DNA of 64,000 bases, taken from sequence record OZ346175.1. One strand, given 5' to 3'. The DNA comes from a phage. A program made the translations under genes and the position numbers. The notes beneath the pieces are model-generated. The model saw only the letters and a list, made by a program, of their open reading frames with translations. It had not been told where the DNA came from and did not search any database. How positions within the stretch are numbered: the first letter of the stretch is position 1; each line of letters opens with the position of its first letter. Positions 1-64,000 of this stretch are shown here, piece after piece.

Positions 1-55
1 TGGTGTTAATATTCTTTATGGGTATTCTCACCATCTTGGCTGATGAGGTGATTAA

Positions 56-250
56 ATGCCTACAATCCTAGCAATTCTTCTAAAAAATCTAGGTAGCTTC
101 TTCTGGAAACTCATTTTATCCCTTCTAAGTGAATACATGATTGAGAAAGTGTTCTTTAAGCTTGCAAGATACCTTGCGAGTAAAACAGACACACCTATTG
201 ATGATGAGTTCGTAGATAACTTAGAAAAAGCTTTTAAGGGGGAGAAATAA
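56..250 (+). CDS. hypothetical small hydrophobic protein
   Basis: 64-aa ORF, hydrophobic N-terminus; no recognisable motif. Confidence 0.3.
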   Translation: MPTILAILLKNLGSFFWKLILSLLSEYMIEKVFFKLARYLASKTDTPIDDEFVDNLEKAFKGEK

Positions 251-622
251 ATGAAGTGGCTAGAGGAAGCTTTTAAAAATAATATTGGTGCAATTGTAGT
301 TGGTATTTTTAGTGTTATTGGGATGTATACCACGATGCAAGTTTCGGATGGTAAACAAGAAGTGTCTATCACAACAAAGTTACAGCAGCTAGATAATTAT
401 TCCAAAAGTAATTATTCAGCTATTCGTGATTTACAGTCTGATATGAGGCTGCTTCAGCTAGGGATGGAGAACCAGAAAGTCCAGTTAGAGAATGTTAAGG
501 GAGAGAACGCAAAACTTACTAAGACTCTTGATAAATTCTCTGATAGTGTGAACAATCTGGCTCAATCAGTATCAGCCCTCCAAGCTATTACTGAGAAGAA
601 CACAAAGAATACTGAAAAATAA
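251..622 (+). CDS. hypothetical membrane-anchored coiled-coil protein
   Basis: 123-aa ORF; N-terminal hydrophobic segment (GAIVVGIFSVIGMY) then heptad-like Q/L/N-rich region; terminator follows. Confidence 0.45.
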   Translation: MKWLEEAFKNNIGAIVVGIFSVIGMYTTMQVSDGKQEVSITTKLQQLDNYSKSNYSAIRDLQSDMRLLQLGMENQKVQLENVKGENAKLTKTLDKFSDSVNNLAQSVSALQAITEKNTKNTEK

Positions 623-628
623 AATTTT

Positions 629-658
629 AAGGCTCCTTTTTACGGGAGCCTTTTTTGT
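629..658. terminator. rho-independent terminator between convergent genes
   Basis: ggctcc-loop-ggagcc hairpin followed by T-run; lies between + ORF ending 622 and - thyA ending 661. Confidence 0.5.
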
Positions 659-660
659 TT

Positions 661-1560
661 TTACTTACCTACTGATAAAGGTGCTTCAATCTTCCCTGCA
701 TGTTGGTAGTTGTTAATGCCACCAATAAAATCACTTGCAGTAAGGTGTTTTAGGTCACTTAAAGTATTAAGTTGTAGACCAATCTCAAAAGTTGGTGCAT
801 GGAACTCTTCATTGTTCATCAGTTCATAAACCTGCTTCATATGATTCTGATAAATCTGAGTATCTCCAAAGACACCTATCAAGTACCGTGGAGTGTATCC
901 AGTCATCTTACAAAGAACTTCCAGAATAAAACCATAAGATGCAATATTAAACGGAAGTCCTAAAAAGGTGTCTACTGAACGCTGATACCACTGTAAGTCA
1001 ACTTCACCCTCGTTAGTAATATAAATCTGAAACAGAACATGGCAAGGTGCTAGAGCCATTGAGTTTGCTGCAATATCTGCTGCATTCCAAGCATTCACAA
1101 GCATGTAACGGTCTGTGATATCACCCTTCATCTTCGTTACTAAGGTCTCTAGCTGGTCTACAACACAACCGTTATGACCTTCAAAGTTTCTCCACTGAAC
1201 TCCGTAGATTCTTCCACCTGCATCTTCTAACCAATCTTGTTCAGAGGAATAGTTAGAGCTTAACCAACGTTTAAAATCATCTGACCAGATAGTCCAGCGT
1301 TCCCCATCATTTTCACCCCAAGTACGGTAACGGAGTTCGCCAAGTTTATTCTCACCATTCAGGAACCATAAAGCTTCCCCAATAACTTGCCGCGTAAACA
1401 CCTGTTTAGAGGTTAAGAGTGGGAAACCAGTTCTCATATCAAAACGAAACTGTGGTGGAGCAAATGCAGAGATAACATCCCCAGTTCGTGTAGTACGCAG
1501 TTCACCAACAGATAGAACATGGTTCAGGATATTTTTGTAACTCAAATCAGCTTGTGACAT
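661..1560 (-). CDS. thyA: thymidylate synthase
   Basis: 299 aa; active-site region LAPCHVLFQ and overall ThyA-like sequence (FPLLTSK, DLQWYQRS). Confidence 0.9.
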   Translation of the reverse strand: MSQADLSYKNILNHVLSVGELRTTRTGDVISAFAPPQFRFDMRTGFPLLTSKQVFTRQVIGEALWFLNGENKLGELRYRTWGENDGERWTIWSDDFKRWLSSNYSSEQDWLEDAGGRIYGVQWRNFEGHNGCVVDQLETLVTKMKGDITDRYMLVNAWNAADIAANSMALAPCHVLFQIYITNEGEVDLQWYQRSVDTFLGLPFNIASYGFILEVLCKMTGYTPRYLIGVFGDTQIYQNHMKQVYELMNNEEFHAPTFEIGLQLNTLSDLKHLTASDFIGGINNYQHAGKIEAPLSVGK

Positions 1561-1561
1561 A

Positions 1562-2107
1562 TCAAAAGTGTCCTTTTACTTGTGGAACATAAATCTCAAA
1601 GGTTGCTTTACCATCATCTGAGGGTCTTGACTGCACCTTTGCAAATACACGGTTATCATACAGTTTATCGAAGAAGTTTTCAAAAGGTAAATACACAGTG
1701 GCCTCTTCAGTGACTTTATGGAAAACTGTATGGAAAACTACACCAGCATACGGTAAAGCATTGACAAGGACACCTGCACCACCAATTACAAAGACATCTT
1801 CATCAATAGAGCTATCAAGATACTTCAAAAATGCTCCAAATGACTCTTTACTGGCTTTAGCATACATTACATCATCTTTGCCAAAGTCTATGCCTAAGTA
1901 TGGTACAGAATTTGTTAAGATGAGGTTTGCACGTTCTGGTAAAGGTTTACTACCCAGAGTCTTAAAAGTCTCATTACCCATGACTACTAAGTTATTTTTA
2001 GTGAGTCTCTTAAACTCTTGCATGTCCTGTTTATGTCGAGGCCACGGCATACCAGTTGGAGTACCAAATTCACCGTTTTCACCACTTGCAAATATTAGCT
2101 TAATCAT
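1562..2107 (-). CDS. frd: dihydrofolate reductase
   Basis: 181 aa; N-terminal MIKLIFA...GMPW..K.D, VIGGAGV motif; adjacent to thyA as in T4/T5-type phages. Confidence 0.85.
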   Translation of the reverse strand: MIKLIFASGENGEFGTPTGMPWPRHKQDMQEFKRLTKNNLVVMGNETFKTLGSKPLPERANLILTNSVPYLGIDFGKDDVMYAKASKESFGAFLKYLDSSIDEDVFVIGGAGVLVNALPYAGVVFHTVFHKVTEEATVYLPFENFFDKLYDNRVFAKVQSRPSDDGKATFEIYVPQVKGHF

Positions 2108-2364
2108 TTTGTAAACCCTCTCTTAATGAACCAGTTGATGACACTCTTCACAACTTTACTACGATGGTAGATAAAATGTGGAGAGTGTTGGTATGAACCA
2201 TAAGCCCAGAAAGCGATAATTTCATTACACCCTGTGCATCGGGTACTTTCTTCAGCAATATGACCGTTGACTATTTCACTTACTTCACCTTGTAAGTCTG
2301 TACACCCACAATGTGGACATCGGATAGGTGTTCCATCAGACTCATAGCAGTGTTCAATTTTCAT
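2104..2364 (-). CDS. hypothetical zinc-ribbon protein
   Basis: 86 aa; CPHCGC...CTGC cysteine pairs; ATGA start/stop overlap with DHFR gene. Confidence 0.5.
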   Translation of the reverse strand: MKIEHCYESDGTPIRCPHCGCTDLQGEVSEIVNGHIAEESTRCTGCNEIIAFWAYGSYQHSPHFIYHRSKVVKSVINWFIKRGFTK

Positions 2365-2817
2365 CTATTTAACCTCAAAAACTGGTTCAAGAACCAATAT
2401 AAAGTCTACACAGTAATCTTCTTCATCCAGAATACCATCAAAGTTCTTAGGAACGAAGTCGAAGAGGCTCATAACAAAACAGTCAGAAGTGACCTTGATA
2501 GTTCCTCCCATGTTTTCTACAGTTAATATTGTACGGCTTTCTGTTACCTCCCTCAGAAGATTACCCACAAAGTCATCTAAGAAGTACTTCATTAGCGACT
2601 TGAAACCTTTAGGGTAATCTGTACCAGAGTATGTTTCAATCTGTGGTACAAGTTTAACATTTATACTAGTCTTTGTTAAGAACGTTTTAGAGAACATACT
2701 ATCAGGTAGCTTACAAACAGTCTTTCCAGTACCTTCATGCTCAATCTCAACAAAACCAGCTTCATCGCCACATGTAACTATTTTAAAAGATGCTTCATTC
2801 TCATACTGTGAAGCCAT
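2365..2817 (-). CDS. hypothetical protein
   Basis: 150-aa ORF co-oriented and tightly packed with neighbours. Confidence 0.5.
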   Translation of the reverse strand: MASQYENEASFKIVTCGDEAGFVEIEHEGTGKTVCKLPDSMFSKTFLTKTSINVKLVPQIETYSGTDYPKGFKSLMKYFLDDFVGNLLREVTESRTILTVENMGGTIKVTSDCFVMSLFDFVPKNFDGILDEEDYCVDFILVLEPVFEVK

Positions 2818-2892
2818 AAACTTTTAAGCATTTCTTTAAGGAAGTCTGCATGAGCATCTTGTAAGAAGATATCAATCATAGTTAATCACCTA

Positions 2893-3252
2893 TTATGGGA
2901 ACAAACACTTAATGTCATCGTTTTTGAAAACAAAACTTGTGTAATTATGACCATCAACATCCAGCCAAACAGCCTGAACATCTACACCATCAAGATTTTG
3001 GTAAAGCTCTTTGATGAAGTGGTCTTTCACAATCTGACTGCTAGTTGTTTCCAGCTTAATGTTCGAGATTGCTGAACCTACAGCCATATAGCCCATGACA
3101 CGTTTCTTCTCAGTATGCTTAATCTTACCATCTTTGTAAGCCATAATGAGATTGGAAAGAATCTTTACACCATAATACTTTTCAAGGTGAGTAGGTACAC
3201 CATAAAAGCCTAATGCGAAGTTTTCAGAGTGGATAATGTTTTCACGTTTCAT
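2893..3252 (-). CDS. hypothetical protein
   Basis: 119-aa ORF in leftward gene array. Confidence 0.5.
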   Translation of the reverse strand: MKRENIIHSENFALGFYGVPTHLEKYYGVKILSNLIMAYKDGKIKHTEKKRVMGYMAVGSAISNIKLETTSSQIVKDHFIKELYQNLDGVDVQAVWLDVDGHNYTSFVFKNDDIKCLFP

Positions 3253-3253
3253 A

Positions 3254-3553
3254 TTAGTCTGCCAACCTTAAATTGAAATTAACACCAAATTTTTCACATA
3301 CTTCCAACATATACTCAAGTGAAACATTCCCAGTGAGGTGGATTATGTTGGATACACGAGCTTGAGAGATACCACAAATTTTAGCAACTTGCTCTTGAGA
3401 AAGACCTCTGGATTTAATCTCTCTCTTAAAACGATGTGCAACGAAGTCTCTCATTTCGTCTACATCCATTGGACAAATATAACTCTCCATTTCAGCCTCT
3501 CTATCAGCCTCCCAATCATCTTGTGGGGCATAAGGGTCAAAAACCTCATTCAT
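3254..3553 (-). CDS. helix-turn-helix (XRE/Cro-like) DNA-binding protein
   Basis: HTH-like segment LSQEQVAKICGISQARVSNI; start trimmed to internal Met (MNEVF) of ORF 3254..3583. Confidence 0.55.
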   Translation of the reverse strand: MNEVFDPYAPQDDWEADREAEMESYICPMDVDEMRDFVAHRFKREIKSRGLSQEQVAKICGISQARVSNIIHLTGNVSLEYMLEVCEKFGVNFNLRLAD

Positions 3554-3758
3554 CTTTCTTCTTCCGTTTGCGTGAAGTGTCAATCAATGAATCTATGTTT
3601 GTAGCTCTAACCTTTTCACGTTCATCGTTAAGATAATCATCAAGAGCCTTTTCAATCTGTGAATCATCTTGACAGATGACTGTAAAGACTGTAAAGCCAT
3701 CTGTATCATCAATTATCTTACCATAACCGCTTCTGGGATGTAACTTTTTAAGAGCCAT
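3546..3758 (-). CDS. hypothetical protein
   Basis: 70-aa ORF, basic C-terminus. Confidence 0.4.
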   Translation of the reverse strand: MALKKLHPRSGYGKIIDDTDGFTVFTVICQDDSQIEKALDDYLNDEREKVRATNIDSLIDTSRKRKKKDE

Positions 3759-4143
3759 ACCAAATACCTGTGCAGCTTCTGTTTTCTAAGAAATACTCAA
3801 CACCGTACATAGCTTTTTGCATCAAATCTTCTTTAAACTGGATACGATGATTTAGCATAGCCTGTACATCAATATCTTCATGGTGCTTCTCTTTAATGTT
3901 TGCAGATTGCAGGAAATACTCTGCAAGAACACGATACTGATAGTCAGTTACTTTATCAGTCATCTCTGTCAAAGACTCTTCAGAGATTGGTTTAAGTAGC
4001 TCACCATTAGCTAGAGCAACACCTTTAACAATCTGGCAAGTGTCTTCTGGAACACCTGATAAGTCCACATTTGGAAGTTCTGTTGCATTAACTGGTAAAT
4101 TCATTGCCATAACCATTGCAGCAGCTAATAAAACCTTTTTCAT
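3748..4143 (-). CDS. hypothetical secreted protein
   Basis: 131 aa with N-terminal signal-peptide-like segment MKKVLLAAAMVMAMNLPVNA. Confidence 0.5.
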   Translation of the reverse strand: MKKVLLAAAMVMAMNLPVNATELPNVDLSGVPEDTCQIVKGVALANGELLKPISEESLTEMTDKVTDYQYRVLAEYFLQSANIKEKHHEDIDVQAMLNHRIQFKEDLMQKAMYGVEYFLENRSCTGIWYGS

Positions 4144-4731
4144 AATAACCTCAAAGTTATATTAAATTTTGTATTACATTGAGTATAAAAATAAGCTATA
4201 ACACCTGACTTGTCAACAGATTTTATAGCTTATTTGGCAGATTTTTTATAAGGCTACTGCCATCCTTCCATACCCTACCTTACCACACCCAACCATACCT
4301 AACCAAACTACACCATACAATACCTTATTAAAAGACCCTCTTAAAGACCTTTTAAAAAGGTAAGTCTCATTTTAATGTAGATGAGACTAACTACCCATAC
4401 CAAACAGCACCGCACTATGCCTTACCCCACCTCACCGAGCCTCGCCCCACATCACTTAAAAAACCCTTTTCAAAGACTCTTAAGTGATGTTGGTGAGTAC
4501 CCGTTGGTTTATGCTGCTCAGTATACTCACCAAATTTTCTATGTCAACAACTTTCTAATAAAGTTTTATGAAGATTTTGCTTAACAACCCGCCTCACATG
4601 CCTGTGCTCTTTCTTAATAAAGAGTGACCTCTTCTTGACAGAGCGCCTATTCTTGTAAGTATTACTAGGATACTTATCATGAACCGGACAACAGCTACCC
4701 GGATTGGTAAACTTGATAATCTCTCTTTTCA

Positions 4732-5832
4732 CTATTCATAATCCCTAATAACTAGCCCAACAGGGAACTGTAAAGACCCCTTACGAGTCATCTTCTGGAA
4801 CTGAACCGTTAAAGGCTTCCCGATAAACTCTTCAGGGTGTTCAGCAAGATACTGTTTCTTCTCATGAGTAGTCTTCCATGAGACATCTACAAAGACGTTA
4901 GGAAGAGTCTCTACAACGAACTTACCATGACCACGCTTATCGGTCTTTACACCAGTCACTTTAAACTCTTCAGTGTGCATCTTCTTGTGCTTAATCAAGA
5001 AGTATGAACGGTGACAACACTCATAGAAGGAGTCTTCAGAGATTGAACGGTACATTGCACCTTCAAACTTAGCTTCAACCCACTTATCATGGGCTTCATC
5101 AAACTCTTCCCAAGAATTTACACGGATAGTCTGTACAGGAACAACTCTACAGGTATCCCCAAGCTCAACAATAGGTGAGTTATCAATAACTTCACGACGT
5201 TCAGGCCAAGATTTTGAATTGTCGCAGATATCATACCAGTAGAATTTAAGAAGGTGACGGTCTGGATTGTCAGCATTCTTAATCATAGATACAATATCTT
5301 CTAAGTCCCAACCATGAGCATAAATCTCTCCATCAAAGTCTTCAACTTGCGGATGTAATTTAAGCAACAAAAGCAAATCTGGAATTAGTTCTGCTGGAAC
5401 GTTGTAAACAGTATTCTCACGAGAATAAGCTGTGAAACCGACTGAATCAGCATCTCTTGAAATTCTACAACGGACACCATCAAGCTTTGGTTGAGCATCA
5501 GCAGGGAACTTCAGATACTTTGCATGGCTAACCTTTGCAGCATCATGAGCAAGCTGTACACCTACTTTCTCAGTATTCTTTGCAGACTCTTTTGTGTAAG
5601 CGTAGCCTTTACGGTCAACTTGCTTTTTATACTTAGCAGCAACTTCAAAGAGAGCTTGCTGTTCAGCGTTACGCTCATTCTTTTTACCGATGTTTTTCGG
5701 TTCTGCTGTGTACTCTTCAAACATCATCTTGCCATTTTCTTTACCATAGGTTGTAATAACTTTGTCACCTACAGCAACGCATGACCAGACGTTGAAAGAG
5801 CCATCTTTATTTTGTTTGTATAGGATTGTCAT
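4732..5832 (-). CDS. ATP-dependent DNA ligase
   Basis: Nucleotidyltransferase motif I K-x-D-G (PKLDGVRC); size and layout like T7-type ligase; start set at MTILYKQ. Confidence 0.85.
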   Translation of the reverse strand: MTILYKQNKDGSFNVWSCVAVGDKVITTYGKENGKMMFEEYTAEPKNIGKKNERNAEQQALFEVAAKYKKQVDRKGYAYTKESAKNTEKVGVQLAHDAAKVSHAKYLKFPADAQPKLDGVRCRISRDADSVGFTAYSRENTVYNVPAELIPDLLLLLKLHPQVEDFDGEIYAHGWDLEDIVSMIKNADNPDRHLLKFYWYDICDNSKSWPERREVIDNSPIVELGDTCRVVPVQTIRVNSWEEFDEAHDKWVEAKFEGAMYRSISEDSFYECCHRSYFLIKHKKMHTEEFKVTGVKTDKRGHGKFVVETLPNVFVDVSWKTTHEKKQYLAEHPEEFIGKPLTVQFQKMTRKGSLQFPVGLVIRDYE

Positions 5833-5834
5833 TT

Positions 5835-6026
5835 TTATTCCTCTGAGTGATACCAAGTATTGCAAGCATTACATGCGTAAAGCTCTAAGTCATTTTTATC
5901 TGGTTTATGAAAACAGTTTGCTCCGCAGTGGCAACGAAATGGCTTTCCACCAACTGTCAGGACGAAGGACTGAATCTTTCCATCAGGAGTCCGTACAGCA
6001 TTTTTATGCTTATCTTCTTTGTTCAT
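5835..6026 (-). CDS. hypothetical zinc-finger protein
   Basis: 63 aa; CHC...C and CNAC cysteine clusters. Confidence 0.4.
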   Translation of the reverse strand: MNKEDKHKNAVRTPDGKIQSFVLTVGGKPFRCHCGANCFHKPDKNDLELYACNACNTWYHSEE

Positions 6027-6229
6027 TTCCTCTTGCCACCAATTTCTACGTCAATAACTTGAACATCACCAGCAACATCAAACTTATGAATGATGCTTTC
6101 CACAGTGTAAGTCCAACCATCAATGCGAACCAACTCACCTTCTCGTGGGACGATTGGGTTACGTTGAGCTACCGTTGTAGTAGAGTGAACAACATCATAA
6201 CAATAGATATAGTTTACTAGGACTTCCAT
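6023..6229 (-). CDS. hypothetical protein
   Basis: ORF 6023..6328 trimmed to internal Met (MEVLV) preceded by GAGGG, avoiding overlap with upstream lipoprotein gene. Confidence 0.35.
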   Translation of the reverse strand: MEVLVNYIYCYDVVHSTTTVAQRNPIVPREGELVRIDGWTYTVESIIHKFDVAGDVQVIDVEIGGKRK

Positions 6230-6239
6230 CGTGAAACCC

Positions 6240-6476
6240 TCACTCAATAACCGTAGTGTGTGATTGACCATTTTTGCCATAGCTATAAGATGTTGTTGTT
6301 TGGGAGTTTGGACATCTGACAACAACAATATCTCTGCTTATAGCATCACCATGTAACTTGTATACTCTGCAATCTTGCATCTCTGGTGGGAGGCTGTAAG
6401 AAGCATTTTTATCTTCATAAGAAGGGTTGCAGCCAGATAGAAAAATAACACCAAGCGCAATTACTGATTTCCACAT
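6240..6476 (-). CDS. putative lipoprotein
   Basis: Signal peptide with lipobox-like LSGC (MWKSVIALGVIFLSGC). Confidence 0.5.
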   Translation of the reverse strand: MWKSVIALGVIFLSGCNPSYEDKNASYSLPPEMQDCRVYKLHGDAISRDIVVVRCPNSQTTTSYSYGKNGQSHTTVIE

Positions 6477-6663
6477 AATACACCCCTGTTTACTGTTCAC
6501 GATGCTCTACTTCTCTGTATGTACGTCGATAATGAATGATAAGTGGTGCTAATTCATTGCTTTTAACATTTGAGCGTAACAGTTGCCAGTCAAAACCTTT
6601 ACCAACTCTTCCATATAAATTAAAAAACTTAACTTTGCGTTTCATTTTCGGTATCTCCAATAT

Positions 6664-6891
6664 TCAGAGGTTAATATTAATACGTTCGCCCTTAAGGACT
6701 CCAGTACGGTCCCTTGCAATCTTACCATCAACAATAAGGATATGCGCAGACCTTAAAGAGTCATTATTAAAACCTTTTACGAACTTACTAGGCATCACTA
6801 CAATAAGCATCTCCTGAATCAACTCTGGAGTATAGCAGTTATCATGAAGTTGTTGGATAACGTCTGCAAGTGTCATTTTTGATGTCTCCAA
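6664..6891 (-). CDS. hypothetical protein
   Basis: 75-aa ORF. Confidence 0.4.
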   Translation of the reverse strand: METSKMTLADVIQQLHDNCYTPELIQEMLIVVMPSKFVKGFNNDSLRSAHILIVDGKIARDRTGVLKGERININL

Positions 6892-7082
6892 TACTCAATG
6901 TCAATAAGTTCTTGTGCAATGCTTTTCAGATTACCTTTCAAGAAAACCTTCTCAGAACCTGAAAGAGATGAATTGTCAATTAACCTGTTCATTCTCTCAA
7001 ACAACTTCTGCTTACGGTTCTTGATAGTTTCCTTTGAAGCGCCTTTCATCATCGCTGCATGGGTTCTTCCACGATGGCTCAT
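6873..7082 (-). CDS. hypothetical protein
   Basis: 69-aa basic ORF. Confidence 0.4.
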   Translation of the reverse strand: MSHRGRTHAAMMKGASKETIKNRKQKLFERMNRLIDNSSLSGSEKVFLKGNLKSIAQELIDIEYWRHQK

Positions 7083-7133
7083 AAGTCCTCCTATACAAGA
7101 TATTGTATAAGGTACTCTTCCCTGAGCACCTTG

Positions 7134-7661
7134 TCAACTTAGTTTTGCAAACTCTCCGTGGAGTTTAATAGCAGCTTCACAGTAAGCTTTATGGGCTTCT
7201 TCAGGTGTGTCATGGTAACCTAAAAACATCTTCTTACCTTTATAACTTATCTGTGCGACCCACTTACCAGACTTCTTCTTCAGGCTTACACCCTTATAGC
7301 CTGATTTATTGGTGGATAGTTTGCTTTTATTCCAAGCACTTTGGTAGTCATCTGCTTCTCTTAAGTTTACAATCCTGTTATCAAGGGAGTCTCCATTAAT
7401 ATGGTCAATAACACCTTTCGGCAACCTACCATACATGTACAGCCATGCGAGTCTGTGTGCTTTATGTGCTTTCTTGTCAAAATAGATAGTAATCTGCTTA
7501 TGACCAGTTGAGTCAATCTGGATGCTCCCCGCTACCTGTCCTGCGTACTGACTATTAAAAACTTTAACAGCCTTTGAGTCGCCCTCTCTACGAAGCCAAG
7601 TAAAGACCCCTGTTTCGGGGTCATAGTGTAGTAGTTCCTTTAAACGTTCTTTTGTAATCAT
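7134..7661 (-). CDS. HNH homing endonuclease with AP2-type DNA-binding domain
   Basis: HNH region (HINGDSLDNRIVNLR) plus AP2-like segment (YKGVS...GKWVAQI...GYHDTPEEA); free-standing immediately downstream of intron-containing polymerase gene. Confidence 0.8.
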   Translation of the reverse strand: MITKERLKELLHYDPETGVFTWLRREGDSKAVKVFNSQYAGQVAGSIQIDSTGHKQITIYFDKKAHKAHRLAWLYMYGRLPKGVIDHINGDSLDNRIVNLREADDYQSAWNKSKLSTNKSGYKGVSLKKKSGKWVAQISYKGKKMFLGYHDTPEEAHKAYCEAAIKLHGEFAKLS

Positions 7662-7671
7662 TTTGTCACCA

Positions 7672-8228
7672 TTAATGCACTTCCAACCACGATTTACCAA
7701 CCTTTGCTGTACCAGTTACAAGTGTTTCTTTCCTCAAACCTAAGTTTTTTGAAGCTTGTCCATACATCCAGTCAGCAATTGCTTTCATATCATGTGTCAT
7801 ACCCTCTGGACATTCCCAACTATTTTCATCGTGATATGCCAGAAGTAACCTTGCTCCGATAGCTGGTTTTCGAGCATTCAGTTTTGTCAGGCCATCTTCA
7901 CAGGCTTTTCTTGCTGCTAGGTTGATGGCCTCATTCTGAATCTGTGCTTCCGAACTCATCAGGAGGTAGTTCAGTAGTTTATGTGGAGATTTGCACCATA
8001 TCCATGCTCCAGCGACCCTGATATAACCACCTTTAGCAATTGAAGAATTCTTCCCAAAAACCTCTTCCAGAGCCTTTTTAGACGCCTTAAAATCGGCTTC
8101 TAAGCTATCAAGTAACTTCTTAATCTTTGGCAGACGCATATAGTAAGTTTGTTTAGTTAATGCACCTTCCTCTGTAGAAGCTGCCTTAATGGTTTTGGCA
8201 AACTTCTCATCACCTGCACCGAACAATA
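7672..8228 (-). CDS. DNA polymerase, family A (T7 gp5-like), exon 2
   Basis: Begins LFGAGDEK (second half of motif B), contains YHDE motif C, ends ...SWLEVH like family-A polymerases. Confidence 0.9.
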
Positions 8229-8496
8229 CATCTGGTCAATACACTCGCAAGGTGTACCAGTTCTCTTATGAACTTCTCCGCATTTCTACGGAGTGTCGGA
8301 CTATATCACGTAGTAGTAATACTACCGTTGCACTTGGGAATGGTCATTGGCTTACCACCCTACTCTACTCAGTTCATACGTTAAGTATGCTTTTCGATAG
8401 TCTCTGAACGTTCCTCTTAAGAGGCTTCGCTGCTGATTACCATATCTTTACAGACTTAGGCTTCCAGCAATTCACAACGTTTTACATGCGCCACTG
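8229..8496 (-). mobile_element. group I self-splicing intron (ORF-less) in DNA polymerase gene
   Basis: Minus-strand P (aattgctggaag), Q (aatcagcagcg), R (gttcagagacta) and S (gatatagtcc) elements; exon ends in U pairing with gcgcau guide just inside intron; intron ends in G; splicing restores IYALLFGAGDEK. Confidence 0.85.
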
Positions 8497-10639
8497 ACGC
8501 ATAAATGCCATTTTTGGCTTTCTTACGACCTTTTGTAATCTCGTGGAGAAGTTCCTCATCCTGTGTCTCCCTACAACGAACAATATCTTCTTCCTTGTTC
8601 AGACCAAAGTAAATACTGTTCAGTGTATGCGCATCAGTCCCTGTGTAGACTTCATAGAGGTCGTTCTCAGCATCATAACGAAGATACTTGTCAGTTTCTG
8701 GATTAAGGTGCTTATCAAGATGTTTGCAATAATATCTCCCATCTTCTTGCTTGGTAAATTCTACTGACTCTTTACCTTCAGTTACTGCTTTAGTGAACTC
8801 TTTATCACCCATAAAGTTACACAGTAAAACAAGCTGTGCAGAGTTCTGGTCAACAGAAACAATGTTAGTCCCCTCTTCACAAATCCACACTGCCCTCATA
8901 GGTGCTCCATAGACAGCAGCACCAGACGGTACGTTTACAATACCATATTGTGTCATACGTCCAGTTGAAGTACCAAACACCATTGCACCAGCACTAAGGC
9001 GACCATCAGGACGAATCTGGTTCAACCAACCTTTTTCATCATCCTTTGAGTTCTCAATAGTTCTGCGTCGGTGCATCAAAGTATAGTACTTAGCAATCTT
9101 CTGTCCAAGCTCACCTTCAATCGTATCATAAGATGATTCAGTAAGTTTTGGTGAAGTACGGATTAAGCAAGGCTCAAGCAAATCTGTGTACTTCTTCACA
9201 GACCAGTTATGCTCAATGTACTGTACACCTTCATGTTCAACATAACTCAAACCACACCGCTCAACCATTTCCTGCCACTTAGGATGTTTTGTAATCATCT
9301 TTTTATTGTCTTTGAAACGACAAACTTTGACAGGGCGACCATCTGAATCTTTCTTGTAGTTCCAGTCATCTGGAATCCAACCAACTGATTTCAAGTAGTC
9401 TTTAACAACTGCTACCTGAGTCATATGAGAAACTTCAAACTCAATTGGTGTATATGGTGCATCAATCAAACCTGTGTAGCGACTTGACTCAAGTTCAAAG
9501 TGATTGACAACGTGACTGTTATAGTACTTCACAGTCTTGACTGTTTTTACTGGTTTCCAGTCTTTGCATTTTTTGCCAATCTTTGCATTCAACTCGTTGC
9601 AGATTGCACGAGCATCCTTCATCGCTACAAAACCCTCTTTGTACTCTTCACCAGTTACAGAGTTGGTTGGTGTATAGCAATTTCTCTTTTCAATGTTAAA
9701 AATCTTTGTAGTTGGCTTACCAAATGGCTTGATTTCATATGTCTGCATCTCACCATTACGTACCTGCTGACGATACTTTGTCTTAGGGTACTTGGTAATT
9801 CTTTTCAGTCCATCTGCATGACCAAATGCTTCAACATACTCATTCCAAGCTTTTGCAAACTCTTCTCCAGTGACTTTACCTTTGGTCTTAATAGTTGGAG
9901 GTAGATGTGGTTCAACCTCTGAAGCAAGCTCATTAGTCAACTTGTCAAGCTCCTTTACATGGAACTCCATAAGCTCTTTATCAGCTTTCCAACCATTGAT
10001 AGCTTGTTGACTCATCCAGAAAGATGTTTCTTTAGCTCGCATGTAAGTTTCATAAGTGTCTATGCCACACTTCTTAAGCTTGAGATACTCGTTATCAAGT
10101 GCCCGTTTAGTTTTGGCGTTAATACGGATATCTTCTACAACACGAGTGAAGATTTCTGCATTCCACACACCCCAATGCTCAATCTCTGGCTTACGAACAC
10201 CAACACGAGCACCCCATGCAGCCAAGCCATGAGCACCTTTATAACCCTTTGGAGTTGGTCTATCCATCCACTGAACACGAGACTGGATAAGAGAATCCTG
10301 AAAGAAATTACTCCACGGCTTACACTTTGGATTATCAAAGTTCCATAAATCAGGTGCAATGTGATTAAAAACCCACCAGTCATAACCGAGACCGTTATGG
10401 ATGCAAAGACGTTTTGCCTTTAACGCAAATTCAACACCTTCACGTAAGCCACCCTTAATGTACTTGGTATACTTGTGACCGAGGATAGGTTCATCCGTAA
10501 AGACCCATACAGGTGGCTCTTCATCGTCAGATTTATAGTCTGCGAAAGCCATTACGTGCACTTTAGTGAACTCAAGGAGTAAACCATCAGTTTCTGTATC
10601 ACCAACTAAATGTAAGTTTTTAAAATCTACGTTTTCCAT
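8497..10639 (-). CDS. DNA polymerase, family A (T7 gp5-like), exon 1
   Basis: N-terminal 3'-5' exonuclease motif DTETDG, T7 gp5-like blocks, ends in first half of motif B (RKKAKNGIYA); start at MENVDF with GAGGGAG RBS. Confidence 0.9.
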
Positions 10640-10702
10640 TTTTACTCCCTCTAAAATCATTAACCTCATACATTACTGCAAAAAATTATAAAAAGCAAGT
10701 TG

Positions 10703-10727
10703 ACAATGCACTTGACAAGGTGTTAAT
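10703..10727 (+). promoter_or_regulatory. conserved tandem TTGACA element (putative promoter/operator)
   Basis: gttgacaatgcacttgacaaggtgt; near-identical 25-mer recurs at 56041..56065, core acttgacaaggtg also at 26454..26466. Confidence 0.4.
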
Positions 10728-10896
10728 CTTTGCGAAGTGGGTTTTTACTTAAAAGGTTACTTAACAGTTTAACTATACAGATACTTTAAAACTCTTAAAA
10801 GATTATTTAATAGCTTTTAAAAAGCTTTAAAGTATAACGTATAGAATACGTTAAGATAAAAGATTAAAACTTAATAGTTACTTAAAAGAGGCTTAC

Positions 10897-11319
10897 ATGC
10901 AGAAAATGTTTGTTCACCCAGACATAGCTGACTTTGTTAGAGCTTTGCAGAAGTTGGAAGAACTTGACATTGCTGCTCAACGGGAATATGCTCACCATCA
11001 CAGGAGAATGGTTGATATACAACATGAAATAGAGTTATCTGAAAACTATGAAGATGACTTAAAATGCTCTGTGTTTGAGCATATGAAAGATGTTGCTACA
11101 GCGAGACGTAAAGCTAAAGACACAGTTGCTTTACTAGACTCTCTTAAAAAGAGGTTGCAAAGTGGTACAGACCTGTGTAATCTAGCGTCACTGATTAACG
11201 ATGTTGAAACTTCTTGGGATAGGCACTATTATCCACGTTCTGAAAAGACACTTGACTTTTCTTCATCCGAAAACTTAAAATGTTCTAGAAAGAAACTTAA
11301 CCAACTGAGAGAGAAATAA
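10897..11319 (+). CDS. hypothetical protein
   Basis: 140-aa ORF, first gene of rightward block. Confidence 0.5.
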   Translation: MQKMFVHPDIADFVRALQKLEELDIAAQREYAHHHRRMVDIQHEIELSENYEDDLKCSVFEHMKDVATARRKAKDTVALLDSLKKRLQSGTDLCNLASLINDVETSWDRHYYPRSEKTLDFSSSENLKCSRKKLNQLREK

Positions 11320-11320
11320 T

Positions 11321-12121
11321 ATGAATATCAATGTAGAAAAGATGCTTGAAGAAAAAGGTATTGACGAAGCATTTTTAATCAATGCCGTAGAAAGCATGGC
11401 TATGATTCTTCGTGGGAACAACTACACAGAACAGTTTATGCCTTCAAGCTATAACTTGCCTGAAGACAAGTCTGATAATGGTGCTTTTGCAGAACAGGTT
11501 AACATGATGTTGACAGACACTACACTTGCTTTAGCATCTATAGTCGTAGGTGTTGATGCTCTTGCAGAGTTCATTTTTAAGGAGATGCAGAAAAATGACT
11601 ATATCTCCCTTAACTCTGAAGAAAAGGACTTATTACTGTCATTAGGTAATAATGAGTTAATTTCCATGATAATTTCATCAACAAGTGCTGTTATGGCTGC
11701 TCTTGAGAAGCGAATGGGAGAGAAGCTGTCACGATATGAAAAACTTGATTGGGGGGTAGAAGAACTAAACCCACGAATCCAAGAAATTATCCAGCAAACC
11801 AAAGATTCTTTGGAAGAAGCTGTTGAAAATGACTCTGTAGCTGATATAGAACCACTTCAGGTGAAAGTTGCACTGATGATTCCAGCTATCTCTACAATGA
11901 TGAATATCGTTGCACTAATCCAACTTTCACAGATGATGGGTGTAAGTATTGAGTTCATTGAGGAGATGACTGGTGGCGTTAGTATGCAAGCAATCAATGA
12001 TGTTTTGGTGAATATTGGTGCTTCAATCATTGAAGAGAAACTACGCATTAACTTCGGTGATGATTTTGTGAAGCAAATCTCAGCTATGGCTGAAAAAGAG
12101 TCTGCTGAGCAACTGCACTAA
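11321..12121 (+). CDS. hypothetical protein
   Basis: 266-aa acidic ORF, 1-nt spacing to upstream gene. Confidence 0.5.
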   Translation: MNINVEKMLEEKGIDEAFLINAVESMAMILRGNNYTEQFMPSSYNLPEDKSDNGAFAEQVNMMLTDTTLALASIVVGVDALAEFIFKEMQKNDYISLNSEEKDLLLSLGNNELISMIISSTSAVMAALEKRMGEKLSRYEKLDWGVEELNPRIQEIIQQTKDSLEEAVENDSVADIEPLQVKVALMIPAISTMMNIVALIQLSQMMGVSIEFIEEMTGGVSMQAINDVLVNIGASIIEEKLRINFGDDFVKQISAMAEKESAEQLH

Positions 12122-12182
12122 GTCTTTATAAATCTTACAAGCCTCCTTAGTTGGGGGCTTTTTAGTAATTAAGGGAGATAAA

Positions 12183-12926
12183 ATGAGTAATATTATCGCA
12201 TTTACTGGAAAGGCACGTTCTGGAAAAGACACCTCATGTTCTATTGTGAAGAACATCTTAGAGGATGAGTACGGCTACAATGTTGCTGTAATGGCCTTTG
12301 CAGACAACCTTAAACTGTCTGCATCAAAGATATTTGACCTGACTTGGAATGACCTGTATGGTGAAACTAAAGAGACTCCACGGGTATTTAACTTATCATA
12401 TCCTGAACTGATGTTTAAAGTTACGGAAGCCATGAAGTTCACCTTCAGAGATGAACGTTACCATATGGACTTCAAGCTTATGTCAGAGTTAACCGGACGA
12501 TTAATCATGGAGCTTAAGAAGGTTGCTAAACCGACTCTATTGACACGTCTGGGGTTTAGCAAAAAGTATAAATTCTCATCAAGACAAATTCAACAGGTTT
12601 GGGGCACTGAAGTTGTCCGTAAAGTAATGGGCGACAAGTTCTGGTCTAAAGACCTTGAAAAAAGAATGGTTAGATTCCATGAAATGTGCTCACTTAGAAA
12701 TCAATATGGTTTTGTATTAATCAGTGATTTAAGATTTGACTCTGAAGCTGAATGGCTGAGTAGATTTGCACACCAAACTATTGAAGTAAAAAGAGACAAT
12801 GTGGACAAAGTTTCATCACATGTTTCAGAAAATGGGATTTCTACAAAATATGAGCGTGACATTATTCATAATAATGGTACTCTTGCAGACCTTGAGAACA
12901 AGCTAAGAGCCATCATTAAAGTTTAA
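12183..12926 (+). CDS. deoxynucleoside monophosphate kinase-like protein
   Basis: N-terminal P-loop FTGKARSGKDT resembling T4 gp1-type dNMP kinase. Confidence 0.65.
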   Translation: MSNIIAFTGKARSGKDTSCSIVKNILEDEYGYNVAVMAFADNLKLSASKIFDLTWNDLYGETKETPRVFNLSYPELMFKVTEAMKFTFRDERYHMDFKLMSELTGRLIMELKKVAKPTLLTRLGFSKKYKFSSRQIQQVWGTEVVRKVMGDKFWSKDLEKRMVRFHEMCSLRNQYGFVLISDLRFDSEAEWLSRFAHQTIEVKRDNVDKVSSHVSENGISTKYERDIIHNNGTLADLENKLRAIIKV

Positions 12927-12934
12927 AAGAGAGA

Positions 12935-13135
12935 ATGAAGATGAGAGTAAAAGACAATTTTAAAGTTATTGACCACCGTTTAGTGGAACTCTCATCTCTT
13001 TCCAGTGAGGTAATGATTGAACGTCTTAAGAGAGTTGAATCACGAAGGAAAGAGATTGCAGATGAAATTCATGAACTGGACAAGATTGAAAATGGATTGA
13101 AGGCAGAACTACAACGAAGAGGTGCTAATGTCTAA
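12935..13135 (+). CDS. hypothetical protein
   Basis: 66-aa coiled-coil-like ORF. Confidence 0.4.
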   Translation: MKMRVKDNFKVIDHRLVELSSLSSEVMIERLKRVESRRKEIADEIHELDKIENGLKAELQRRGANV

Positions 13136-15113
13136 AGGTCGTAAATTGAAAGAGGCTGGTCAGTTTGTTGGTCATTGCGCATGTCCACGTTGTGGTTCAT
13201 CAGATGCTGGTTCAATCTATCACCATGACGATGATTCTTATTCAATGACTTGCTTTAGTTGTAACAAAGGTTTCCCAGAGTGGGATTTTGATAAAGGACA
13301 AATCGTGAGCACTTATTCTACTGGTTCAGACAATAAAAACCGTACTTTCCGTGGAATGGATTTAGACGATGTAAAAGAAAACCTAGAAGCAATGGACTTG
13401 AAAGATAGGAAGATTCCTGCAAAAGTTCTTGAGCGTTTGGGTATTAAGGTTGACATTGACAGTGATGGTGAAATTGACGCACATTTCTACCCAACTTACA
13501 AACGTAATGAAGATGGTAAGCTAGAACATGTTGGCTACCGTGTTCGTCACCGTTACCCAGAAGACCATCCAAAAGAGCACCTACGTGGTAAGCTAAAAGA
13601 CTTTTCTGGTGGTGTTGGAGACATTAAAGGTGAACTGGCAATGTTTGGTTCATGGATTGCTCCAGAAGGTGGTAACCGTCTATTCATCTGGGAAGGTGAG
13701 ATGGAATGTGCGACAGCAATCTACATGACCTCTTTGGCGATTAAAGATAAGTCTCGTCGTAAGAATTACTGTCACGTATCTGTCCCATCGGGTGCAAACA
13801 TTAAGTCTATCAAAGACAACTATCAGTACATCACATCATTTGATGAGATTTACTTGTGCTTTGATAATGATGAAGCAGGTGCTAAAGCTACCAAAGAGGC
13901 TGCTGGCATTCTCCCTATCGAGAAGGTTCGTTTATTCCAGTATCCAGAAGGTGTAAAAGACCTTAACGAATGGTGGACAAAGTTCTATAAAGAGAAAGAT
14001 ACAGTTCTGGAAGGATTTAAGCAGCGTATCTACAATGCACCTCGTTACTGTCCTGCTGGTATCAAGAACTTCGCAGATGGTTTTGAGGCAATGAAGAATC
14101 GTGGTCAGATTCCATTGATTCCTTTCCCAGAATCATTCGGAGATTTGAACAGACTGACTTATGGTGGTTATGGACTAGGTGAGATTACAACTCTGGCAGC
14201 ACCATCTTCAGTGGGTAAATCAGCATACACTCGTGAAATGATTTACACAGCTTGGAAAGAAACCGATTACAATATTGGTGTAATTCCTGTAGAAGATACC
14301 TATGAAGAGTTGATGGAGATGCTCTGTGCAATCCACCTGAGCAAGCAGATTTCTGAGATTCCTTATGACGAACGTGATTGGGATGAATTGAAGGGAGCGC
14401 ACGCAGAACTATCTAAAGGTCGTCGTATCCACATCGTAGACCATCAAGGGGCAATTGACCAAGATAACTTACTGGAGTTTGTTGACTATCTTGTTAATAG
14501 CTTAGACTGTAAGATTATTATTCTTGACCCTATTACGTTGGCTCTGTCACGTTCAGATACGGATGAAGAGGAAGTTTTGTCTGAGCTATTGCGTCGTTGC
14601 AAACGCTACCAGTATGCACAAGTGAACGTCTGTCACGTTCGTAAGAGTGCAGGTGGTCAGAAGGCTAACTCTGAAGGTGGAGATATCTCTGAAGAGGATA
14701 TTAAAGGCTCTGGTGCGTATTTCCAGATTTCTATGAACAACATTCTGTTAATGCGTAACAAGGTTGACCCAGACCCTGTTAAGAAAAACTTGACAAAAAT
14801 CAAGCTAACTAAATGTCGTCGTCACGGTAAGTCAACGGGTATTGCTGGTCATACTTGGTACAATCCAGATACAGGACGCCTCATCAAAGCATCTGGTTGC
14901 GGAGTTGACATTGATGGTGCAGCAGAAAATATTCGCCAACAGTTTGGTATTGGTGAAGCTGAAGACCATTACGATGACTCTTTGCCACATTATGAGGATG
15001 AAGTGTTTGACCGTGAGACTGGTGAAGTCTATACTGAAGAGCAGCGTCAAAGCTCAACGATTCCACCTGTATTAAGTGAGGATGCAGATGACTGCCCATT
15101 CGAAACTGAGTGA
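13122..15113 (+). CDS. DNA primase-helicase (T7 gp4-like)
   Basis: N-terminal Cys4 zinc ribbon (CPRCGSSD...CFSCNKG), central primase region, C-terminal helicase with Walker-A-like AAPSSVGKS. Confidence 0.85.
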   Translation: MLMSKGRKLKEAGQFVGHCACPRCGSSDAGSIYHHDDDSYSMTCFSCNKGFPEWDFDKGQIVSTYSTGSDNKNRTFRGMDLDDVKENLEAMDLKDRKIPAKVLERLGIKVDIDSDGEIDAHFYPTYKRNEDGKLEHVGYRVRHRYPEDHPKEHLRGKLKDFSGGVGDIKGELAMFGSWIAPEGGNRLFIWEGEMECATAIYMTSLAIKDKSRRKNYCHVSVPSGANIKSIKDNYQYITSFDEIYLCFDNDEAGAKATKEAAGILPIEKVRLFQYPEGVKDLNEWWTKFYKEKDTVLEGFKQRIYNAPRYCPAGIKNFADGFEAMKNRGQIPLIPFPESFGDLNRLTYGGYGLGEITTLAAPSSVGKSAYTREMIYTAWKETDYNIGVIPVEDTYEELMEMLCAIHLSKQISEIPYDERDWDELKGAHAELSKGRRIHIVDHQGAIDQDNLLEFVDYLVNSLDCKIIILDPITLALSRSDTDEEEVLSELLRRCKRYQYAQVNVCHVRKSAGGQKANSEGGDISEEDIKGSGAYFQISMNNILLMRNKVDPDPVKKNLTKIKLTKCRRHGKSTGIAGHTWYNPDTGRLIKASGCGVDIDGAAENIRQQFGIGEAEDHYDDSLPHYEDEVFDRETGEVYTEEQRQSSTIPPVLSEDADDCPFETE

Positions 15114-15369
15114 TAGTTATAAAAGAGAGGGGTTCACACCCTTCTTTGAAGAAAAAAGTTTAAATAAATTTCAGGAAGAGTGTTTGACAAAGATTGATAG
15201 ATTCTATAGAATGCTCCTCATGAAATGCGATGGAGAGGTTGAGATAAAAGAAGATTTTCACCAGAGCATGATTACAGTCATCATTGCGCTGCCTCAGCAT
15301 AATATTAGTTGGCTGTTTATAATTAAAGAAAATGTGTTTGAATATCAAGTATATCGGAGAATATCATGA
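15076..15369 (+). CDS. hypothetical protein
   Basis: 97-aa ORF overlapping end of primase-helicase gene. Confidence 0.35.
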   Translation: MRMQMTAHSKLSDSYKREGFTPFFEEKSLNKFQEECLTKIDRFYRMLLMKCDGEVEIKEDFHQSMITVIIALPQHNISWLFIIKENVFEYQVYRRIS

Positions 15370-15515
15370 AACACTCTAAAGCATTTGAAAAAGTTTTTGG
15401 GGATTCCTTAAAAGCCACTGCTGGAAAACCAGCAAAATACTATGAAGAAAAACGTGTAAGAACTGGAAAAACTGCACGTAAAGCAGCTTCTAAAGATAAG
15501 CACAACTTCCAGTAA
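15366..15515 (+). CDS. hypothetical small basic protein
   Basis: 49-aa ORF (MKHSKAFEKVFG...) with ATGA overlap to upstream ORF; below ORF-track size cut-off. Confidence 0.3.
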   Translation: MKHSKAFEKVFGDSLKATAGKPAKYYEEKRVRTGKTARKAASKDKHNFQ

Positions 15516-15522
15516 TTAGTAT

Positions 15523-15551
15523 TTGACAATAGAGTATCAACAAATTAGAAT
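15523..15551 (+). promoter_or_regulatory. sigma70-type promoter
   Basis: TTGACA-N17-TAGAAT upstream of SSB gene. Confidence 0.5.
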
Positions 15552-15587
15552 TGGTACTCTTCATAAATTGAGATAGAGGTTTAAATA

Positions 15588-16445
15588 ATGTCTAAAGTTG
15601 TTAAAATGAAAGCTCCGGTAGAGAAGTACAACGGTACTGAACGTCAAACTCTGCGTTACCTGCTGAAAGATGTCTGGTTTTATTACCTGAACACTTCACC
15701 ACGTCCGGGAAAAGGTAAGTCTATTGATAAAAAATTCCCAGGAAAAGATTGTAACTACAGCGTATCAATTCTGGCAGAAGACGGTAACAAACTCTTTAAA
15801 GAGTTTACTAAGTCTAAGAAAAATCCAGAAGGCTGGGATAAAGTTACTACTGAAGCAGTTGACGCAGATGACTTTGAAGAGAAGTTTGGTTGTAAGCCAC
15901 CTTTTGAAGCAGACACTTACTACATCTTGAAAGTAAGTCGTGCAGCAGCTTATAAAGATGGTGCTGTATGGACAGCTAAACAGTCATTCCCTGTAATGCT
16001 GATTGAAGAAGTGAATGGTAAGCGTGTAGCTGTTAAGCAGCCGATGAAGAAAATCAAAGCTCAAGCATCTGATAAACATGAAGATGACAAGAACTATGAT
16101 GTAATTCATCCAGATATCGCAGTTGGTAACGGTTCTTTTGGTAGTGTGATTCTTTCTACTCACTTCTACACTTTTGAGAACAATGTTCTGACAAAACCTA
16201 TTCAGGAACAGTTTATCATCGATACCCTTGTACCTTACACTGGTGGTAACGGTGCTAATGGTGAACCTGAACTGGATGAAGATGAACTGGCTATGCTTGG
16301 TCTTGATGGTGTCGAAGATAACGGTGAAATCACTGAAGAAGACGCAACAGACCATAAATCTTCGAATGATTCTGATGATGGTGATGATGAAGATTTGCCA
16401 GACCCAGATGACGAAGAAGATGAAGACTTCGATACAGAAGACTAA
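15588..16445 (+). CDS. single-stranded DNA-binding protein (T7 gp2.5-like)
   Basis: 285 aa with strongly acidic C-terminal tail (DDGDDEDLPDPDDEEDEDFDTED). Confidence 0.7.
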   Translation: MSKVVKMKAPVEKYNGTERQTLRYLLKDVWFYYLNTSPRPGKGKSIDKKFPGKDCNYSVSILAEDGNKLFKEFTKSKKNPEGWDKVTTEAVDADDFEEKFGCKPPFEADTYYILKVSRAAAYKDGAVWTAKQSFPVMLIEEVNGKRVAVKQPMKKIKAQASDKHEDDKNYDVIHPDIAVGNGSFGSVILSTHFYTFENNVLTKPIQEQFIIDTLVPYTGGNGANGEPELDEDELAMLGLDGVEDNGEITEEDATDHKSSNDSDDGDDEDLPDPDDEEDEDFDTED

Positions 16446-16507
16446 TCTCTAAAAGTTACTTTAAAGCCCTGTACTTAGTATGGGGCTTTTTCATATGGAG
16501 AGCCATA

Positions 16508-17554
16508 ATGGAGAAGTACACATTAACAAAGCTTCCCGATTCAGTTACACATGTCTTTATTGACTCTGACAGTATTGCCTATAAAGGTGCTTGTGTAGTT
16601 GAGAAAGCAAAATATAAATATGTCAATAAACTCACAGCAGAAGAATCTGATTCGTTTGATAATGCGAAAGATGCTGCAAGATGGTTAGCAGACCAGAGAA
16701 TCCTTGTGGAAGAACTTGGCCTGACATTTGATGAAGATGAATGGGAAAGACAGACTTGGAAAGAAGCTAAGAGTGAAAAAGAAGCTATCATGGCTACTCA
16801 ACAGGTTCTTCAGGAATGGCTTAAGGTTGTTGGTAAAGAGAGAACTTGGGTAGGCTATTTAACAGAGAAAGGTGTGCATAAGCATAAAGACATTAAAGGT
16901 CTTGAGCACCAATATCAAGGTAACCGTAAAGATGCTGTCACACCAACACACTTAGTTGCTTGTCGTGAGTATCTTCTGTCAAGACCAGAGTTCAAACTAA
17001 TTCTTGATGGATTTGAAGCCGACTCTATCGTTATTGCTAAAGCTGAAAAGATGGGTAAAAAGGCTGCCTTAATGAGTATTGATAAAGACCTTCGCCAAGC
17101 TGAAGGGACTTACTGCATTGATATGACCTATGAAAAGTCACCTTTGATTTTCATTGCTGATAACAACGTTGGTGAAATTTGGGATTGCCCAATAAAATCG
17201 ACACCAAAAGCTAAGAAGACAGTTGGGGTAGGTTTTAAATTTCTTTGTTACCAAGCTGTGGCTGGTGATAATGCTGATAATTATTTTGGTTTAAAGGGCG
17301 TTGGTAAGGCTACTGTAATGAAAGCTCTTGAAGGTAAAACCACCTACAAAGAGTGTCTTGATGCAATTTATGAGCTTTATGCTAAGAAAGAGTCATACAC
17401 TTATGTCTCGTGGGATGGTCAAACAATTACCAGAACACCTTTAGAGTTAATGCAGCAACACTTTTTCTTAGCTTATCAGGAAAGAAACAAGAAAGACGAT
17501 TTTACTTTTGATAAGTATGGGTGGACACCAAATGTTAACTCAACAAACTCTTAA
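16508..17554 (+). CDS. 5'-3' exonuclease / flap endonuclease-like protein
   Basis: 348 aa; acidic-cluster N-terminus (HVFIDSDSIAYK) and position next to SSB/primase genes. Confidence 0.55.
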   Translation: MEKYTLTKLPDSVTHVFIDSDSIAYKGACVVEKAKYKYVNKLTAEESDSFDNAKDAARWLADQRILVEELGLTFDEDEWERQTWKEAKSEKEAIMATQQVLQEWLKVVGKERTWVGYLTEKGVHKHKDIKGLEHQYQGNRKDAVTPTHLVACREYLLSRPEFKLILDGFEADSIVIAKAEKMGKKAALMSIDKDLRQAEGTYCIDMTYEKSPLIFIADNNVGEIWDCPIKSTPKAKKTVGVGFKFLCYQAVAGDNADNYFGLKGVGKATVMKALEGKTTYKECLDAIYELYAKKESYTYVSWDGQTITRTPLELMQQHFFLAYQERNKKDDFTFDKYGWTPNVNSTNS

Positions 17555-18023
17555 AGAGTACCTACATTATGACCCCGAAACAGGGGTCTTTACTTGGATT
17601 AAGAAATCTGCTAGACACACAAAAATTGGCTCTGTTGCAGGTACAAACTTAAGAGGGTATACCAGAATTTATTTGTTTGGTAAGGGCTATTATGCACATA
17701 CCCTAGCCGTTCTGTATATGGATGGATACCTACCTGAGTGTGTTGACCATAAAAATCATGTAACACTAGACAATCGCTGGGTAAATCTTAGGGCATGTAC
17801 GTTATCAGAGAACCAATGTAATAGGTTGCTCAATAAGAACAATAAATCAGGTGTTAAAGGTGTGTACTACAAAAAACAGTATGGTAAGTGGTCTACACAG
17901 ATAACTTTTAAGAAGAGGGTCTACTTCTTCGGCAACTATGACACTATTGATGAAGCAGCAGAGGTTGTAAATAGGGAACGTCAACGTTTACACAAAGAGT
18001 TTGCTAATAAAGGTGATGAATGA
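17508..18023 (+). CDS. HNH homing endonuclease with AP2-type domain
   Basis: Paralogous to 7134..7661 (LHYDPETGVFTW..., VDHKNHVTLDNRWVNLR, GVKGVYY...GKWSTQI); likely starts at internal Met. Confidence 0.8.
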   Translation: MISMGGHQMLTQQTLKEYLHYDPETGVFTWIKKSARHTKIGSVAGTNLRGYTRIYLFGKGYYAHTLAVLYMDGYLPECVDHKNHVTLDNRWVNLRACTLSENQCNRLLNKNNKSGVKGVYYKKQYGKWSTQITFKKRVYFFGNYDTIDEAAEVVNRERQRLHKEFANKGDE

Positions 18024-18520
18024 GAAAAATAAAAGGTTTTGGCAATTGCCCTGAATATGGACATTGGGTTTCACTATGTGGTGAAGTTGACCCAGCAAAG
18101 CACTTTGGTTTTGTCTACCTAGTGTACTGCAAAAAGACTGGACAGTACTATTTGGGTAAGAAACAGTTTAACAGTGTGACCAAAAGAAAAGTTGCTGGGA
18201 AGACTCGGAAGAAGATAGTCACTAAGGAAAGTGATTGGATGACTTATGAGACTTCTTCTGAGTATATTAAAAAAGATATTGAGAGTTTTGGAAAAGAATT
18301 TTTTGACTTTTACATTATTCAGACCTACTACACAAAAGGTGGCCTAGCCTATGGTGAAGCAAACCTTCAACATAAATTCGATGTAATGACAAAAAGGATT
18401 GACTCTAAGCTCAGACTCTTCTACAATGCCAATATTGCAGCAATTAAGTTTATCACTAAAGAAACTTATGAAGATGCTGAAAAAAGAATCCATAAGGTCA
18501 TGAAAGCAAATTGTGCTTGA
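18020..18520 (+). CDS. putative GIY-YIG-like endonuclease
   Basis: N-terminal FGFVYLVY...TGQYYLGKK resembles GIY-YIG motif; weak call. Confidence 0.4.
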   Translation: MRKIKGFGNCPEYGHWVSLCGEVDPAKHFGFVYLVYCKKTGQYYLGKKQFNSVTKRKVAGKTRKKIVTKESDWMTYETSSEYIKKDIESFGKEFFDFYIIQTYYTKGGLAYGEANLQHKFDVMTKRIDSKLRLFYNANIAAIKFITKETYEDAEKRIHKVMKANCA

Positions 18521-18526
18521 TAACTA

Positions 18527-18790
18527 TTGAGAGAGAATAAAATGTTTAACAAAAGTAAAGCTGTGAGTCATGTAGCAAAAGTTGACAGCAAGATTGAAGA
18601 ACTTGAGCGCGTTCTTACAAATGCCAGAGAGTCAATAATTAAAGAGGTTGAAGCTGTTGAATCTCAAATGCAGCACCTAATGCTTAAACGTCAAGAGCTA
18701 CGTGAGCATCTAGAATATATTGAAACACGAGAGCTAAAGGTTAACAAATATTTTAAGGAGTCCGAATGTTTAACTCAAGAGAATCAGTAA
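18527..18790 (+). CDS. hypothetical protein
   Basis: 87-aa coiled-coil-like ORF. Confidence 0.4.
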   Translation: MRENKMFNKSKAVSHVAKVDSKIEELERVLTNARESIIKEVEAVESQMQHLMLKRQELREHLEYIETRELKVNKYFKESECLTQENQ

Positions 18791-19521
18791 AAAACTGGAA
18801 CCTTCGTTGTGGAAACACTCAAAAGCAACCTTACAGTGATGAGTATTGGGAATCTTTAAAATCTCAATCTCTGTGTATGCTTGAAGAAGCAAAAGAGCTT
18901 GTAAAAGCAATTGAAGAGAAAGACCCCATTGAGACACTGGATGCTCAGGCAGATTTGCAATATGTTCTTGACGGTTTGATTTACCTGTCACAACATGACC
19001 ATAACGGTGCTATGAAAGCTGTTTGCCATAATAATGACCTGAAATACACAGATGACTATGAAGAGGCTTTAAAACGTCTTGCAGACATTGAAAAGCGTAC
19101 TGGTCAAGAGTGTATTATCAGAATGTCAGTAGTTGATGGTAAAGAGTGGTATGCGATTGTTCGTGCAGCCGATGGGAAGATTATGAAGCAATCAAATCTC
19201 CCTAAAGTACAGCTTGGTGAATACATTGTAGAACTTGAAAGCCAAGAACTTTTTGTGGTAGTATCTGAGACATGCGTTATCTGCAAAGGTATTGTAGGTA
19301 GCTTAAAGGATTTGGGTGTAGATGGTTTTGTAGAAGTTAATCCAATTACCTCTAAAGCAGATAAAGACTTCTGTAAAGAGAACGGACTATGGATTGCAGA
19401 TATTGTCTACTATGATGGTGAGCAGTTCCATGTAACCTCATACCCGAAACTGAATTATGATGCTAATAACCTGAAGTGCTGGTTAAAAGGGGTTGGTTAT
19501 AATGGATTCACAGAACATTAA
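18766..19521 (+). CDS. hypothetical protein
   Basis: 251-aa ORF. Confidence 0.45.
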   Translation: MFNSRESVKNWNLRCGNTQKQPYSDEYWESLKSQSLCMLEEAKELVKAIEEKDPIETLDAQADLQYVLDGLIYLSQHDHNGAMKAVCHNNDLKYTDDYEEALKRLADIEKRTGQECIIRMSVVDGKEWYAIVRAADGKIMKQSNLPKVQLGEYIVELESQELFVVVSETCVICKGIVGSLKDLGVDGFVEVNPITSKADKDFCKENGLWIADIVYYDGEQFHVTSYPKLNYDANNLKCWLKGVGYNGFTEH

Positions 19522-19825
19522 TAAAGAAGGCGTGGCTCAAAAGAGCCACTTCTCAAACTACAATATCTCTATGACGGTGTTTATGAATGACCCGTTACTT
19601 GAGAAGTATGGTGAGACTCCAGATACACTTCTGGATAATGAACAAGTTTTAAAAGCAGTTCTGTACAAATACGGGATTGATATTGAGAAAGAGTATTCTT
19701 TTGAAATCTGCCAACACAGAAATACTTTCGGTAAAGTTGTGATGGCTCCGCTCTTTATGGGTGTAGAAAGGACTGACTATGGTTGGTTGTATCTGAAAAG
19801 AAACTTGGAGAAATACCGTGTCTAA
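19493..19825 (+). CDS. hypothetical protein
   Basis: 110-aa ORF. Confidence 0.4.
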   Translation: MVIMDSQNINKEGVAQKSHFSNYNISMTVFMNDPLLEKYGETPDTLLDNEQVLKAVLYKYGIDIEKEYSFEICQHRNTFGKVVMAPLFMGVERTDYGWLYLKRNLEKYRV

Positions 19826-20153
19826 AGCAAAAAAGCTATCTTATGATGACATTATCTCAGGTGCTAAGTTAGGTGTTGATAGTATCGGACAAGATGTTAA
19901 GCACGGAGACACAGTCATGTACTGTGATGACCGAAGAGGTAGAAGTGCAATCTTGTTTGGAAGAATTGTTTGCAAGATGAGAGGTAATTACGTTGTTGCA
20001 GACATGGATGTGAACGTTACACAAAAACTTGAAGCAATTATGGATGCTAGCGCACCATCATGGTTCCTAAATTGTATGCACACCTCGTCAGTCACAAAAG
20101 TAAGTGATAAGTTTTACGATATGTGGCAGAATGAGCAAATTTTCAAGATTTAA
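19818..20153 (+). CDS. hypothetical protein
   Basis: 111-aa ORF followed by terminator. Confidence 0.45.
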   Translation: MSKAKKLSYDDIISGAKLGVDSIGQDVKHGDTVMYCDDRRGRSAILFGRIVCKMRGNYVVADMDVNVTQKLEAIMDASAPSWFLNCMHTSSVTKVSDKFYDMWQNEQIFKI

Positions 20154-20158
20154 ACTAG

Positions 20159-20183
20159 GGAGCCTCTTCGGAGGCTCTTTTCA
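20159..20183 (+). terminator. rho-independent terminator
   Basis: gggagcctc-ttcg-gaggctc hairpin followed by T-run. Confidence 0.6.
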
Positions 20184-20199
20184 TCTGTAGGATTCAAAA

Positions 20200-22434
20200 A
20201 TGATTAAGACAATTAAAAAATCAAACGGTACAGTAGTAAACTTTGACCCAGAAAGACTGAATAAGTGGGCATCATGGGCAGATAAGCGTGGGATTATCTG
20301 GTCAGAAGTCACTATGGAAGCTATGAAACGTGTCTATGAAGGTTGCACTACAAAAGAGATGCACCAAGCCATGATTGATGTTTGTGTTGATAAACAAACT
20401 CAAGAGTACTCAGACATGGCTGGACGGCTACTTCTGGGGATTATCTACAAAGAAGCCTTTGGAGGCTTTACTAAGGTTCCTATGCTGGTTACCTTCGTTA
20501 AAAATATGGAGAGAGCAGGACTTTGGGAGAAGATGGATTATTCACAGGAAGAGCTTGAATACCTGCAAGGTTACATCGTACACTCAAAAGATATCTCTTA
20601 CGGTTATGCAGTCTTGAAACAGTTCAGAGACAAGTATGGTATCCGTGATATTAAAACGGGAAGACTTTTTGAGTCACCACAATTTATGTTTATGGGTATG
20701 GCTATGAAAGCTTTTGAGAAGCAACCAAAGCACCGTAGACTGCAAGATGTTATCAAGCTGTACACTTATCTATCTGACCTGAAGATTAATGCTCCCACAC
20801 CTTATTTAAACGGTTTAAGAGCTACTAAATCAGGTTATGCGTCATGCTGTTTGATTAAGGCGAACGATACTGCTGAATCTCTAGGTATTGCTGCAAAGGT
20901 TGCCTATGACATGACCACAAAGCAAGCTGGTATTGGGATGCTGATGGAGACTCGCACTATTGGTGATGGCATCCGTCAAAATACTATTGAACACATGGGT
21001 AAGCTGCCTTATTATAAGCTTGTACGTTCATCTGTAGAGGCAAACAAACAGAAGAGTCGTGGTGGTTCAGCTAATAACTTCTACACTGCTCTAGACCCGC
21101 AGATTGAAGATTTACTGCGTTTGAAGCACCCTACAACGGTTCCTTCTAAACGTATTAATGAGATGGACTACTCATTCGGCACAAACGATTATTTCTGGCA
21201 GTGTGTTCAGTATGATACAGATTGGTTGCTATTCTCTTACAAAGATGCACCAAAACTCTATGACATGTTCTACACAGCATCTGCTGATGAGTTTGCTATG
21301 GCAGTTGGTCACGCAGTACATACAGGAGTTAAGCACAGACGAGTAAAGGCTCGTGAAATTGCTAAGCTGTTTATTCAACAGCGTTATGCTACAGGTCGTG
21401 TGTATCCATTCTTCACTAACAATGCAAACACACATACACCATTTAAAGAACCATTGAAGATGTCAAATCTTTGTATGGAAATTGTATTGCCAGTGTATGG
21501 TTTTGAGAAAGAGACAGACCTTTACAGAGACGATGCTGTGAAAGAGGATGGTGAGGTGGCTCTTTGCTTCCTAGCTAGTTTGGTTGCAGGGAGAATTTCA
21601 GAAGATGAATACGCTGACGTTGCTTATTATGCTCTTGCAATGGTTGACTCCGTTATTGACCTTATGGATTATCCGTATCCGTCGATGTGTAACCATGTTC
21701 AGAAGCGTCGTTCTGTTGGGATTGGCCTTACAAATGTGGCTCATTACCTTGCGAAGAACTACGTGAACTACTCTTCACGAGCAGGTAAAACGAAACTTCA
21801 TGAACTTGCAGAGATGCACTCTTACTATCTGCATGAAGCCTCTCTGAGACTTGCTAAAGAGCGTGGCGTTCCAGAGTACATGAAGTTCACTAAGTATCCT
21901 GAAGGCTGGGTTCCTCCAAAGACAGCTAACAAGAAGATTGATGAAAAGCATGATGCAAAACTACGATATGATTGGGATGACTTAGCACAACGTATCAAAG
22001 AAAATGGTGGAATCCGAAACTCTGTATTAGAAGCTTACATGCCTAATGAGAGTTCTTCACTAGCAACTAATACGACAAACGGCTTGTACCCAATTCGTGA
22101 CTTTATTTTAACTAAAAAGTCTGCAACCGGTAACGTACTGTTTATTGTTCCAGATTATGAAGAACTGAAGTATGTCTATGAAATTGCTTGGGATATTGAC
22201 ACCTTTGATATGATTGATTGTTATGCAATTGTTCAAAAGTTCACTGGTCAGGCTATCTCTTCAGACTTCTATGTTGACTATGCAAAGTCTAAGAAGGTAT
22301 CATTGGCTCAAGCTTTGAAGTACATGATTTATGCCAACTCGGTAGGTATGAAAACCATGTACTACCTTAACAGTCGCATTGGTGTAGGTAAATCTGCACT
22401 GCAAGATGCTTATTGCGAGGGTTGTGGTGTTTAG
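20200..22434 (+). CDS. nrdA: ribonucleotide reductase class I large subunit
   Basis: 744 aa; class I RNR large-subunit-like sequence; followed by small subunit and glutaredoxin genes. Confidence 0.9.
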   Translation: MIKTIKKSNGTVVNFDPERLNKWASWADKRGIIWSEVTMEAMKRVYEGCTTKEMHQAMIDVCVDKQTQEYSDMAGRLLLGIIYKEAFGGFTKVPMLVTFVKNMERAGLWEKMDYSQEELEYLQGYIVHSKDISYGYAVLKQFRDKYGIRDIKTGRLFESPQFMFMGMAMKAFEKQPKHRRLQDVIKLYTYLSDLKINAPTPYLNGLRATKSGYASCCLIKANDTAESLGIAAKVAYDMTTKQAGIGMLMETRTIGDGIRQNTIEHMGKLPYYKLVRSSVEANKQKSRGGSANNFYTALDPQIEDLLRLKHPTTVPSKRINEMDYSFGTNDYFWQCVQYDTDWLLFSYKDAPKLYDMFYTASADEFAMAVGHAVHTGVKHRRVKAREIAKLFIQQRYATGRVYPFFTNNANTHTPFKEPLKMSNLCMEIVLPVYGFEKETDLYRDDAVKEDGEVALCFLASLVAGRISEDEYADVAYYALAMVDSVIDLMDYPYPSMCNHVQKRRSVGIGLTNVAHYLAKNYVNYSSRAGKTKLHELAEMHSYYLHEASLRLAKERGVPEYMKFTKYPEGWVPPKTANKKIDEKHDAKLRYDWDDLAQRIKENGGIRNSVLEAYMPNESSSLATNTTNGLYPIRDFILTKKSATGNVLFIVPDYEELKYVYEIAWDIDTFDMIDCYAIVQKFTGQAISSDFYVDYAKSKKVSLAQALKYMIYANSVGMKTMYYLNSRIGVGKSALQDAYCEGCGV

Positions 22435-22489
22435 TTTTAATAACTATGAGGGTCGTAAAAGACCCTCTAAAAATAACTTTGGAGAGACC

Positions 22490-22747
22490 ATGAAAGATTT
22501 AATAGAAAAACATGAGCGACCTATATACTTGCTCCACAAGCCTCGGAAAACGATGTACTATGTGAGTAGCACAGACATGATGATAAAACAAAAGGATGAC
22601 TCATGGGTTGCTGGTATATCTTACATCTCTACAGCAGATGGTAAAATCTACGCAAGACCTTATGAGATGTTCAATGAAGAAAATTGGGAAGTTTTAGACA
22701 GAAAACAAGCCTTAGAAATGATAAAGAAAGGAGAAATCACACTATGA
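22490..22747 (+). CDS. hypothetical protein
   Basis: ORF 22406..22747 trimmed to Met preceded by GGAGAG; sits between nrdA and nrdB. Confidence 0.4.
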   Translation: MKDLIEKHERPIYLLHKPRKTMYYVSSTDMMIKQKDDSWVAGISYISTADGKIYARPYEMFNEENWEVLDRKQALEMIKKGEITL

Positions 22748-23817
22748 TTAACCAGTACCCAATCTTTTTAGGCGGTGAGAGAAAAACTTTTGACTCACTT
22801 AATAAGCACTACCCAAAAATCTTTGAACTTTATAAACAACAAAAAGCACAAGACTGGTCAGAAGATGAGTTCCCTTTTGAGCAATCACGTCTTGATTTTG
22901 AGAGTGTGCCAGCATCAATGTCAGGTGTAATGCTTGAGATTCTTAAGTGGCAGTGGGAAGCAGATACCCAAGTTGCTAAGAGCTTGGCATTCGCCTTTGC
23001 ACCATTCATCTCTGATGATATTTATGCAACTGCAATTATGAAGCAGTCTGAGATTGAAAACCTACATGCTCTAACTTACTCGGAGATTGTAAGGCAATGT
23101 ATTAAAAATCCTGAAACAATCTTAGATGAGATTAACCAGAACGTTGCTGTACAAGACCGATTAAAAACTGTGAATCGTGTTCTTGAAGAATTACTAGATG
23201 AAGGTATAAACTACCGACTGAGTTATGTCCGTGGCTCACTTCTGGACAAAGACCCTTTACACTTCCATAAAGTGATTCTGAAAGGTCTATTTGCAGTGAC
23301 TGCACTGGAAGGTATATCTTTTATGGCATCCTTTGCATGTACTTTTGCACTTGATGCTCAAGATAAATTTCAGGGTATTGCTCAAGCGGTACAGAAAATT
23401 ATGCTTGACGAAATCCTTCACACTAAAATTGATATTGAAGTTTTAAAAGAAACTTTAAGAGATGATGAGTGGCAGAAAGCTTTTCAACAAATTCTTCCAG
23501 AGATTAAAGTAATCTTAGATGAAGTAGTTGAAAGTGAAGAGAAATGGTCGTATTATATCTTCTCCGAAGGACGTGCTGTAGTTGGCTTAAATACAAAGCT
23601 TCTTCATGAGTGGGTTTACTATAATGCTGCCCCGCTGTATGACATGTTTGGCATTCAAAGAGATTTTGTAGCTCCTAAAGAACCACCTTTGAAGTACATG
23701 ATTAAGAAGATGGAAATTGATAAAGAGCAGAATGCTAATCAGGAGCAACAGAACGGTGCGTACCTGTTGAATACTGTTGTAGACGATTTGAATAGTGGAT
23801 TTTTAGAGGTTCCTTAA
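22744..23817 (+). CDS. nrdB: ribonucleotide reductase class I small subunit
   Basis: 357 aa from internal Met (MINQYPIFLGG) with ATGA overlap to upstream ORF; ferritin-like RNR small-subunit sequence. Confidence 0.85.
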   Translation: MINQYPIFLGGERKTFDSLNKHYPKIFELYKQQKAQDWSEDEFPFEQSRLDFESVPASMSGVMLEILKWQWEADTQVAKSLAFAFAPFISDDIYATAIMKQSEIENLHALTYSEIVRQCIKNPETILDEINQNVAVQDRLKTVNRVLEELLDEGINYRLSYVRGSLLDKDPLHFHKVILKGLFAVTALEGISFMASFACTFALDAQDKFQGIAQAVQKIMLDEILHTKIDIEVLKETLRDDEWQKAFQQILPEIKVILDEVVESEEKWSYYIFSEGRAVVGLNTKLLHEWVYYNAAPLYDMFGIQRDFVAPKEPPLKYMIKKMEIDKEQNANQEQQNGAYLLNTVVDDLNSGFLEVP

Positions 23818-24059
23818 TGACTTATGTAATTTACTCCAAAACTGGATGCCCTCAGTGTGAGACTGCAAAGAATTTTGCAAAAGTTCGTGGTATTGACCAC
23901 GTTGTGAGAATGTTAGGGCAGGATTATGAGCTATCAGACCTGATGGATATTGCACAGATGCCAGTTCGTCAGATGCCATTCATCATGAAAACTGATGGAC
24001 AAAACCTAAAACCTGTTGGTACGCTACAGAATTTTATGGCAGAGGTGAATAATGCTTAA
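23817..24059 (+). CDS. glutaredoxin-like protein
   Basis: 80 aa; CPQC active-site motif near N-terminus; downstream of nrdAB. Confidence 0.7.
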   Translation: MTYVIYSKTGCPQCETAKNFAKVRGIDHVVRMLGQDYELSDLMDIAQMPVRQMPFIMKTDGQNLKPVGTLQNFMAEVNNA

Positions 24060-24258
24060 ACGCCTTTGGGAAGGTTTGGTTGTTGATGCACCAGCTATTG
24101 TGATTGGTATGCTTATTGTTAACCTATTTACTGACTTTGAACAAGGTTCATTGTTTGGAGCCATGTTACTATGGGTTATCTTTGAAATATTAGAGATACA
24201 GTTAGGTATCACTGAAAAACTAAGAGAACTCTTTGCGAAGTTTTCTAAAAAGATTTAA
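24052..24258 (+). CDS. hypothetical small membrane protein
   Basis: 68 aa, hydrophobic. Confidence 0.35.
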   Translation: MLKRLWEGLVVDAPAIVIGMLIVNLFTDFEQGSLFGAMLLWVIFEILEIQLGITEKLRELFAKFSKKI

Positions 24259-24265
24259 AATGAAA

Positions 24266-24286
24266 GGGTCTCTTCGGAGACCTTTT
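24266..24286 (+). terminator. rho-independent terminator
   Basis: gggtctc-ttcg-gagacc hairpin followed by T-run. Confidence 0.55.
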
Positions 24287-24306
24287 TAGCATGTAAAGGG
24301 GCAATA

Positions 24307-26451
24307 ATGAACAAAGTACAGATTATTAAAAAGAATGGCTCACTCGAAGAACCTGATATCAAAAAAGTTTTAGCAGCAGTCACAAAGTCAGCTAATAGGG
24401 TTGGGTATAAAGAACTTCCACCAGATGTTACCCAAGCTCTTGAGTCAGCATTTATGAGGATTCTGGTAAAATCTACTAAGCAGAATAATTTACTCATTTC
24501 AGTAAATGATATTCACAGTATTGTTGAGGGTGCTTTGGCAGAAGTCAATCACGAGATTTATGAGTCTTACTCAACATATAGAAATTACCGTAAAGAGGTT
24601 GCTCAAAATTGGGACGAGCTTTACCAAAAGACTAGGGATACACTCTTCTTAGGTGACCGTGAAAATGCTAACTTTGACAGTAGTTTAATTTCTACAAAAG
24701 GCTCAATTATTCGTGGTTACTTGACTAAAGAAATCTTTAAACAGTACCATTTAACACCAGAGGAACTTGAAGCCATTGAAAAAGGGTTTATCTACATCCA
24801 TGACTTAAGAGACCTAATTTTTGGTGGTATCAACTGTTGCCTGTTTGACATCGGCAAAGTACTGAAAGGTGGCTTTGAAATGTCTGGTATCGAATATTGT
24901 GAACCAAAGTCTGTGCTGTCAGCCTTACAGGTTATTGGTGATGTAGTTCTTTCAGCAACTGCACAGCAATTTGGTGGCTTTACTTTAGCAGAGATTGATA
25001 AGGTACTTGTGCCGTATGCTAAAAAATCTTTAGTGTACCACTCAGAGAAAGCTGAAGAGTACGGAATCCCTAAAGAGCAACACTATAATTACGTAATGGA
25101 GCAATTACAGAATGAGTTAACACAAGGTTTCCAATCTCTTGAAATGAAACTCAACACTGTTCCTTGCAGTCGCGGTGATTTTGCATTTACTACTCTGACA
25201 TTTGGCCTGTTGGAACCAGATATGCACAATGAAGATAACCGTCTTCAGTTTATGATTGCTAATACAATCCTTAATGTAAGGATGAACGGGCAAGGGAAAA
25301 GCAAAAAACCTGTTGTTTTTCCTAAACTTGTGTATATCTATGAAGAGACAAGACATAAACTTGATGTATGCCAAGCAAGGTTGTTTGAAAAAGCTATTGA
25401 GTGTTGCTCTAAAGCGATGTATCCAGATTTCTTAAGTGTATCTGGTCATGGTGCTGTAGCAGATGCTTTTGAGCGTTCTGGTAAGGTGATTTCACCGATG
25501 GGTTGCAGAGCTTTCTTGTCTCCATATCTTAACGAGAATGGGGAAGAGTTCTATGTAGGTCGTGCTAACATTGGTGCTGTATCTTTGAACTTGCCAATGA
25601 TTTACCAGTATTCTAAAGAGAATGGTTTAGATTTCTGGAAAGAGCTTGATAAGTACCTAGAGATGATTCGCAGCTTCCACAAGAAACGCTACGAAATGAT
25701 TGCTAATATGCCAGCAAGCTCTAACCCTCTTGCATTCACACAAGGTGGCCTGTACAAAGGGACTAAGAAATCTACCGACAAGGTTGGCTGGGATATCGTG
25801 AAGTCCTTCACAGCTTCTTTTGGAGTTACTGCGCTTGATGAGCTATCTGTTCTTGCTGAAGGTAAACGACTTCATGAAGTTGGGAGCTATAGTTTTGCAT
25901 ACGATGTTCTGGCATACATCAACATGAAGACTGAAGAGTTTAAAAATGAAGATGGCTTCTTATATGCAGTCTATGGCACTCCAGCAGAATCACTTTGTGG
26001 AACTCAGCTAAAACAGTTCAGAGATATGTTTGGCGTTATCAAAGGCGTTTCTGACAAGGAATACTTTACAAACAGTTTCCATATGAATGTTGCAGCAGAT
26101 ATTACACCATTTGAGAAGCAGGACTTAGAAGAGCCATTCTTCCATATCTGTAGAGGTGGCAGAATCCAGTATGTCAGGGTAGCTAACCCAGAAAACTTAA
26201 CAGCACTTAAGAGTTGTATTACAAGAGGGATGTTGAAAGGTTTTTATCAGGGACTTAACTTTGACCTAGCAATTTGTGAGCATTGTGGTAGCAGACCAAA
26301 GGCTGATGTTGAAGAATGTGAGGTTTGCCATTCACATGATATCTCTGTGATTAACAGGGTGTGTGGGTATCTTGGGTGGACTAAGATTAAAGGTGAATCA
26401 CGAATGAACGATGCAAAAATTGCTGAGATTCGTGATAGAGTCTCTATGTAA
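24307..26451 (+). CDS. nrdD: anaerobic ribonucleotide reductase (class III)
   Basis: 714 aa; C-terminal Cys4 cluster (CEHCGS...CEVC) and glycyl-radical motif RVCGYLG. Confidence 0.9.
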   Translation: MNKVQIIKKNGSLEEPDIKKVLAAVTKSANRVGYKELPPDVTQALESAFMRILVKSTKQNNLLISVNDIHSIVEGALAEVNHEIYESYSTYRNYRKEVAQNWDELYQKTRDTLFLGDRENANFDSSLISTKGSIIRGYLTKEIFKQYHLTPEELEAIEKGFIYIHDLRDLIFGGINCCLFDIGKVLKGGFEMSGIEYCEPKSVLSALQVIGDVVLSATAQQFGGFTLAEIDKVLVPYAKKSLVYHSEKAEEYGIPKEQHYNYVMEQLQNELTQGFQSLEMKLNTVPCSRGDFAFTTLTFGLLEPDMHNEDNRLQFMIANTILNVRMNGQGKSKKPVVFPKLVYIYEETRHKLDVCQARLFEKAIECCSKAMYPDFLSVSGHGAVADAFERSGKVISPMGCRAFLSPYLNENGEEFYVGRANIGAVSLNLPMIYQYSKENGLDFWKELDKYLEMIRSFHKKRYEMIANMPASSNPLAFTQGGLYKGTKKSTDKVGWDIVKSFTASFGVTALDELSVLAEGKRLHEVGSYSFAYDVLAYINMKTEEFKNEDGFLYAVYGTPAESLCGTQLKQFRDMFGVIKGVSDKEYFTNSFHMNVAADITPFEKQDLEEPFFHICRGGRIQYVRVANPENLTALKSCITRGMLKGFYQGLNFDLAICEHCGSRPKADVEECEVCHSHDISVINRVCGYLGWTKIKGESRMNDAKIAEIRDRVSM

Positions 26452-26604
26452 AACTTGACAAGGTGGTGTGGGTCTTGGTAGGCTTACATCACCTTTTTAT
26501 TGGGTGTTAGATATGGCAGATAGTATTGTTGGGTTGTTCATAGGTTCTGTCTTACTAGGGTTCTTTTTAGGACTCTCCTATTGTGAGTTGAGAGATAAGT
26601 TAAA

Positions 26605-26805
26605 ATGTTTAAAATACCAAAAACGTTGATACACATACTCCACATACTAATCTTCTTCTTTGGGGTTAGTGTTATGGTATGGGGTTTTTCAGACCCACAA
26701 TGGAGTTTCGCATATCATGGTCAGATGGATTTATGGTCATGCTTCAAACCATTTTTAGGGTTAGCTATAGCATTCAGTGCATTGCCAACTAAGGTGAAAT
26801 TATGA
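26605..26805 (+). CDS. hypothetical small membrane protein
   Basis: 66 aa, two hydrophobic segments. Confidence 0.4.
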   Translation: MFKIPKTLIHILHILIFFFGVSVMVWGFSDPQWSFAYHGQMDLWSCFKPFLGLAIAFSALPTKVKL

Positions 26806-27197
26806 TTAAGTTGAACAAAAAACAGTTAGAGTGGATTAAAGATTACGCCTCAGAGTGTGGCTCTTGCGAAAAGAGTCACGTAAGATATTCAATATTCCAT
26901 ACAACCTTCACATTGTATATCAGTGACAACGTTCTAAGTGATTCCGTAGAAGACGGTGTAGCATTAACTAATGAGTTACTTGATAAACTAGCTGTAGTCA
27001 CTGGAACTTGGTCTGAAGAAGACGGTCATGAATTATCTGACAATGTTGTCTTCTACACCATTGAAAACATTATGAACCCAGAGTATATTGCACTCATGAC
27101 TTGTGCACAAGACTGTGTGCTCTTACAAGACTTCATTAAAGAGCACTGTGAAGAGTTTATTACTAAATATGTTCCTTGTCAGGTGGTGTTTGAATGA
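26802..27197 (+). CDS. hypothetical protein
   Basis: 131-aa ORF with ATGA overlap. Confidence 0.45.
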   Translation: MIKLNKKQLEWIKDYASECGSCEKSHVRYSIFHTTFTLYISDNVLSDSVEDGVALTNELLDKLAVVTGTWSEEDGHELSDNVVFYTIENIMNPEYIALMTCAQDCVLLQDFIKEHCEEFITKYVPCQVVFE

Positions 27198-27493
27198 GTA
27201 AAACAATTCGAAGAAAAGGTTTAAAGAACGTTCACGGACTCTATGAGTGGAGAAATGAGGTACGTAACAGAGAAAATGCTTCAGATGTCTACTTCCATTC
27301 TGATATGATGTCCAGAAAAGGTGGCTCTTATGACTTTACAAGTCAGCCTTGTAGAGAGATTAAGAAGGTTACTAAACGTCTTACAAGAACACAAATCAGG
27401 CAGCTTTCTAAGACATCCTTCTTAGATGAGGACTTTGACATTGACAGCAAGTCTCCAAAGAAAGCTGCTCAGAACACTTATATGTATTGGTGA
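27194..27493 (+). CDS. hypothetical protein
   Basis: 99-aa basic ORF. Confidence 0.45.
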   Translation: MSKTIRRKGLKNVHGLYEWRNEVRNRENASDVYFHSDMMSRKGGSYDFTSQPCREIKKVTKRLTRTQIRQLSKTSFLDEDFDIDSKSPKKAAQNTYMYW

Positions 27494-27502
27494 GGTAACT
27501 AG

Positions 27503-27988
27503 ATGAATTACATGGAGATTAGGCCATTTGACACAGCTAATGGTGAAGGGGTTCGTGTAAGCCTCTTTGTAGCTGGTTGTAAGCATCACTGTGAAGGCTG
27601 CTTCAACAGGGAGTCTTGGAAGTTTAATGCTGGTAAAGAGTTTACTTATGCAAACCTCTACGGCATCATTAAGTTAATGGATGATGAGGCCATAAGTGGA
27701 TTATCAATACTCGGTGGAGAACCTCTGGATGATAGAAATATTCGAGAGGTCACCAACATTTGTAAACGTATTAAAACTGTTTACCCAGAAAAGTCTATCT
27801 GGCTCTGGACAGGTTTTCAGTTACACGAAAAAATTCACTTAGATGTGATGAAATATGTTGACGTAGTGATTGATGGTAAGTATGATTCATCTAAACCAAC
27901 AGTTAAACCTTATCGTGGTTCTGATAACCAAACCCTCTGGAGAAAAGAGTATGGGTGGCAAGGTGATTGTCAATGGCGAGCAGAATGA
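27503..27988 (+). CDS. nrdG: anaerobic ribonucleotide reductase activating protein
   Basis: 161 aa; radical-SAM Cys cluster GCKHHCEGC near N-terminus. Confidence 0.85.
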   Translation: MNYMEIRPFDTANGEGVRVSLFVAGCKHHCEGCFNRESWKFNAGKEFTYANLYGIIKLMDDEAISGLSILGGEPLDDRNIREVTNICKRIKTVYPEKSIWLWTGFQLHEKIHLDVMKYVDVVIDGKYDSSKPTVKPYRGSDNQTLWRKEYGWQGDCQWRAE

Positions 27989-28226
27989 TTATTCTGGCAA
28001 GTGGACTTACGACATCAACAAGTTAGATGCTTGGATGATTTATACAAGAGAAAAATTTGGCGAACGTTCATTATGTGCTCTTGCAACAATGGTGAAGAAC
28101 GTTACCTTTGTCATTCATGAATCAGATAAGTTTGGAGACTTCTACAGGATTCAAAACATTAGAGAAGGTATAACTCCAATCGGTATCACTGAAGAAGAAC
28201 TCCATAAGTTCTGTATTAAACTTTAA
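27951..28226 (+). CDS. hypothetical protein
   Basis: ORF 27870..28226 trimmed to internal Met; overlaps end of nrdG in another frame. Confidence 0.4.
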   Translation: MGGKVIVNGEQNDYSGKWTYDINKLDAWMIYTREKFGERSLCALATMVKNVTFVIHESDKFGDFYRIQNIREGITPIGITEEELHKFCIKL

Positions 28227-28241
28227 TGAGAGAGACTAAAA

Positions 28242-28508
28242 ATGGGAATTTTAGGTAATATGAAAGCTGGCTTCTTGAAGGCACTGGCAAAAGCAGCAGC
28301 AATCATTTCTATGACTGGAAAGCAGGTTGGTGTAGATGCTTCAGCAATTGCACAGGTTCTTGCAAGCCAAATTGAACAGCAGCCTTACATCCACGTTGGA
28401 CGTGGCAAAGGTGGTAAGAAACAAGCACATCGACCAACTGGTGCAGCAGCAATTAAACGTGCAGCTAAAAAAGCTCGTAACCGTAAACGTAATAAGAAGG
28501 CTAAATAA
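28242..28508 (+). CDS. hypothetical protein with basic C-terminal tail
   Basis: 88 aa; Lys/Arg-rich C-terminus (KRAAKKARNRKRNKKAK). Confidence 0.45.
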   Translation: MGILGNMKAGFLKALAKAAAIISMTGKQVGVDASAIAQVLASQIEQQPYIHVGRGKGGKKQAHRPTGAAAIKRAAKKARNRKRNKKAK

Positions 28509-28510
28509 TC

Positions 28511-28831
28511 ATGAGCAAAGTTTATAACACTCGTAAATTACAGATTTTCGTACTGTGCCAGTTTATGGCTAAAGAGTATAACTACTACTACTGTGGTACA
28601 GGGTTCATCAGCGATGATGACGGTTCATACCTACCATTTAAAGAAGCTGTGAAGCTCTTTAATGAAGAGAAAAACTCTAAGAAAGATATTGAAAAGGTTA
28701 AGCTAACCTACAGCAAGAAAGATAAGAAGATTATCTGCCTAGATAACTTTGTAAAAGTTACTGGAGAAGCAAAAGAGTTTATGGATGAGAGTGAGATTTC
28801 ATTCACAAGCATCTTGAAAGTAGCTCAGTAA
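28511..28831 (+). CDS. hypothetical protein
   Basis: 106-aa ORF followed by terminator. Confidence 0.45.
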   Translation: MSKVYNTRKLQIFVLCQFMAKEYNYYYCGTGFISDDDGSYLPFKEAVKLFNEEKNSKKDIEKVKLTYSKKDKKIICLDNFVKVTGEAKEFMDESEISFTSILKVAQ

Positions 28832-28844
28832 ACAGATACTATAA

Positions 28845-28868
28845 GGGAACTGTAAAGGTTCCCTTTTT
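28845..28868 (+). terminator. rho-independent terminator
   Basis: gggaac-loop-gttccc hairpin followed by T-run. Confidence 0.55.
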
Positions 28869-28882
28869 ATTTTGGAGATAAT

Positions 28883-29398
28883 ATGTACCTGTCAAATCTG
28901 AAACGTTCTGCTGCAATGTCAGTGTTAAGACTCAGTTTTGAGGAACGTCAAGAGTTCATTGACTCCCACCAATACGACCCTTCTAACTCCAATCACATGA
29001 TTCTCTGGAATCGTGACAGTACTCGTGAAAGAGCACTATTCCGTTACTACCCACATTACACCATAGACAAATTGTATGAATGTTTTGTTGTGAAGAACAC
29101 CATTACAGTACTCAATAAACTTTGCAGATACACAGGTAGTCAATCCTTCACATTAGGCCACCACAAACCCGTTACAAAGGGTGGTGAGCATCACTGTGCA
29201 AACTGGTTTATCCAGACTAAACTTGATAACCAGAAGCAAGGGGATAACCTCCTAAGCACACCTAAGATGACCTATGAAGAGCAAGAGAAATATATCAAAA
29301 ATAATATGCCAGATGTGCTTGACAACAACTATACAGATTTGGCAATATCTCTCCTGTTGAAGTTCGAGACAGTTTATAGGGCAACTTACAATGGCTAA
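28883..29398 (+). CDS. putative HNH endonuclease
   Basis: HNH-like segment LGHHKPVTKGGEHHCANW. Confidence 0.5.
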   Translation: MYLSNLKRSAAMSVLRLSFEERQEFIDSHQYDPSNSNHMILWNRDSTRERALFRYYPHYTIDKLYECFVVKNTITVLNKLCRYTGSQSFTLGHHKPVTKGGEHHCANWFIQTKLDNQKQGDNLLSTPKMTYEEQEKYIKNNMPDVLDNNYTDLAISLLLKFETVYRATYNG

Positions 29399-29669
29399 AG
29401 AGAAGTGGGAGATTTTACCATTAGTCAGTGAAGGCGGTAATGGTTGTGAAATGTACATGATACGTGGGCATGTTCCAGAACCAATTGCACTTGAGATGGT
29501 AAACAACTTTACAGATGGCTCTTACAAAGACTTAGGGGAGCCAAATATAAAGCAGCAATGGGTAAAGCCTGTACCAGACAGCACAGGTAACTGTAGTGTA
29601 CTTTATCACGTTGTAGACCCTGCAAAATGCAAATCTGCAATGGCAGTAACAAACGTAACTTTTGATTGA
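29391..29669 (+). CDS. hypothetical protein
   Basis: 92-aa ORF. Confidence 0.4.
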   Translation: MAKEKWEILPLVSEGGNGCEMYMIRGHVPEPIALEMVNNFTDGSYKDLGEPNIKQQWVKPVPDSTGNCSVLYHVVDPAKCKSAMAVTNVTFD

Positions 29670-29680
29670 GAGAGAAAACT

Positions 29681-30562
29681 ATGAAAACTGTTATTGAAGC
29701 CGTCGTCACCGCTCAAGAGAAATTCTTCCACACAGAAAAATTTAATATCATTCAATTCCCATCTGGAGAGATTGGTGGAAACTTCTCTGAAGATTTTGTT
29801 AAGTTTACTGAGCGTAATGCTGGTAAGATTGATAATGTTATAATTACTGTACAGGGATATGACAAAGATACACTGTTTGCATTAGCTTTGGCTAAGGATG
29901 CCGTTGACAGTCTTGTTCCCCAGAAATCAGCGATGAAAACCGTTGTTTTCGGGTTCTTACCAAATGCTCGATATGACCGCCACATGTTCAAAGGTGATGC
30001 AGCAGCACTGAAAGTCTTTGCCAACCTAGTTAATGCAATGGGTTTTGATGCAGTATGTGCTCTTGACCCTCACAGTAATGTTGCAGAAAACTTATTTAAG
30101 TGCTTTCAAAGCATGAAGCAAAAAGATGTGGCAGTACACTTTGCAAGTGACCCACGCATTGATTTCTTGGTAGCCCCAGATGCAGGTGCAGCTAAGAAGA
30201 CTGAAGATACCGCTAAAGAGGTGGATAAACCGTATATCACAATGTCTAAGGTGCGCAATCTTAAGACTGGAGAAATCACTGGTATGCGAATCCTTGACGA
30301 TGTTGATTTGACCGATAAAACTGTCATGATTCTTGATGATATCTGTGATGGTGGTCGAACCTTCGTAGAGGCAGCTAAACACCTACGTGAAGCAGGTGCA
30401 AAACGTGTGGAACTCTATGTAACTCATGGTATTTTCTCTAAAGGTGTTGAAAACTTGCTTGACAACGGTATTGACCATATCTACACTACAAACACTTTAG
30501 GTGAAGCTAAAGACCGTGGCTTAACACATTACGCCCAAGTTACTGTAGCAACCATTGATTGA
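29681..30562 (+). CDS. prs: ribose-phosphate pyrophosphokinase (PRPP synthetase)-like protein
   Basis: PRPP-binding motif MILDDICDGGRTF and ALDPHS segment; start set at MKTVIEAV; directly upstream of NAMPT. Confidence 0.6.
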   Translation: MKTVIEAVVTAQEKFFHTEKFNIIQFPSGEIGGNFSEDFVKFTERNAGKIDNVIITVQGYDKDTLFALALAKDAVDSLVPQKSAMKTVVFGFLPNARYDRHMFKGDAAALKVFANLVNAMGFDAVCALDPHSNVAENLFKCFQSMKQKDVAVHFASDPRIDFLVAPDAGAAKKTEDTAKEVDKPYITMSKVRNLKTGEITGMRILDDVDLTDKTVMILDDICDGGRTFVEAAKHLREAGAKRVELYVTHGIFSKGVENLLDNGIDHIYTTNTLGEAKDRGLTHYAQVTVATID

Positions 30563-30572
30563 AACTTTATAG

Positions 30573-30594
30573 GGGCTTGAAAGCCCCATTTTGA
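30573..30594 (+). terminator. rho-independent terminator
   Basis: ggggctt-gaa-aagcccc hairpin followed by T-rich tract. Confidence 0.5.
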
Positions 30595-30607
30595 GAGAGA
30601 TTAAAAG

Positions 30608-32389
30608 ATGACTAAATCGCTTTACGCAGTACCAGCAGGTTTAAACGCAGATGCTTACAAATCTGGTCATGTTTACCAGTACCCTAGTGCAACAGAATAC
30701 TTGATGTTCAACCTGACACCACGTAGTGACAAATGGTTTAACAGCCCCTTAGCAATTGATGGTGTAGTAGCTTTTGGTATTCAACGTTTCGTTAAAGATT
30801 ACCTGATAGACCACTGGAACGCCACTTTCTTTGAACGTGATAAAAAAGAAGCAGTTGACGAAATCTTAGAAGTCATGAATGGTGTTCTGGGTAAAGATGC
30901 TATTGGTCGAGAGCATTGGGAAGCACTTCACGATTTAGGCTATCTACCAGTTGAAGTATACGCTGTAGAAGAAGGTACAGTTGTTCCTATGCGTGTTCCA
31001 ATGATTGTCTTCCAGAACACTGTTTCAGGTTTCCATTGGGTAGCAGGTTATCTGGAAGATGCTTTCTCTGCTGAGATTTGGAAGACTTGCACCATTGCAA
31101 CTATTGCATTGCACTACAAACGTATCTGTAAGAAGTGGGCTGACCTTACTTGCGACAATGACTTACATTTACCTTATCAGTGCCATGACTTTGCTATGCG
31201 TGGTATGTCCGGCTTTACCGATGACGCATTTAATGCTGTAGGTCACTTAACCAGCTTTAAAGGAACTGATAGCTTCCCTGCTGTATACACGGCTAAACGC
31301 ATCTATGGACAGTCTTACCCAATTTCTGATATTGGTAGTTCTGTACCAGCCACTGAACACTCTGTAATGTGTGCAAACATTGCTTGGGAAGGTGGTAATG
31401 AATTGATTGAAGAGGAAAGACGCTTTAAAGGTGAGTTGCAAACCTTCCGTCGTTTCTTAACAGAAACTTACCCAACTGGTATTGCAAGTATTGTTTCAGA
31501 TACTTATAACTTCTGGAGAACTGTGTCAGAAATCTTACCAGCACTTCGTAAAGAAATTATGGAACGTGATGGTAAGCTGGTAATTCGCCCTGACTCTGGA
31601 GACCCTGTACATATTGTCACAGGCTATAAAGCAATCCACTTAGAGTGTGCTAAGAAGGCTTATTATGAGCACATAAGCAAGCTGGAAGCTAGTGACACAA
31701 TGTTGAATGCTGTTCTGAACATGAAGCTTGAAAACATCAACTATGGTATTGCTGGATGGCTACTGTCAGAAGGCTACGAAATGGTTGTTGACAGAGAAGA
31801 CTTTGAAGTTGCTGATACAGTGATGTTGAAAAATGCTTATATGGTTGGCTCTGCAAACGTTGTAACACGTCCTGTAGCAGAGATTGATGGAGCTATTAAG
31901 ACCCTGTACAACATCTTCGGAGGGACTATTAACTCTAAAGGGTTTAAGGTACTGGATGAGCACATCGGCCTTATCTATGGTGACTCTATCACGCTGGAAC
32001 GTGCAAACGAAATCCTGAAGCGTCTGTATGAAATGGGTTTTGCAAGCTCTAACGTAGTGTTTGGTGTAGGCTCTTACACTTACCAGTACATGACTCGTGA
32101 CACCTTTGCATTTGCTGTCAAAGCAACTCTTGCAAGCATTGGTGGTAAAGAGATTATGCTTGCAAAAGACCCTAAAACAGATAGTGGTGTTAAGAAATCT
32201 GCCTTTGGTGGTGTAGCACCTATGTGGGATGGTGATAAGCTGAAAGCTGTAGATGGCTATGGATTCCAGAGTTTTGCAGATGTACTTGACCACCAAGCTT
32301 GTGCTTTACGTTTAGTCTTTAGCGACTCTGAGCAGTTCGGTTATACAACTCTTGGAGATATTCGAAATAATATTGACAAGCAGCTTTAA
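30608..32389 (+). CDS. nadV: nicotinamide phosphoribosyltransferase
   Basis: 593 aa; NAMPT-like blocks (ADAYKSGH..QYP; HDFAMRGMSGF...SFKGTDSFPA). Confidence 0.85.
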   Translation: MTKSLYAVPAGLNADAYKSGHVYQYPSATEYLMFNLTPRSDKWFNSPLAIDGVVAFGIQRFVKDYLIDHWNATFFERDKKEAVDEILEVMNGVLGKDAIGREHWEALHDLGYLPVEVYAVEEGTVVPMRVPMIVFQNTVSGFHWVAGYLEDAFSAEIWKTCTIATIALHYKRICKKWADLTCDNDLHLPYQCHDFAMRGMSGFTDDAFNAVGHLTSFKGTDSFPAVYTAKRIYGQSYPISDIGSSVPATEHSVMCANIAWEGGNELIEEERRFKGELQTFRRFLTETYPTGIASIVSDTYNFWRTVSEILPALRKEIMERDGKLVIRPDSGDPVHIVTGYKAIHLECAKKAYYEHISKLEASDTMLNAVLNMKLENINYGIAGWLLSEGYEMVVDREDFEVADTVMLKNAYMVGSANVVTRPVAEIDGAIKTLYNIFGGTINSKGFKVLDEHIGLIYGDSITLERANEILKRLYEMGFASSNVVFGVGSYTYQYMTRDTFAFAVKATLASIGGKEIMLAKDPKTDSGVKKSAFGGVAPMWDGDKLKAVDGYGFQSFADVLDHQACALRLVFSDSEQFGYTTLGDIRNNIDKQL

Positions 32390-32404
32390 AAGTATATGAT
32401 AAGA

Positions 32405-32425
32405 GGCTCCTACGGGAGCCTTTTT
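32405..32425 (+). terminator. rho-independent terminator
   Basis: ggctcc-tacg-ggagcc hairpin followed by T-run. Confidence 0.6.
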
Positions 32426-32442
32426 AATTTCTGGAGAAGATT

Positions 32443-32778
32443 ATGAAAATCAAAGAAATGAACATTAACGTTGTCCTAGAAGAACGTTGGGAGAACATTA
32501 AGAAACCTGAAGATGGTAAAAAGTTCCTTAACAAAATTTTAGTAGCAGCTAAAGAAGAACTGACTGGCAAGATTGCAGCAGCAATCACAATAAAAATCTG
32601 TGTAAAAGGTCTTCCACAACATCACCAATTTGCACTTGACGAGTTTAAAGGAAGCTTCTACAATCCAAACAAACAGATGCTTGAAAGTAACTTTGCAGTG
32701 TCTACAAGTATCGTTCATGACAGAAGCTTTATCCTTTACAAGAATATGAGAGGTGAGTCATGCAAGCATATTGGATAG
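32443..32778 (+). CDS. hypothetical protein
   Basis: 111-aa ORF. Confidence 0.45.
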   Translation: MKIKEMNINVVLEERWENIKKPEDGKKFLNKILVAAKEELTGKIAAAITIKICVKGLPQHHQFALDEFKGSFYNPNKQMLESNFAVSTSIVHDRSFILYKNMRGESCKHIG

Positions 32779-32936
32779 AAATTTTACTGTCACTCGGTAG
32801 TGTAGCAGTCCTTGTTTATCTTCTTTGTAAGTACTTTGCAGAACACAAGAAGTGTGACTACTGTAACGGAGAAGGGTATACAAGAGCAGGTTGTTGCCCT
32901 ATGTGTGGTGGTTCTGGTAAAATGTTTAATAAGTAA
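32760..32936 (+). CDS. hypothetical membrane-anchored zinc-ribbon protein
   Basis: 58-aa ORF (MQAYWIEILLSLGSVAVLVYLL...CDYCNGEGY...CPMCGGSGK); below ORF-track size cut-off. Confidence 0.3.
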   Translation: MQAYWIEILLSLGSVAVLVYLLCKYFAEHKKCDYCNGEGYTRAGCCPMCGGSGKMFNK

Positions 32937-32964
32937 TTTAACAGTAAACTAAGAGGAAAGTATT

Positions 32965-33711
32965 ATGCGCATGGTAAATGACCACGCAGAAGTGATTAAG
33001 AGTTCAACTTCTTTAGAGACGTCTCAAGCACAGATTACAATGACACCTGAGATGTTCAGCCTTTTGAGTTCTGGTGTATACACCTTTAAAGAAAGGGCAG
33101 TGATTCGTGAACTGTCATGTAACGCAGTAGATGCTCAGAAAGAAGCTGGAAAAGAGAACATCCCATTCCATGTGCATTTACCTACTCGTTTTGAGCCTTA
33201 CTTCGAAGTTCGTGATTTTGGAACTGGATTGACTCATGATAAAGTAATGAGTTTGTATCTGAACTATGGGGCTTCTACGAAGAATGACTCCAATGATTAC
33301 ATTGGTGCAATGGGTATCGGCTCAAAATCCCCATTTGCAATTGCTCAGTCATTCACAGTATCTAGCTATGTTGATGGTGTTGTTAATAAGTACTCTGTTT
33401 ACCTTGAGAATGGTATCCCTCAAGTAACTAAGCTTACTACCAACCCAACAAATGAACCCAATGGTTTAGCTGTACGTGTGGCAGTTGCTGACCATCGTAT
33501 TTCAAAGTTCTTTGAAGAGGCTGGTCACGTATACTCATACTTTGCTGTAAAACCAGAAAGTAACATTGTATATGATGATGTATTAGCAGATATGAATGTC
33601 ATTGCCCGTGAAGAGGGTGTTTATGATGCTATGATTCATAAGCAAAGCTGGCGTTCTAGTGGCAACAGGACAGAGTTTAATGTGGTGATGGGTAATATTG
33701 CCACCCAGTGA
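32965..33711 (+). CDS. rIIA: rIIA-like protein, N-terminal GHKL ATPase part
   Basis: GHKL-type motifs (ELSCNAVDAQ; RDFGTGLT; GAMGIGSKS); ends 4 nt into the next ORF, which continues the rIIA-sized product. Confidence 0.55.
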   Translation: MRMVNDHAEVIKSSTSLETSQAQITMTPEMFSLLSSGVYTFKERAVIRELSCNAVDAQKEAGKENIPFHVHLPTRFEPYFEVRDFGTGLTHDKVMSLYLNYGASTKNDSNDYIGAMGIGSKSPFAIAQSFTVSSYVDGVVNKYSVYLENGIPQVTKLTTNPTNEPNGLAVRVAVADHRISKFFEEAGHVYSYFAVKPESNIVYDDVLADMNVIAREEGVYDAMIHKQSWRSSGNRTEFNVVMGNIATQ

Positions 33712-35330
33712 ACATGGAAGCATTACTTGGTGATGATTTCTTCAAAGTCTTGCCAGAGTTTTTCCGTAGGAGCGTAGACCTTGTAAACATCTACATGCCT
33801 ATTGGTTCAGTTGCTATTGCAGCTTCTCGTGAAGCATTGCAGATGAATGACACGACAAAAAATGTTATCATTGAGGCTACTAAAAAGATAACTGAAGCCA
33901 TTACAAAGGATGTTATCAAGAAAGTTAATAGCCAACCTACACTCATGGATGCTGCACAGGCTTATGCTGAGTTACGTTTGAACTCACGAGAGATGTTTAA
34001 TGCTGTGTGTCCAAAGCTAGAGTGGGGTGGCGTTAAGCTTGATTCTCTGGAAGAAGAATTGCTAAACATTCGTCGTGGAATTATCTACGCAGAAGACGGC
34101 TCAGTCATTTACGAACGTGACGGTAAAGGTAATATTAAGGTTGATAGGAACGGGAACAATATCCCTAAAGTAGATTATCTTTATGACCCAGTTGCTTATG
34201 TCAAGTTTAACTCTTTAGAGAGTAAGATTCGTGCAACAGCACTATCCTACACTCAAGAGGCGAGCATGTTCAACATCTTTGGTGCAATGCGCAAAAGCCA
34301 GATTGGACAGTTTTTGTTCGTGATTAATGACCGTCGAAATAAAAATGGCACTGAGAAGACTGTTGGGCGTAACCAAATCTTGCGTGGTGCATGTCGAGAC
34401 TATGCAAGTGAGTCTAGTCTGTTTCACAGATACAATGGTATTGTCTTTGTATTCTCGACTGAAAAAGAGTTAGATGACTTAATCAATCTGCACAAACTTG
34501 ATAAAAGCTTGCTAAAGATTGTGAAAATGTCTGATAAGGAACACCATTACCAGCGTAAAGAAGCTGTAAGAGGTGTTGTAAAACTCTGGAAAGCTGTTCC
34601 AGCAGAAGGTGTAGCCTCCTACAAAGAGGTGTCAGAGGACTTAGACACAATTGAAGAACCTCAGCTTTACATTAAGGCAATTGGTGACACAGTTGATGGC
34701 GAATGTTTTTGCTCATCTCCAGAAGATGTAGCTAAGTCAGTTGCCAATGTCATTGAAAAGACAGTCTATGTTTTCCGAAAAGCAAATTGGAAAAAGATAC
34801 CAGAAGACTGGATTGAAGTAGATGAGAAGCTCTTGAGCAACAGCTTAACTAATGTTCACTGGATTAATCATAACAGGTATATGACACGTATCTATATGAA
34901 TGGTGTCCTAGACCTGACAAGCAGTTGGATTATTGCCAGAAACTTTACGTTCAATAACAGGAAGATTTCTCGTGGCTATTGCTATTCACGGGATACAAAC
35001 AAAACTATCTTCCTAGAAGGTAATGAAGAGGCTGTAGAGGCAATGTTTGGTAAAATCCAGTATGTTGCTGCACCATTTGCATACACTTACACTATTAGTG
35101 TGTTGAAAACTTTGAAAGATTGTCTTGACAACGATACAAAGCTTTACAAGAAAATTAAGAAAGCTGGTGACCGTATGGTTATTAAGGTGACAAACTACCT
35201 TTCAAAAAGAAAACAAGAAAACTTCTTGCTTTCCCATTTAGATTGGAATAAAGTGTCACCCATCGAAGTGAGTAAGTTCTTAGGTTTTGATGTGAAGTGT
35301 GTTCCAGAAGGAACTACAGTTTACGATTAA
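33708..35330 (+). CDS. rIIA: rIIA-like protein, C-terminal part
   Basis: 540-aa ORF starting at GTG 33708 (ATG at 33714) overlapping the upstream stop; followed by rIIB-like gene. Confidence 0.5.
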   Translation: MNMEALLGDDFFKVLPEFFRRSVDLVNIYMPIGSVAIAASREALQMNDTTKNVIIEATKKITEAITKDVIKKVNSQPTLMDAAQAYAELRLNSREMFNAVCPKLEWGGVKLDSLEEELLNIRRGIIYAEDGSVIYERDGKGNIKVDRNGNNIPKVDYLYDPVAYVKFNSLESKIRATALSYTQEASMFNIFGAMRKSQIGQFLFVINDRRNKNGTEKTVGRNQILRGACRDYASESSLFHRYNGIVFVFSTEKELDDLINLHKLDKSLLKIVKMSDKEHHYQRKEAVRGVVKLWKAVPAEGVASYKEVSEDLDTIEEPQLYIKAIGDTVDGECFCSSPEDVAKSVANVIEKTVYVFRKANWKKIPEDWIEVDEKLLSNSLTNVHWINHNRYMTRIYMNGVLDLTSSWIIARNFTFNNRKISRGYCYSRDTNKTIFLEGNEEAVEAMFGKIQYVAAPFAYTYTISVLKTLKDCLDNDTKLYKKIKKAGDRMVIKVTNYLSKRKQENFLLSHLDWNKVSPIEVSKFLGFDVKCVPEGTTVYD

Positions 35331-35335
35331 AGTGT

Positions 35336-35365
35336 TTGACAAGGGGCTTCAAAGCCCCTTAGAAT
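35336..35365 (+). promoter_or_regulatory. sigma70-type promoter with palindromic spacer
   Basis: TTGACA-N18-TAGAAT; spacer is the inverted repeat aggggcttcaaagcccct. Confidence 0.45.
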
Positions 35366-35409
35366 ATCCTCAAAAAATGATTTATTAACTAACAAGAGAG
35401 AGTAATAAG

Positions 35410-36492
35410 ATGACTACTAAAACTAAAGCACAGATTGACGCAGAAATTTACAAACTGGTTAAAGAAGGTAAGCTGACTAAAACAGCTATTGCACAGAAAT
35501 TTAATACTTCAACCCGTTCAGTCGGTCGTGCTGTAGAGCGTCATGAAGCAATATTAAAAGGGAATAAGAAGGTAACTTCTACACCAGCTACGAAGACTTT
35601 GAAGCAAGTTGCTAAGACCTTTAAAAAGAAAGCTGACAAACCAGTTGAAAAGGTTGTTAAAGATTCTGTACAGAAAGCTCCAGTAAATAAACTGCACGAA
35701 GCTATGCAGAAAGATGACAAGATTGAGTACATGATTACTGGTGACTCTGTAATTATGACTTACGGTTCAGAATCTGAAATTGTTGAGTCTACTCATCCGA
35801 ACTATCAAGAGATTGTAGTTCATGTTGTGAAAGGTGAGTTCAAGAAAGCCTTTGAACTGATGAACATTCGTAAGTCTATCGAAAACTTCACGCAGGGAGC
35901 TATCACAATCAAAGGTGATAAGCTATTCTACGGTGCTGTTGAGATGCGTTCTACTCTGGTTGACCGTATACTTCACATGATGAAAACTGGTGATAAAGGT
36001 TTTGAACGACTTGTAATGTTCTTCGAAAAACTGATGGAAAACCCATCTAAAGATTCTGTAGAACAACTTTGGGGATTCATATCTCACCTTGATGTTGAAA
36101 TTGATGAAGAAGGCTACATCATTGGTTGGAAGAAAGTCTCTACTCGTGAAGGCAAGCTGGTTGACTCCCGCACCTGCAAAGTACCTAATGATTTGGGTAA
36201 CATTGTAGAAATGCCACGTTGGATGGTTGATAATAACCGTAACGTGACTTGCTCTCAAGGTCTTCACGTTGGTGCTTGGGATTATGTTCGTTACTTCTCA
36301 GGTGATACAATTCTGAAGGTTCGTGTCCATCCACGAGACGTTGTATCCGTACCAACTGATTACAACGATATGAAGATGCGTTCGTCTCGTTATGAAGTTG
36401 CAGCAATCGTTGATAATCAACGTAAAGTGCTGAAAGAATGGGATGGCAAGACTGAAGCTTTGCATGACGTAAACGTGAAATCTAATAAGTAA
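35410..36492 (+). CDS. rIIB: rIIB-like protein
   Basis: 360 aa; C-terminal blocks (LFYGAVEMRSTLVDRIL; CSQGLHVG; VHPRDVVSVPTDYNDMKMR) match recalled T4 rIIB. Confidence 0.7.
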   Translation: MTTKTKAQIDAEIYKLVKEGKLTKTAIAQKFNTSTRSVGRAVERHEAILKGNKKVTSTPATKTLKQVAKTFKKKADKPVEKVVKDSVQKAPVNKLHEAMQKDDKIEYMITGDSVIMTYGSESEIVESTHPNYQEIVVHVVKGEFKKAFELMNIRKSIENFTQGAITIKGDKLFYGAVEMRSTLVDRILHMMKTGDKGFERLVMFFEKLMENPSKDSVEQLWGFISHLDVEIDEEGYIIGWKKVSTREGKLVDSRTCKVPNDLGNIVEMPRWMVDNNRNVTCSQGLHVGAWDYVRYFSGDTILKVRVHPRDVVSVPTDYNDMKMRSSRYEVAAIVDNQRKVLKEWDGKTEALHDVNVKSNK

Positions 36493-36501
36493 TTTCTTAA
36501 A

Positions 36502-36526
36502 AGGCTGCTTCGGCGGCCTTTTTTAT
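36502..36526 (+). terminator. rho-independent terminator
   Basis: aggctgc-ttcg-gcggcct hairpin followed by T-run. Confidence 0.55.
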
Positions 36527-36585
36527 TTGTATTTTGTGCAGAGTGCTGTATAATTGTTGTCACGATAAACTAAACAGGAGAACCA

Positions 36586-37134
36586 ATGAAGAAATTGATT
36601 CTAGGTTTGTGCTTAATGTTTACAGCACACTTATCTTATGCAGTTGACTGCCCAGAGCTATCAATTAGCCAAAAAGTAAACATGTTAAAAGCTTACCAGT
36701 ATGGTGAGAATAACATGGGTAAAGGTTGGGGTATCACTCTAGCTGCTATAGCCTTACAAGAGTCAGAGTTAGGTCTGAAGGTAGAGAATAAAAAGACACA
36801 TGATTATGGTATCTTCCAGAATCACTTGAAGACTGTTGTAAAGCGTAACAAAATCAGTCCTAATGTGGCTAAAAAGAAACTCTTAAAAGACTTTGACTAT
36901 GCTGCTAAGGAAACTCACAAAGAGCTTGAGTTTTGGACAAAGGTGCATGGTCAGCCAAAGTCAAAGAAGACTTTACAAAAAGTCTTAGCATCATATAATG
37001 CTGGGTATTCGTACAGAATCCCTAAAGCTAAGAAATATTCTCAAGATGTTTATAACAATATGAAAGTAATTGCTCAATGTGAATTTGCAACAAACATTTC
37101 TAAGGTAAACCATGAAAAAATTAAGAAAGTCTGA
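36586..37134 (+). CDS. secreted lytic transglycosylase-like protein
   Basis: Signal peptide (MKKLILGLCLMFTAHLSYA) and SLT-like motifs (QESELG; DYGIFQ; SYNAGYS). Confidence 0.55.
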   Translation: MKKLILGLCLMFTAHLSYAVDCPELSISQKVNMLKAYQYGENNMGKGWGITLAAIALQESELGLKVENKKTHDYGIFQNHLKTVVKRNKISPNVAKKKLLKDFDYAAKETHKELEFWTKVHGQPKSKKTLQKVLASYNAGYSYRIPKAKKYSQDVYNNMKVIAQCEFATNISKVNHEKIKKV

Positions 37135-37807
37135 TGAAGTATTGTGCCATGCTTATGACTTACATCCTCATGAGTTAGTTCTTGATTCCTGTGTATGGAC
37201 TCCAGAACAGTGCAGGGATTTTGAAGACACCGCAAGAGAAGTTGTATGTTCACTTGAAGAGTTCCACACATCAGAGCCAATTGTGAATGTTGTAGATAAA
37301 GAGACTGGACAAACTATAGGTGTAAGTCGTGATAGCTTAGTCATAGTCAATAAAGACCTTGTAGAAAAAGGTAACCTCATCTTAGCAGATATTGATGGTG
37401 TTCTTACAAATTTTAATCACGAAGATTGCTCAACGGAATTGACTGATGGGTCATTCTCACAGTACACTAATCTTCTTGACTCTGTAAGAGCAAAACCAAC
37501 GTATGTCTTTAGTATTATTGATGCAATTACTAATCATGCTGCCATTGGACTCTTGACAGCGAGAGGTGAATCTCAGAGAATACCTACTGAGATGTTTTTA
37601 AGGCACAATATAGAGCATGATTACTTGCTTTTTATGCGTGGTTTTGGAACTAACTCTATAAGTGCAGAAAGTTTGAAAGTGAGGATGATTCAATCTTGCA
37701 TTCTTCCTTACTTTAATATAGTATGTTTTATAGAAGATACAGAGAAGAATGTTCAGAAGGTAAACAGAATACTTCCACACATCAAAACCATGTTAGTTAA
37801 ACATTGA
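37112..37807 (+). CDS. HAD-superfamily phosphatase-like protein
   Basis: HAD motif I-like ILADIDGVL; true start may be an internal Met. Confidence 0.4.
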   Translation: MKKLRKSDEVLCHAYDLHPHELVLDSCVWTPEQCRDFEDTAREVVCSLEEFHTSEPIVNVVDKETGQTIGVSRDSLVIVNKDLVEKGNLILADIDGVLTNFNHEDCSTELTDGSFSQYTNLLDSVRAKPTYVFSIIDAITNHAAIGLLTARGESQRIPTEMFLRHNIEHDYLLFMRGFGTNSISAESLKVRMIQSCILPYFNIVCFIEDTEKNVQKVNRILPHIKTMLVKH

Positions 37808-37817
37808 GAGAAAACTT

Positions 37818-38282
37818 ATGAACAATATCATTACGGTAGCACTGGATGTTACGGCAAACAAATCTGAAGTAGTTCGTAACATTATCAAGAGCAACTTTGA
37901 GGGTAAAATTTTCCGTGCTGTCAACGTAAAAGCAGACGGTAACATCCGAGAGTATCGTGCTCTTTTGAATGTTAAGAAACACGTAAAAGGTTCTGGCTCA
38001 ACCACAGCACACAAAGAAAACCTGATGACTATCTATGATATGGGGATGGCTTCAGAATTAGGTGCTGAAGGTATCGTTAAAGAAGGTGCTCCGTATCGCT
38101 CTTTCAATCTGGAAACTGCTCTTATGCTTTCCTTTACAAGTGGTTCTAAAACAACTACTTATCTCTTTACTGATGCTGCAACGGTATCTGCTATCAAGGA
38201 TAGCACTGTCAAAGCTGGGGTAGCTGCTGCTGCAAAAGCTTCTTCGATGGCTGCAAATGTCCTTGCTAAAGTCCTCGGTTAA
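37818..38282 (+). CDS. hypothetical protein
   Basis: 154-aa ORF with good RBS spacing, followed by terminator. Confidence 0.5.
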   Translation: MNNIITVALDVTANKSEVVRNIIKSNFEGKIFRAVNVKADGNIREYRALLNVKKHVKGSGSTTAHKENLMTIYDMGMASELGAEGIVKEGAPYRSFNLETALMLSFTSGSKTTTYLFTDAATVSAIKDSTVKAGVAAAAKASSMAANVLAKVLG

Positions 38283-38294
38283 GGTTAAGATACA

Positions 38295-38315
38295 GGCTCC
38301 TTCGGGAGCCTTTTT
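38295..38315 (+). terminator. rho-independent terminator
   Basis: ggctcc-ttcg-ggagcc hairpin followed by T-run. Confidence 0.6.
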
Positions 38316-38334
38316 CATTTCAGGAGATTGTTAA

Positions 38335-38682
38335 ATGACATTTAAAGAGTTCTGTCAAGCTACTTTCATAATTGTTTTCTTAGTTGGGGCAGGTGTCTGG
38401 GGAGGATACTCTTACAGAGACTATCAAGTTGCTGAAGCTGAGCTAAATAATGAGAAACTAATAAGTGTTGCCAAAGATGCTTATCAGGAAGGTTTAGCCA
38501 CACTGAGCACCAATTACAAAAATGATTTGAAAGATGTGCTTGCTAAGAATAAGCATACAAAAGAGGTACTAACGTATGAAAAGACTAAGCCAGAGTTTTA
38601 TAATGTTTGTGTTACTGATAATTATGTCAGGGTGTTCAACGAACAAAGTGAGCAGTACATTCAAAAACTCCCAAGTAAGTGA
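38335..38682 (+). CDS. putative inner-membrane spanin (Rz-like)
   Basis: N-terminal transmembrane segment (FIIVFLVGAGVWGGY) then charged helical periplasmic region; lipoprotein gene embedded in its 3' end. Confidence 0.45.
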   Translation: MTFKEFCQATFIIVFLVGAGVWGGYSYRDYQVAEAELNNEKLISVAKDAYQEGLATLSTNYKNDLKDVLAKNKHTKEVLTYEKTKPEFYNVCVTDNYVRVFNEQSEQYIQKLPSK

Positions 38683-38845
38683 GAGTGATAAGTACACTCA
38701 AGAAGAATCACGGTATAGCATCAAAGGCAACACAGGTAGTGATGTAGCAGCAGCACTTGAGTTCTACCGTGACGGATTTTACCAGTGTACAATCAAAGCT
38801 AATAACCTTATTGACATGATTTTATTAGGGAATAAGCAGCAATGA
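38576..38845 (+). CDS. putative outer-membrane spanin lipoprotein (Rz1-like)
   Basis: Signal peptide with lipobox MSGC; starts inside the previous gene in another frame and extends past it. Confidence 0.45.
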   Translation: MKRLSQSFIMFVLLIIMSGCSTNKVSSTFKNSQVSESDKYTQEESRYSIKGNTGSDVAAALEFYRDGFYQCTIKANNLIDMILLGNKQQ

Positions 38846-39111
38846 CAGAGAACGAAGATACTTTCTATGTAGAAGGGTACTTACTGCTACCACGACCAAA
38901 AGAAACTTATATGCGGGTTGATTTCTCACCAACCATTATGGATAACGTGATGTGTCATATCTTTATGCAAGGTGTCACAGCACAACTTAAGCATGTTGGT
39001 AAAGAGTGCAAAATAAAGGTTGACACTCATCCAGAAATCAAAGAGAATCACTACACATGGTTCTTACCAGACTCTAAAGAAATCTTAGCAGTTCTTAAAA
39101 CGAGGAAGTAG
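38842..39111 (+). CDS. hypothetical protein
   Basis: 89-aa ORF. Confidence 0.4.
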   Translation: MTENEDTFYVEGYLLLPRPKETYMRVDFSPTIMDNVMCHIFMQGVTAQLKHVGKECKIKVDTHPEIKENHYTWFLPDSKEILAVLKTRK

Positions 39112-39113
39112 CT

Positions 39114-39368
39114 ATGCAGATTAATGGAAGAGACTTTGTAGCCGTTTACTATGATAACGATAAAGAAGTTGGTGTAGCACAGGTAACCTATGGCAATGGT
39201 AAGTGGCTATATGGAACAATCGCAGTAGTAGGAACAAGAAGTGATACAAAAACTTTTAAAGATTGTGTTGACCTTCTTGAAGAATCCATCCACAATCATT
39301 GGTGTCTGATATGGATGACTGACAATGAAGTGATGGAACGTTTCAAAAAAAAATTGATATCAACATAG
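39114..39368 (+). CDS. hypothetical protein
   Basis: 84-aa ORF. Confidence 0.4.
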   Translation: MQINGRDFVAVYYDNDKEVGVAQVTYGNGKWLYGTIAVVGTRSDTKTFKDCVDLLEESIHNHWCLIWMTDNEVMERFKKKLIST

Positions 39369-39416
39369 ACAGCATTGAGCATGTTGACTTGTATGAACTG
39401 ACTGAGAAGGTAAATT

Positions 39417-39644
39417 ATGAAAGTAATTCTAGCCAGAGATAAAAAGACACGGAAAATTATCCGGTCAGCAGTATTTATTGGAAGAAATGAAGTGATTCCT
39501 TTTACAGCAAATGATGCGATAGTCTACAGGAAAAAATTAGCATTCAGTTATTGCTTACGTGGCTTTATCTCCCAGCCATTGGAAGACTTTAAAAGTCGTT
39601 GTGGTAAAGGTATCATCATTCAAGAGGCAATTATCAATGGCTGA
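39417..39644 (+). CDS. hypothetical protein
   Basis: 75-aa ORF. Confidence 0.35.
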   Translation: MKVILARDKKTRKIIRSAVFIGRNEVIPFTANDAIVYRKKLAFSYCLRGFISQPLEDFKSRCGKGIIIQEAIING

Positions 39645-39837
39645 CTTCTGCAAAGACTGTTCTATCGAAATGTTTGGACGTGATACAGGTGACTTAAAAG
39701 GTCTTATCACTGAAGACGACTTTAAAGCTGGTTATGCAATGCCAGTAATCTGTGAAGGTTGTGGGTGTATCTGGGTAGACCACGAAGGGCAACGTGTAAA
39801 ACCTTCAGAGGATAAAGAATCTTGGGAGAGATGTTAA
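39637..39837 (+). CDS. hypothetical zinc-binding protein
   Basis: ORF 39559..39837 trimmed to MADFCKDCS...CEGCGC. Confidence 0.35.
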   Translation: MADFCKDCSIEMFGRDTGDLKGLITEDDFKAGYAMPVICEGCGCIWVDHEGQRVKPSEDKESWERC

Positions 39838-40623
39838 ATGGGTATTGTAAAAATCATCAATGGGGATATCTTCTCAGCATTTGATAAAGGTAAGTTTGAT
39901 ATTATTGGTCACGGTTGTAACTGTATGAACTTAATGGGTGCAGGTATCGCTGATAAGATTTCTAAACTTTACCCAAAAGCATATGAGACCGATACAGAAG
40001 TTTATCTGTATGCAGGTGGTATAAGTCACAAACCCTGTGAAAATTTGCTAGGCAATTTCTCTGTAGCACGTTTAAAACAAGGCCGTATAGCCAATCTTTA
40101 CACTCAGCTTAAGACTGGTAAAGATGCCCGATACAGTGATTTAGAGTCATCTTTGAAGCAACTTAACAGATACTGTGAAGTTAATCAGTTGAAGAAAGTT
40201 GGCTTACCTATGATTGGTGCAGGTATCGGCGGACTAGACCCTCAAGCCGTCACAGTTATCATTAATCAGGTGATGAAGAGTGTAGATGTTTATCTGTATG
40301 TCTACGAAGGAGAGATGTACCACAAGTTACGCTCAGGTTGGAAGAATTACTGTGAACCAGAATACTTTGCAGGTGTAGTAGTGTTCATAGACGACACAGT
40401 TACCCTCTTCAGACGAAGAAAAGGTAAGGTACATCAAAGTAACCCTCCGGTTGAAAAGATGTCTCTAAGTAACGCTCTAGTTACCCACCTGTCGAAGAGC
40501 AATCACAGGATTGCAGTAACATTTGGCAGTGATGCAGATACATATATCTATGCAAGAACTGATGAGGATATCGAGTTAATCTTCTCTTCACCAGAGCTTA
40601 CCTTCTTAGACGCAAAGAACTAA
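39838..40623 (+). CDS. macro-domain (ADP-ribose binding/processing) protein
   Basis: Macro-like motifs IIGHGCNCMNLMGAGIA and GLPMIGAGIGGLD in N-terminal 150 aa, plus about 110-aa C-terminal extension. Confidence 0.55.
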   Translation: MGIVKIINGDIFSAFDKGKFDIIGHGCNCMNLMGAGIADKISKLYPKAYETDTEVYLYAGGISHKPCENLLGNFSVARLKQGRIANLYTQLKTGKDARYSDLESSLKQLNRYCEVNQLKKVGLPMIGAGIGGLDPQAVTVIINQVMKSVDVYLYVYEGEMYHKLRSGWKNYCEPEYFAGVVVFIDDTVTLFRRRKGKVHQSNPPVEKMSLSNALVTHLSKSNHRIAVTFGSDADTYIYARTDEDIELIFSSPELTFLDAKN

Positions 40624-40692
40624 GAAACTTCGTAGTAAATTCACAATAGACTAAGCCTTTCTTATCTGGTAAATTTTTCAGGTAAGGAGGGC

Positions 40693-40880
40693 TTTTTCAT
40701 TTCAGATTTGTGCAGGTAGAGTTCTGTAGAGAAATCTATAGAGAAAATTTTGAACTCCAAAGAGAAAATTCATTCTCAAACTGTGCAGGTAATCTCCAAA
40801 GAGCTTTTTCATTTTCAAAACGTGCAGACCCCGCTCAGGTCGGGCAAGAAAAATCATTTTAGAATTGTGCAGGTAGGTGG
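40693..40880. repeat. iteron-like direct repeats (4-5 copies)
   Basis: Repeated unit tttcatt(t)tca(a/g)a-N2-3-gtgcaggta near 40693, 40765, 40803, 40848, with an extra gtgcaggtgg at 40878. Confidence 0.6.
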
Positions 40881-41051
40881 GTGCAGGTGGGGATGTCGCC
40901 ATTTCTCACAAGGCTACCACATCTGGAAATAAAAGTCAACAGAAAAATTTGTAGCGGATTGAAAAATAATTCTTGATTGTAGTTCTGTTTTGTGGTAGTC
41001 GTGCGCGCCCGTTTCATTCCATTTTTGCCAAAAATATTTTAAAAATTTTTA

Positions 41052-41080
41052 TTGACTCTTTGAACGGGTTTTTATAGTAT
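41052..41080 (+). promoter_or_regulatory. sigma70-type promoter
   Basis: TTGACT-N17-TAGTAT in AT-rich region upstream of first small ORF. Confidence 0.5.
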
Positions 41081-41133
41081 TTGCATCAGACGGGGCGACA
41101 AGCTCACTACCTTAAACTAGGAGAATCTAAAAA

Positions 41134-41340
41134 ATGCTTTACAGTCGTGAATTGATGGTTACAACCAACGTTAATACAAATGTAAAACGCTTTTACATGC
41201 AAATTTGTGGCGTATGGTCTAGAATATCAGAAGCTGACTATTGCAACTATGTAGAAACAGCTATAAACTCTAATTGCTACCTTACAAGAAATACTAAGAA
41301 GTTTACAAGGCAAACAGCGATTTACTATTACGATAAATAA
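41134..41340 (+). CDS. hypothetical small protein
   Basis: 68 aa; preceded by conserved leader taaactaggaga-N8-ATG. Confidence 0.45.
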   Translation: MLYSRELMVTTNVNTNVKRFYMQICGVWSRISEADYCNYVETAINSNCYLTRNTKKFTRQTAIYYYDK

Positions 41341-41428
41341 AAAGTACTTTACAAGGGGCTTATAGTTCGATAAAGTAAGCCCCAGATAAAGAGCTTTACT
41401 AACTAACCTTAAACTAGGAGATTCAAAA
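41341..41428 (+). repeat. intergenic cassette family A, copy 1
   Basis: aaagtactttacaaggggctta-loop-taagcccc-agataaagagctttac...cttaaactaggagattcaaaaATG. Confidence 0.7.
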
Positions 41429-41812
41429 ATGGCTTATCGTGCACCGAAATTCATCAACAAAGACAACTTTCGCAAAGTACTGGAGAAGTCACTTGATGAA
41501 AATTTTAAAGGTAACATTATCGTTGTTCACGCATTCAATTTTAAGTATGATGTAAACGGGAATAGAATCAACCATTACACGGCAACCATGTTAGATGGTA
41601 CACTTTCAAGTGAAAAAGCCGTACTAAATGCACTGGCAGGACGTGGAAAGGTATTAGTAAGATGTGATAAGAGACGTTATCAGGGCGGCGCATATGGTTA
41701 TAATGATGCTGTTTACCATCTTGAAAATATGGGCTATCAAGTAGAAAAAGCTGGAGCATCACAAATCATCGGCAGCGATGGTTATGTAACAATCTTCAAA
41801 ATTAACGAATAA
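41429..41812 (+). CDS. hypothetical protein
   Basis: 127 aa; cassette-preceded. Confidence 0.5.
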   Translation: MAYRAPKFINKDNFRKVLEKSLDENFKGNIIVVHAFNFKYDVNGNRINHYTATMLDGTLSSEKAVLNALAGRGKVLVRCDKRRYQGGAYGYNDAVYHLENMGYQVEKAGASQIIGSDGYVTIFKINE

Positions 41813-41897
41813 AGTACTTTACAAGGGGCTTAAAAGTTGATATCTTAAGCCCCAGATAAAGAGCTTTACCACTAAATCCTAAACTGGAGATTCTAAA
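41811..41897 (+). repeat. intergenic cassette family A, copy 2
   Basis: Same cassette; stem ggggcttaa/ttaagcccc with different loop. Confidence 0.7.
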
Positions 41898-42410
41898 ATG
41901 AAAACTGTAGACGCTACCTTTGAAGTTGTAAAAGAAAAATTCACCATTATTTATGAAGCTGTCAATTGCTTTGAAGCAAGCCATAATCTTGATAATTGGA
42001 AGTTTACAGATGACCATCAAGGCGGTGTGACGATTAAAAATCCTAACTGTCAGCGTAATGATTTTAAATATGCAATCCCTTTACATTACAGCCTTAAACA
42101 GCTTTCTAGTGACTATGCAAAACAAGGCCGGGAAAATCCATCAAAAGAGGCTTACGCAAGCTTACAGAAAGAACTAGAAAGAGATTTAGAGGCTTCAGAG
42201 TACAACCTTGCCGCGAAAGTTGTGGATGCAAACGGTAACACGGTTTTAGAAAGTTTTTATCTTGGTTATGCTTTCGATTGGTGCTATCGTGACGGTGAGG
42301 ATTTAGAAGATAGACTAAAAGAAGAGGTGAGCAATTCAGACGCAGAGGCTGAAGTATTAGAACGTTTGGAAGCATTAAAAGATTCAGTGATGAATATCTT
42401 TAAGAACTAA
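41898..42410 (+). CDS. hypothetical protein
   Basis: 170 aa; cassette-preceded; acidic C-terminus. Confidence 0.5.
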   Translation: MKTVDATFEVVKEKFTIIYEAVNCFEASHNLDNWKFTDDHQGGVTIKNPNCQRNDFKYAIPLHYSLKQLSSDYAKQGRENPSKEAYASLQKELERDLEASEYNLAAKVVDANGNTVLESFYLGYAFDWCYRDGEDLEDRLKEEVSNSDAEAEVLERLEALKDSVMNIFKN

Positions 42411-42500
42411 ATAGACCTCTTTACACGGGGCTAACAAGCTGATATGATAGCCCCAGATAAAGAGCTTTACCACTCAATCCTTAAACTAGGAGACTCAAAA
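42411..42500 (+). repeat. intergenic cassette family A, copy 3
   Basis: Stem ggggcta/tagcccc with compensatory change relative to copies 1 and 2. Confidence 0.65.
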
Positions 42501-42797
42501 ATGAAATTATCGAATAAAGTTCGTGAAAATCTAAGCAAGTTACTCAACAAAATTGATTTTATCGAGACATCAAGAAATAGCCATGATGTTATGGAATGGT
42601 TACACGGAAAAATAAAAGGTCATCGTGTAGTGATTTGCTTATGGAATAGTTGCAGGGAGTATAAAAACCCTGTATTGCAAGTCAATATTTACGATGATAC
42701 TTTTAAAAGTCCAGTAAAGTCTAAAAGTGACTTATTAGAAGCCTATGAGATAACTGTAAACGGCAAAGTGTCACGTAAAGAGGAAACACCATGTTAA
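42501..42797 (+). CDS. hypothetical protein
   Basis: ORF 42444..42797 trimmed to Met (MKLSNKV) placed after cassette RBS. Confidence 0.5.
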   Translation: MKLSNKVRENLSKLLNKIDFIETSRNSHDVMEWLHGKIKGHRVVICLWNSCREYKNPVLQVNIYDDTFKSPVKSKSDLLEAYEITVNGKVSRKEETPC

Positions 42798-43123
42798 TGA
42801 CTGGTATCACTGCAATCATTGCCATTCTCGCGCTGTATAAGGCATATAAAGCCTATAATCTAGCAAATAAGGCAATCACACAGCAGGTTAGCAATAACCT
42901 CGTAGAGAGCTTTCTAGGGCGTCTCAGTGATGAGCAAATAAAGCGGCTAGAGATGAGCTTCAGATATAAAGCGAAAACCTATCAGATAAGTGACATCTTC
43001 AAAGATGATTTTCAGTTAGTCGATGATTATAATTCTCTGATAAATGCTTTAAATATCAGTGACTTAAAAGACTACTACGCTGTAATTGTTCAAGAATTGA
43101 GCAAACGGAAACAAAATGTTTGA
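42791..43123 (+). CDS. hypothetical protein
   Basis: 110 aa; hydrophobic N-terminus (ITAIIAILALY). Confidence 0.45.
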   Translation: MLMTGITAIIAILALYKAYKAYNLANKAITQQVSNNLVESFLGRLSDEQIKRLEMSFRYKAKTYQISDIFKDDFQLVDDYNSLINALNISDLKDYYAVIVQELSKRKQNV

Positions 43124-43149
43124 CACTGGTTTTTAGATAGGTTAAATTA

Positions 43150-43212
43150 CACATCAACGGGGAGGGAATGACCTTCCCCACTAAATAAAGTCCTAAACTG
43201 GAGATTCAAAAA
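43150..43212 (+). repeat. intergenic cassette family B, copy 1
   Basis: atcaacggggagggaatgaccttccccactaaataaagtcctaaactggagattcaaaaaATG. Confidence 0.65.
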
Positions 43213-43380
43213 ATGTTTTGTGCAGGTGATAAAGTTGTCTGGAATGATATAGATGACGGTTTATGTACGAAAGTTGTTGTTATCTTAGAAATTGATTATA
43301 TCACTGGTGTTGCAACTGTAGCAGATAATGATATAATCTTTGACGTCTTAATTAGTGAACTGTCAAAATAAAATCCTTAA
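43213..43380 (+). CDS. hypothetical small protein
   Basis: 55-aa ORF (MFCAGDKVVWNDIDDG...) after family B cassette; below ORF-track size cut-off. Confidence 0.4.
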
Positions 43381-43396
43381 ACTAGGAGCTTTTAAA

Positions 43397-43669
43397 ATGT
43401 ATACTACTAACAACGGTCGCACCTTAAACGTAACCCTTCGTCACTATGTGAACGGTGTAATGCACTTCGAGGATTTACAAGCCGAACAACATATCTTAGA
43501 TTGGCAACTTGCAGGACTACAAAAAACTGCTACAGGATACGGGAAAAAGATTCCAACCAGTTGGAAAGTATACTACGAAGGCCGTTTGCGCAGAATTTAT
43601 CAGGATGTGCAAAGCAATAGCGCATCGAGTTACATCATAGTAAAAGGTAAAAAGCTGCATTTAGTGTAA
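43397..43669 (+). CDS. hypothetical protein
   Basis: ORF 43355..43669 trimmed to Met (MYTTNNGR) after taaactaggag leader. Confidence 0.45.
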   Translation: MYTTNNGRTLNVTLRHYVNGVMHFEDLQAEQHILDWQLAGLQKTATGYGKKIPTSWKVYYEGRLRRIYQDVQSNSASSYIIVKGKKLHLV

Positions 43670-43755
43670 AGTACTTTACAAGGGGCTTATAGTTCGATAA
43701 AGTAAGCCCCAGATAAAGAGCTTTACCACTAAATCCTAAATTGGAGAACTTAAAA
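43668..43755 (+). repeat. intergenic cassette family A, copy 4
   Basis: Near-identical to copy 1. Confidence 0.7.
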
Positions 43756-44160
43756 ATGGCTATTAATAACCGTGAGTTATCAATCTTAAAAGCACGTTTG
43801 ACCGTTAACCGGATTAATGTTATCACGTCATCAGCGCCTGATGAGACATTGCACAACATTATTGGGAAGATTCAAAGCGTTATCTTAGACGTTGAAAACG
43901 TAAAAAACTCATTGACTGACGTTGCAGCAGGTATCACGCTAGACGGTGCACAATATGAAATGACCGACATGTTAGGCAAATCTAAGGTAATGAATAAAGA
44001 GCTTGATTTGAAAATGTTTCGGTTTGCTGTTAAAGTGTGGCTATCTGTCGAGTATGACGCTAACTTTGCAATCGCTGACTTTTTCGCCACTTGGTTACAA
44101 CGTAATTTGACAAATCATGATTTTCGTGGTATCTGTGATGCAATTTATGCAGAACTCTAA
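43756..44160 (+). CDS. hypothetical protein
   Basis: ORF 43741..44160 trimmed to Met (MAINNRE) after cassette. Confidence 0.5.
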   Translation: MAINNRELSILKARLTVNRINVITSSAPDETLHNIIGKIQSVILDVENVKNSLTDVAAGITLDGAQYEMTDMLGKSKVMNKELDLKMFRFAVKVWLSVEYDANFAIADFFATWLQRNLTNHDFRGICDAIYAEL

Positions 44161-44194
44161 AAATTTATCTTGATTTTGGTTTTTAAAACAAGTA

Positions 44195-44261
44195 AATTAC
44201 TAATCAACGGGAGGTAATAGCCTCCCCACTAAACAAAGTCCTTAAACTAGGAGATTCAAAA
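44195..44261 (+). repeat. intergenic cassette family B, copy 2
   Basis: Variant stem gggagg-taatag-cctccc (compensatory relative to copy 1). Confidence 0.65.
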
Positions 44262-44465
44262 ATGGCTATTATTAACGGTTTAACCATTGAAACTACACAC
44301 ATCAAAGATATTAAAGTCGGTGATGTAGTTCTCTTTCACGGCGTAGAAAAAACCGTCACGGCGAAAGATATTACAGAGGACTCCTTCATGGGTAGGTCAC
44401 TCTTCGGTGATTCTTATTGCTTAGGTTACCGTGCAGTTTTAAAAGTTGTAAAAAATAACCGATAA
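44262..44465 (+). CDS. hypothetical small protein
   Basis: 67 aa; cassette-preceded. Confidence 0.45.
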   Translation: MAIINGLTIETTHIKDIKVGDVVLFHGVEKTVTAKDITEDSFMGRSLFGDSYCLGYRAVLKVVKNNR

Positions 44466-44550
44466 AGTACTTTACAAGGGGCTTATAGTTCGATAAAGTA
44501 AGCCCCAGATAAAGAGCTTTACCACTAAATCCTAAACTGGAGATTCTAAA
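44462..44550 (+). repeat. intergenic cassette family A, copy 5
   Basis: Near-identical to copy 1. Confidence 0.7.
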
Positions 44551-45093
44551 ATGAAATGCTTTCACGGTACTACCCAAGAAAATTTCCTCAACCTGATTAA
44601 TAACGGTGACAAGCCATCAGGTGCATGGAATTGTTCGGATATGGACGGCAATTTTTACGTGTACCCAGAAAATAAAATCTATGGCGACGATGAGGAAGAG
44701 ATAATCTCTGAAGGTATCCAGCAAGCGTTAGGTAATGCCACTATTACGGCCGCTTTCCAGATGAAAACCCAAAATATTGTTATCTTAGAACTTGATATCC
44801 CAGAGGATGACCTAAATGACGATTATTCTTGTGATAATATGTCTGGCGTAGCAAGTTTTACAGAATACTTCGATTTAAATTGGATTAAAAAGGTTTACGT
44901 AACAGAGTTTAACGCTATGTATTCGCCTTTTTGTCTTCCTTCATTGGATAACCCAAATTTAAATTATCTTGATGAGTCTCTGGAGCTTCTTGCTAAAAGT
45001 GTCCAACAGTCGGGCAGTATTCAGGTTTTTTGTGACATCATGGACACACTAACGGGAAACATCGCAGAAGAGGATTTAAAGAGCTTTTTCTAA
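44551..45093 (+). CDS. hypothetical acidic protein
   Basis: 180 aa, Asp/Glu-rich; cassette-preceded. Confidence 0.5.
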   Translation: MKCFHGTTQENFLNLINNGDKPSGAWNCSDMDGNFYVYPENKIYGDDEEEIISEGIQQALGNATITAAFQMKTQNIVILELDIPEDDLNDDYSCDNMSGVASFTEYFDLNWIKKVYVTEFNAMYSPFCLPSLDNPNLNYLDESLELLAKSVQQSGSIQVFCDIMDTLTGNIAEEDLKSFF

Positions 45094-45159
45094 AAACCTA
45101 TGCAATCGCCTTATAAACACTGATTAGCCCCTCACAGGGGCTTTTAAGAGGCTTAAATC

Positions 45160-45393
45160 ATGCTTACAACCGTTTATCTTATCCTTTCTATTTGTAATGG
45201 TCATTCATGTGATTTTAAAGGGCTTGAGGAGTTTACAGGAAGTAAAGAAAATGCTGTTCAGGTCTGTCAGATAGCAAGGCAAGACTACCCCGCCAGTGAT
45301 GACATACAATGTTACTTTAAGACAGAAGATGAAGATGGTATCTATTTCGATAGTGTAGACGGTCAATATGAAATAATTATAGAAAAAGACTAG
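45160..45393 (+). CDS. hypothetical small protein
   Basis: 77 aa; preceded by small hairpin gcccctcacaggggc. Confidence 0.4.
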   Translation: MLTTVYLILSICNGHSCDFKGLEEFTGSKENAVQVCQIARQDYPASDDIQCYFKTEDEDGIYFDSVDGQYEIIIEKD

Positions 45394-45409
45394 ACAAGCC
45401 TGATAAAAA

Positions 45410-45483
45410 TCTGTAAATTACTAATCAACGGGGAGGGAATGACCTTCCCCACTAAACAAAATCCTAAACTGGAGATTTAAAAA
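45410..45483 (+). repeat. intergenic cassette family B, copy 3
   Basis: ctgtaaattactaatcaacggggagggaatgaccttcccc...ctaaactggagatttaaaaaATG. Confidence 0.65.
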
Positions 45484-45825
45484 ATGGCTTATGTAACCGT
45501 AATTACTGATAAAGAGGGTTCATCTTGGTCAACTCAGGTTAGTGATAAGATGTCGCCTATGCAGTGCCTAAAATACTTTGAACAGTGGAACAAAGGCGAG
45601 GACACAAGCCCCTTTCAAGTGATGAAGATTATCCATGTAGACAATGAAGGGAAGAAAACGACTTTAAACAGTGAGTTCTATGCAACCCGATTTGAAACGA
45701 GATGTAAAACGATGAAGTTATTACGTGAATCCGGTTATGCCCATATCGCCGCGTTAATCTGGGATGACCTGCTAAAAAGTCAGCGTATCAGCTATGTAAA
45801 ACCTGAAAAAATATTCATCAGTTAA
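45484..45825 (+). CDS. hypothetical protein
   Basis: 113 aa; cassette-preceded. Confidence 0.5.
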   Translation: MAYVTVITDKEGSSWSTQVSDKMSPMQCLKYFEQWNKGEDTSPFQVMKIIHVDNEGKKTTLNSEFYATRFETRCKTMKLLRESGYAHIAALIWDDLLKSQRISYVKPEKIFIS

Positions 45826-45857
45826 TCAATAACTTACAAAAAACTTTCAAAAAAGTA

Positions 45858-45886
45858 TTGACAACGCCCCTTGACATTGGTAGATT
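45858..45886 (+). promoter_or_regulatory. sigma70-type promoter
   Basis: TTGACA-N17-TAGATT. Confidence 0.45.
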
Positions 45887-45984
45887 TGTTCGAGGGGGTT
45901 TATCTAAAAGGGATTAACTTAAAAGATTCTTTATAGATAAACTTAAAAAAATTGCTTGCAATCAGATATCAAAACAAGTAAATT

Positions 45985-46046
45985 ACTAATCAACGGGATG
46001 TAATAGCCTCCCCACTAAACAAAGTCCTTAAACTAGGAGATTCAAA
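45985..46046 (+). repeat. intergenic cassette family B, copy 4
   Basis: Same as copy 2 with one loop substitution. Confidence 0.65.
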
Positions 46047-46577
46047 ATGAACAAATTTCAAGCTATCAACTACATTCGCTCAAATGCTGTAATGTCTAAG
46101 CCTGTTAAAGATACCTATGAATTTCGCTGCAATGGGGTACACTTTGCAACCATCACTAAATCAGAAAACGGGGCTTATTACGTTCATCGTCGTAATGTTG
46201 CAACCGTTGTAGTCTCTCACTTTATGCAAGCTGTAGCAGAGTTATTACCGCTATTCTTAGGGATTTACTTGGATGAGTGTAAAAACGTTCACAACCACGT
46301 TAAAAACCTTTTAAACGGTTATAAAATGGCTTATGAACGTTCTATCAAGTCCTTAAACAAGTTCTATAAAGCCCCTGTAAATACTGTTTCAATGGCCTAC
46401 GCTGCAAATGGTGAAAGAGTAAACCTATCCAATGTGGAAGATATCGAGCTTTACGACCATCGGCCTAACGGTTACTCTCAGACACTCGGTGAAGGTTTAA
46501 CGTTCAATATCAAGAACTTAGAAAAAACTTTAAAAGATATTGAAAAAGATATTGACGAGACAATCAAAAATCTGTAA
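46047..46577 (+). CDS. hypothetical protein
   Basis: 176 aa; cassette-preceded. Confidence 0.5.
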   Translation: MNKFQAINYIRSNAVMSKPVKDTYEFRCNGVHFATITKSENGAYYVHRRNVATVVVSHFMQAVAELLPLFLGIYLDECKNVHNHVKNLLNGYKMAYERSIKSLNKFYKAPVNTVSMAYAANGERVNLSNVEDIELYDHRPNGYSQTLGEGLTFNIKNLEKTLKDIEKDIDETIKNL

Positions 46578-46645
46578 ATTGTCAATCAACGGGGAGGGAA
46601 TGACCTTCCCCCCTAAATAAAATCCTTAAACTAGGAGATTCAAAA
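46575..46645 (+). repeat. intergenic cassette family B, copy 5
   Basis: ctgtaaattgtcaatcaacggggagggaatgaccttcccc... Confidence 0.65.
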
Positions 46646-46894
46646 ATGGCAACTATCCGCGCAACTGTTAACGAATTTGGCTTCTACTCTCTGGATGTTA
46701 AATTTGACCTTGTAGGCACTGACAACGCCTTTGAAATGGTGAAAGGTCTTATCAGTCAGACCATCAAGGACTATAATCCTTCTGATGAGTTCTGGAAAGA
46801 AACAAAACAGGAAGTTCTCAAAGAGGGTTATTCTTATCACTATTGGGGTGAAAAAATTGTCTCTCTGTACTACGACAAAGAAGGCACTAACTAA
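46646..46894 (+). CDS. hypothetical protein
   Basis: 82 aa; last gene of rightward block. Confidence 0.5.
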   Translation: MATIRATVNEFGFYSLDVKFDLVGTDNAFEMVKGLISQTIKDYNPSDEFWKETKQEVLKEGYSYHYWGEKIVSLYYDKEGTN

Positions 46895-46932
46895 ACGCCG
46901 CAACGGGGCTAAATAGCCCCAGATACCTTTAC

Positions 46933-46955
46933 AGCCCCTTAAATGGGGCTTTTTT
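46933..46955 (+). terminator. rho-independent terminator
   Basis: agcccctt-aaat-ggggct hairpin followed by TTTTTT. Confidence 0.6.
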
Positions 46956-46965
46956 ACGTCTTATC

Positions 46966-48570
46966 AAACCCCTTATACAACCCTTTCCCTTTCCTTTCCT
47001 TTCCTTTCCAGAATCTTATCAGACCTTAAAAAGCAATAACTTTACAGCCTTTTACTAAGTCAATTAATTGGCCTTATTAATAAGCCCTTAAACATAAGCC
47101 AATAACCCCAGAAAGGGGGCAACCCATTTAAACGCCATATAAAGCCCTATAACGGCCTTTTTAACCTAACTTAAGGGATTGCATTACCTCACCCTTAAAA
47201 GCCCTTTATAAAGCTTCACAGAGCCTTAAAAGAATCTTATAAGGGTGTAAGCTTTATTATCTCGTTAGCTATCTTGTGAACTACTAAACAACCCCCTTGA
47301 TAGTAACTGAAAAGTATGTTATAGGGGCTTTAAAGTTACTTTGAAGTAGCTTAAAAGTTACGTAAATGCTAGCCCCCTTAACATTTTCTTAACAATTTCT
47401 TAACAAACTCTACATAGTTATGCTTGTTAGGGACTTGTTAGCCCCTTGTTAAATCTCTGTTACAACCATGTAAAAGCCTTGTAAGAGTCTTTGACATAGC
47501 CTTTAAAGCCCCTGTAAAGCCCTATAAAGAGCTTTCTACATAGTTGGGGTGTAATTACTAGGAAGAGGCTTAAAAGAGCTTACAAGGAGCTATAGAGAGC
47601 TTTTAAGAGGTATGTTAAGAGAATCACTAAGAGGGAAAGGGAACGATAAGAAAAGAGATAGTGACCATGTAATAGCTTGTTAAAAAGGTTAAACACTTGT
47701 TAGGAACTTGTTAATTGTCTTAACAAAATAACCCTTTAAAATTAACTTGTTAGCTCTTGTTAGTCATCTGTTAAGCATCTGTAAAGACTATTCAGCACTT
47801 GTTAATTGGTATTGTTACCAATCCCTAGAAAACTGTTAAGCCCTTGTTAGTTCTGTTAAGAAACTGTTAAGACCTTTGAAGAGTTGTTAAGAAGATGTGA
47901 GAGCTGTTAAGAGATTGTTAAGGATATTTTAAAATTTTGCAAAGTACTTGTAAGGGAGTTGTTAAGGGCTACCAAGCAGATATACATCCTAATCAGATAT
48001 TTTTCAGTTCCTTCAAAGACCCTAAAAAATGACTTGATAGTCCTATTTTATAAAAATTTTAAGATTCTGAATAATTACCTAGACAGTCTTTTAAAAATAC
48101 AGGTAATAACAGGCTTATAAGATACCTTGTTAGTACCGTGTTAGACCTTGTGAGATAAGGTCTGTAAAGATATTCCTGTTAAGTTTGTTAAAACAGTCTA
48201 TATAGAGGCTTAGTAATACCTAGTGAACACCTATAGAGAGTCACATAGCTAACCTAGAGATTAAGAGGTGTATAGGAGCTTCTAAGAGTGTGTAGAGAGA
48301 TGATTAAGGTGATTGTATAGGTTGTTTAGAAGGCTTGTTAGAAGAGTGTTTAGAGGGCTATTTAGAAGGGCTATACAGAGGGCTATTAAGACCACTAGAT
48401 AGTTACTAAGATACTATATAGTACTATATAACTATATAGAGAGTAAGATTAAGAAGGTTGTTAAGGAGGATAGATACTTTGTTCACATATGATGGTGGCC
48501 CAGAGGTTGGGACAACCGATAAAATTTTATAAAAATTAAAAAGCCCCCAATTAAGGAGGCTCTTAAGATA
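46966..48570. repeat. ORF-free repeat-dense region between convergent transcription units
   Basis: No ORF of 60 aa or more in any frame; (CCTTT)n tract near 46980-47010; more than 20 copies of (c)ttgttag/(c)tgttaag around 47395-47930; gggctat(t/a)(t/c)aga(a/g)g and ctatata repeats around 48300-48450. Confidence 0.7.
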
Positions 48571-48573
48571 TTT

Positions 48574-49167
48574 TTAAATCAGTGTTTCCAGAACTGTTTT
48601 CAATGATGACTTGGTTGTCTGATAAAAATGAGTGAATCCATTGTTGTTATCGAATATCTGCATCATAACAGCATCTCCCTTGATTGGGTACACTCGGATA
48701 TCATAGTGAAACCCATTAAAGACAGCAGAACCATTACAGAATACACTAAAATCATCCACTGAGATGTACTCTTCATGTCCTGTGATTTTTATACAAACAC
48801 CTTTACTCGGTCTCTTAGGGTTGATATCTTCCATCACAGACATACTCTGTCCACCAAGAGATACCATAGTGACCACTTTACGGTTCTTCTGTTTAAAGTA
48901 CATCTTAACTTTCTGCAAAGTGTCTTCATAGAATGGATAAGACCTTTCTACAAAGATTCCTTCAAGTGGCTCTTTACCATTTTCAACTTCTCTGTTATGA
49001 CGTACTGCAAAGATAATTTGTTCAAACCAGTCAAGATTTTCTTCGGAGAGTGCTTCCCGAATATCATTCCAGTCAAGGACTAGATAGTTGCCTTCAACTT
49101 CTTTTAAGTTATCTTTTTCCATAGCTATCATACCATTATCGTAAAACTTGGTAATCCGGTACTGCAA
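48574..49167 (-). CDS. hypothetical protein
   Basis: 197-aa ORF, last gene of leftward operon. Confidence 0.45.
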   Translation of the reverse strand: MQYRITKFYDNGMIAMEKDNLKEVEGNYLVLDWNDIREALSEENLDWFEQIIFAVRHNREVENGKEPLEGIFVERSYPFYEDTLQKVKMYFKQKNRKVVTMVSLGGQSMSVMEDINPKRPSKGVCIKITGHEEYISVDDFSVFCNGSAVFNGFHYDIRVYPIKGDAVMMQIFDNNNGFTHFYQTTKSSLKTVLETLI

Positions 49168-49600
49168 ACTTGTTGTTGTTGTTCTTAATGAGGTCTTCTT
49201 CTGTTACTAAGAATGTAAGACCACACAAGTGTGTGTAGTGGCTATCATACTCAAATATTTTAAGTAAATATTTACCATCATGGTAAACAAATTCTACTAC
49301 ACCTTTTGCAACAATCTTTCCAGTCTTGAAGTCTTTAAGGCGGTATACATTACCAACTTTAGGAACTGTTTTCATCTCAGGTTCTTTTAGTTTCTCACCA
49401 ACTTCTACATCACCTAGTAAGTTAGAACTTTCAAAAGCTGCATGTTTCATATAAGCTTCTGAGCATTCCCAGATAAAGCAACTTACAAGAACCTTAGCAG
49501 CATGTCTTGAACAATTCAGCTTATCACAAATCTCTATGTACATTTCATGTTTAGTTGAATTGTTAAGCATGGCTTTTTGAACGACTTCTTTAATTTTCAT
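49136..49600 (-). CDS. hypothetical protein
   Basis: 154-aa ORF. Confidence 0.45.
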   Translation of the reverse strand: MKIKEVVQKAMLNNSTKHEMYIEICDKLNCSRHAAKVLVSCFIWECSEAYMKHAAFESSNLLGDVEVGEKLKEPEMKTVPKVGNVYRLKDFKTGKIVAKGVVEFVYHDGKYLLKIFEYDSHYTHLCGLTFLVTEEDLIKNNNNKFAVPDYQVLR

Positions 49601-50018
49601 AAGCTCTCCGAATAACCCTATTAAGCATCTCTAAAGTCAGCTTTCCAGATTCTAAATGTGGCATAATGAGCTTTAAAGCTTCTTCAACATCATGCACAAC
49701 ATCTATTATACCTTCTTCATAGGCTTCTACAAGGATATCTTTTACATTTTGTGATTTACCTTTTTGTGGTATCACTAGACGCATATCAAACTCATTTGCT
49801 TGAGGATGGTTCTTACCACGCCAGAAACCGTCCTTATCAAAGCTTATAAAGTTATCCTCATTAAAATTAATACCACAAACCTTAAACTTATCTAAAACTA
49901 TGCAGTTGAGAGGGTAATCATCACTTGCATCATTCATTCCAAGAAACTTAACAGTAGCTATATACCTCTGTGTCTTTGCATCTACAACGTCAAGCTCTTT
50001 ACCTATAAGTTCTTTCAT
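49590..50018 (-). CDS. hypothetical protein
   Basis: 142-aa ORF. Confidence 0.45.
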   Translation of the reverse strand: MKELIGKELDVVDAKTQRYIATVKFLGMNDASDDYPLNCIVLDKFKVCGINFNEDNFISFDKDGFWRGKNHPQANEFDMRLVIPQKGKSQNVKDILVEAYEEGIIDVVHDVEEALKLIMPHLESGKLTLEMLNRVIRRAYEN

Positions 50019-50071
50019 TTCGCTACCTTCTAAGTTTCTACAAAGGGGCTATCAAGTAACCCCTTAAGCTA

Positions 50072-50296
50072 TTACTCAGACTTTTCAGTCTTCTTATCAG
50101 ATTTCTTACTAGTCTTCTTCTCAGCTTTCTGTTCAGGCTCCTTCTCAGAAGTTGCCTTAATAACCATATCAAGAAGCTCTGATAAGTCACTCTTCAGCAA
50201 AGTAACAGGCTGCTCGTTGTAGAAGTTTTTGTCAAGATAAACTTTGAACTCTTCTATAGAAGGAAATCCAAAGATTGGTACAGGTGTCTTAATCAT
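50072..50296 (-). CDS. hypothetical protein
   Basis: 74-aa ORF with Lys-rich C-terminus. Confidence 0.4.
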   Translation of the reverse strand: MIKTPVPIFGFPSIEEFKVYLDKNFYNEQPVTLLKSDLSELLDMVIKATSEKEPEQKAEKKTSKKSDKKTEKSE

Positions 50297-50372
50297 TACT
50301 TAGTCTCTCCATAGGCATCTTTCAAGATTGCCTTGTTAATCATTTCAGCGATTGCAAAACGAACACATACAG

Positions 50373-50876
50373 CTATAATTGTAGGTTGCATTCTTTACTT
50401 ACCTCTTCAAGTTTAATCTCCGAGTCCTTAAGTCGTTTCTTATGAACTCTGAATCTTAGTAGTGAGATAATGATACCAGCTAAAGGAACAGCATACAAGT
50501 ACCATACATCATATACCTTTGCAGTAATCTGTGTGATAGTTAAATCTTGAGCTATGTAACTGATTGCTGATACGGCTAGTAATGTTGCTAAGAAGAAAAC
50601 CAGTATCATAGCAATATTCAGACAACCTCTGGCATGGTATTCATGCTTAATGCACTTATTCTTCTCTTCAACAACCCTGTTGTAGTCATTTGTAAAGTCT
50701 CTGTAGAAAGCTTTCAAGTATTCTTGAGTGTAGCCTTCAAAGCAACCTGTACCGTACCAATAGTCACCACCAAAGTGTGCTATGATACCGGTATCCCCAT
50801 TTGGTTTGGTTACTCTCAAAGAGGTGTGATGACGAGTATCCTGATAATCTATCTTATATCTTTCTTCGTAAATCAT
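50373..50876 (-). CDS. hypothetical membrane protein
   Basis: 167 aa with two hydrophobic segments. Confidence 0.45.
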   Translation of the reverse strand: MIYEERYKIDYQDTRHHTSLRVTKPNGDTGIIAHFGGDYWYGTGCFEGYTQEYLKAFYRDFTNDYNRVVEEKNKCIKHEYHARGCLNIAMILVFFLATLLAVSAISYIAQDLTITQITAKVYDVWYLYAVPLAGIIISLLRFRVHKKRLKDSEIKLEEVSKECNLQL

Positions 50877-51121
50877 TTTCCAATCCCTATCAATCGTTTA
50901 TTCCACTCAAGGTCAACAAGTCTTTGCAGGACTTTCCCTCTAGGTGTTACACCTTTTAAATCTGCATCATAGCAACGGTAAAAGTCACCTTCAGCGTGTT
51001 TACCATAGCATTTTCTGATATTCTGACTCCTACGATATTGTTCTAATAGAGACAGCTTGTAGTAATCTTCAACTGTAGTTAGTTTTTTCATTCTTTCACC
51101 GTAGTGTTTCTCTAGAAACAA
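50873..51121 (-). CDS. hypothetical protein
   Basis: 82-aa ORF. Confidence 0.4.
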   Translation of the reverse strand: MFLEKHYGERMKKLTTVEDYYKLSLLEQYRRSQNIRKCYGKHAEGDFYRCYDADLKGVTPRGKVLQRLVDLEWNKRLIGIGK

Positions 51122-51174
51122 AAAAGGGAACTACCTCTCGATAGCTCCCATCATAATCAGTGCTGTATACTTGG

Positions 51175-51756
51175 TCAAGAGTATTTTTTAGGCAGTAATG
51201 CACTACGCTTGTTACTCTCTTCACTCAACAGTGCAATGAAATCATCACTTTTACCTTTCCACGGGCTGAATGAAGGAATGTGTTCACGAATTGCTTCAAT
51301 CACTGTCTTCAGTGCTGTATTCTTCATCCACCAATCAGAGTCTGCTGATGCTACCACGTAGTATCCACCGTCATCAGTTAAAATTGGCTCTGAGATACAT
51401 GGCGAAATCAAAGTGGTAATGATTGAACCATTGTTCATGTAGTATGTGCGTTTCATAACCTTTTCAAGAAGCTTGTGAAGGTCACCAAACAATGTTACAA
51501 GTTCTTTGTGGTCAATATCTTTTTCGAGGCTTGCTCGATACTTCAATAGTGCAGCATCAACCTCTCTGTCATTGAACTTGAAATATTGAACTTCTTCCAC
51601 AAGGCAAACACTGATGTTGTTAACGTTCATAGTCAACTTACAAACTTTTACAGGAGAGTTGATATTTGGTTGAAAAAGTGCAACACACCCTTCAATGTTT
51701 CCAAAATGTTGTACTAGTGTTACTTGTGGAATGATATCCTGTTGCTCTTCGGACAT
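51175..51756 (-). CDS. hypothetical protein
   Basis: 193-aa ORF. Confidence 0.45.
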   Translation of the reverse strand: MSEEQQDIIPQVTLVQHFGNIEGCVALFQPNINSPVKVCKLTMNVNNISVCLVEEVQYFKFNDREVDAALLKYRASLEKDIDHKELVTLFGDLHKLLEKVMKRTYYMNNGSIITTLISPCISEPILTDDGGYYVVASADSDWWMKNTALKTVIEAIREHIPSFSPWKGKSDDFIALLSEESNKRSALLPKKYS

Positions 51757-52100
51757 TACAGTTTCCTCATTAAATACTTTTTAAGTTGTGTGTTAGGTTT
51801 CTCAAAAACTTCTATAGAAGATATCTTGACAGATTCACCACGCATACCTGTGTGTTTGAATATATAGTACTCTAACATCCCTATATACTTTGCTGGTAAG
51901 TCATGTTTGACATACACCGTTACAGAATCTTCAAATTCAACGACCTTTGTACCATCTTTGTAGTTAAACTCTTTAGGATGGTTGTAGTTGTCTATGTCGT
52001 ACATTAAAAAGAGTCTTTTACGTTGTAAGTCAAGCTTATTTGTTAAAGACTCTTTGATATCTGAGAAGTTTTTGTACACTGTGACATGGAGCTTACTCAT
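51756..52100 (-). CDS. hypothetical protein
   Basis: 114-aa ORF. Confidence 0.45.
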   Translation of the reverse strand: MSKLHVTVYKNFSDIKESLTNKLDLQRKRLFLMYDIDNYNHPKEFNYKDGTKVVEFEDSVTVYVKHDLPAKYIGMLEYYIFKHTGMRGESVKISSIEVFEKPNTQLKKYLMRKL

Positions 52101-52386
52101 CGTTAAACTCTCTGACGAAGAAATAGTTGACTTTGTTATTACCTACCATAAGGTCAAAGCAGGTATTCTCAAAAGGTTTGTTGTAGGCATCATATGAAAC
52201 ATATGGGTCAGCTACTTGCTTAGTGCTTAACTTCTTACTTGATGGGTTTAAGAGGCCACCATACAGTTTCTTGATAGCCTCTTCTACAACAGACCAGATG
52301 ATTTCGTCAGTAATTTCTTCGTACAGGTCAAGTTCACGCTCTAGTGAGAAGTCACAAATAGGGAAAATAACCTGCACTTTACTCAT
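52093..52386 (-). CDS. hypothetical protein
   Basis: 97-aa ORF. Confidence 0.45.
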   Translation of the reverse strand: MSKVQVIFPICDFSLERELDLYEEITDEIIWSVVEEAIKKLYGGLLNPSSKKLSTKQVADPYVSYDAYNKPFENTCFDLMVGNNKVNYFFVREFNDE

Positions 52387-52775
52387 TAACGGATAACCTG
52401 TGTGACTTGAATTGCTTCAGTTACTGACAAGTCACCTACTTTCTCTTCTTTGATAAAAGTGAAGGTGAGTTCAACAGGCTCTTGCTCTTCTTGCTCAACT
52501 GGAACACCGTTAAGCTCATCAAAGATTGATTGAGTTGTCCAGTCTTCTCCACCATCTGGATAATGGATGGCGTAACGAGGAAACTCCATATCATACCAGC
52601 CAAATACAGGGCAACCATCTTCATCATCTCGCATTCTGCGAAGGGTGCTACCTGAGCCTGTAAAGCGAAGACTAATATTCCCATTACACTCAAAAATCAC
52701 TGCGTCGGCAAGTCCAGCATCTTCTCGACCATCATGTCCAAAAGTGTCAACTTTTACTTGAATTTCTTTATTCAT
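52386..52775 (-). CDS. hypothetical protein
   Basis: 129-aa ORF. Confidence 0.45.
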   Translation of the reverse strand: MNKEIQVKVDTFGHDGREDAGLADAVIFECNGNISLRFTGSGSTLRRMRDDEDGCPVFGWYDMEFPRYAIHYPDGGEDWTTQSIFDELNGVPVEQEEQEPVELTFTFIKEEKVGDLSVTEAIQVTQVIR

Positions 52776-53166
52776 AAAAACCTCTCTCTGCTTGTTCGAT
52801 TTTTGCTCTTAAAACTTCACAACGTTCTATGTGATATCTGGCCTCATGCTCATGTGTTGCCAAAGTCCTTTCAAGAACTGTTTTATAGTAACTCGCAAGC
52901 TGCTCTCTTGTCAAGGGGTGTTCTGAAATAATATCAAGGCCACTTTCCCCTAGAGTATTAAACTGCCCGTGTTCATTTACATGGTAAGTCTCAAACTTGA
53001 ACAGGCCGTTGTTAGCAGATTCAATAGGTGAGAGTTCAGCCAACTCAACAGTGAACATTGTGTGTACCCTATCACCAATTGTGACAATGTTACTCCCAAT
53101 GATTCTCACCATTGAGCCATTACGAGTGTACTTAAAAGTCCCAACATCATCAGCCCAAAGTTTCAT
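52768..53166 (-). CDS. hypothetical protein
   Basis: 132-aa ORF. Confidence 0.45.
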   Translation of the reverse strand: MKLWADDVGTFKYTRNGSMVRIIGSNIVTIGDRVHTMFTVELAELSPIESANNGLFKFETYHVNEHGQFNTLGESGLDIISEHPLTREQLASYYKTVLERTLATHEHEARYHIERCEVLRAKIEQAERGFYE

Positions 53167-53180
53167 AGTTTTCTCCTTAG

Positions 53181-53208
53181 AAAATAAAAAAGGCTCCCGA
53201 AGGAGCCT
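53181..53208 (-). terminator. rho-independent terminator (minus strand)
   Basis: aggctcc-loop-ggagcct hairpin with U-run on the minus strand, after lysozyme gene. Confidence 0.55.
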
Positions 53209-53217
53209 ATGAAGATA

Positions 53218-53682
53218 TTACTTTGGATATACACTGTCAAGATAAATGTCAGCTTCCATTCTACGTCTGTTTTTCAGGCCGTTTGAAGTGACCTTCTTAC
53301 CTTTGACTGTGACCTTGTTCCACCACTGCATAGCTTCTGCACAACCAACCTTATTACCAGCATTGTGGCGCTTGATAAATGTGGAGTCCTGCATAGCCGT
53401 GATACCAATGTTGTATGTTTCACTTACAAGTGCATCAAACTCATTCTGAGAAGTTGGAACCTTGATAGCTTTGTTAACTGCTGCAACGAATTTTTCAACA
53501 TCTGCAAGAAGATACTGTTCAGCTTGTTCAGCCGTAATTTTCATACCCATCTTAACAGGCTTCCCACCAATACGGATTGTTCCATACCCAATTGTGGGGA
53601 TTCCAGCAGAATCTTCGTAAGCCTCTAGCTTAAGACCTTCAAAGAACTTAATAGCTTCTAAACCTTTTCTTGAGAGTTGCAT
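53218..53682 (-). CDS. T4-type lysozyme (glycoside hydrolase family 24-like endolysin)
   Basis: EGLKLEAYEDSAGIPTIGYG aligns with T4 lysozyme catalytic region. Confidence 0.8.
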   Translation of the reverse strand: MQLSRKGLEAIKFFEGLKLEAYEDSAGIPTIGYGTIRIGGKPVKMGMKITAEQAEQYLLADVEKFVAAVNKAIKVPTSQNEFDALVSETYNIGITAMQDSTFIKRHNAGNKVGCAEAMQWWNKVTVKGKKVTSNGLKNRRRMEADIYLDSVYPK

Positions 53683-54566
53683 TATGCCTCCCCTGCTGGA
53701 TTAACTGTAACTGTTGCCGCATTAGATGTTACAGAGCCGCCTGCACCAGTCACTACACAAGTGTAGCTTCCTGCATCAGCGGTTGTTGCACCTTCTTTGG
53801 TGTAAGTTGCAGTAGTTGCATCGAGGATGTCTTCCTCACCTTTCTTCCACTGGTAATCTGTCGCACCTGTTGCCACAACATTCAGCGTTAAGGTATCACC
53901 TTCAGTGATTTCTTGATTGGTTGGTTGCTGAGTGATTACCGGAAGTGCGTTCACAGTCACTGTTGCTGCATCTGAGGTAACACTTGTTCCACCCTCTCCA
54001 GATACAACACAAGTGTATGAACCAGCGTCAGAAGGTGCTACTGACTGTTTTGTGTAAGTTGCAGAATTGGCACTAGGGATATCCTCACCATCCTTCTTCC
54101 ACTGATATCCAGTGGCGTTAGTTGCTAGAATGCTTAGAGTAAGTGTGCCACCCTCATTGACTGTTTGACCTGTTGGTTGCTGAGTAATTGCTGGTGGCTT
54201 AATAGCATCCTTCAACTTAGCATTCAACATTGAGAACGGCTTAACTCTTGCCAACCATTCACAGTAAATTGTGTCAACATCTTTACCATTGATGATTGCA
54301 TACTGCAAATCCATGAAGAAATCAGCAGTTCTCATCTGTGCACCAACACTGTAAAGCAATTCATCACTAAATGGAACTTTGTAGTCTGGTTTGTAGTCAA
54401 ACTTCTCAACTTCTGCAATATCAGCTTCAGGCCAATATGAACTATAGGTAAGTGGTAAAATAGCCTCTTGATATGTTCTAAAATCATACCTCTTACCAGC
54501 CTTTACATTTGCAATGAAACCCTTCACAAACTCTTTGAAGTCTGGGTAAGTCTTTGCTTTAATCAT
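53682..54566 (-). CDS. hypothetical protein with two Ig-like domains
   Basis: N-terminal about 120 aa paralogous to next gene; two tandem Ig-like repeats (YQWKKDGEDI...AGSYTCVV). Confidence 0.55.
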   Translation of the reverse strand: MIKAKTYPDFKEFVKGFIANVKAGKRYDFRTYQEAILPLTYSSYWPEADIAEVEKFDYKPDYKVPFSDELLYSVGAQMRTADFFMDLQYAIINGKDVDTIYCEWLARVKPFSMLNAKLKDAIKPPAITQQPTGQTVNEGGTLTLSILATNATGYQWKKDGEDIPSANSATYTKQSVAPSDAGSYTCVVSGEGGTSVTSDAATVTVNALPVITQQPTNQEITEGDTLTLNVVATGATDYQWKKGEEDILDATTATYTKEGATTADAGSYTCVVTGAGGSVTSNAATVTVNPAGEA

Positions 54567-54934
54567 TTCTTTTTAGCCTCTAAATGTGCGTTTAGTCTAA
54601 AATAACCTTTGTGATGCGGAGATACATCACCAACAACAATACCTTTAACCTTATAGCCTTTACCAATTACATACTGGATATCCATAAGGAATCTTCCAAG
54701 TCCAACAATATGGAACATTGGATATAATAGGTTCTCAGAATCTGGAATATTGATTTCAGGTTTGTAGGTACGCTGTTCGATTGTTGGTGTAATATCTTCT
54801 TCAGGCCATTTGCTGAGTCTCCATGTCAAAGGTGTTGGGATAACATCATTAAGGTTGTACCTTTCACCATTTTGCACGGAATTGATATAGGATTGTAGGA
54901 AGCAATAAAAGTCTTTTGCACTCTTAGCTTTCAT
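54563..54934 (-). CDS. hypothetical protein (paralog of N-terminal domain of 53682..54566)
   Basis: Shares KAK..DF..YI..V..G.RY...PLT...WPE.DI...YKP...MDIQY.I pattern with downstream gene. Confidence 0.5.
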   Translation of the reverse strand: MKAKSAKDFYCFLQSYINSVQNGERYNLNDVIPTPLTWRLSKWPEEDITPTIEQRTYKPEINIPDSENLLYPMFHIVGLGRFLMDIQYVIGKGYKVKGIVVGDVSPHHKGYFRLNAHLEAKKK

Positions 54935-54981
54935 TAAATATCCTTATAAATAGTTAAAGGGGCATCAGCCCCTATTCACAC

Positions 54982-55572
54982 TTAAGCTTTGGTCTTAAGT
55001 AGGTTCTTAAGTTTTTTAAGATTCATACTCTCATCAAACTTAAAACCAAATCCATTGACATAATCAATGAACTCGGATTTCTTACTGAGTGACAATGCGT
55101 AACTCATATCAAAGTTCTTACTTGTTTCTGCGTCTGGACTAGAGTTCACATCAAATGAAATTTCTGTAGGCTCTTGCTTACTCTTTCTCATGTTATCAAC
55201 CAACAAACATGTATAATTTGCTGGATAGAAATTTACACTACCATCAACGTAGCTGTACTTATTATTATGGATAAGGTTGGAAAATACCTTAAGGAATGTT
55301 TCTGAGTCGTGGCAAACAAGTTTGAATTGGCTGCTCTCTCCAAGCGCAACTAATGAGTACGGACTTTCACTATCAAAGTCATAATTTTGATTCGATGCCG
55401 TTACTGTTGCACGCATCAAGTTATTAGCAATAGTCTTCTGTTTAAAAGAATTTTGAACATAGTGAAGACCTCTATCACACTGATTGACTAGCTCTTTAAG
55501 CAGGTCATTTGCATATGGTGAATTAATTGATACAGAGCCATCACTATTGTAATTAAAACTTACTGTTAACAT
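54982..55572 (-). CDS. hypothetical protein
   Basis: 196-aa ORF. Confidence 0.45.
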   Translation of the reverse strand: MLTVSFNYNSDGSVSINSPYANDLLKELVNQCDRGLHYVQNSFKQKTIANNLMRATVTASNQNYDFDSESPYSLVALGESSQFKLVCHDSETFLKVFSNLIHNNKYSYVDGSVNFYPANYTCLLVDNMRKSKQEPTEISFDVNSSPDAETSKNFDMSYALSLSKKSEFIDYVNGFGFKFDESMNLKKLKNLLKTKA

Positions 55573-55799
55573 TTTTCAGTTCTCCTGCGGTTTATAATTT
55601 TGCTGCAATAGAGAAACGAAGTAAACTCACTGGAAGAAACCATTAAGTGTTGTTCACTAGATTGAGCCATTGCCCTGAAATACATTCCAGTCAAAGCATC
55701 ATAGTGACTATTCTTTCCAATTGAGGTTATATAGCCATGACTCTTTGCAGTTTGATATAAATCTATAATATCTGCGATTTCTAATTGGGAACTACACAT
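55566..55799 (-). CDS. hypothetical protein
   Basis: 77-aa ORF. Confidence 0.4.
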   Translation of the reverse strand: MCSSQLEIADIIDLYQTAKSHGYITSIGKNSHYDALTGMYFRAMAQSSEQHLMVSSSEFTSFLYCSKIINRRRTEKC

Positions 55800-55963
55800 A
55801 GATAATCCTCTTGTCTTCTGTAATTTTGAAAGAACAGGTACAGACCAATTTCAGAGGACGAATAGTAGATTAATTCTACCATTTTTGATTCCTTACAGTG
55901 ATTGGTATTCTTACCTTTCTTCGGTTTATTTGATTTTCTCATTAAGTCTCCTTTGTAGAACAA
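55781..55963 (-). CDS. hypothetical small basic protein
   Basis: 60-aa ORF at head of leftward operon; weak. Confidence 0.25.
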   Translation of the reverse strand: MFYKGDLMRKSNKPKKGKNTNHCKESKMVELIYYSSSEIGLYLFFQNYRRQEDYLCVVPN

Positions 55964-56040
55964 GGCAGACCTACAGCTTTAAGTAAGATGGTACAGTAAT
56001 CCATACAACAAGTCAAGAACTATTGCAAGTTAAAAAAGTT

Positions 56041-56065
56041 GTTGACAAAGTACTTGACAAGGTGT
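56041..56065 (+). promoter_or_regulatory. conserved tandem TTGACA element (putative promoter/operator)
   Basis: gttgacaaagtacttgacaaggtgt; 23/25 identical to 10703..10727; in divergent intergenic region. Confidence 0.4.
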
Positions 56066-56191
56066 AGGCTTATAAATACTTAGAAGATAACTTAAAAGGT
56101 TCCTCTAAAAAGGCTATTTAAATAGATATCTTTCTGGATATCTATCTTTTATCTTAAAAGCCTTTTAAGAGGTCTTATAAGAGGCATACCA

Positions 56192-56563
56192 ATGAAAAAC
56201 AGAACAAACAAAGGCCAGTTTAAAAAAGGCCAGTCTGGAAACCCATCTGGAAGACCAAAAGGCTCTCGTAACAAAAGCTCACTCGTAAAAGCTCAACTGA
56301 CCATTGATAATTCTGCTGAGTTTGCTGCAAAGTTGTTTGAAGCGATTGTTACAAGGGATGCTGCTAAGCTTGCAGAGTTCGGTTTGACGACTGACGATGT
56401 AAACCTGAAGTCGATGATGGAAGCTGGTAAAACTATCATGACCCACTCAGCAGGTGAGATGAAAGCGATTGCAGCAGACACTAAGAAGACCCCTGATAAC
56501 GGTTGTCAAACCCAGACAGATAACAAACCAACGTTTTCTGCTGTAGCGACTCTCAAAAAATAA
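56192..56563 (+). CDS. hypothetical protein with GNPSGRPKG motif
   Basis: 123 aa; N-terminal KGQSGNPSGRPKGSRNK basic motif. Confidence 0.5.
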   Translation: MKNRTNKGQFKKGQSGNPSGRPKGSRNKSSLVKAQLTIDNSAEFAAKLFEAIVTRDAAKLAEFGLTTDDVNLKSMMEAGKTIMTHSAGEMKAIAADTKKTPDNGCQTQTDNKPTFSAVATLKK

Positions 56564-56645
56564 TTTTAAAAGGTGTTGACAGACTCTACAAAGTTGCTCT
56601 AAAGTCTGTCACATCAACAAACAAAATGAGAGAAGAGAGTAAAAT

Positions 56646-58061
56646 ATGAGCGAGTTATTTAAACATGCGCACCTTCATGCAGGTCGAACTGAAAATGGTG
56701 CTGTAAACCATACTTCATCAATGTCTGCTCTAGTAAACTTTTACAAAGCTGCTGGTTCAAGCCGTAGCAACGTAGAAATCTTACCAGACCTGTTCTACAA
56801 AGCTTTGCGTGAGGATGTTGATGTTGCAGTTCGTATTTTGCTTCATATGCGAGATGTACGAGAAGGTATGGGTGAGCGTAAAGCCTTCAGGACTGTTTTG
56901 CTTCAAGCAATTGAAGACAAAGTTTTAGAGTCTACGCAGGTTCTTCGCATTATGGATAAGATTGCAGAACTTGGTCGTTTTGATGACTTCAAAATCTTCG
57001 TAGGTACTCGTTTCGAGACAGATGCCTTCAAACATTTAGAAGCAGCATTACTAGACCCTGCAACAGAAGGTTTGGCGGCTAAGTGGTTACCACGAGTCAA
57101 ACCACGTCATAAGCAGTTTGTAAAACGTTTCTGCAAGTTTGCCAACTTGAGTGAGAAAGAGTACCGCACACTGTTGTCTGCACTATCTGATACAGTTGAG
57201 CAAAAAATCTCTGCTAATGAGTTTGGTAAGATTGACTACAGTAAGATTCCTTCACTTGCTGCTGCACGTTACCAAAAACTGTTTAACCGTAAAGATGGAG
57301 AGCGTTACAAAGCTTACATCGAGTCCTTATCAAAAGGTGAGACTAAGATTAACGCTGGTGCTGTTTACCCATACGATGTGATTAAATCTGTCAAGTATGG
57401 TAATGCAGATGTTGCTAATGAGCAGTGGAAAGCACTACCAAACTGGATGGCAGAAGGTGAAAACATCTTGTGTATGTCTGATGTATCAAGTTCAATGTCT
57501 TGGGTGAATTTTGGCTCCATTACTGCTCTGGATATTGGTGTATCACTTGCCTTGTATGTAGCAGAACGCAATACAGGTTGCTTTAAGAATGAGTTAATGG
57601 TTTATTCAACAAACCCTCACTTCATCGAACTGAGTGGTGATTTACGAAACCGTCATCGTCAGGTGATGCGACACGTTGAATATGGCTCAACTAACTTACA
57701 AGCAGCTTTTGACCGCATTCTTGAAACAGGTAAAAGAAACAACTTGACTCAGAAAGATATGCCAAGTAAGCTTATCATCTTCTCCGATATGGAGTTCAAT
57801 CAGGTTGATGGAGCTAACGGTCGTACAAACTTTGAAGCAATTCAGAGTAAGTACAAAAAAGCTGGATATGAGATGCCACAACTGGTATTCTGGTACTTAG
57901 CAAACCGTAATGGTACTTGCGAAGTATCTGTTAAGGATAACGGTGTAGCAATGGTATCAGGGTTCTCTCCAGCCACTTTAAAAGCTCTGCTTGGTGGTGA
58001 GAAGTTTGACCCAATCAGTGTAATGCTCAAAGCAGTAATGATTGACCGTTATATCTGGTAA
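56646..58061 (+). CDS. Ro60-like (TROVE + von Willebrand A) protein
   Basis: 471 aa; helical N-terminal region then vWA MIDAS DVSSSM in ILCMSDVSSSMSW, plus IIFSDMEF and C-terminal GFSPATL blocks matching recalled Ro60. Confidence 0.6.
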   Translation: MSELFKHAHLHAGRTENGAVNHTSSMSALVNFYKAAGSSRSNVEILPDLFYKALREDVDVAVRILLHMRDVREGMGERKAFRTVLLQAIEDKVLESTQVLRIMDKIAELGRFDDFKIFVGTRFETDAFKHLEAALLDPATEGLAAKWLPRVKPRHKQFVKRFCKFANLSEKEYRTLLSALSDTVEQKISANEFGKIDYSKIPSLAAARYQKLFNRKDGERYKAYIESLSKGETKINAGAVYPYDVIKSVKYGNADVANEQWKALPNWMAEGENILCMSDVSSSMSWVNFGSITALDIGVSLALYVAERNTGCFKNELMVYSTNPHFIELSGDLRNRHRQVMRHVEYGSTNLQAAFDRILETGKRNNLTQKDMPSKLIIFSDMEFNQVDGANGRTNFEAIQSKYKKAGYEMPQLVFWYLANRNGTCEVSVKDNGVAMVSGFSPATLKALLGGEKFDPISVMLKAVMIDRYIW

Positions 58062-58079
58062 AAAGTTTTAAAAAGGGTA

Positions 58080-58108
58080 TTGACAATGTGTTTAATACCC
58101 TTTAATAT
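58080..58108 (+). promoter_or_regulatory. sigma70-type promoter upstream of tRNA cluster
   Basis: TTGACA-N17-TAATAT; -35 sits inside inverted repeat aagggtatt...aataccctt. Confidence 0.5.
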
Positions 58109-58227
58109 GTTCTACATAGAAGCGAAATGAGAGCTTTTCTAAGATACTGAAAAATATTTTAAAAAAGTTCTTGACAATCACTAAAAAAATAATGTTAAAG
58201 TGGTTACATAGAGTTTGAAAAGTTTAT

Positions 58228-58304
58228 CTCTGTTTAGCTCAGCTTGGTAGAGCGTTCCGTTTGGGGCGGTAAGGCCGGAGGTTCAAGTCCTCCAACAGAG
58301 ACCA
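58228..58304 (+). tRNA. tRNA-Pro (anticodon TGG)
   Basis: Hand cloverleaf: acceptor ctctgtt/aacagag, anticodon loop ttTGGgg, T-arm ggagg-ttcaagt-cctcc, CCA encoded. Confidence 0.7.
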
Positions 58305-58311
58305 AATTAAT

Positions 58312-58389
58312 GTTCCAGTAGACAAAATGGTAAAGTCACCACTCTTTCAAAGTGGATATCTGAGGGTTCAAATCCCTTCTGGAACGCCA
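58312..58389 (+). tRNA. tRNA-Glu (anticodon TTC)
   Basis: Acceptor gttccag/ctggaac, anticodon stem ccact/agtgg, loop ctTTCaa, T-loop ttcaaat, CCA encoded. Confidence 0.6.
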
Positions 58390-58396
58390 GTTTTGA

Positions 58397-58469
58397 CAGA
58401 AGACCAATTACAGCAAACTTAATCTTATTCATCTGAAGGTAAATCGGACAAAGAAGAGATTTGGTCTGG
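58397..58469 (+). ncRNA. structured element A (cagaagacc...ggtctgg stem family)
   Basis: 5' cagaagaccaattacagcaa and 3' tggtctgg; stem agacca/tggtct; family member without tRNA-like module. Confidence 0.35.
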
Positions 58470-58480
58470 TCATTAAGAAT

Positions 58481-58557
58481 TGCGGGTATAGAGAAAGGGC
58501 GTCTCACATGTCTCATTAGCATGGTATCGGCAGGTTCGACTCCTGCACCCGCCTCCA
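58481..58557 (+). tRNA. tRNA-Met or Ile2 (anticodon CAT), non-canonical acceptor
   Basis: D-stem gaga/tctc, anticodon stem catgt/gcatg, loop ctCATta, T-arm gcagg-ttcgact-cctgc; acceptor pairing needs one mismatch. Confidence 0.5.
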
Positions 58558-58563
58558 AATTTG

Positions 58564-58624
58564 CAGAAGACCGTATTCAGCAACAAAATACTTTTTTGCG
58601 GATAAAAGAAAAAACACGGTCTGG
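58564..58624 (+). ncRNA. structured element B (cagaagacc...ggtctgg stem family)
   Basis: cagaagaccgtattcagcaa ... cggtctgg; stem agaccg/cggtct (compensatory relative to A). Confidence 0.35.
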
Positions 58625-58635
58625 CAATGTATTAA

Positions 58636-58712
58636 GGTTAGGAAGCACATAAGGTATGTGCGGTCGCCTGTTAAGCGAATGGCACAGGGTTCGAATCCCT
58701 GACTAACCGCCA
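58636..58712 (+). tRNA. tRNA-Asn (anticodon GTT)
   Basis: D-stem gcac/gtgc, anticodon loop ctGTTaa, T-arm caggg-ttcgaat-ccctg, CCA encoded; position 8 is A (atypical). Confidence 0.55.
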
Positions 58713-58720
58713 AATTAAAT

Positions 58721-58808
58721 GTGTCGTTATCCCGTAGATGGTAGCGGTGGGGACTGTAAATCCCTTGTCATTGAGACTCGGTAGGTTCGACTCCTACACG
58801 GCACACCA
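58721..58808 (+). tRNA. tRNA-Tyr (anticodon GTA)
   Basis: 88 nt with long variable arm; anticodon stem gggga/tccct, loop ctGTAaa; T-arm gtagg-ttcgact-cctac; CCA encoded. Confidence 0.7.
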
Positions 58809-58813
58809 ATAAA

Positions 58814-58890
58814 GGCTATGTAGTTTAACTGGAGAAAATACTCCCCTGTCACGGGAGATGATGTGAGTTCAAGTCTCATCGTAGCCGCCA
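58814..58890 (+). tRNA. tRNA-Asp (anticodon GTC)
   Basis: Acceptor ggctatg/cgtagcc, anticodon stem ctccc/gggag, loop ctGTCac, T-loop ttcaagt, CCA encoded. Confidence 0.75.
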
Positions 58891-58951
58891 ATTTTGAGAG
58901 GGCTATTTAGCCCCTCCCTTAAAGAGTTCTTACGAGTATTCTTTAAGGGAG

Positions 58952-59035
58952 CAGAAGACCAAATACAGCAAGAATGTATGAAATTTCAAGCCAATTTAAT
59001 TTTGAAAATTTAAAACTTGGTCTGGCTCAACAAAT
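58952..59035 (+). ncRNA. structured element C (cagaagacc...ggtctgg stem family)
   Basis: cagaagaccaaatacagcaa ... ttggtctgg; stem agaccaa/ttggtct. Confidence 0.35.
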
Positions 59036-59038
59036 TTA

Positions 59039-59170
59039 CAGAAGACCGTTTACAGCAAAACTTAAACAATCTATTTCTCCGGTAAAGAAAAGGCGAAGGT
59101 TCGATTCCTTCACTCGGCAGATGTCGAGTTGGTGTAATGGTAGCACTTAAGATGATAAACAACGGTCTGG
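59039..59170 (+). ncRNA. Y-RNA-like element D with circularly permuted tRNA-like module
   Basis: 8-bp closing stem agaccgtt/aacggtct; internally T-arm gaagg-ttcgatt-ccttc, acceptor-like stem actcggc-agat-gtcgagt closed by a loop, then D-arm gtg-taatggtag-cac. Confidence 0.5.
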
Positions 59171-59171
59171 T

Positions 59172-59315
59172 AATTATCTTTGTAGATAAGTTATTAAGCT
59201 TACCTGTGAGTATGCGACCACAAAGGGTGAAAGGGTAAATTCTAGATTTAAACCCAACAAGGCACATCGCTACAGACCTTAAGCAAGTCTGGGTAGCTTA
59301 TCTACAAAGATAATT
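59172..59315 (+). ncRNA. structured element closed by 19-bp perfect inverted repeat
   Basis: aattatctttgtagataag (59172-59190) exactly complementary to cttatctacaaagataatt (59297-59315); internal cagacc...gtctgg hairpin. Confidence 0.4.
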
Positions 59316-59319
59316 TAAT

Positions 59320-59395
59320 GGAAGTGTAGCAGAATGGTGATGCGGCAGACTTTTAATCTGACAGGCGATGGGTTCGAATCCCTCCACTTCTACCA
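59320..59395 (+). tRNA. tRNA-Lys (anticodon TTT)
   Basis: Acceptor ggaagtg/cacttct, anticodon loop ctTTTaa, T-loop ttcgaat (T-stem needs a bulge), CCA encoded. Confidence 0.55.
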
Positions 59396-59399
59396 ATAT

Positions 59400-59476
59400 G
59401 GTTCAGTCGCAGATAAGGTAATGCAAGGGTCTCATAAGCCCTATGAATGTTGGTTCGATTCCCATCTGAACCTCCA
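59400..59476 (+). tRNA. tRNA-Met (anticodon CAT)
   Basis: Acceptor ggttcag/ctgaacc, anticodon stem agggt/gccct, loop ctCATaa, T-loop ttcgatt, CCA encoded. Confidence 0.6.
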
Positions 59477-59477
59477 A

Positions 59478-59553
59478 GCTGGTATAGTTAAGAAGGTTAT
59501 AACACTCCCCTGATAAGGGAACATCGGTGGTTCGATTCCACCTACCAGTACCA
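59478..59553 (+). tRNA. tRNA-Ile (anticodon GAT)
   Basis: Acceptor gctggta/taccagt, D-stem gtta/taac, anticodon loop ctGATaa, T-arm ggtgg-ttcgatt-ccacc, CCA encoded. Confidence 0.75.
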
Positions 59554-59568
59554 ATTTCAATAAAGTTG

Positions 59569-59597
59569 TTGACATTGAGATGTGACTACTTTATAGT
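59569..59597 (+). promoter_or_regulatory. sigma70-type promoter internal to tRNA cluster
   Basis: TTGACA-N17-TATAGT. Confidence 0.5.
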
Positions 59598-59798
59598 AAC
59601 CTTAGTTTTCGTTGCGTAGCGTCTATTTTGCAAATTTAAAATAAATGCAAACGACAATGTTTTTCTGGCAGTAGCTTGATAGGCTAAACACCAGTGAGGT
59701 CTTCCAATCCCTCATCAAAGAATTTGGCGTACTCGCCCACGGTATGATTAATAAGGTGGGCATCTTTAAGGGCTTTCTAAGAGAGTCTTTAAAGATAA

Positions 59799-59876
59799 TG
59801 CACCCTTAGTTCAATTGGATAGAGCAACGGTCTTCTAAATCGTTAGTTACAGGTTCGAATCCTGTAGGGTGTACCA
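59799..59876 (+). tRNA. tRNA-Arg (anticodon TCT)
   Basis: Acceptor gcaccct/agggtgt, D-arm gttc-aattggata-gagc, anticodon stem acggt/atcgt, loop ctTCTaa, T-arm acagg-ttcgaat-cctgt, CCA encoded. Confidence 0.75.
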
Positions 59877-60018
59877 AATAGTTAGCAGATTACTTAGACG
59901 GCCTTAGCGGGTCTTCCTGTAGGGAGGTGGTCTGTATCTCATGTTTTCCAGAACATGTAAATAATCTGAGAAGAAGCTTGACAGTGTTGAGATAACAGGG
60001 TAAGCTTCGAATTATAAT

Positions 60019-60101
60019 ATGGGACGATGTTAAGACTCTAAGGCATGAGCAACGGCCTCCAAAACCGTTTCAAAGGGGTTCAACTCCTCCGTCCCATGCC
60101 A
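60019..60101 (+). tRNA. tRNA-like gene, probable Trp (anticodon CCA), atypical D region
   Basis: Acceptor atgggac/gtcccat, anticodon loop ctCCAaa, T-loop ttcaact, CCA encoded; D region about 7 nt longer than canonical. Confidence 0.45.
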
Positions 60102-60114
60102 AAGTCTTATTAGG

Positions 60115-60202
60115 GGTAGGTAGCGGCTAATGGCAGCCAAACAGTCTTGAAAACTGTTGCCACTGTAGAGATACGGTGAGGGTTCGACTCCTTTACTTAC
60201 CG
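60115..60202 (+). tRNA. tRNA-Ser (anticodon TGA)
   Basis: 88 nt with long variable arm; anticodon stem acagt/actgt, loop ctTGAaa; T-arm gaggg-ttcgact-ccttt; CCA not encoded. Confidence 0.7.
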
Positions 60203-60458
60203 CCTAATAAGATTTACTCCGTCCATGCTTGTTCGCATTGTCGGTTTATCCCTCGTGTATTGTCGTACACTGTCAAAGCACCTAGTAGGTGTCACGGAGA
60301 AGAGATAATATCAAGCTCTCCAAAGGTTCTAGTCACCGGATTAAACAAGACTATGCAAAGACCTATTTAGGTCTTTTTAGAGGGCTTCTAAGGTTATTAG
60401 TCGCTTGTTGTGGAACCTTGTTGCTCAGGTTCTTAGAAGTTCTCTAAAAAGATTTAAT

Positions 60459-60536
60459 GGGAGATTGACGGTAATTGGTAAACCTACCATCCTTAGAAGT
60501 TGGTGTTTGAGGGTTCGAATCCCTTGTCTCCTACCA
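60459..60536 (+). tRNA. tRNA with apparent anticodon TAG (Leu-type) on short-variable-arm scaffold
   Basis: Acceptor gggagat/gtctcct, anticodon loop ctTAGaa, T-arm gaggg-ttcgaat-ccctt, A73, CCA encoded; no long variable arm. Confidence 0.45.
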
Positions 60537-60543
60537 AATTAAT

Positions 60544-60619
60544 GCAGGTGTAGCAAAATGGTTATGCGGCTGACTCTTAATCAGTAAGACGATGGGTTCA
60601 ATTCCCTCCACCTGTACCA
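60544..60619 (+). tRNA. tRNA-Lys (anticodon CTT)
   Basis: Paralog of 59320..59395; acceptor gcaggtg/cacctgt, anticodon stem gctga/tcagt, loop ctCTTaa, T-loop ttcaatt, CCA encoded. Confidence 0.6.
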
Positions 60620-60625
60620 GACATC

Positions 60626-60702
60626 GGGGTCATAGTTTATATGGTTAAAATTCGAGTTTTGCAAACTTGGGAACTGAGTTCAATTCTCAGTGACTCCACC
60701 AA
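60626..60702 (+). tRNA. tRNA-Ala (anticodon TGC)
   Basis: Acceptor ggggtca/tgactcc, anticodon stem cgagt/acttg, loop ttTGCaa, T-arm ctgag-ttcaatt-ctcag, CCA encoded. Confidence 0.7.
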
Positions 60703-60708
60703 TTAGTG

Positions 60709-60781
60709 CATCCATAGTTTAAACGGGAAAATTACAGTCTTCCAAACTGAGGTTGAGGGTTCGATTCCCTCTGGATGCTCC
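60709..60781 (+). tRNA. tRNA-Gly (anticodon TCC)
   Basis: Acceptor gcatcca/tggatgc, anticodon loop ctTCCaa, T-arm gaggg-ttcgatt-ccctc. Confidence 0.65.
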
Positions 60782-60796
60782 AAATTAAGGTGTGAT

Positions 60797-61210
60797 ATGA
60801 AAATATGCAGTACTTGCAGAATACCAAAAGATGAAAGCTTATTCCATAAGAATAAGAACAAGAAAGATGGTCTTCAAAGTCAATGCAAAGACTGTGCAAG
60901 ACTTCGTGATGCAAAGAGTTATCAAGCAAATGATAAAAGGAAAGAGGCTATTAAAAGCACTCGTAACTTCAAGAGAGAGTATAACAAGACTCTAGCTAGA
61001 AGGTACAAAGCTTTATGCAAATGTCATATATGTGGTGAGAAAGAACCAGTTGCATTGGATTTACACCATACAGACCCTTCCCAGAAAGATTTGAATCCTG
61101 CATCACTTTATTCATACTCCACAAAAAGATTAAAAGATGAAATCAGAAAGTGCATTGTCTTGTGCGCTAACTGTCACAGAAAAGTACATGCTGGTATCAT
61201 AAAAGTTTAA
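60797..61210 (+). CDS. HNH endonuclease inside tRNA cluster
   Basis: 137 aa; zinc-binding Cys pairs and HNH motif (LDLHHTDP...CANCHRKVH); flanked by tRNA genes. Confidence 0.75.
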   Translation: MKICSTCRIPKDESLFHKNKNKKDGLQSQCKDCARLRDAKSYQANDKRKEAIKSTRNFKREYNKTLARRYKALCKCHICGEKEPVALDLHHTDPSQKDLNPASLYSYSTKRLKDEIRKCIVLCANCHRKVHAGIIKV

Positions 61211-61211
61211 T

Positions 61212-61288
61212 GCTGCTTTCGTATAATTGGCTATTACACATCCCTTGTAAGGATGGAAATGCAGGTTCAAGTCCTGTGAGCAGCACCA
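61212..61288 (+). tRNA. tRNA-Thr (anticodon TGT)
   Basis: Acceptor gctgctt/gagcagc, anticodon stem catcc/ggatg, loop ctTGTaa, T-arm gcagg-ttcaagt-cctgt, CCA encoded. Confidence 0.75.
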
Positions 61289-61292
61289 ATTC

Positions 61293-61379
61293 AGAGGTCA
61301 AGTGAAAGACCGCTTTGAGTCAACTGAAGACCGTAACAAATCCCACGGAGTTGAGTTAGCGGCACAACTCCAGACCTCT
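61293..61379 (+). ncRNA. structured element E between tRNA genes
   Basis: Closing stem agaggtc/gacctct; internal hairpin ggagttg-agttagcggca-caactcc; two gaagacc motifs. Confidence 0.35.
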
Positions 61380-61384
61380 TTCAT

Positions 61385-61459
61385 ACTCGCTTAGTTTATA
61401 TGGTAAAACATCACCCTTACAAGATGAAGAAAAAGGTTCAAGTCCTTTAGTGAGTACCA
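61385..61459 (+). tRNA. tRNA-Val (anticodon TAC)
   Basis: Acceptor actcgct/agtgagt, D-stem gttt/aaac, anticodon loop ctTACaa, T-arm aaagg-ttcaagt-ccttt, CCA encoded. Confidence 0.7.
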
Positions 61460-61460
61460 T

Positions 61461-61538
61461 GTTCCAGTATCCCAATTGGCAGAGGATGCAAGCTCAAACC
61501 TTGTATTAGTGACGGTTCGAATCCGTCTTGGAACACCA
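61461..61538 (+). tRNA. tRNA with apparent anticodon CAA (Leu-type) on short-variable-arm scaffold
   Basis: Acceptor gttccag/ttggaac, anticodon stem gcaag/cttgt, loop ctCAAac, T-arm gacgg-ttcgaat-ccgtc, A73, CCA encoded. Confidence 0.45.
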
Positions 61539-61543
61539 ATTTT

Positions 61544-61619
61544 GCAGGATTAGTTCAAATGGATAGAGCAACAGTCTACGAAGCTGTTAATAGGGGTTCG
61601 AATCCCTTATCCTGCGCCA
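61544..61619 (+). tRNA. tRNA-Arg (anticodon ACG)
   Basis: Acceptor gcaggat/atcctgc, D-arm gttc-aaatggata-gagc, anticodon stem acagt/gctgt, loop ctACGaa, T-loop ttcgaat, CCA encoded. Confidence 0.75.
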
Positions 61620-61638
61620 ATTTAAAGAGGCTATTTAG

Positions 61639-62196
61639 ATGAGATATTTGAAGTATGCTTCATGGATTTTTTTAGCTTTGTTAGAGCCATTTGCAGCAAT
61701 CTTAGCAGTTATCTTAGCACCTTTTGTAGTTCCATTCTACAGTGAGAAGAAAGGACACTTACCTTTCGGGTTCAGATGGATGGAGACATATGACAACCCA
61801 ATTGATGGTGATGAAGGTCACGTTAAAAGATGGGCTAATATTAGATGGATTGGTAAACTAGGTGTCTACATGCAAAGAGTCGGATGGCTCTGGAGAAACA
61901 AAGCTTATAACTTCTCTTACCATGTATTAGGAAGAGATGTAAGAGATGTTACTAAGTGGAAAGGTAATATCAACGTAAGTTCTGACCCCGAAGATAATCA
62001 GACAGGTTATCTCCTAATGTGGAACAGTAATGCTTGGGGATTATTCGCTTTTATCCCATCAATTAAAATCTTTGGTAAACAATTTTACTGGAGAATTTAT
62101 ATTGGATGGAAACTAAAAAGTGTTGTCCCAGAAGAAAGAGCATTCTCAAGGGAAAGAGTTATGTTGGCATTCTTTATTCATCCACTGAGAAAGTAA
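61639..62196 (+). CDS. hypothetical membrane protein
   Basis: 185 aa; hydrophobic N-terminus (WIFLALLEPFAAILAVILAPFVVPF), Trp-rich; embedded in tRNA cluster. Confidence 0.5.
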   Translation: MRYLKYASWIFLALLEPFAAILAVILAPFVVPFYSEKKGHLPFGFRWMETYDNPIDGDEGHVKRWANIRWIGKLGVYMQRVGWLWRNKAYNFSYHVLGRDVRDVTKWKGNINVSSDPEDNQTGYLLMWNSNAWGLFAFIPSIKIFGKQFYWRIYIGWKLKSVVPEERAFSRERVMLAFFIHPLRK

Positions 62197-62204
62197 AGAT
62201 TTAA

Positions 62205-62280
62205 AGGGGATTAGTTTACAAGGTTAAAACCTCGGTCTTTGAAATCGAAGAAGTTGGTTCAATTCCAACATCCCCCGCCA
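62205..62280 (+). tRNA. tRNA-Gln (anticodon TTG)
   Basis: Acceptor aggggat/atccccc with unpaired 1:72, anticodon stem tcggt/atcga, loop ctTTGaa, T-arm gttgg-ttcaatt-ccaac, CCA encoded. Confidence 0.65.
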
Positions 62281-62282
62281 AT

Positions 62283-62361
62283 GCTCCATTACTCCAATTG
62301 GCAGAGAGGCCAGACTTAAAATCTGTGTTATGTATCGGTTCGAATCCGATATGGAGTACCA
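62283..62361 (+). tRNA. tRNA with apparent anticodon TAA (Leu-type) on short-variable-arm scaffold
   Basis: Acceptor gctccat/atggagt, anticodon loop ctTAAaa, T-arm atcgg-ttcgaat-ccgat, A73, CCA encoded; variable region 7 nt. Confidence 0.45.
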
Positions 62362-62366
62362 AATTT

Positions 62367-62442
62367 AGCGGTATAGCATAACTGGCAATGCAGCAGCCTC
62401 TGAAGCTGTCCTATTAAGGTTCAAATCCTTATGCCGCTGCCA
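62367..62442 (+). tRNA. tRNA-Gln (anticodon CTG)
   Basis: Acceptor agcggta/tgccgct, D-stem gcat/atgc, anticodon stem gcagc/gctgt, loop ctCTGaa, T-arm taagg-ttcaaat-cctta, CCA encoded. Confidence 0.65.
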
Positions 62443-62473
62443 CTTCTAAGGATTCTTGCGAGAGTCCTTAAAT

Positions 62474-62549
62474 GTGGCCTTATCATAAACGGTAATGACC
62501 CATGCTGTGAACATGGTCTATACGGGTTCAAATCCCGTAGGTCACCCCA
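62474..62549 (+). tRNA. tRNA-His (anticodon GTG)
   Basis: Acceptor gtggcct/aggtcac, D-stem tcat/atga, anticodon stem ccatg/catgg, loop ctGTGaa, T-arm acggg-ttcaaat-cccgt, CCA encoded. Confidence 0.75.
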
Positions 62550-62554
62550 ATTTA

Positions 62555-62631
62555 TAGTCCAAGTAGCTTATATGGTTAAAGCGCGTGTCTGAAAAACATG
62601 AGAAGAGGGTTCAAATCCCACTGGACTACCA
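62555..62631 (+). tRNA. tRNA-Phe (anticodon GAA)
   Basis: Acceptor tagtcca/tggacta, D-stem gctt/aagc, anticodon stem cgtgt/acatg, loop ctGAAaa, T-loop ttcaaat; 3' end register ambiguous. Confidence 0.55.
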
Positions 62632-62647
62632 ATTTCAAAGGTGCTTA

Positions 62648-63382
62648 ATGAAAGAGATGACAGAACAAGGTAAGGAGATTTTTAATCTCTTAAAAACTGG
62701 TAAAGGGTTCTCTAACCCGCTTATTACTGGTGCAGCAGTTCTCGGTGGAACCGTAGCTGCTTCTACATCACTTGTAAGCTCTATTAGTTCTGTAACAGAC
62801 CCTACAATGAAAGAGAAACTTGTTGCTGCTGGACTTACAACAGTCCTTCTAAACAGCTTTACAACAAGCCTTACAAGCACTACAGCAACTACTAAAACTC
62901 TGACAGACTACGGTCAAAAATCTATTGATGAGTTTTCATCACGTATGCAGGTAGCAAAGGGGTATTCCAATGTTATGGGTGCAGCAGGAGAACAAGTTGG
63001 TTGTACACCATTCAGTGGTATCATGGGTGTTGCTACAGAGTATGGTCAAAAAGCTATTGACATGATGAACAGTACACTAGATAGTGTTAATGGTGTGTTA
63101 AGTGACTTACAAGATGCTATTGATAAGGGTCTTGATACTGTTTCTGATTTAGCTAACCAAGCTGTCAGTAAGATTAATGAAGGTATTTCAAAGATTACAG
63201 CTTATGCAGATGAAGTTGTGCAGATGATTGAAGAAGAAGCTGCCCCTATTGCAGAGTACCTTAAAACGAATATCAATGGGTTCTTAGCAGGTATCTTACC
63301 AGACTGGTTTGACGATGCTTGTAAAACTGGTGTGATTGACACTATTGCAACACCAGAAATGAAGAGCGCATTACAGAAATAA
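62648..63382 (+). CDS. hypothetical Ser/Thr-rich protein
   Basis: ORF 62585..63382 trimmed to MKEMTEQ to clear tRNA-Phe; Ser/Thr-rich low-complexity N-terminal half. Confidence 0.45.
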   Translation: MKEMTEQGKEIFNLLKTGKGFSNPLITGAAVLGGTVAASTSLVSSISSVTDPTMKEKLVAAGLTTVLLNSFTTSLTSTTATTKTLTDYGQKSIDEFSSRMQVAKGYSNVMGAAGEQVGCTPFSGIMGVATEYGQKAIDMMNSTLDSVNGVLSDLQDAIDKGLDTVSDLANQAVSKINEGISKITAYADEVVQMIEEEAAPIAEYLKTNINGFLAGILPDWFDDACKTGVIDTIATPEMKSALQK

Positions 63383-63383
63383 T

Positions 63384-63476
63384 GGAAGATTAACCCTAAA
63401 AGGTAAGGGAGCAGTTTGCTAAACTGCCAGTAGCTGAGAAATCGGTGTACCAGTTCAAGTCTGGTATCTTCCTCCA
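63384..63476 (+). tRNA. tRNA-Ser (anticodon GCT)
   Basis: 93 nt with 21-nt variable arm; acceptor ggaagat/atcttcc, D-stem ccc/ggg, anticodon stem gcagt/actgc, loop ttGCTaa, T-arm accag-ttcaagt-ctggt, CCA encoded. Confidence 0.75.
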
Positions 63477-63480
63477 ATTT

Positions 63481-63556
63481 GAATCCGTGACAGAAATGGA
63501 TATGTACCTGTCTGCAAAACAGGTTTATAAGGGTTCGAGTCCCTTCGGATTCTCCA
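63481..63556 (+). tRNA. tRNA-Cys (anticodon GCA)
   Basis: Acceptor gaatccg/cggattc, anticodon stem cctgt/acagg, loop ctGCAaa, T-loop ttcgagt, CCA encoded. Confidence 0.75.
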
Positions 63557-63593
63557 AGTTATTTTACTCTCTCTCAATTAAAATAATAATAAT

Positions 63594-63653
63594 GCCCTGC
63601 TATAAGTATTCTTCCTTTCGCTACCGAAGAGTATTTTTAGACAGGGCTTTTTT
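63594..63653 (+). terminator. putative terminator at end of tRNA cluster
   Basis: gccctg ... cagggc outer stem with internal hairpin, followed by TTTTTT. Confidence 0.45.
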
Positions 63654-63778
63654 ACAGAGTTATACTTTATAGGAAGACTTATACAGTATGTCTCTGACGT
63701 ACATTGTGGTTTCTCCTTGACGGTCTCTGTGCCGTCTTTTTTAAGGAGAAACATGGTTAATTATTTGGAGAAAACATA

Positions 63779-63979
63779 ATGAGTGAGACCGTTTATAAAG
63801 AACTTTATGAAGCTAACAAAAAGCTAGAATTTATGCAGAACACTATCATGGCAATTGCAGATAGATTATCTGTAGCAACAGGTATTGATATCAAAGAAGC
63901 CTCTATGGATGCACTTCTTGATGCTGTTGATGCAAAGTTCGAAGTTAAGAAAGAAGAGACTGCTACAGACTCTGAATAA
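63779..63979 (+). CDS. hypothetical small protein
   Basis: 66-aa ORF preceded by ggagaaa RBS. Confidence 0.45.
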   Translation: MSETVYKELYEANKKLEFMQNTIMAIADRLSVATGIDIKEASMDALLDAVDAKFEVKKEETATDSE

Positions 63980-64000
63980 TTCTATTTGCGGAGGTGCTTA

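What the first reader, a model, noticed from the sequence alone, without database searches (positions are those of the whole stretch)
56646..59320. Ro60-like (TROVE+vWA) gene followed by Y-RNA-like elements, one with a circularly permuted tRNA-like module
The 471-aa protein at 56646..58061 has a vWA MIDAS motif (DVSSSM) and flanking blocks that match recalled Ro60. Downstream, four elements (58397-58469, 58564-58624, 58952-59035, 59039-59170) share cagaagacc-N-t(t/a)acagcaa at the 5' end and ggtctgg at the 3' end. Their closing stems covary: agacca/tggtct, agaccg/cggtct, agaccaa/ttggtct, agaccgtt/aacggtct. Element D contains, in order, a T-arm (gaagg-ttcgatt-ccttc), an acceptor-like stem closed by a loop (actcggc-agat-gtcgagt) and a D-arm (gtg-taatggtag-cac), which is the arrangement described for bacterial YrlA RNAs that bind Ro60 orthologues. 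Several such elements interleaved with authentic tRNA genes next to a Ro60-like gene is not a standard phage annotation.
Basis: partly seen in the sequence, partly recalled or inferred. Interest (0 to 1): 0.9.

Follow-up and report, generated by a model that had tools for sequence, protein, structure and literature searches.

The report
Ro60-like phage protein with partner RNAs
A Felix O1-type phage encodes a ring-shaped RNA-binding protein of the Ro60 type and, next to it among its tRNA genes, four unannotated small RNAs. These RNAs belong to a previously undescribed, widespread RNA family that almost always sits beside this protein in phages and bacteria, and that looks strikingly like the "Class I" RNAs of social amoebae.

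Summary

**RNAs.** Elements A to D share one platform: (A)AG + 5 bp, N-U, (A/U)CAGCAA, variable loop, 5 bp + CU, G.
- The platform recurs beside DUF2828 genes that are only 33-47% identical. In 75 viral loci a strict descriptor hits 60 times on the gene strand and once on the other.
- A covariance model trained on other loci gave 57 matches at E ≤0.01 on held-out loci. All lie on the gene strand, 98.5% of stem cells pair, and all 7 pairs show compensatory changes.
- In bacteria the order RNA, gene, RtcB recurs.
- Element D carries a circularly permuted tRNA-like module, as YrlA RNAs do.

**Family membership.** The RNAs match no Rfam Y RNA or YrlA model. The only recurring Rfam match is Dictyostelium Class I RNA, below its threshold.

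Binding and function are inferred.

The parts
56576..56605 (+). sigma-70-like promoter upstream of the Ro60-like gene (TTGACA-18-TAAAGT), inside an inverted repeat GACAGACT...AGTCTGTC
   Evidence: 10 of 12 matches; the inverted repeat is read from the sequence
56646..58061 (+). Ro60-like protein gene, 471 aa. N-terminal helical (HEAT-like) ring part is about residues 1-265. The vWA domain with MIDAS (D279-x-S281-x-S283, T349, D381) is about residues 270-455. Orthologue of Bas63 gp130.
   Evidence: DUF2828 3e-28, DUF7788 1.7e-43; PHROG 850
58080..58108 (+). sigma-70-like promoter (TTGACA-17-TAATAT) at the head of the tRNA/RNA array, embedded in a 12-bp hairpin 58072-58103
58397..58470 (+). Element A, short form. 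Stem 58401-58407 / 58461-58467, motif ACAGCAA 58410-58416, 3' G 58468. Lies between tRNA-Glu and tRNA-Met.
   Evidence: model R1 29.9 bits, E 7.5e-4; RF01414 19.7 bits
58564..58625 (+). Element B, short form. Stem 58568-58574 / 58616-58622, motif UCAGCAA 58577-58583, 3' G 58623. Lies between tRNA-Met and tRNA-Asn.
   Evidence: R1 38.6 bits, E 5.8e-6; fold z -2.9; RF01414 26.7 bits
58952..59026 (+). Element C, short form. Stem 58956-58962 / 59017-59023, motif ACAGCAA 58965-58971, 3' G 59024.
   Evidence: R1 30.1 bits, E 6.8e-4
59039..59171 (+). Element D, long form. 8-bp stem 59043-59050 / 59161-59168, motif ACAGCAA 59052-59058, 3' G 59169, carrying a tRNA-like module.
59074..59146 (+). Circularly permuted tRNA-like module inside D: anticodon-like hairpin 59074-59090, T arm 59095-59111, acceptor stem closed by tetraloop 59112-59129, U-G, D arm 59132-59146
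   Evidence: (tRNA model 22.6 bits on anticodon arm to 3' acceptor); not called as a tRNA by ARAGORN
59172..59316 (+). Further unannotated structured RNA candidate: 24-bp closing stem and three inner hairpins. One inner hairpin (59272-59291, cAGAC-CUUAAGCAA-GUCUgg) looks like a miniature of the platform. Whether it belongs to the system is uncertain.
   Evidence: MFE -48.3, z -5.5; conserved only in close relatives, with no covariation to test
58228..59553 (+). Nine flanking tRNA genes (Pro, Glu, Met, Asn, Tyr, Asp, Lys, Met, Ile) of the same transcription direction. Processing of these would release elements A-D.
   Evidence: no + strand terminator-like site between them; release by tRNA processing is inferred

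Best explanation
The ORF encodes a divergent Ro60-type protein: a ring of helical repeats closed by a vWA/MIDAS domain. Elements A-D are its Y-RNA-like partner RNAs. They are transcribed with the tRNA array from the promoter at 58080 and are freed when RNase P and 3' processing cut out the neighbouring tRNAs. The protein recognises the invariant platform. That platform is a 7-bp terminal helix whose outer A-U and G-C pairs are nearly fixed, a 3' unpaired G, and the single-stranded U-(A/U)-CAGCAA that follows the 5' strand. The variable loop is cargo. It is short and A/U-rich in A-C, and a closed, permuted tRNA mimic in D. Cargo would tether or present other factors, such as tRNA-binding or RNA-repair enzymes, exonucleases, or tRNA-directed defence nucleases as a decoy. 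In bacteria the same RNA-protein pair sits in RtcB RNA-repair operons. In the phage it serves counter-defence and RNA-pool maintenance during infection, since the orthologue gp130 counters Ppl. SHOWN: the Ro60 fold; the existence, strand specificity and covariation of the RNA family; its tight linkage to the gene family; the RtcB context; and, from the literature, the gp130 phenotype. INFERRED: binding, processing, the cargo's role and the molecular target.
Against: No binding, expression or processing data exist for these RNAs. No Pfam TROVE match, and no Rfam Y_RNA or YrlA match even in a 151-nt search. The YrlA consensus stem is different. gp130 alone, expressed from a plasmid or from the T7 genome, rescues T7 on Ppl, so that activity does not need the phage RNAs. 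In several phages a 32-37-nt copy lies directly before the gene's ribosome-binding site, which fits a cis-regulatory role as well. Only 39 of 75 viral loci (descriptor) and 49 of 80 bacterial loci (R1) show a hit, although both detectors were built for short canonical forms. Folding energies of A, C and D alone are not exceptional (z -0.9 to -1.5).
Confidence: 0.7

Rival explanations
1. The elements are cis-acting signals rather than trans-acting partner RNAs. They would be autoregulatory operators in the mRNA leader of the gene, and in this phage processing or stability determinants of the tRNA precursor. The protein may bind them, but only to control expression or maturation.
For: In L007, L012, L013, L032, L035, L053, L067 and L072 a minimal 32-56-nt copy ends 11-60 nt before the start codon, and its 3' CUG(A/G) runs into the Shine-Dalgarno sequence, e.g. 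L013 TAATTCTggaggtaaactATG. In bacterial loci most hits lie just upstream of the gene.
Against: In the window no copy precedes the gene. The four copies lie downstream of a separate promoter, between tRNAs. Copies are often tandem, 2-6 per locus, and carry elaborate modules such as tRNA mimics, which a simple operator does not need. The two roles are not exclusive. Ribosomal-protein-style autoregulation by mimicry of the true RNA partner would in fact support direct binding.
Confidence: 0.15
2. The RNAs act on their own, or with another host or phage protein, and are merely co-inherited with the DUF2828 gene. Examples would be decoys for tRNA-targeting nucleases, or small RNAs bound by an RRM or other protein. 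The Ro60-like protein would work without them.
For: gp130 alone transfers Ppl resistance to T7. In Dictyostelium the look-alike Class I RNAs are reported to bind an RRM protein, Rnp1A/CIBP (PMC7919456).
Against: Same-strand adjacency persists from 98% down to 33% protein identity, in phages and in many bacterial phyla, within a few hundred nt. That is hard to explain without a direct functional link. Ro60-fold proteins are RNA-binding rings that in every studied case have adjacent partner RNAs.
Confidence: 0.1
3. The elements are decayed tRNA genes or repeats left by rearrangements and homing-endonuclease traffic in the tRNA array, with no function.
For: D contains tRNA-like arms. The tRNA arrays of these phages are mosaic: an HNH insertion is present in phage heid, and an HNH-like ORF lies at 60797.
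Against: The platform is not tRNA-like. It is kept by compensatory changes across very distant genomes while the loops diverge freely. It occurs in loci without any tRNA gene, for example L014, L019, L026, L041, L052, L055, L057 and L071. It is strictly strand-specific.
Confidence: 0.03

Closest known systems
Ro60 / Y RNA ribonucleoproteins (animal Ro60; D. radiodurans Rsr-Yrn1; Salmonella Rsr-YrlA/YrlB in the rsr-yrlBA-rtcBA operon)
   Same: Ring of helical repeats plus a vWA/MIDAS domain. Small RNAs are encoded next to the gene, closed by a 5'/3' stem, and have a modular variable part. One RNA carries a T arm, closed acceptor hairpin, D arm tRNA mimic like YrlA. Bacterial versions sit next to RtcB.
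   Different: 11-17% sequence identity and no Pfam TROVE hit; the family is DUF2828/DUF7788. The RNA platform (AG-stem, U-W-CAGCAA, CUG) is unrelated in sequence to the YrlA stem and to the bulged Ro-binding helix of animal Y RNAs. No Rfam Y_RNA or YrlA match. The regulator next to the bacterial operons is WYL-type rather than RtcR.
Phage Ro60 homologues with Y-RNA-like RNAs (Thermus phage phiLo phiRo60 with Yrl1/Yrl2; mycobacteriophages, CcrColossus, Bacillus phage G)
   Same: Phage-encoded Ro60-fold protein with adjacent small RNAs, proposed to serve counter-defence (PMC12135203). Structure match 9l5y/9kop.
   Different: Those proteins are canonical TROVE proteins, and their RNAs have the Y-RNA stem-bulge with a CGAA motif. 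In BFVD the canonical TROVE phage proteins match this model only at E 1e-8 to 1e-9, against 1e-19 to 1e-33 for DUF2828/DUF7788 proteins.
Bas63 (Escherichia phage JohannRWettstein) gp130
   Same: Direct orthologue: same genus, same position before the tRNA array, 471 aa, region 95% identical. Reported as structurally similar to Ro60 and as a counter of the Ppl defence, transferable to T7.
   Different: That preprint only guessed that 'some tRNA genes are possibly Y RNAs'. The actual elements lie between the tRNA genes and are not annotated. Two minus-strand 'hypothetical' CDS are drawn over them.
Dictyostelium Class I RNAs (Rfam RF01414)
   Same: Same layout and size: 5' G + 5 bp, 2-3 nt ending in U, ACAGCAA, a variable A/U-rich loop, 5 bp + C, then UG, with a median of 58 nt. 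25 of 34 D. discoideum RNAs fit the phage descriptor without its outer A-U pair. RF01414 is the only non-tRNA Rfam family that repeatedly hits the phage elements, full length, at 19.7-28.9 bits.
   Different: Scores are below the gathering score of 41.5. The spacer is 3 nt in Dictyostelium and mostly 2 nt in the phage RNAs. The Dictyostelium genes are eukaryotic, with a DUSE promoter, and are reported as unique to dictyostelids and bound by the RRM protein Rnp1A. Whether dictyostelids have a DUF2828 protein could not be tested here.
SPFH/Band-7 module with a tRNA-like RNA, and Rot/TROVE module with Y RNAs, in RNA-repair operons (Burroughs and Aravind 2016, recalled from memory; the paper could not be opened)
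   Same: A scaffold protein plus a cognate small RNA next to RNA ligases. Band_7, T4 Rnl1-type ligase and phosphoesterase genes lie near the gene in L162.
   Different: I could not check whether that survey counted DUF2828 as Rot/TROVE or saw this RNA.

Membership tests
Ro60 / TROVE protein family | Sequence match to the TROVE domain (Pfam PF05731) | tested here: not met
   Pfam scan at E<=1 returns only DUF7788 and DUF2828. phmmer against PDB finds no Ro60. A family profile gives E 1.2 to human Ro60, in the MIDAS region only.
Ro60 / TROVE protein family | Fold: ring of antiparallel helical (HEAT-like) repeats closed by a vWA domain | tested here: met
Ro60 / TROVE protein family | vWA domain with MIDAS motif (DxSxS...T...D) | tested here: met
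   D279, S281, S283, T349 and D381 are invariant in 35 homologues.
Ro60 / TROVE protein family | Binds Y RNAs on the ring surface and single-stranded RNA ends in the central hole | not testable with these tools
   No binding data. Only the genomic linkage to a small RNA family is available.
Y RNA / YrlA (Rfam RF00019, RF02553) | Covariance-model score at or above the gathering score | tested here: not met
   No Y_RNA or YrlA hit on the elements at E<=10, even in a 151-nt search. The only YrlA hit in the window is a tRNA-His/tRNA-Phe pair at 17.3 bits.
Y RNA / YrlA (Rfam RF00019, RF02553) | 5' and 3' ends form a stem that carries the conserved protein-binding site, with a variable module beyond it | tested here: inconclusive
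   A terminal stem with conserved flanking motif and a variable module is present. Its sequence differs from the YrlA consensus, and binding is unknown.
Y RNA / YrlA (Rfam RF00019, RF02553) | tRNA-like domain in the order T arm, acceptor-like stem-loop, D arm (YrlA; Chen 2014) | tested here: met
   Met for element D only. The same order is seen in L006 9106, L073 7795 and L073 10484. Definition taken.
Y RNA / YrlA (Rfam RF00019, RF02553) | Encoded adjacent to a Ro60 orthologue | tested here: met
   Adjacent to a Ro60-fold gene in the window and in more than 100 other loci.
Dictyostelium Class I RNA (Rfam RF01414) | Covariance-model score at or above the gathering score (41.5 bits) | tested here: not met
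   B 26.7, A 19.7 and D 12.8 bits. L014 28.9, L026 26.1 and L019 25.4 bits. None at gathering in 132 kb.
Dictyostelium Class I RNA (Rfam RF01414) | Short stem joining the 5' and 3' ends, conserved 5' G paired to the C of a 3' CUG(U), and about 60 nt length | tested here: met
   Phage RNAs read (A)G+5 bp ... 5 bp+C-U-G, and short forms are 53-72 nt. Definition.
Dictyostelium Class I RNA (Rfam RF01414) | 11-nt motif CCUUACAGCAA directly after the 5' strand of the stem | tested here: inconclusive
   The phage consensus is N-U-(A/U)-CAGCAA. A and D have UUACAGCAA, C has AUACAGCAA and B has AUUCAGCAA. The spacer is one nt shorter than in Dictyostelium.
Dictyostelium Class I RNA (Rfam RF01414) | Dictyostelid gene with a DUSE promoter about 60 nt upstream | tested here: not met
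   These are phage and bacterial loci. Here sigma-70-like promoters and tRNA co-transcription apply.
tRNA | Cloverleaf with open acceptor ends, detected by ARAGORN or by the Rfam tRNA model at gathering score | tested here: not met
   No ARAGORN call in 58891-59319. The Rfam tRNA model gives 22.6 bits, below 29, as a partial match only. The acceptor stem is closed by a tetraloop.

The most novel reading that the evidence does not exclude
The AG-stem / U-W-CAGCAA / CUG RNAs are the cognate 'Y RNAs' of a second, sister family of Ro60-type proteins (DUF2828/DUF7788). This family spans phages, bacterial RtcB operons, giant viruses of protists and eukaryotes. The abundant Class I RNAs of dictyostelid amoebae, so far regarded as a dictyostelid invention with unclear biochemical function, would be the eukaryotic members of the same RNA family and would work with a DUF2828-type protein.
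Probability: 0.3. Interest if true: 0.92.

Novelty: new variant of a known kind. Interest (0 to 1): 0.82.

Why it matters
1. It supplies the missing RNA component for a phage counter-defence protein that already has a phenotype (Bas63 gp130 against Ppl). That makes the mechanism directly testable, with or without the RNAs.

2. It defines a widespread, easily recognised RNA family. The family is absent from Rfam 15, unannotated in more than 280 related phage records, and overlaid by spurious CDS in some. It marks DUF2828/DUF7788 proteins as RNA-binding Ro60 relatives in phages, in bacterial RtcB RNA-repair operons and in giant viruses.

3. Its modular design, one fixed platform with interchangeable cargo that includes closed, permuted tRNA mimics, extends the Y-RNA principle to a second protein family.

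4. The near-identity of the platform with Dictyostelium Class I RNAs gives a concrete protein candidate and evolutionary origin for an RNA class whose biochemical function is unclear.

Tried and rejected
- **Pfam, PHROG and PDB sequence searches.** None gave a TROVE or Ro60 hit. Similarity is visible only at the fold level.
- **Rfam scans of the elements.** None gave a Y_RNA or YrlA hit. I displayed the YrlA consensus through a chance hit on a tRNA pair, and its stem is different.
- **Rfam gathering-threshold scan of 11 related loci.** It returned only tRNAs and one group I intron.
- **Single-sequence folding energies.** Those of A, C and D are unremarkable, so the case rests on comparative data.
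- **Model R1.** It misses D and other long forms because it was trained on short forms.
- **Neighbour census in viral loci.** No consistent partner gene emerged. Only the bacterial loci show RtcB and WYL.
- **DUF2828 in Dictyostelium, not tested.** The afdb50 library was unavailable. The proteome files in the supplement of PMC7919456 are truncated and gave nothing. Avesson 2011 and Burroughs and Aravind 2016 are not held.
- **Literature searches.** DUF2828, DUF7788, PF11443 and UCP015417 returned only incidental mentions, mostly in plants.
- **Hairpin 59172-59316.** It has too little variation among relatives for a covariation test.
- **Readings rejected.** Decayed tRNA genes or repeats, and promoter or terminator signals, are contradicted by strand-specific compensatory changes in a helix and by occurrence in loci without tRNAs.
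Full report
**What the window is.** The region is 98.5% identical to Felix O1-type E. coli phages such as fjerdesal and typing phage 1. In all, 286 phage records match it, mostly Escherichia, Salmonella and Shigella Felixounavirus. ORF 56646..58061 (+, 471 aa) is followed by 26 tRNA genes, all on the + strand, from 58228 to 63556. GenBank records call the ORF 'hypothetical', 'vWFA protein' or 'RNA-binding protein'. None annotates anything between the tRNA genes except small, probably spurious, minus-strand CDS.

**Checking the observation.**
- The 20-nt pattern CAGAAGACCNNWTWCAGCAA occurs exactly four times, at 58397, 58564, 58952 and 59039. All four are on the + strand, against 0.23 expected by chance.
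- Each copy is closed downstream by GGTCTGG.
- The helices are AGACCAA/TTGGTCT (A and C) and AGACCGT/ACGGTCT (B and D, 8 bp in D), so two inner pairs covary inside the window.
- Element D folds into four hairpins:
  - an anticodon-like hairpin (59074-59090);
  - a T arm with loop UUCGAUU (59095-59111);
  - a 7-bp acceptor-like stem closed by AGAU (59112-59129);
  - after U-G, a D arm with loop UAAUGGUAG (59132-59146).
- The Rfam tRNA model aligns the anticodon arm, T arm and 3' acceptor strand at 22.6 bits, below its gathering score of 29. ARAGORN calls no tRNA there.
The recalled 'Ro60 sequence blocks' are not. There is no TROVE hit in Pfam, no Ro60 by phmmer, and only E 1.2 around the MIDAS motif with a family profile.

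**The protein.**
- Pfam gives DUF2828 (residues 171-264, 3e-28) and DUF7788 (residues 274-455, 1.7e-43). PHROG 850 'RNA-binding protein' matches at 1.7e-183.
- The family is large: 2968 hits among the candidates scored. It includes Vibrio, Yersinia and many uncultured phages.
- In 35 homologues down to 42% identity, D279, S281, S283, T349 and D381 are invariant, which is a full MIDAS motif.
- An AlphaFold2 model built on that alignment has pLDDT 88 and pTM 0.88.
- Foldseek against PDB puts ten Ro60/TROVE chains first at E about 1e-8 to 1e-7, aligned at full length with 11-17% identity. They come from Xenopus, human, D. radiodurans Rsr and Thermus phage phiLo. Everything after them is a vWA domain alone.
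- Against predicted viral structures, the best matches are DUF2828/DUF7788 proteins of phages at E 1e-19 to 1e-33. Giant viruses of protists also appear in that range and down to about 1e-4: Pithovirus, Cafeteria roenbergensis virus, ChoanoV1, Marseillevirus, Mimivirus-like and Bodo saltans virus. Canonical 'TROVE' or 'Ro-like' phage proteins come later, at 1e-8 to 1e-9.
- The protein therefore has the Ro60 architecture but belongs to a distinct sister family.

**The RNAs are a family tied to this gene.**
- I fetched 80 viral loci encoding homologues. Of these, 75 are only 38-47% identical to the window protein.
- ACAGCAA is 2.7 times more frequent on the gene strand: 159 occurrences against 59, with 57 expected per strand.
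- The occurrences cluster right next to the gene, often as tandem copies about 60 nt apart.
- All share one design: (A)AG + 5 bp, 2-3 nt ending in U, (A/U)CAGCAA, a variable loop, 5 bp + CU, then G.
- A strict descriptor of that design hits 60 times on the gene strand, once on the other strand and 0.35 times per shuffled replicate. It hits in 39 of the 75 loci, and most hits lie within 400 nt of the gene.
- The five inner pairs are almost purely Watson-Crick and use three to five pair types each.
- For a test without circularity, I built a covariance model (R1) from 12 short RNAs of loci L006-L045 and searched held-out sequence.
  - In L046-L080 plus the whole 64-kb window it finds 38 hits at E<=1, all on the gene strand and in 21 of 35 loci. 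In the window it finds exactly B (38.6 bits, E 5.8e-6), C (30.1) and A (29.9) and nothing else.
  - In 80 bacterial genome loci with 33-42% identical proteins (Clostridia, Chloroflexi, Bacteroidales, Spirochaetes, Izemoplasmatales and others) it finds 79 hits. Of these, 75 are on the gene strand, in 49 loci, mostly within 350 nt upstream of the gene.
  - On the 57 held-out hits at E<=0.01, 98.5% of stem cells pair and all seven pairs show double changes, including the outer A-U and G-C. The covariation score is 0.904, against 0.245 for shuffles (0 of 500 reach it) and at most 0.141 for slid partners.

**Platform and cargo.** The loops diverge freely, even between near-identical Felixounaviruses. 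Element A of L003 has a different loop from that of L001 and the window. The platform, by contrast, stays fixed. Across loci the same platform carries several kinds of loop:
- nothing but a 16-18-nt loop, in the 32-37-nt copies directly before the gene's ribosome-binding site in L007, L012, L013, L032, L035 and L053;
- A/U-rich loops of 25-45 nt, the common short form, as in A-C here;
- permuted tRNA-like modules in the order T arm, closed acceptor hairpin, D arm (window D, L006 9106, L073 7795, L073 10484);
- a normal-order tRNA-Thr-like body (L050 5734);
- two other recurrent modules.

This is the modular logic of Y RNAs. The T arm, acceptor stem-loop, D arm order is what Chen et al. 2014 describe for YrlA.

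**Context.**
- In the window a sigma-70-like promoter precedes the gene (56576). Another (58080) heads the tRNA/RNA array, and no + strand terminator-like site separates the elements from the tRNAs. Release of the RNAs by tRNA processing is therefore a reasonable inference.
- In bacterial loci the commonest neighbours are RtcB (10), WYL-domain proteins (7), RlaP (2) and RNA ligase (2) among 148 neighbours.
- L096, L121 and L142 show the gene followed by RtcB within about 100 nt on one strand, with an R1 hit upstream in L096 and L142.
- A viral contig has a T4 Rnl1-type ligase and a phosphoesterase flanking the gene.
- This mirrors the Salmonella rsr-yrlBA-rtcBA RNA-repair operon.
- Viral loci otherwise show no constant partner gene.

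**How it most likely works.**
- *Shown:* the Ro60 fold, a covarying RNA family, tight gene-RNA linkage, and an RNA-repair neighbourhood in bacteria.
- *From the literature:* the orthologue Bas63 gp130 (bas63_0130) is needed for normal plaques on a Ppl-carrying host. It also rescues T7 on that host when expressed alone (PMC11482910).
- *Inferred:* the protein binds the platform, and the cargo recruits or distracts tRNA-directed enzymes. The minimal leader copies let the protein repress its own mRNA by mimicry.
- The T7 rescue shows that at least the anti-Ppl effect does not require the phage RNAs. The RNAs may therefore tune or retarget the protein, as Y RNAs do for Ro60, rather than being obligatory.
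- I put 0.7 on the partner-RNA model, 0.15 on a purely cis-acting role, 0.1 on co-inheritance without binding, and about 0.03 on junk.

**Comparison with what is known.**
- By membership tests the protein fails TROVE by sequence but meets the Ro60 fold and MIDAS.
- The RNAs fail Rfam Y_RNA and YrlA, and their stem differs from the YrlA consensus.
- Phage Ro60 with Y-like RNAs is known for canonical TROVE proteins. In phiLo the RNAs carry a CGAA-motif bulge.
- The only Rfam family that repeatedly matches the elements, at full length, is RF01414, Dictyostelium Class I RNA. It scores 26.7, 19.7 and 12.8 bits on B, A and D, and 25.4-28.9 bits on three distant loci. All are below the gathering score of 41.5.
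- The published D. discoideum sequences read GTTGAC-CTT-ACAGCAA-loop-GTCAAC-TG and have a median length of 58 nt.
- 25 of 34 of them satisfy the phage descriptor without its outer A-U pair, with a 3-nt rather than a 2-nt spacer.
- Kjellin et al. report Class I RNAs as unique to dictyostelids, with the 5' G, the 3' CUGU and the 11-nt motif as the conserved parts.
- DUF2828 proteins are annotated in plants and in giant viruses of protists. I could not test Dictyostelium itself.

**Novelty and limits.**
- The Ro60 likeness of this very protein is published.
- The RNA family, its linkage to DUF2828/DUF7788 proteins, its platform-plus-cargo design and the Class I resemblance were not found in Rfam 15 or in the searchable literature.
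- Burroughs and Aravind 2016, which surveys Rot/TROVE modules in RNA-repair operons, could not be read. Prior mention there cannot be excluded.
- No expression or binding evidence exists for the RNAs.
- I file this as a new variant of a known kind: a Ro60/Y-RNA-type RNP with a sister protein family and a different RNA platform.

Noticed in passing
window 59172-59316 (+): Unannotated 145-nt structure directly after element D: a 24-bp closing stem and three inner hairpins, MFE -48.3 kcal/mol, z -5.5. It is present only in close Felixounaviruses (95-99% identical), so there was no covariation to test. One inner hairpin (59272-59291, cAGAC-CUUAAGCAA-GUCUgg) looks like a miniature of the A-D platform.
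   Followed up: partly
L081 (Bas63, MZ501086.1) 3516-3790, equivalent to window about 59010-59290: GenBank annotates two minus-strand 'hypothetical protein' CDS (bas63_0137 and bas63_0138) over elements C/D and the following hairpin. They are probably artefacts laid over RNA genes.
   Followed up: partly
window 59554-59799 (+): A strong sigma-70-like promoter (59569-59597, 11 of 12 matches) is followed by about 200 nt without a gene, between tRNA-Ile and tRNA-Arg. Rfam gives weak tmRNA_permuted (29.2 bits) and tmRNA (15.7 bits) matches, below threshold. This may be another small RNA.
   Followed up: no
L007 5276, L009 3133, L012 1265, L013 149, L032 5734; and L048 5486, L053 5479, L060 1714, L070 5458, L072 5714, L067 81: The same RNA platform carries two other recurrent cargo modules in unrelated phages. 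One contains ccuuucuggaggggaaagcaaaaacucgcc. The other is about 160 nt long. Their structure and function are unknown.
   Followed up: no
L007, L012, L013, L032, L035, L053 (32-37-nt copies ending 11-60 nt before the homologue's start codon): Minimal copies of the platform sit directly in front of the ribosome-binding site of the Ro60-like gene, e.g. TAATTCTggaggtaaactATG in L013. This suggests autoregulation of the mRNA by the protein.
   Followed up: partly
L096, L121, L142 and others among L082-L161: In bacterial genomes the homologue is followed by RtcB on the same strand and often preceded by a WYL-domain gene. RlaP and RNA ligases also occur. This appears to be an RNA-repair operon type parallel to rsr-yrlBA-rtcBA.
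   Followed up: partly
window 56192-56563 (+) and L006 5490-5855: A DUF5681 ORF lies directly upstream of the Ro60-like gene, both here and in a phage whose protein is 47% identical. It may be a conserved partner within this lineage.
   Followed up: no
window 53682-54566 (-), 54563-54934 (-): The 294-aa ORF has two tandem Ig-like domains (Ig_3 6e-23). Its N-terminal 120 aa resemble the neighbouring 123-aa ORF.
   Followed up: no
window 60797-61210 (+), 61639-62196 (+): Two protein genes are embedded in the tRNA array. One is a weak HNH-like ORF (17.4 bits, below Pfam's cut-off). The other is a DUF7338 protein (1.3e-61).
   Followed up: no
window 56578-56612 and 58072-58103: Both sigma-70-like promoters are embedded in inverted repeats: GACAGACT...AGTCTGTC around the gene's promoter, and a 12-bp hairpin around the -35 box of the array promoter. 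These could be operator or terminator-promoter overlaps.
   Followed up: no

What the first reader, a model, noticed from the sequence alone, without database searches (positions are those of the whole stretch)
59172..61379. Additional long-stem structured elements in the tRNA cluster
59172-59315 is closed by a 19-bp perfect inverted repeat enclosing about 106 nt with an internal cagacc...gtctgg hairpin. 61293-61379 is closed by agaggtc/gacctct and contains a 7-bp internal hairpin and two gaagacc motifs. These look like further non-coding RNAs or processing signals related to elements A-D.
Basis: seen in the sequence. Interest (0 to 1): 0.45.

Follow-up and report, generated by a model that had tools for sequence, protein, structure and literature searches.

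The report
Two conserved structured RNAs among phage tRNAs
Two short stretches between the tRNA genes of a FelixO1-like phage are real, evolutionarily maintained, non-coding RNA structures belonging to no described RNA family; their function is unknown, and one of them always travels with a phage copy of the RNA-binding protein Ro60.

Summary
The window is a FelixO1-like phage (Felixounavirus). Both intervals exist as described.

E1 (59172-59315) is closed by the longest inverted repeat in the 64-kb window. It is a conserved RNA family. A covariance model built on close relatives finds it in four phages too diverged for BLAST, and a fifth has it by inspection and folding. It always sits just 5' of tRNA-Lys(UUU). 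It has a 22-27-bp covarying closing helix and a hairpin (H3) with a conserved 9-nt loop, CYUWWRCAA. All these phages carry a Ro60-fold gene and Y-RNA-like "A-D" elements just upstream.

E2 (61293-61379) is 94-98% identical across three genera, while the flanking tRNA-Thr is about 70% identical. It also occurs in the unrelated phage Av-05, which has no Ro60-like gene. Compensatory changes support a closing stem, a 7-bp hairpin and a pseudoknot around an invariant 23-nt strand.

Neither element is coding, a tRNA or a match to any Rfam family. They are most likely small stable RNAs cut out of the tRNA precursor, as T4 rnaC and rnaD are. E1 probably belongs to the Ro60-like module; E2 works independently of it. 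Function is inferred, not shown. They are new RNA families of a known kind, of moderate interest.

The parts
59172..59315 (+). E1: 144-nt structured RNA, a multi-branch fold closed by a long helix
   Evidence: Model R1 scores 110.9 bits on the + strand against 21.3 on the - strand. Homologues occur in diverged phages.
59172..59195 (+). E1 closing helix, 5' strand (pairs with 59292-59315)
   Evidence: 24 bp in the MFE fold. Of 22 modelled pairs counted over 19 sequences, 21 show at least 2 canonical pair types and 8 of 418 cells are unpaired.
59292..59315 (+). E1 closing helix, 3' strand; it ends 4 nt before tRNA-Lys(UUU)
59200..59230 (+). E1 hairpin H1, the variable part that differs between the two alleles
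59233..59255 (+). E1 hairpin H2; the apex AUUCUAGAUU is conserved and the lower stem is swapped between alleles (GGG/CCC against AGC/GCU)
59273..59291 (+). E1 hairpin H3: CAGAC-CUUAAGCAA-GUCUG, with a 9-nt loop of consensus CYUWWRCAA
   Evidence: Seven different stem sequences occur across lineages. All 95 cells are canonical pairs.
61293..61379 (+). E2: 87-nt structured RNA, 94-98% identical across Felixounavirus, Mooglevirus and Suspvirus
61293..61299 (+). E2 closing stem, 5' strand (pairs with 61373-61379)
   Evidence: G-C changes to U-A in the Av-05 lineage, with a G.U variant in another sequence.
61310..61313 (+). E2 pseudoknot stem S1, 5' strand: CCGC, pairing with GCGG at 61359-61362 in the hairpin loop
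   Evidence: G-C changes to A-U in L053, with a G.U form in L075.
61319..61341 (+). E2 invariant strand GUCAACUGAAGACCGUAACAAAU, predicted single-stranded
   Evidence: Identical in all 22 distinct variants, including Av-05.
61347..61371 (+). E2 7-bp hairpin GGAGUUG / CAACUCC, whose 11-nt loop carries GCGG
   Evidence: 100% paired in 22 sequences, with one double change and three one-sided changes.
61373..61379 (+). E2 closing stem, 3' strand; it ends 5 nt before tRNA-Val
56646..58061 (+). Context: Ro60-like protein (DUF2828 + DUF7788/vWA), 1.1 kb upstream of E1
   Evidence: Pfam. AF2 model with pLDDT 86.7. The top 12 PDB matches are all Ro60. The homologue in phage Bas63, gp130, counters the ppl defence system (PMC11482910).
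58395..59171 (+). Context: elements A-D, Y-RNA-like; D ends at 59171 and abuts E1
59320..59395 (+). Context: tRNA-Lys(UUU), always the gene immediately 3' of E1
61212..61288 (+). Context: tRNA-Thr(UGU), 4 nt upstream of E2
61385..61459 (+). Context: tRNA-Val(UAC), 5 nt downstream of E2

Best explanation
Both intervals are selectively maintained, non-coding RNA structures on the + strand. They are transcribed as part of the long tRNA precursors. They are most likely released as discrete small RNAs by the same enzymes that trim the neighbouring tRNAs, as happens for T4 rnaC and rnaD. RNase P cutting at the 5' end of tRNA-Lys (4 nt downstream of E1) and of tRNA-Val (5 nt downstream of E2) would set the 3' ends. 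3' maturation of tRNA-Thr upstream would set the 5' end of E2. An endonuclease cut at the D/E1 junction or within the E1 helix would set the 5' end of E1.

E1 is a ~144-nt multi-branch RNA. It has a 22-27-bp closing helix and a hairpin (H3) with a conserved loop that resembles the motif of the neighbouring Y-RNA-like A-D elements. It is a fixed part of the module 'Ro60-like gene, A-D RNAs, E1, tRNA-Lys(UUU)'. It therefore probably works with, or is handled by, the Ro60-like protein.

E2 is an 87-nt RNA in which a closing stem, a 7-bp hairpin and a 4-bp pseudoknot present an invariant 23-nt strand. It probably acts through sequence-specific binding of a protein or RNA partner, and does so without the Ro60-like protein.

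Shown here: the existence, strand, conservation, covariation, non-coding nature and distribution of both elements. Inferred: excision, stability, partners and function.
For: Identity and context: the window is a Felixounavirus with 26 tRNAs on the + strand. Promoter-like sites lie at 58080 and 59569 and at about 59980 (read from the sequence), and no + strand terminator occurs before 63719.

E1:
- It has the longest inverted repeat in the window, with z = -5.7.
- Two alleles are about 62% identical overall yet fold alike, with z = -5.9 for the second allele.
- Model R1, built from Felixounavirus, Mooglevirus and Suspvirus sequences, finds E1 at 50.2, 34.9, 26.6 and 21.3 bits in four diverged phages. 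Their Ro60-like proteins are only 53-63% identical to the window's. Each hit ends at tRNA-Lys(UUU). A fifth case was found by folding.
- 21 of 22 closing-helix pairs covary, and H3 has seven different stems with no broken pair.
- G.U pairs and the 110.9 against 21.3 bit scores pick the + strand.

E2:
- It is 94-98% identical across genera, against about 70% for tRNA-Thr and about 85% for tRNA-Val.
- It is present in Av-05 directly 3' of a tRNA.
- 98.2% of cells are paired. Each of the three helices has one double compensatory change, and a G.U variant at the same pair is seen in another sequence. No shuffle out of 500 reaches the observed value on 4 of 5 measures. The covariation score is 0.117, against at most 0.063 when the partners are slid.

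Non-coding: every frame of E1 has stop codons in every homologue. E2 carries 1-nt indels between variants.

Precedents: T4 rnaC and rnaD abut tRNA-Arg with spacers of 1-6 nt and are real RNAs of unknown function (PMC9697503). Phage Ro60 proteins with phage-encoded Y-like RNAs are known (PMC12135203).
Against: No transcript data were available, so discrete stable RNAs are not shown. The covariation counts for E1, and for two of the three E2 helices, come from alignments fitted to the model, which leans towards the structure. E2 varies so little that an alternative nested fold is almost as compatible: 97.1% of cells are paired, and only three cells break its fold-specific helices. The E1-Ro60 link rests on co-occurrence within one syntenic clade, so it is confounded by phylogeny. 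Bas63 gp130 counters ppl when moved into T7 without any of these RNAs (PMC11482910), so that activity at least does not need E1.
Confidence: 0.55

Rival explanations
1. The elements are purely cis-acting processing or insulator structures. The 22-27-bp E1 helix would be an RNase III site that separates the upstream Y-like RNAs from tRNA-Lys. E2 would be a folding insulator or exonuclease block between tRNA-Thr and tRNA-Val. After cleavage the pieces would be waste.
For: The E1 helix is kept at about two helical turns or more in every lineage, while its sequence changes completely. Only structure is selected there, as expected for a double-strand-specific nuclease. There is no spacer between element D and E1, so some endonuclease must separate them. 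Both elements lie 4-6 nt from tRNA ends. From my own knowledge, not retrieved here: T4 species 1 RNA is cut by RNase III in vitro.
Against: A simple hairpin would be enough for an RNase III site, yet E1 keeps a multi-branch interior with a conserved H3 loop and H2 apex. The 23-nt invariant strand of E2, kept even in Av-05 where an ORF rather than a tRNA follows it, argues for sequence-specific recognition rather than a passive block. The 7-bp stems of E2 are too short for RNase III.
Confidence: 0.2
2. E1 and E2 are true Y RNAs. They would bind the outer surface of the phage Ro60-like ring and tether or gate it, like YrlA/YrlB or the Thermus phage Yrl1/Yrl2.
For: Both lie within 4 kb downstream of a Ro60-fold gene on the same strand. 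Their 5' and 3' ends pair. E1 co-occurs with that gene in all the diverged relatives examined. The H3 loop resembles the A-D motif. PMC11482910 had already guessed that Y RNAs hide among the Bas63 'tRNAs'.
Against: Neither element has a CGAA, GNCGAAN0-1G or GGUCCGA motif. Neither matches the Rfam Y_RNA or YrlA models. The E1 closing helix is perfect in the window and lacks the conserved bulge. E2 persists in Av-05, which has no Ro60-like gene, and is missing from Ro60-bearing relatives. Elements A-D fit the Y-RNA description far better.
Confidence: 0.12
3. The elements are relics: decayed tRNA genes, or scars or miniature copies of a mobile element with terminal inverted repeats, left by the homing endonucleases active in this region.
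For: An HNH gene (60797-61210) is inserted nearby in only some genomes. E1 exists as two very different alleles in otherwise near-identical genomes. E2 has moved between phage subfamilies.
Against: There is no tRNA signal from ARAGORN or from Rfam up to E = 10. Each element is present as a single copy per genome at a fixed position. Compensatory substitutions and near-complete sequence conservation show purifying selection, not decay.
Confidence: 0.04
4. The elements are DNA-level signals, such as a cruciform, a recombination site or a homing-endonuclease recognition site, rather than RNAs.
For: Inverted repeats can form on either strand. The invariant 23-mer of E2 could be a protein-binding DNA site.
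Against: Many pairs are G.U, which would be A/C mismatches on the other strand and in a DNA cruciform. The model score is strongly asymmetric between strands. Both elements sit inside transcription units of highly expressed tRNAs.
Confidence: 0.04

Closest known systems
Phage T4 rnaC (species 1, 139 nt) and rnaD (species 2, 119 nt)
   Same: They are small structured RNAs encoded inside a phage tRNA cluster. They are separated from a tRNA and from each other by only 1-6 nt, co-transcribed and processed with the tRNAs, and still of unknown function (PMC9697503). rnaC is close in size to E1 and also folds well, with z = -4.6.
   Different: There is no sequence or structure homology: models R1 and R2 give no hit at E up to 10 in the T4 locus. 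rnaC carries a tRNA-like T arm, which E1 and E2 lack. I know of no Ro60-like gene next to the T4 tRNA cluster, and none is annotated within the 10 kb examined.
Y RNAs of Ro60 (bacterial YrlA/YrlB; Thermus phage phiLo Yrl1/Yrl2)
   Same: They are encoded next to a Ro60-fold gene on the same strand. Their ends pair into a stem around a structured or looped interior. Several RNAs can come from one precursor (PMC4201824; PMC12135203).
   Different: E1 and E2 lack the CGAA or GNCGAAN0-1G motif, the bulged Ro-binding helix and any Rfam match. E2 occurs without Ro60. The neighbouring A-D elements, not E1 or E2, have the bulged helix, and element D has the YrlA-like permuted tRNA domain.
RNase III processing stems (rRNA operon stems, T7 early-region R sites)
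   Same: The E1 closing helix is 22-27 bp, selected for pairing rather than sequence, and lies at a boundary between RNAs of one precursor.
   Different: Cleavage was not tested. E1 carries a conserved, complex interior that a processing stem does not need. E2 has no long helix.
H-type RNA pseudoknots
   Same: The helices of E2 follow the order S1-5', S2-5', S1-3', S2-3', and each stem has a compensatory change.
   Different: Loop 1 is unusually long (about 32 nt) and invariant in sequence. There is no match to any pseudoknotted Rfam family. The fold has not been probed.

Membership tests
Y RNA (Ro60-associated) | Encoded within about 4 kb of a Ro60 orthologue, on the same strand | tested here: met
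   E1 starts 1.1 kb and E2 3.2 kb downstream of ORF 56646-58061. The ORF's AF2 model matches only Ro60 structures at the top of the PDB search.
Y RNA (Ro60-associated) | 5' and 3' ends base-pair into a terminal stem | tested here: met
   E1 has a 22-27-bp terminal stem and E2 a 7-bp one.
Y RNA (Ro60-associated) | Conserved Ro-binding motif (GGUCCGA, GNCGAAN0-1G or CGAA) in a bulged helix near the 5' end | tested here: not met
   None of these motifs is present in E1 or E2. The E1 helix in the window has no bulge.
Y RNA (Ro60-associated) | Match to the Rfam Y_RNA (RF00019) or YrlA (RF02553) covariance models | tested here: not met
   There is no hit in either interval up to E = 10. The only YrlA hit (17.3 bits, E = 8) lies at 62495-62617, over tRNAs.
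Y RNA (Ro60-associated) | Co-occurs with the Ro60 gene across genomes (E1) | tested here: inconclusive
   E1 with H3 is present in all FelixO1-like lineages examined that carry the gene. It is absent as such from Av-05, which lacks the gene. All positives belong to one syntenic clade, and two T4-like Ro60-bearing loci lack it.
Y RNA (Ro60-associated) | Co-occurs with the Ro60 gene across genomes (E2) | tested here: not met
   E2 is present in Av-05, which has no Ro60-like gene. It is absent from five Ro60-bearing diverged relatives.
Y RNA (Ro60-associated) | Physically bound by Ro60 | not testable with these tools
   This needs RIP, CLIP or gel-shift assays.
tRNA or tRNA-like domain | Cloverleaf with T-loop and D-loop consensus | tested here: not met
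   ARAGORN and the Rfam tRNA models give no hit inside either interval.
T4 rnaC/rnaD-type stable RNAs | Structured RNA gene embedded in a phage tRNA cluster, a few nt from a tRNA | tested here: met
   Spacers are 4-5 nt here and 1-6 nt in T4.
T4 rnaC/rnaD-type stable RNAs | Sequence and structure homology to rnaC or rnaD | tested here: not met
   R1 and R2 give no hit in the T4 locus, and the folds differ.
RNase III substrate | Near-continuous helix of about 20 bp or more | tested here: met
   Met for E1 only: 24 bp in the window and 22-27 bp in all lineages. The longest E2 helix is 7 bp.
RNase III substrate | Cleaved by RNase III | not testable with these tools
   This needs an rnc mutant or an in vitro cleavage assay.
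Miniature inverted-repeat mobile element | Multiple dispersed copies with terminal inverted repeats and target-site duplications | tested here: not met
   Each genome has one copy at one fixed position.

The most novel reading that the evidence does not exclude
E1 (perhaps as one composite RNA with the abutting YrlA-like element D) and E2 are trans-acting phage RNAs used in conflict with the host. E1 would be an RNA subunit or substrate of the anti-defence Ro60-like particle. E2 would be a pseudoknotted decoy or guide whose invariant 23-nt strand captures a host RNA-binding or RNA-cutting factor. That would explain why E2 was transferred to, and kept unchanged in, an unrelated phage that lacks Ro60.
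Probability: 0.15. Interest if true: 0.8.

Novelty: new variant of a known kind. Interest (0 to 1): 0.5.

Why it matters
FelixO1-like phages are widely used for Salmonella and E. coli typing and for biocontrol. Even so, the spacers in their tRNA region are unannotated, or carry spurious ORFs, in every record inspected.

This work adds two undescribed RNA families with comparative support. It also places E1 in a conserved module together with a Ro60-fold protein that has been shown experimentally to counter a bacterial defence system, and with good candidate phage Y RNAs.

If these RNAs are partners of that protein, they offer a tractable E. coli and Salmonella system for studying what Ro60 particles do during infection. 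E2, a pseudoknot with an invariant loop that has crossed between phage subfamilies, is a clean candidate for a trans-acting phage small RNA. The long-standing question of what the non-tRNA stable RNAs of phage tRNA clusters do (T4 rnaC and rnaD) gains two more test cases.

Tried and rejected
- Known RNA family: Rfam 15 at gathering score and at E up to 10 gave nothing in either interval.
- Missed tRNA: no.
- Coding: E1 has stop codons in all six frames in every homologue. The open frames of E2 are broken by 1-nt indels between variants.
- Nested MFE fold of E2: not excluded, but its fold-specific helices have no double change and three broken cells. The hairpin-plus-pseudoknot model has a double change in every helix.
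- E2 as a mimic of the 16S rRNA 3' domain (UGAAGACCGUAACAA against 16S 1490-1503 UGAAGUCGUAACAA): not significant. 619 of 1000 shuffles do as well against the whole 16S, and 172 of 5000 against its last 80 nt. The anti-SD-like closing stem is not kept in Av-05.
- E1 hairpin H3 as a mimic of the tRNA-Lys(UUU) anticodon arm: the stems look alike in FelixO1-like genomes but do not co-vary in five other lineages.
- Antisense targets of E2: BLAST against 5,426 E. coli genomes gave no match, though the test is insensitive to short seeds. Within the window only 9-10-nt complementarities were found, which is chance level.
- E2 as Ro60-dependent: rejected, because Av-05 has no Ro60-like gene (tblastn E above 1) and diverged Ro60-bearing phages have no E2.
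- Homology to T4 rnaC or rnaD: none.
- E1 in T4-like phages that carry the Ro60-like gene (Aeh1, Vibrio XZ1): none within 15-kb loci.
- Literature on FelixO1 transcripts: nothing usable found. The older T4 RNase III paper could not be retrieved.
Full report
**What the window is.** The tRNA region matches 290 phage records. The best matches are Felixounavirus, that is, FelixO1-like phages of Escherichia and Salmonella. ARAGORN finds 26 tRNA genes, all on the + strand, between 58228 and 63556. Immediately upstream lies a 471-aa ORF (56646-58061, +) with Pfam domains DUF2828 and DUF7788. I modelled it with AlphaFold2 from a 24-sequence alignment (pLDDT 86.7, pTM 0.87). The twelve best PDB matches are all Ro60 structures over the full length, with TM scores of about 0.5-0.65. 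A preprint reports that the corresponding Bas63 protein, gp130, is Ro60-like. It counters the ppl defence system, also when moved into T7. The authors guessed that some Bas63 'tRNAs' might be Y RNAs (PMC11482910).

**Checking the observation.** E1: the arms 59172-59193 and 59294-59315 are 22 nt and 95% complementary (19 perfect pairs, then a G.U position), with 100 nt between them. This is the longest inverted repeat within 400 nt in the whole window. About 2e-4 such repeats are expected by chance. The RNA folds at -48.3 kcal/mol, z = -5.7. Seven-bp stems are common by chance (about 550 expected) and the z-score is only -3.3. E2 therefore needs comparative evidence to count as real. One detail is wrong: E2 has one GAAGACC and one GAAAGACC, not two GAAGACC motifs.

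**E1 is a conserved RNA family.** Among Ounavirinae, E1 exists as two alleles. They are about 62% identical overall, while the flanking element D and tRNA-Lys are 97-100% identical in some of the same genomes, such as CRP22 and JLBYU32. Both alleles fold into the same shape (z = -5.7 and -5.9):
- a closing helix of about 24 bp;
- a variable hairpin H1;
- a hairpin H2 with a conserved apex AUUCUAGAUU and a swapped lower stem;
- a hairpin H3 directly before the 3' strand of the closing helix.

RNAalifold reports 9 pairs with double compensatory changes. A covariance model built on these sequences (R1) finds full-length matches in four much more distant phages, whose Ro60-like proteins are only 53-63% identical to the window's:
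- L046, 50.2 bits;
- Yersinia phage P778, 34.9 bits;
- L047, 26.6 bits;
- L049, 21.3 bits.

Each match ends at the start of tRNA-Lys(UUU). A fifth lineage, L048, shows the same architecture by folding. I counted pairs over 19 + strand homologues. In the closing helix, 21 of 22 modelled pairs show two to four canonical pair types and 8 of 418 cells are unpaired. H3 has no unpaired cell. That alignment was fitted to the model, so it leans towards the structure. The H3 stems are CAGAC/GUCUG, CAAACC/GGUUUG, CAGUC/GACUG, AAAGUC/GACUUU, CUGUUC/GAACGG, CAACC/GGUUG and AGAGAC/GUCUCU. Every H3 loop is 9 nt and fits C-Y-U-W-W-R-C-A-A. The + strand scores 110.9 bits against 21.3 for the - strand, and many pairs are G.U. 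Every reading frame of E1 contains stop codons in every homologue.

**E1 in its module.** The same diverged phages also keep the 'A-D' type elements. These have the consensus RCA-N-AAG, a 4-5-nt stem strand, N2, UWCAGCAA ... the complementary strand, CUGGY. The stems covary, and so do the two closing base pairs (GC..GC or AC..GU) around an ANA/G internal loop. That is the anatomy expected of Y RNAs. Element D also has a T arm, an acceptor-like hairpin and a D arm in the YrlA order (PMC4201824). Element D ends at 59171 and E1 begins at 59172, so there is no spacer. The H3 loop (for example CUUAAGCAA or CUUUAGCAA) resembles the UWCAGCAA motif. E1 is therefore a fixed member of the module Ro60-like gene, A-D, E1, tRNA-Lys(UUU). 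E1 itself fails the Y-RNA tests that can be run here: it has no CGAA-type motif and no Rfam Y_RNA or YrlA match. Phage Av-05 has no Ro60-like gene (tblastn). Before its tRNA-Lys(UUU) it has a long-stem element whose helix base resembles that of E1. That element has a different interior and no H3.

**E2.** Across Felixounavirus, Mooglevirus and Suspvirus, E2 is 94-98% identical. The flanking tRNA-Thr is about 70% identical and tRNA-Val about 85%. The only other home found is Escherichia phage Av-05 (Vequintavirinae). There E2 is 83% identical and directly follows tRNA-Gly, with an ORF rather than a tRNA after it. Two Av-05-like metagenomic contigs carry it as well. Scans of IMG/VR and of the metagenome collection with the core sequence added variants. 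On 22 distinct sequences, the model of closing stem plus 7-bp hairpin plus a 4-bp pseudoknot (CCGC 61310-61313 with GCGG 61359-61362 in the hairpin loop) has 98.2% of cells paired. Each helix has one double compensatory change, and a G.U variant at the same pair is seen in another sequence:
- G-C to U-A in the closing stem (Av-05 lineage);
- G-C to A-U in the pseudoknot (L053, with G.U in L075);
- A-U to G-C in the hairpin (Av-05 lineage, with G.U in L057).

No shuffle out of 500 reaches the observed values on four of five measures. The covariation score is 0.117, against at most 0.063 for the slid controls. The nested MFE fold is nearly as compatible (97.1% paired), but its own helices have no double change and three breaks. 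Between the pseudoknot stem and the hairpin lies the strand GUCAACUGAAGACCGUAACAAAU (61319-61341), identical in all 22 variants. One-nt indels upstream of it rule out coding. A model of E2 (R2) finds nothing in five diverged Ro60-bearing relatives. E2 is therefore not tied to the Ro60-like gene. Its only link to A-D is the 10-mer GAAGACCGUA, shared with element B.

**How they probably work.** Promoter-like sites lie on the + strand at 58080 and 59569 and at about 59980 (read from the sequence). No + strand terminator-like site occurs before 63719. E1 and E2 are therefore parts of polycistronic tRNA precursors. tRNA-Lys starts 4 nt after E1 and tRNA-Val 5 nt after E2. tRNA-Thr ends 4 nt before E2. 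RNase P and the tRNA 3'-end enzymes will therefore free these segments whether or not that is their purpose.

This is the arrangement of T4 rnaC and rnaD, which abut tRNA-Arg with 1-6-nt spacers. They are bona fide RNAs of still unknown function (PMC9697503) but are not homologous to E1 or E2.

I consider it most likely (0.55) that both are released as stable small RNAs. E1 would serve in or be handled by the Ro60-like system. E2 would act through its invariant strand on an unknown partner. Excision, stability and partners are inferences. The main rival (0.2) is that they are only cis-acting processing or insulator structures. The length of the E1 helix, kept at 22-27 bp while its sequence turns over completely, fits an RNase III site. 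The conserved interior of E1 and the invariant strand of E2 argue that there is more to them. True Y-RNA membership (0.12), relics or mobile scars (0.04) and DNA-level signals (0.04) are less likely, for the reasons given under each rival.

**Ideas tested and dropped.**
- Resemblance of the E2 strand to 16S rRNA 1490-1503 is not significant.
- The H3 stem does not co-vary with the tRNA-Lys anticodon stem.
- No antisense target emerged.

**Novelty and verdict.** None of the annotated GenBank records inspected marks either element. FelixO1 itself carries a spurious '-' strand ORF94 over E1. Rfam 15 has no matching family. The literature found only speculates that Y RNAs may hide among the tRNAs. 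These are two new RNA families of a known general kind, the non-tRNA structured RNAs of phage tRNA operons next to a phage Ro60 module. Their function is unknown and interest is moderate (0.5).

Noticed in passing
window 58395-59171 (+); also L042 10138-10875 and L046-L049: Elements A-D form a covarying family. The consensus is RCA-N-AAG, stem strand, N2, UWCAGCAA ... complementary strand, CUGGY, with an ANA/G internal loop and covarying closing pairs. Element D (59038-59171) has a T arm, an acceptor-like hairpin and a D arm in YrlA order. They are strong candidate Y RNAs for the Ro60-like protein.
   Followed up: partly
window 56646-58061 (+): The DUF2828 + DUF7788 ORF has a Ro60 fold: the top 12 PDB hits are all Ro60. 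It is syntenic (DUF5681, Ro60-like gene, tRNA cluster, DUF7217, terminase) in all relatives. Homologues occur in 710 phage records, including Vibrio, Aeromonas, Listeria, Staphylococcus, Campylobacter and Mycobacterium phages.
   Followed up: yes
window 60021-60098 (+); L042 ~12415-12497: A tRNA-like gene with anticodon loop CUCCAAA (Trp, CCA) and an oversized D arm. ARAGORN misses it, and it gives only a 23-bit tRNA-Sec hit. It is 84-97% conserved among most relatives compared.
   Followed up: no
window 59172-59315 compared with L004/L005 and L046: The two E1 alleles are both old. Allele 1 motifs recur in the distant L046 lineage, while allele 2 occurs in Mooglevirus, Suspvirus and some Felixounavirus genomes. 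Near-identical genomes can carry either allele, which points to cassette-like exchange of the E1 interior.
   Followed up: partly
L002 3920-4889 (Av-05) compared with window 60708-62196: Av-05 shares a block with FelixO1-like phages: tRNA-Gly(UCC), E2 and a DUF7338 ORF. It also shares the 13 nt before tRNA-Lys(UUU). This indicates horizontal exchange of tRNA-region modules between phage subfamilies.
   Followed up: partly
window 58914-58951, 59762-59796, 60367-60457, 62443-62473: Several hairpins have similar arms (CTTTAAGGG / CCCTTAAAG-like). The 58914 hairpin is 93-98% conserved, and 60367-60457 has 26-nt arms. They may be another repeated structural signal in the tRNA region.
   Followed up: no
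window 60797-61210 (+): A weak-HNH endonuclease ORF lies between tRNA-Gly and tRNA-Thr. Among the ten genomes compared it is present only in the window and in FelixO1, so it is an optional homing-endonuclease insertion.
   Followed up: no
window 59495-59799 (+): Weak sub-threshold tmRNA-like hits: tmRNA_permuted at 29.2 bits and RF00023 at 15.7 bits. They fall in a 246-nt spacer that is 85-98% conserved, downstream of the promoter-like site at 59569.
   Followed up: no
window 8276-8559 (-): A group I intron scoring above the Rfam gathering score: 64.2 bits, full-length.
   Followed up: no
L050 11184-11305 (Aeromonas phage Aeh1): The record annotates a 122-nt 'tRNA-Val' 2.7 kb downstream of its Ro60-like gene. 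That is too long for a tRNA, so it may be a YrlA-type RNA.
   Followed up: no
L052, L069, L074 (marine metagenome contigs): Three related AT-rich contigs share a 24-nt identity with the E2 core (TAACTGAAGACCGTAACAAATGCC) in an otherwise unrelated context. This is probably chance.
   Followed up: no

Follow-up and report, generated by a model that had tools for sequence, protein, structure and literature searches.

Three tRNA-Leu genes that lack the long variable arm lie in the tRNA cluster of a Felixounavirus genome. They probably encode functional, phage-encoded short-armed ("type I") leucine tRNAs, which would be charged by the host synthetase (LeuRS) and serve AT-rich Leu codons. The window, meaning the whole 64-kb stretch of DNA analysed, is 96-98% identical to Felix O1 relatives. 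The short-armed trio is a real feature that is rarely discussed, and it is not new, being already annotated in Felix O1-type phages. The Felix O1 genome paper (PMC3185647) had already listed the genes, so this analysis adds no new element.

Structure and setting of the three genes

The original prediction had parsed three tRNAs by hand, with the Leu-type anticodons TAG, CAA and TAA. ARAGORN returned the same positions and the same anticodons (Table 1), and its cloverleaves match the hand parses in length (78-79 nt), in A73 and in variable regions of 5-7 nt. The programs assigned the same anticodons and Leu identity throughout. ARAGORN, the Rfam search (family RF00005, gathering score 29) and covariation all describe the three as canonical elongator tRNAs, whose cloverleaf includes a 5-bp anticodon stem and a T arm that follows GTTCRANYC.

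Table 1. Coordinates of the tRNA-Leu genes, their cluster and neighbouring features in the window.
Feature	Position	Strand	Description	Basis
Promoter-like site, sigma-70 type	58080..58108	+	TTGACA-17-TAATAT; directly upstream of cluster	consensus scan, pattern match only
tRNA cluster	58228..63556	+	26 genes including three Leu; gene order same in Felix O1 annotation	ARAGORN
tRNA-Tyr	58721-58808		88 nt, long arm	ARAGORN
Second promoter-like site	59569-59597		near-consensus	consensus scan, pattern match only
tRNA-Ser	60115-60204		90 nt, long arm	ARAGORN
tRNA-Leu(UAG)	60459..60536	+	78 nt with encoded CCA	ARAGORN; Rfam tRNA 40.0 bits
tRNA-Leu(CAA)	61461..61538	+	78 nt with encoded CCA	ARAGORN; Rfam tRNA 44.0 bits
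tRNA-Leu(UAA)	62283..62361	+	79 nt with encoded CCA	ARAGORN; Rfam tRNA 47.5 bits
tRNA-Ser	63384-63476		93 nt, long arm	ARAGORN

In the ARAGORN cloverleaves, each tRNA-Leu has a 7-bp acceptor stem, A73, the encoded CCA, a 3-bp D stem, a D-loop of the form A14 A15 U U G18 G19 N A and a 7-nt anticodon loop with U33. The T arm is of the form GGTTCGAATCC in all three. The D arm is UCC-CAAUUGGCAGA-GGA in the CAA species and CUC-CAAUUGGCAGA-GAG in the UAA species. The anticodon loops read CUUAGAA (UAG species), CUCAAAC (CAA species) and CUUAAAA (UAA species), and the variable regions are 5 nt (UGUUU), 6 nt (AUUAGU) and 6-7 nt, respectively. None of the three has a variable arm that exceeds about 10 nt and folds into a stem-loop, the mark of long-armed (class II, or type II) tRNAs. 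Each combines a Leu anticodon and A73 with a variable region of 4-7 nt, as is characteristic of short-armed (type I) tRNA-Leu. Minor irregularities are present in two of them. In tRNA-Leu(UAG) these are a G1-U72 pair, a U-U mismatch within the anticodon stem and an additional nucleotide separating the acceptor stem from the D stem; in tRNA-Leu(UAA) the uppermost position of the anticodon stem is a C-U mismatch (or a 1-nt bulge).

Two explanations had been offered for these parses: either the loop registers were wrong, or the phage carries unusual Leu decoders. Mis-registered anticodon loops were ruled out, as ARAGORN, Rfam and covariation agree on the registers. Since the registers are right and covariation backs a short-armed cloverleaf, the second explanation holds, with one correction. 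The tRNAs are short-armed, but only by the standard of the enterobacterial host are they unusual; short-armed genes occur widely in other phages and on the chromosomes of actinobacteria. For that reason, the premise that bacterial tRNA-Leu is normally class II does not hold as a universal rule (PMC6614811).

All 26 tRNAs of the window fall within the cluster, which spans 19 amino acids with no Trp called. The cluster had been said to lack a class II tRNA-Leu, and ARAGORN found no long-armed tRNA-Leu elsewhere in the 64-kb window either. Two promoter-like sites are consistent with transcription by the host RNA polymerase, as PMC3185647 assumes. A homologue of a Ro60-like protein is encoded just upstream, and its Ro60 fold was confirmed.

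Conservation and relatives

The short cloverleaf is strongly supported by an alignment of 29 distinct short tRNA-Leu, the three window genes included. Pairing was seen in 97.8% of cells, whereas shuffles reached 59.6% and slid controls no more than 48.6%. Both sides had changed at 18 of the 20 pairs, and such compensatory substitutions were found in all four stems. G1, U8, G18, G19, A20a, U33, A35 and A73 are invariant across the alignment, and A15, U48 and A37 are nearly so. The three genes are under strong constraint: 216 phage records contain tRNA-Leu(UAA) at 99% identity or more, and the tRNA-Leu(UAG) alleles of VpaE1, Wc4 and ASO1B differ by a compensatory exchange of the entire anticodon stem. 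An identical copy of tRNA-Leu(CAA) is present at an IMG/VR locus (L099), and the UAG/CAA/UAA anticodon set is kept across unrelated phages.

These data bear on whether the genes are decaying pseudogenes or software artefacts. Their Rfam scores (40-47.5 bits) are the lowest in the cluster, and GenBank labels some tRNA-Leu(UAG) alleles tRNA-OTHER or pseudo. However, near-identity over hundreds of genomes and compensatory substitutions in every stem argue against pseudogenes, and two independent programs, ARAGORN and the Rfam search, agree on the calls. We find decay or artefact scarcely credible.

Genes 9, 15 and 18 of Felix O1 (Leu-TAG, Leu-CAA and Leu-TAA; PMC3185647) are the same genes in the same order and of the same lengths (78, 78 and 79 nt). 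Identity is 100% for the UAA gene and 96.6% over the whole region, with no difference of substance. The Felix O1 paper (Whichard et al. 2010) lists the three Leu genes and leaves the missing arm unremarked; the word "variable" is absent from it and from the paper on phage Sf14 (PMC12482277). No explicit account of short-armed phage tRNA-Leu was found in the literature searched, and the T5 and BF23 papers of the 1980s-90s may hold an earlier description.

Hundreds of phage genomes carry annotations of the same tRNA-Leu genes, and short-armed tRNA-Leu also occurs in BF23 and most T5-like phages, in Seunavirus and in a Yersinia phage. The tRNA-Leu1(UAG) of BF23 and most T5-like phages (NC_042564.1, 77 nt) is about 84% identical to the window UAG species and shares its 5-nt variable region, D-loop type, U-U mismatch, CUUAGAA loop, T arm and A73. 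It differs in belonging to Demerecviridae, in a compensatorily changed acceptor stem and in a regular D stem without the extra nucleotide. T5 tRNA-Leu1(UAG) (NC_005859, 85 nt) has the same anticodon and genomic slot as the short BF23 gene, and a suppressor note as well, but it keeps the long arm, unlike BF23 and the window UAG species. Because T5 tRNA-Leu1 is long-armed, both arm designs exist in phage tRNA-Leu, even within one genus.

IMG/VR and GTDB were scanned with patterns seeded with one D-loop and T-loop pattern, so the fractions are indicative and not a census: among the IMG/VR matches listed, short arms were seen in 25 of 155 Leu, 0 of 27 Ser and 1 of 16 Tyr tRNAs. Phage tRNA-Leu length is bimodal among these listed matches, with the window genes in the short mode. 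At every locus examined, Leu alone was short, and Ser and Tyr were long.

The E. coli genes leuW (UAG), leuX (CAA) and leuZ (UAA) resemble the phage genes in their anticodons, A73, 3-bp D stem, U48 and 11-nt D-loop (NAAUYGGYAGA). They differ in length (85-87 nt), in their 13-15-nt variable arm, in U32 and, for the UAG species, in G37. Identity between the two sets is 59-77%, and the phage UAG gene had no blastn match in 5,426 complete E. coli genomes. Among the GTDB matches listed, short chromosomal tRNA-Leu(UAA) genes were found in Mycobacterium, Nocardia, Gordonia and Arthrobacter. Actinobacterial type I tRNA-Leu is about 75-76% identical to the phage genes and, like the window CAA and UAA species, has a short variable region, A73 and the CCAAUUGGCAGAGG D arm. 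It is a cellular tRNA served by actinobacterial LeuRS, whereas the phage tRNAs must suit the enterobacterial enzyme. Pairwise identity to host, T5, BF23 and actinobacterial tRNA-Leu (59-82%) fits a recent arm deletion and an old lineage alike.

Leucine identity and probable charging

E. coli LeuRS needs neither the anticodon nor the long arm, and arm-less variants stay active; its determinants are A73, U8-A14, A15-U48, the Leu-type position of G18G19 and A20a (PMC9976931). All of these are present in the three window genes, and UAG, CAA and UAA are Leu anticodons (NAG or YAA). Judged by sequence, the nucleotides conserved in the alignment correspond precisely to the leucine identity set of E. 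coli, and the long arm lies outside it. For near-identical genes of the closely related phage Sf14, tRNAscan-SE isotype models placed Leu first, with scores of 67.4, 49.1 and 60.2 (PMC12482277). Animal mitochondrial tRNA-Leu(UUR) and an engineered arm-less minimal E. coli tRNA-Leu are leucylated through A73, A14 and the tertiary core (PMC9976931). The former is organellar with its own LeuRS and the latter is artificial; enterobacterial LeuRS has neither as a natural substrate.

Two other assignments were rejected. The anticodons (5'->3') pair with the sense codons CUA, UUG and UUA, and the tRNAs are not nonsense suppressors, which would carry CUA, UUA or UCA. A different amino-acid identity is opposed by the identity rules (PMC9976931), as there is no G3-U70 (Ala), no long arm (Ser) and no anticodon fitting the anticodon-reading synthetases, and it is also disfavoured by the Sf14 isotype scores.

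We infer that the host LeuRS leucylates the three tRNAs. A 2019 paper describes E. coli LeuRS as charging long-armed tRNA-Leu only, and there the enzyme could not leucylate a short-armed tRNA-Leu(CAA) of Streptomyces coelicolor (PMC6614811). According to its GenBank note, the BF23 homologue became an effective amber suppressor in E. coli when its anticodon was replaced by CUA; the note does not state the inserted amino acid. It follows that this homologue is charged and that E. coli ribosomes use it.

The failed charging of a heterologous short-armed tRNA-Leu could also suggest that the three are not translational Leu adaptors, and are instead charged with a different amino acid or act as tRNA-like RNAs, for example as partners of the Ro60-like protein encoded upstream. 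According to a speculation in a preprint on the related phage Bas63, some of the genes annotated as tRNAs beside its Ro60-like gp130 may be Y RNAs, and the Ro60 fold of the window homologue is in keeping with this. We regard such a role as very improbable. The canonical tRNA features are all intact (7-nt anticodon loop, U33, invariant A35 and encoded CCA), better Y RNA candidates were found elsewhere in the cluster, and the identity rules set out above stand against another amino acid. The suppressor function of the BF23 homologue and the anticodon set common to unrelated phages also argue against a non-adaptor role.

Under the favoured reading, as charged Leu adaptors, the three tRNAs would share host-type promoters with the other genes of the cluster, and host enzymes would carry out their maturation, the CCA being already encoded. 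Host LeuRS would then add leucine, reading A73 and the shape of the elbow and core, namely U8-A14, the A15-U48 Levitt pair, the placement of G18G19, A20a and the 3-bp D stem. Seryl-tRNA synthetase (SerRS) uses the long arm for recognition, and bacterial tyrosyl-tRNA synthetase (TyrRS) makes contact with it. Phage tRNA-Ser and tRNA-Tyr would keep the arm because of these contacts, and tRNA-Leu could lose it because it is dispensable for LeuRS.

Codon usage, possible counter-defence and significance

The UAA species would decode UUA and UUG, the CAA species UUG and the UAG species CUA (plus wobble partners). In 65 ORFs of the window, the Leu codons include TTA at 24%, CTT at 26.5%, CTA at 12% and CTG at 15%. 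The phage, at 39% G+C, uses AT-rich Leu codons far more than its host does; from this heavier use, the three tRNAs may be expected to supplement or protect Leu decoding in late infection. The phage presumably benefits from them. In the Bas63 preprint, the tRNA genes of that phage were for the most part dispensable for growth on four laboratory strains of E. coli, so any benefit would be conditional.

Arm loss could also be a matter of counter-defence. Together with altered anticodon loops, it might hide the Leu decoders from host or prophage effectors that target long-armed tRNAs or the tRNA-Leu of the host, and Leu decoding would survive the destruction or blocking of host tRNA-Leu. The anticodon loops are indeed unlike the host's, with C32, with A37 in place of G37 in the UAG species and with C38 in the CAA species, and the slot holding either a long (T5) or a short (BF23) tRNA-Leu(UAG) points to selection for cassette exchange. 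Long-armed tRNAs are the preferred substrates of the AbiEii and MenT3 nucleotidyltransferase toxins. The Salmonella Gifsy-1 prophage terminase is reported to fragment tRNA-Leu (PMC11610961), and rescue of infection from tRNA nucleases by phage tRNAs is established for other isoacceptors. Nevertheless, no enterobacterial defence system is known to pick tRNA-Leu by its variable arm, and the same phages keep the arms of tRNA-Ser and tRNA-Tyr. Many Actinomycetota use the same short design as an ordinary chromosomal tRNA-Leu(UAA), where evasion is not needed. We consider concealment of this kind unlikely. It is likewise unlikely that arm loss is a phage strategy yielding tRNAs still charged by LeuRS and unrecognisable to host or prophage anti-phage effectors against long-armed tRNAs or host tRNA-Leu; if it were, the short-armed UAG/CAA/UAA trio that recurs in phages of unrelated lineages would represent a mobile cassette for counter-defence.

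For short-armed tRNAs as Leu adaptors, the under-discussed point is that coliphages and Salmonella phages routinely carry tRNA-Leu of this design, which enterobacterial LeuRS must serve, in contrast to the 2019 description of that enzyme. The question of charging bears on tRNA identity rules, on the design of compact or orthogonal tRNA-Leu scaffolds, and on the annotation pipelines that sometimes mislabel these genes. Within single phage clusters, the loss of the Leu arm and the retention of the Ser and Tyr arms amount to a natural experiment that matches the recognition rules of the synthetases.

Three short-armed tRNA-Leu genes in the cluster

ARAGORN called 26 tRNA genes in the whole window, all on the plus strand at 58228-63556, including three tRNA-Leu genes that also exceed the gathering score of 29 for the Rfam tRNA model. 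The hand parse behind the original prediction was correct in its Leu anticodons, coordinates and missing long arm for these three genes. In the ARAGORN cloverleaves, each has a 7-bp acceptor stem, A73, an encoded CCA, a 3-bp D stem with a D-loop of the form (N)AAUUGG(Y)A(R)A, a 7-nt anticodon loop with U33 and a standard T arm. The variable regions are 5, 6 and 6-7 nt for the UAG, CAA and UAA species, respectively. As comparators, ARAGORN gave 88 nt for tRNA-Tyr and 90 and 93 nt for two tRNA-Ser of the same cluster. The claim that the cluster lacks a class II (long-armed) tRNA-Leu held for the entire 64-kb window, where ARAGORN found none. The short arms are confirmed as an observation, and the reading of the genes as unusual, short-armed Leu decoders is supported.

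Coordinates of the features in the window and in the T5 and BF23 loci
Feature	Sequence	Position	Strand	Details
tRNA-Leu(tag)	window	60459-60536	+	ARAGORN; Rfam tRNA model 40.0 bits
tRNA-Leu(caa)	window	61461-61538	+	ARAGORN; Rfam tRNA model 44.0 bits
tRNA-Leu(taa)	window	62283-62361	+	ARAGORN; Rfam tRNA model 47.5 bits
471-aa ORF	window	56646-58061	+	just upstream of tRNA cluster; Pfam DUF2828 and DUF7788; phrog_850 "RNA-binding protein"
Four repeated spacer units	window	58394-58472, 58562-58628, 58950-59030, 59037-59172	+	in tRNA spacers
Near-consensus promoter	window	59569-59597		TTGACA-17-TATAGT; upstream of 59600-59799 (+)
Tag-like ORF	window	59647-59679	+	GCA AAC GAC ... TGA, encoding ANDNVFLAVA and a stop
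tRNA-like element	window	60019-60100	+	acceptor stem ATGGGAC/GTCCCAT, G73, encoded CCA, T arm
T5 tRNA-Leu(UAG)	L127	9625-9709		85 nt, long-armed
BF23 tRNA-Leu(UAG)	L005	3881-3957		77 nt, short-armed

None of the three genes is new, and the short-armed design is widespread. Over the tRNA region, the window shares 96-98% identity with Felix O1-type phages of the genus Felixounavirus (311 matching phage records; 96.6% identity over 97% of the query for Felix O1 itself), and the RefSeq annotation of Felix O1 lists the three genes in identical order. They also appear in Table 1 of the 2010 Felix O1 genome paper as Leu-TAG, Leu-CAA and Leu-TAA, with equal lengths and Cove scores of 46-58; the absence of the arm is not remarked on there (PMC3185647). 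The window has a second Met, an Arg-TCT, a Ser-TGA and a Ser-GCT tRNA that are absent from the Felix O1 annotation, but it lacks further HNH genes of the Felix O1 cluster. These differences indicate that the cluster is a hotspot of insertion and loss. An ORF at 60808-61210 (+), between tRNA-Gly and tRNA-Thr, is the counterpart of the Felix O1 HNH endonuclease ORF47.

Leucine codons in 65 window ORFs (38.7% G+C) are TTA 24%, TTG 15%, CTT 26.5%, CTC 7%, CTA 12% and CTG 15%. In E. coli, CTG makes up about half and CTA about 4%. Thus, the three tRNAs serve Leu codons that the phage over-uses; the Felix O1 paper had suggested this earlier for TTA (PMC3185647). Pattern matching found sigma-70 promoter-like sites upstream of the cluster. 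On four laboratory strains, the related phage Bas63 could do without most of its tRNA genes; any benefit is therefore conditional.

Constraint and spread of the short-armed design

An alignment of 29 distinct short tRNA-Leu was built from the window's three, BF23, two from a Seunavirus and 23 from IMG/VR. Standard pairs occupy 97.8% of its cells under the standard cloverleaf, compared to 59.6% when shuffled and at most 48.6% with slid partners. Both-sided changes occur at 18 of 20 pairs, and the covariation score is 1.03 (shuffles, 0.26). The UAG gene has at least two alleles in Felixounavirus, 100% and ~90% identical to the window's. Between alleles the entire anticodon stem is exchanged, with pairing preserved by compensatory changes: ACCAUC/GUUGGU in the window, AUCUCG/CGAGAU in VpaE1 and CGCUUC/GUAGCG in Wc4. 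Across 216 phage records, the UAA gene keeps at least 99% identity. If the genes were pseudogenes, or encoded a non-translational RNA, their intact anticodon loops, encoded CCA, conservation and covariation would be unexpected; both readings are contradicted. The short tRNA-Leu are constrained, functional RNAs. Several GenBank records tag the UAG gene as tRNA-OTHER or tRNA-pseudo.

The UAG family extends to 355 phage records, of which 261 fall at 80-90% identity. The latter are mostly T5-like (~84% by blastn with the region), and Seunavirus, Pectobacterium, Cronobacter and Klebsiella phages are also among the matches listed. Seunavirus SPLA5a has tRNA-Leu of 77 and 78 nt alongside tRNA-Ser of 86-94 nt and tRNA-Tyr of 84 nt; Yersinia phage P778 has two tRNA-Leu of 77 nt, tRNA-Ser of 91 and 93 nt and tRNA-Tyr of 83 nt. 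The slot between tRNA-Ser2 and tRNA-Ala holds unrelated tRNA-Leu(UAG) genes in T5 and BF23, so the long and short designs are interchangeable within one genus. The pattern points to replacement of the gene as a cassette, for which homing endonucleases may have been the driver. The HNH endonuclease gene hegC adjoins the slot in T5 and is absent from BF23.

An IMG/VR pattern scan open to both arm lengths gave at least 120 loci, and ARAGORN was run on 120. Among the matches listed, tRNA-Leu lengths are bimodal (n=155), with a core of 73-77 nt in 25 and 79-93 nt in 130, and tRNA-Ser (27/27) and tRNA-Tyr (15/16) are long. Neighbours in these matches that were not selected by the pattern include short tRNA-Leu(UAG) in 10 of 22 cases and short tRNA-Leu(CAA) in 4 of 11, and the short UAG/CAA/UAA trio recurs on several contigs.

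Bacterial genomes (GTDB contigs) were scanned with a short-only pattern. Nearly all matches listed (loci L128-L247) are chromosomal tRNA-Leu(UAA) of Actinomycetota, including Mycobacterium, Nocardia, Gordonia, Rhodococcus and Arthrobacter, with some cyanobacteria and planctomycetes. Their core is ~74-76 nt, and 140 of the 141 tRNA-Leu of any anticodon in these matches are short. The actinobacterial genes share the CCAAUUGGCAGAGG D arm with the window's CAA and UAA genes. This chromosomal spread goes far beyond the one case described from Streptomyces (PMC6614811). The UAG gene had no match in 5,426 complete E. coli genomes; the design is absent from the enterobacterial host. Loss of the arm as a counter-defence is possible, since effectors aimed at tRNA-Leu or preferring long arms exist and the phage anticodon loops are unlike those of host tRNA-Leu. 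However, the same design on actinobacterial chromosomes means that counter-defence is not needed to explain it.

Other RNAs and a Ro60-like protein

The product of the 471-aa ORF is predicted to have a Ro60 fold. Its AF2 model (pLDDT 86.6) has Ro60 2i91 (E 1.8e-8, TMq 0.66), Deinococcus Rsr and Thermus phage Ro60 as top Foldseek PDB matches, and the protein contains the MIDAS motif DVSGSM. The spacer units follow the form N4-AGA-AGACCNNNUNCAGCAA...NNGGUCU-G-N4' (4 matches, 0.07 expected) and are closed by a common helix, in which the outer 4 bp covary from copy to copy. The fourth encloses a tRNA-like module with D arm, T arm and capped acceptor stem, as in bacterial YrlA Y RNAs. This layout recurs in Yersinia phage P778, where compensatory changes turn the inner stem into GGACUG/CAGUCC. 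A 2024 preprint on Bas63 described gp130 as Ro60-like and as a counter to the ppl defence system; its authors also speculated that Y RNAs could be among the annotated tRNAs. The spacer units, which appear to be previously undescribed, look like better candidates.

In Rfam, the segment 59600-59799 (+) gives weak alignments to the mRNA-like part of tmRNA (tmRNA 15.7 and 8.7 bits, permuted tmRNA 29 bits, all below gathering scores). ARAGORN called no tmRNA there, and no tRNA-like domain was found. The E. coli tmRNA tag, for comparison with the tag-like ORF, is ANDENYALAA. The segment may be a tmRNA-derived fragment or mimic. The element at 60019-60100 has a CUCCAAA loop (anticodon CCA, Trp) and an irregular, oversized D region. 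It gets no ARAGORN call, even with thresholds relaxed, and its only Rfam match is tRNA-Sec-like (23 bits). Because the 26 called tRNAs cover every amino acid but Trp, the element may be a non-canonical tRNA-Trp or, alternatively, a tRNA-like RNA.

Leucine identity and charging

G1, U8, G18, G19, A20a, U33, A35 and A73 are invariant in the 29-member alignment, and A15, U48 and A37 nearly so. In E. coli, leucine identity depends crucially on A73 and also requires the A15-U48 pair, G18G19, A20a and the D/T-loop tertiary pairs, but neither the anticodon nor the long variable arm (PMC9976931). The phage genes share the 3-bp D stem and 11-nt D-loop register of E. coli leuW, leuX and leuZ, but lack their 13-15-nt arm. 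Other amino-acid identities were rejected, as the genes have neither G3-U70 nor a long arm; from published identity rules, anticodon-reading synthetases were rejected because none of the three carries a cognate anticodon. In the related phage Sf14, Leu was the best tRNAscan-SE isotype model for all three genes, in a 2025 study that makes no mention of the variable arm (PMC12482277).

The GenBank annotation of the BF23 tRNA region gives tRNAL1 as 77 nt and notes that replacing its anticodon by CUA yields an effective amber suppressor, the inserted amino acid not being stated. On this basis, a short-armed tRNA-Leu of the UAG family is charged in E. coli and serves its ribosomes. The E. coli leucyl-tRNA synthetase (LeuRS) could not leucylate the short-armed S. 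coelicolor tRNA-Leu(CAA) and has been portrayed as charging long-armed tRNA-Leu only (PMC6614811). However, that tRNA is heterologous to the enzyme, whereas the phage tRNAs bear the E. coli determinant set, and the BF23 gene is active in E. coli. The predicted leucylation of the phage short-armed tRNA-Leu by an E. coli-type LeuRS is the one experimentally interesting point.
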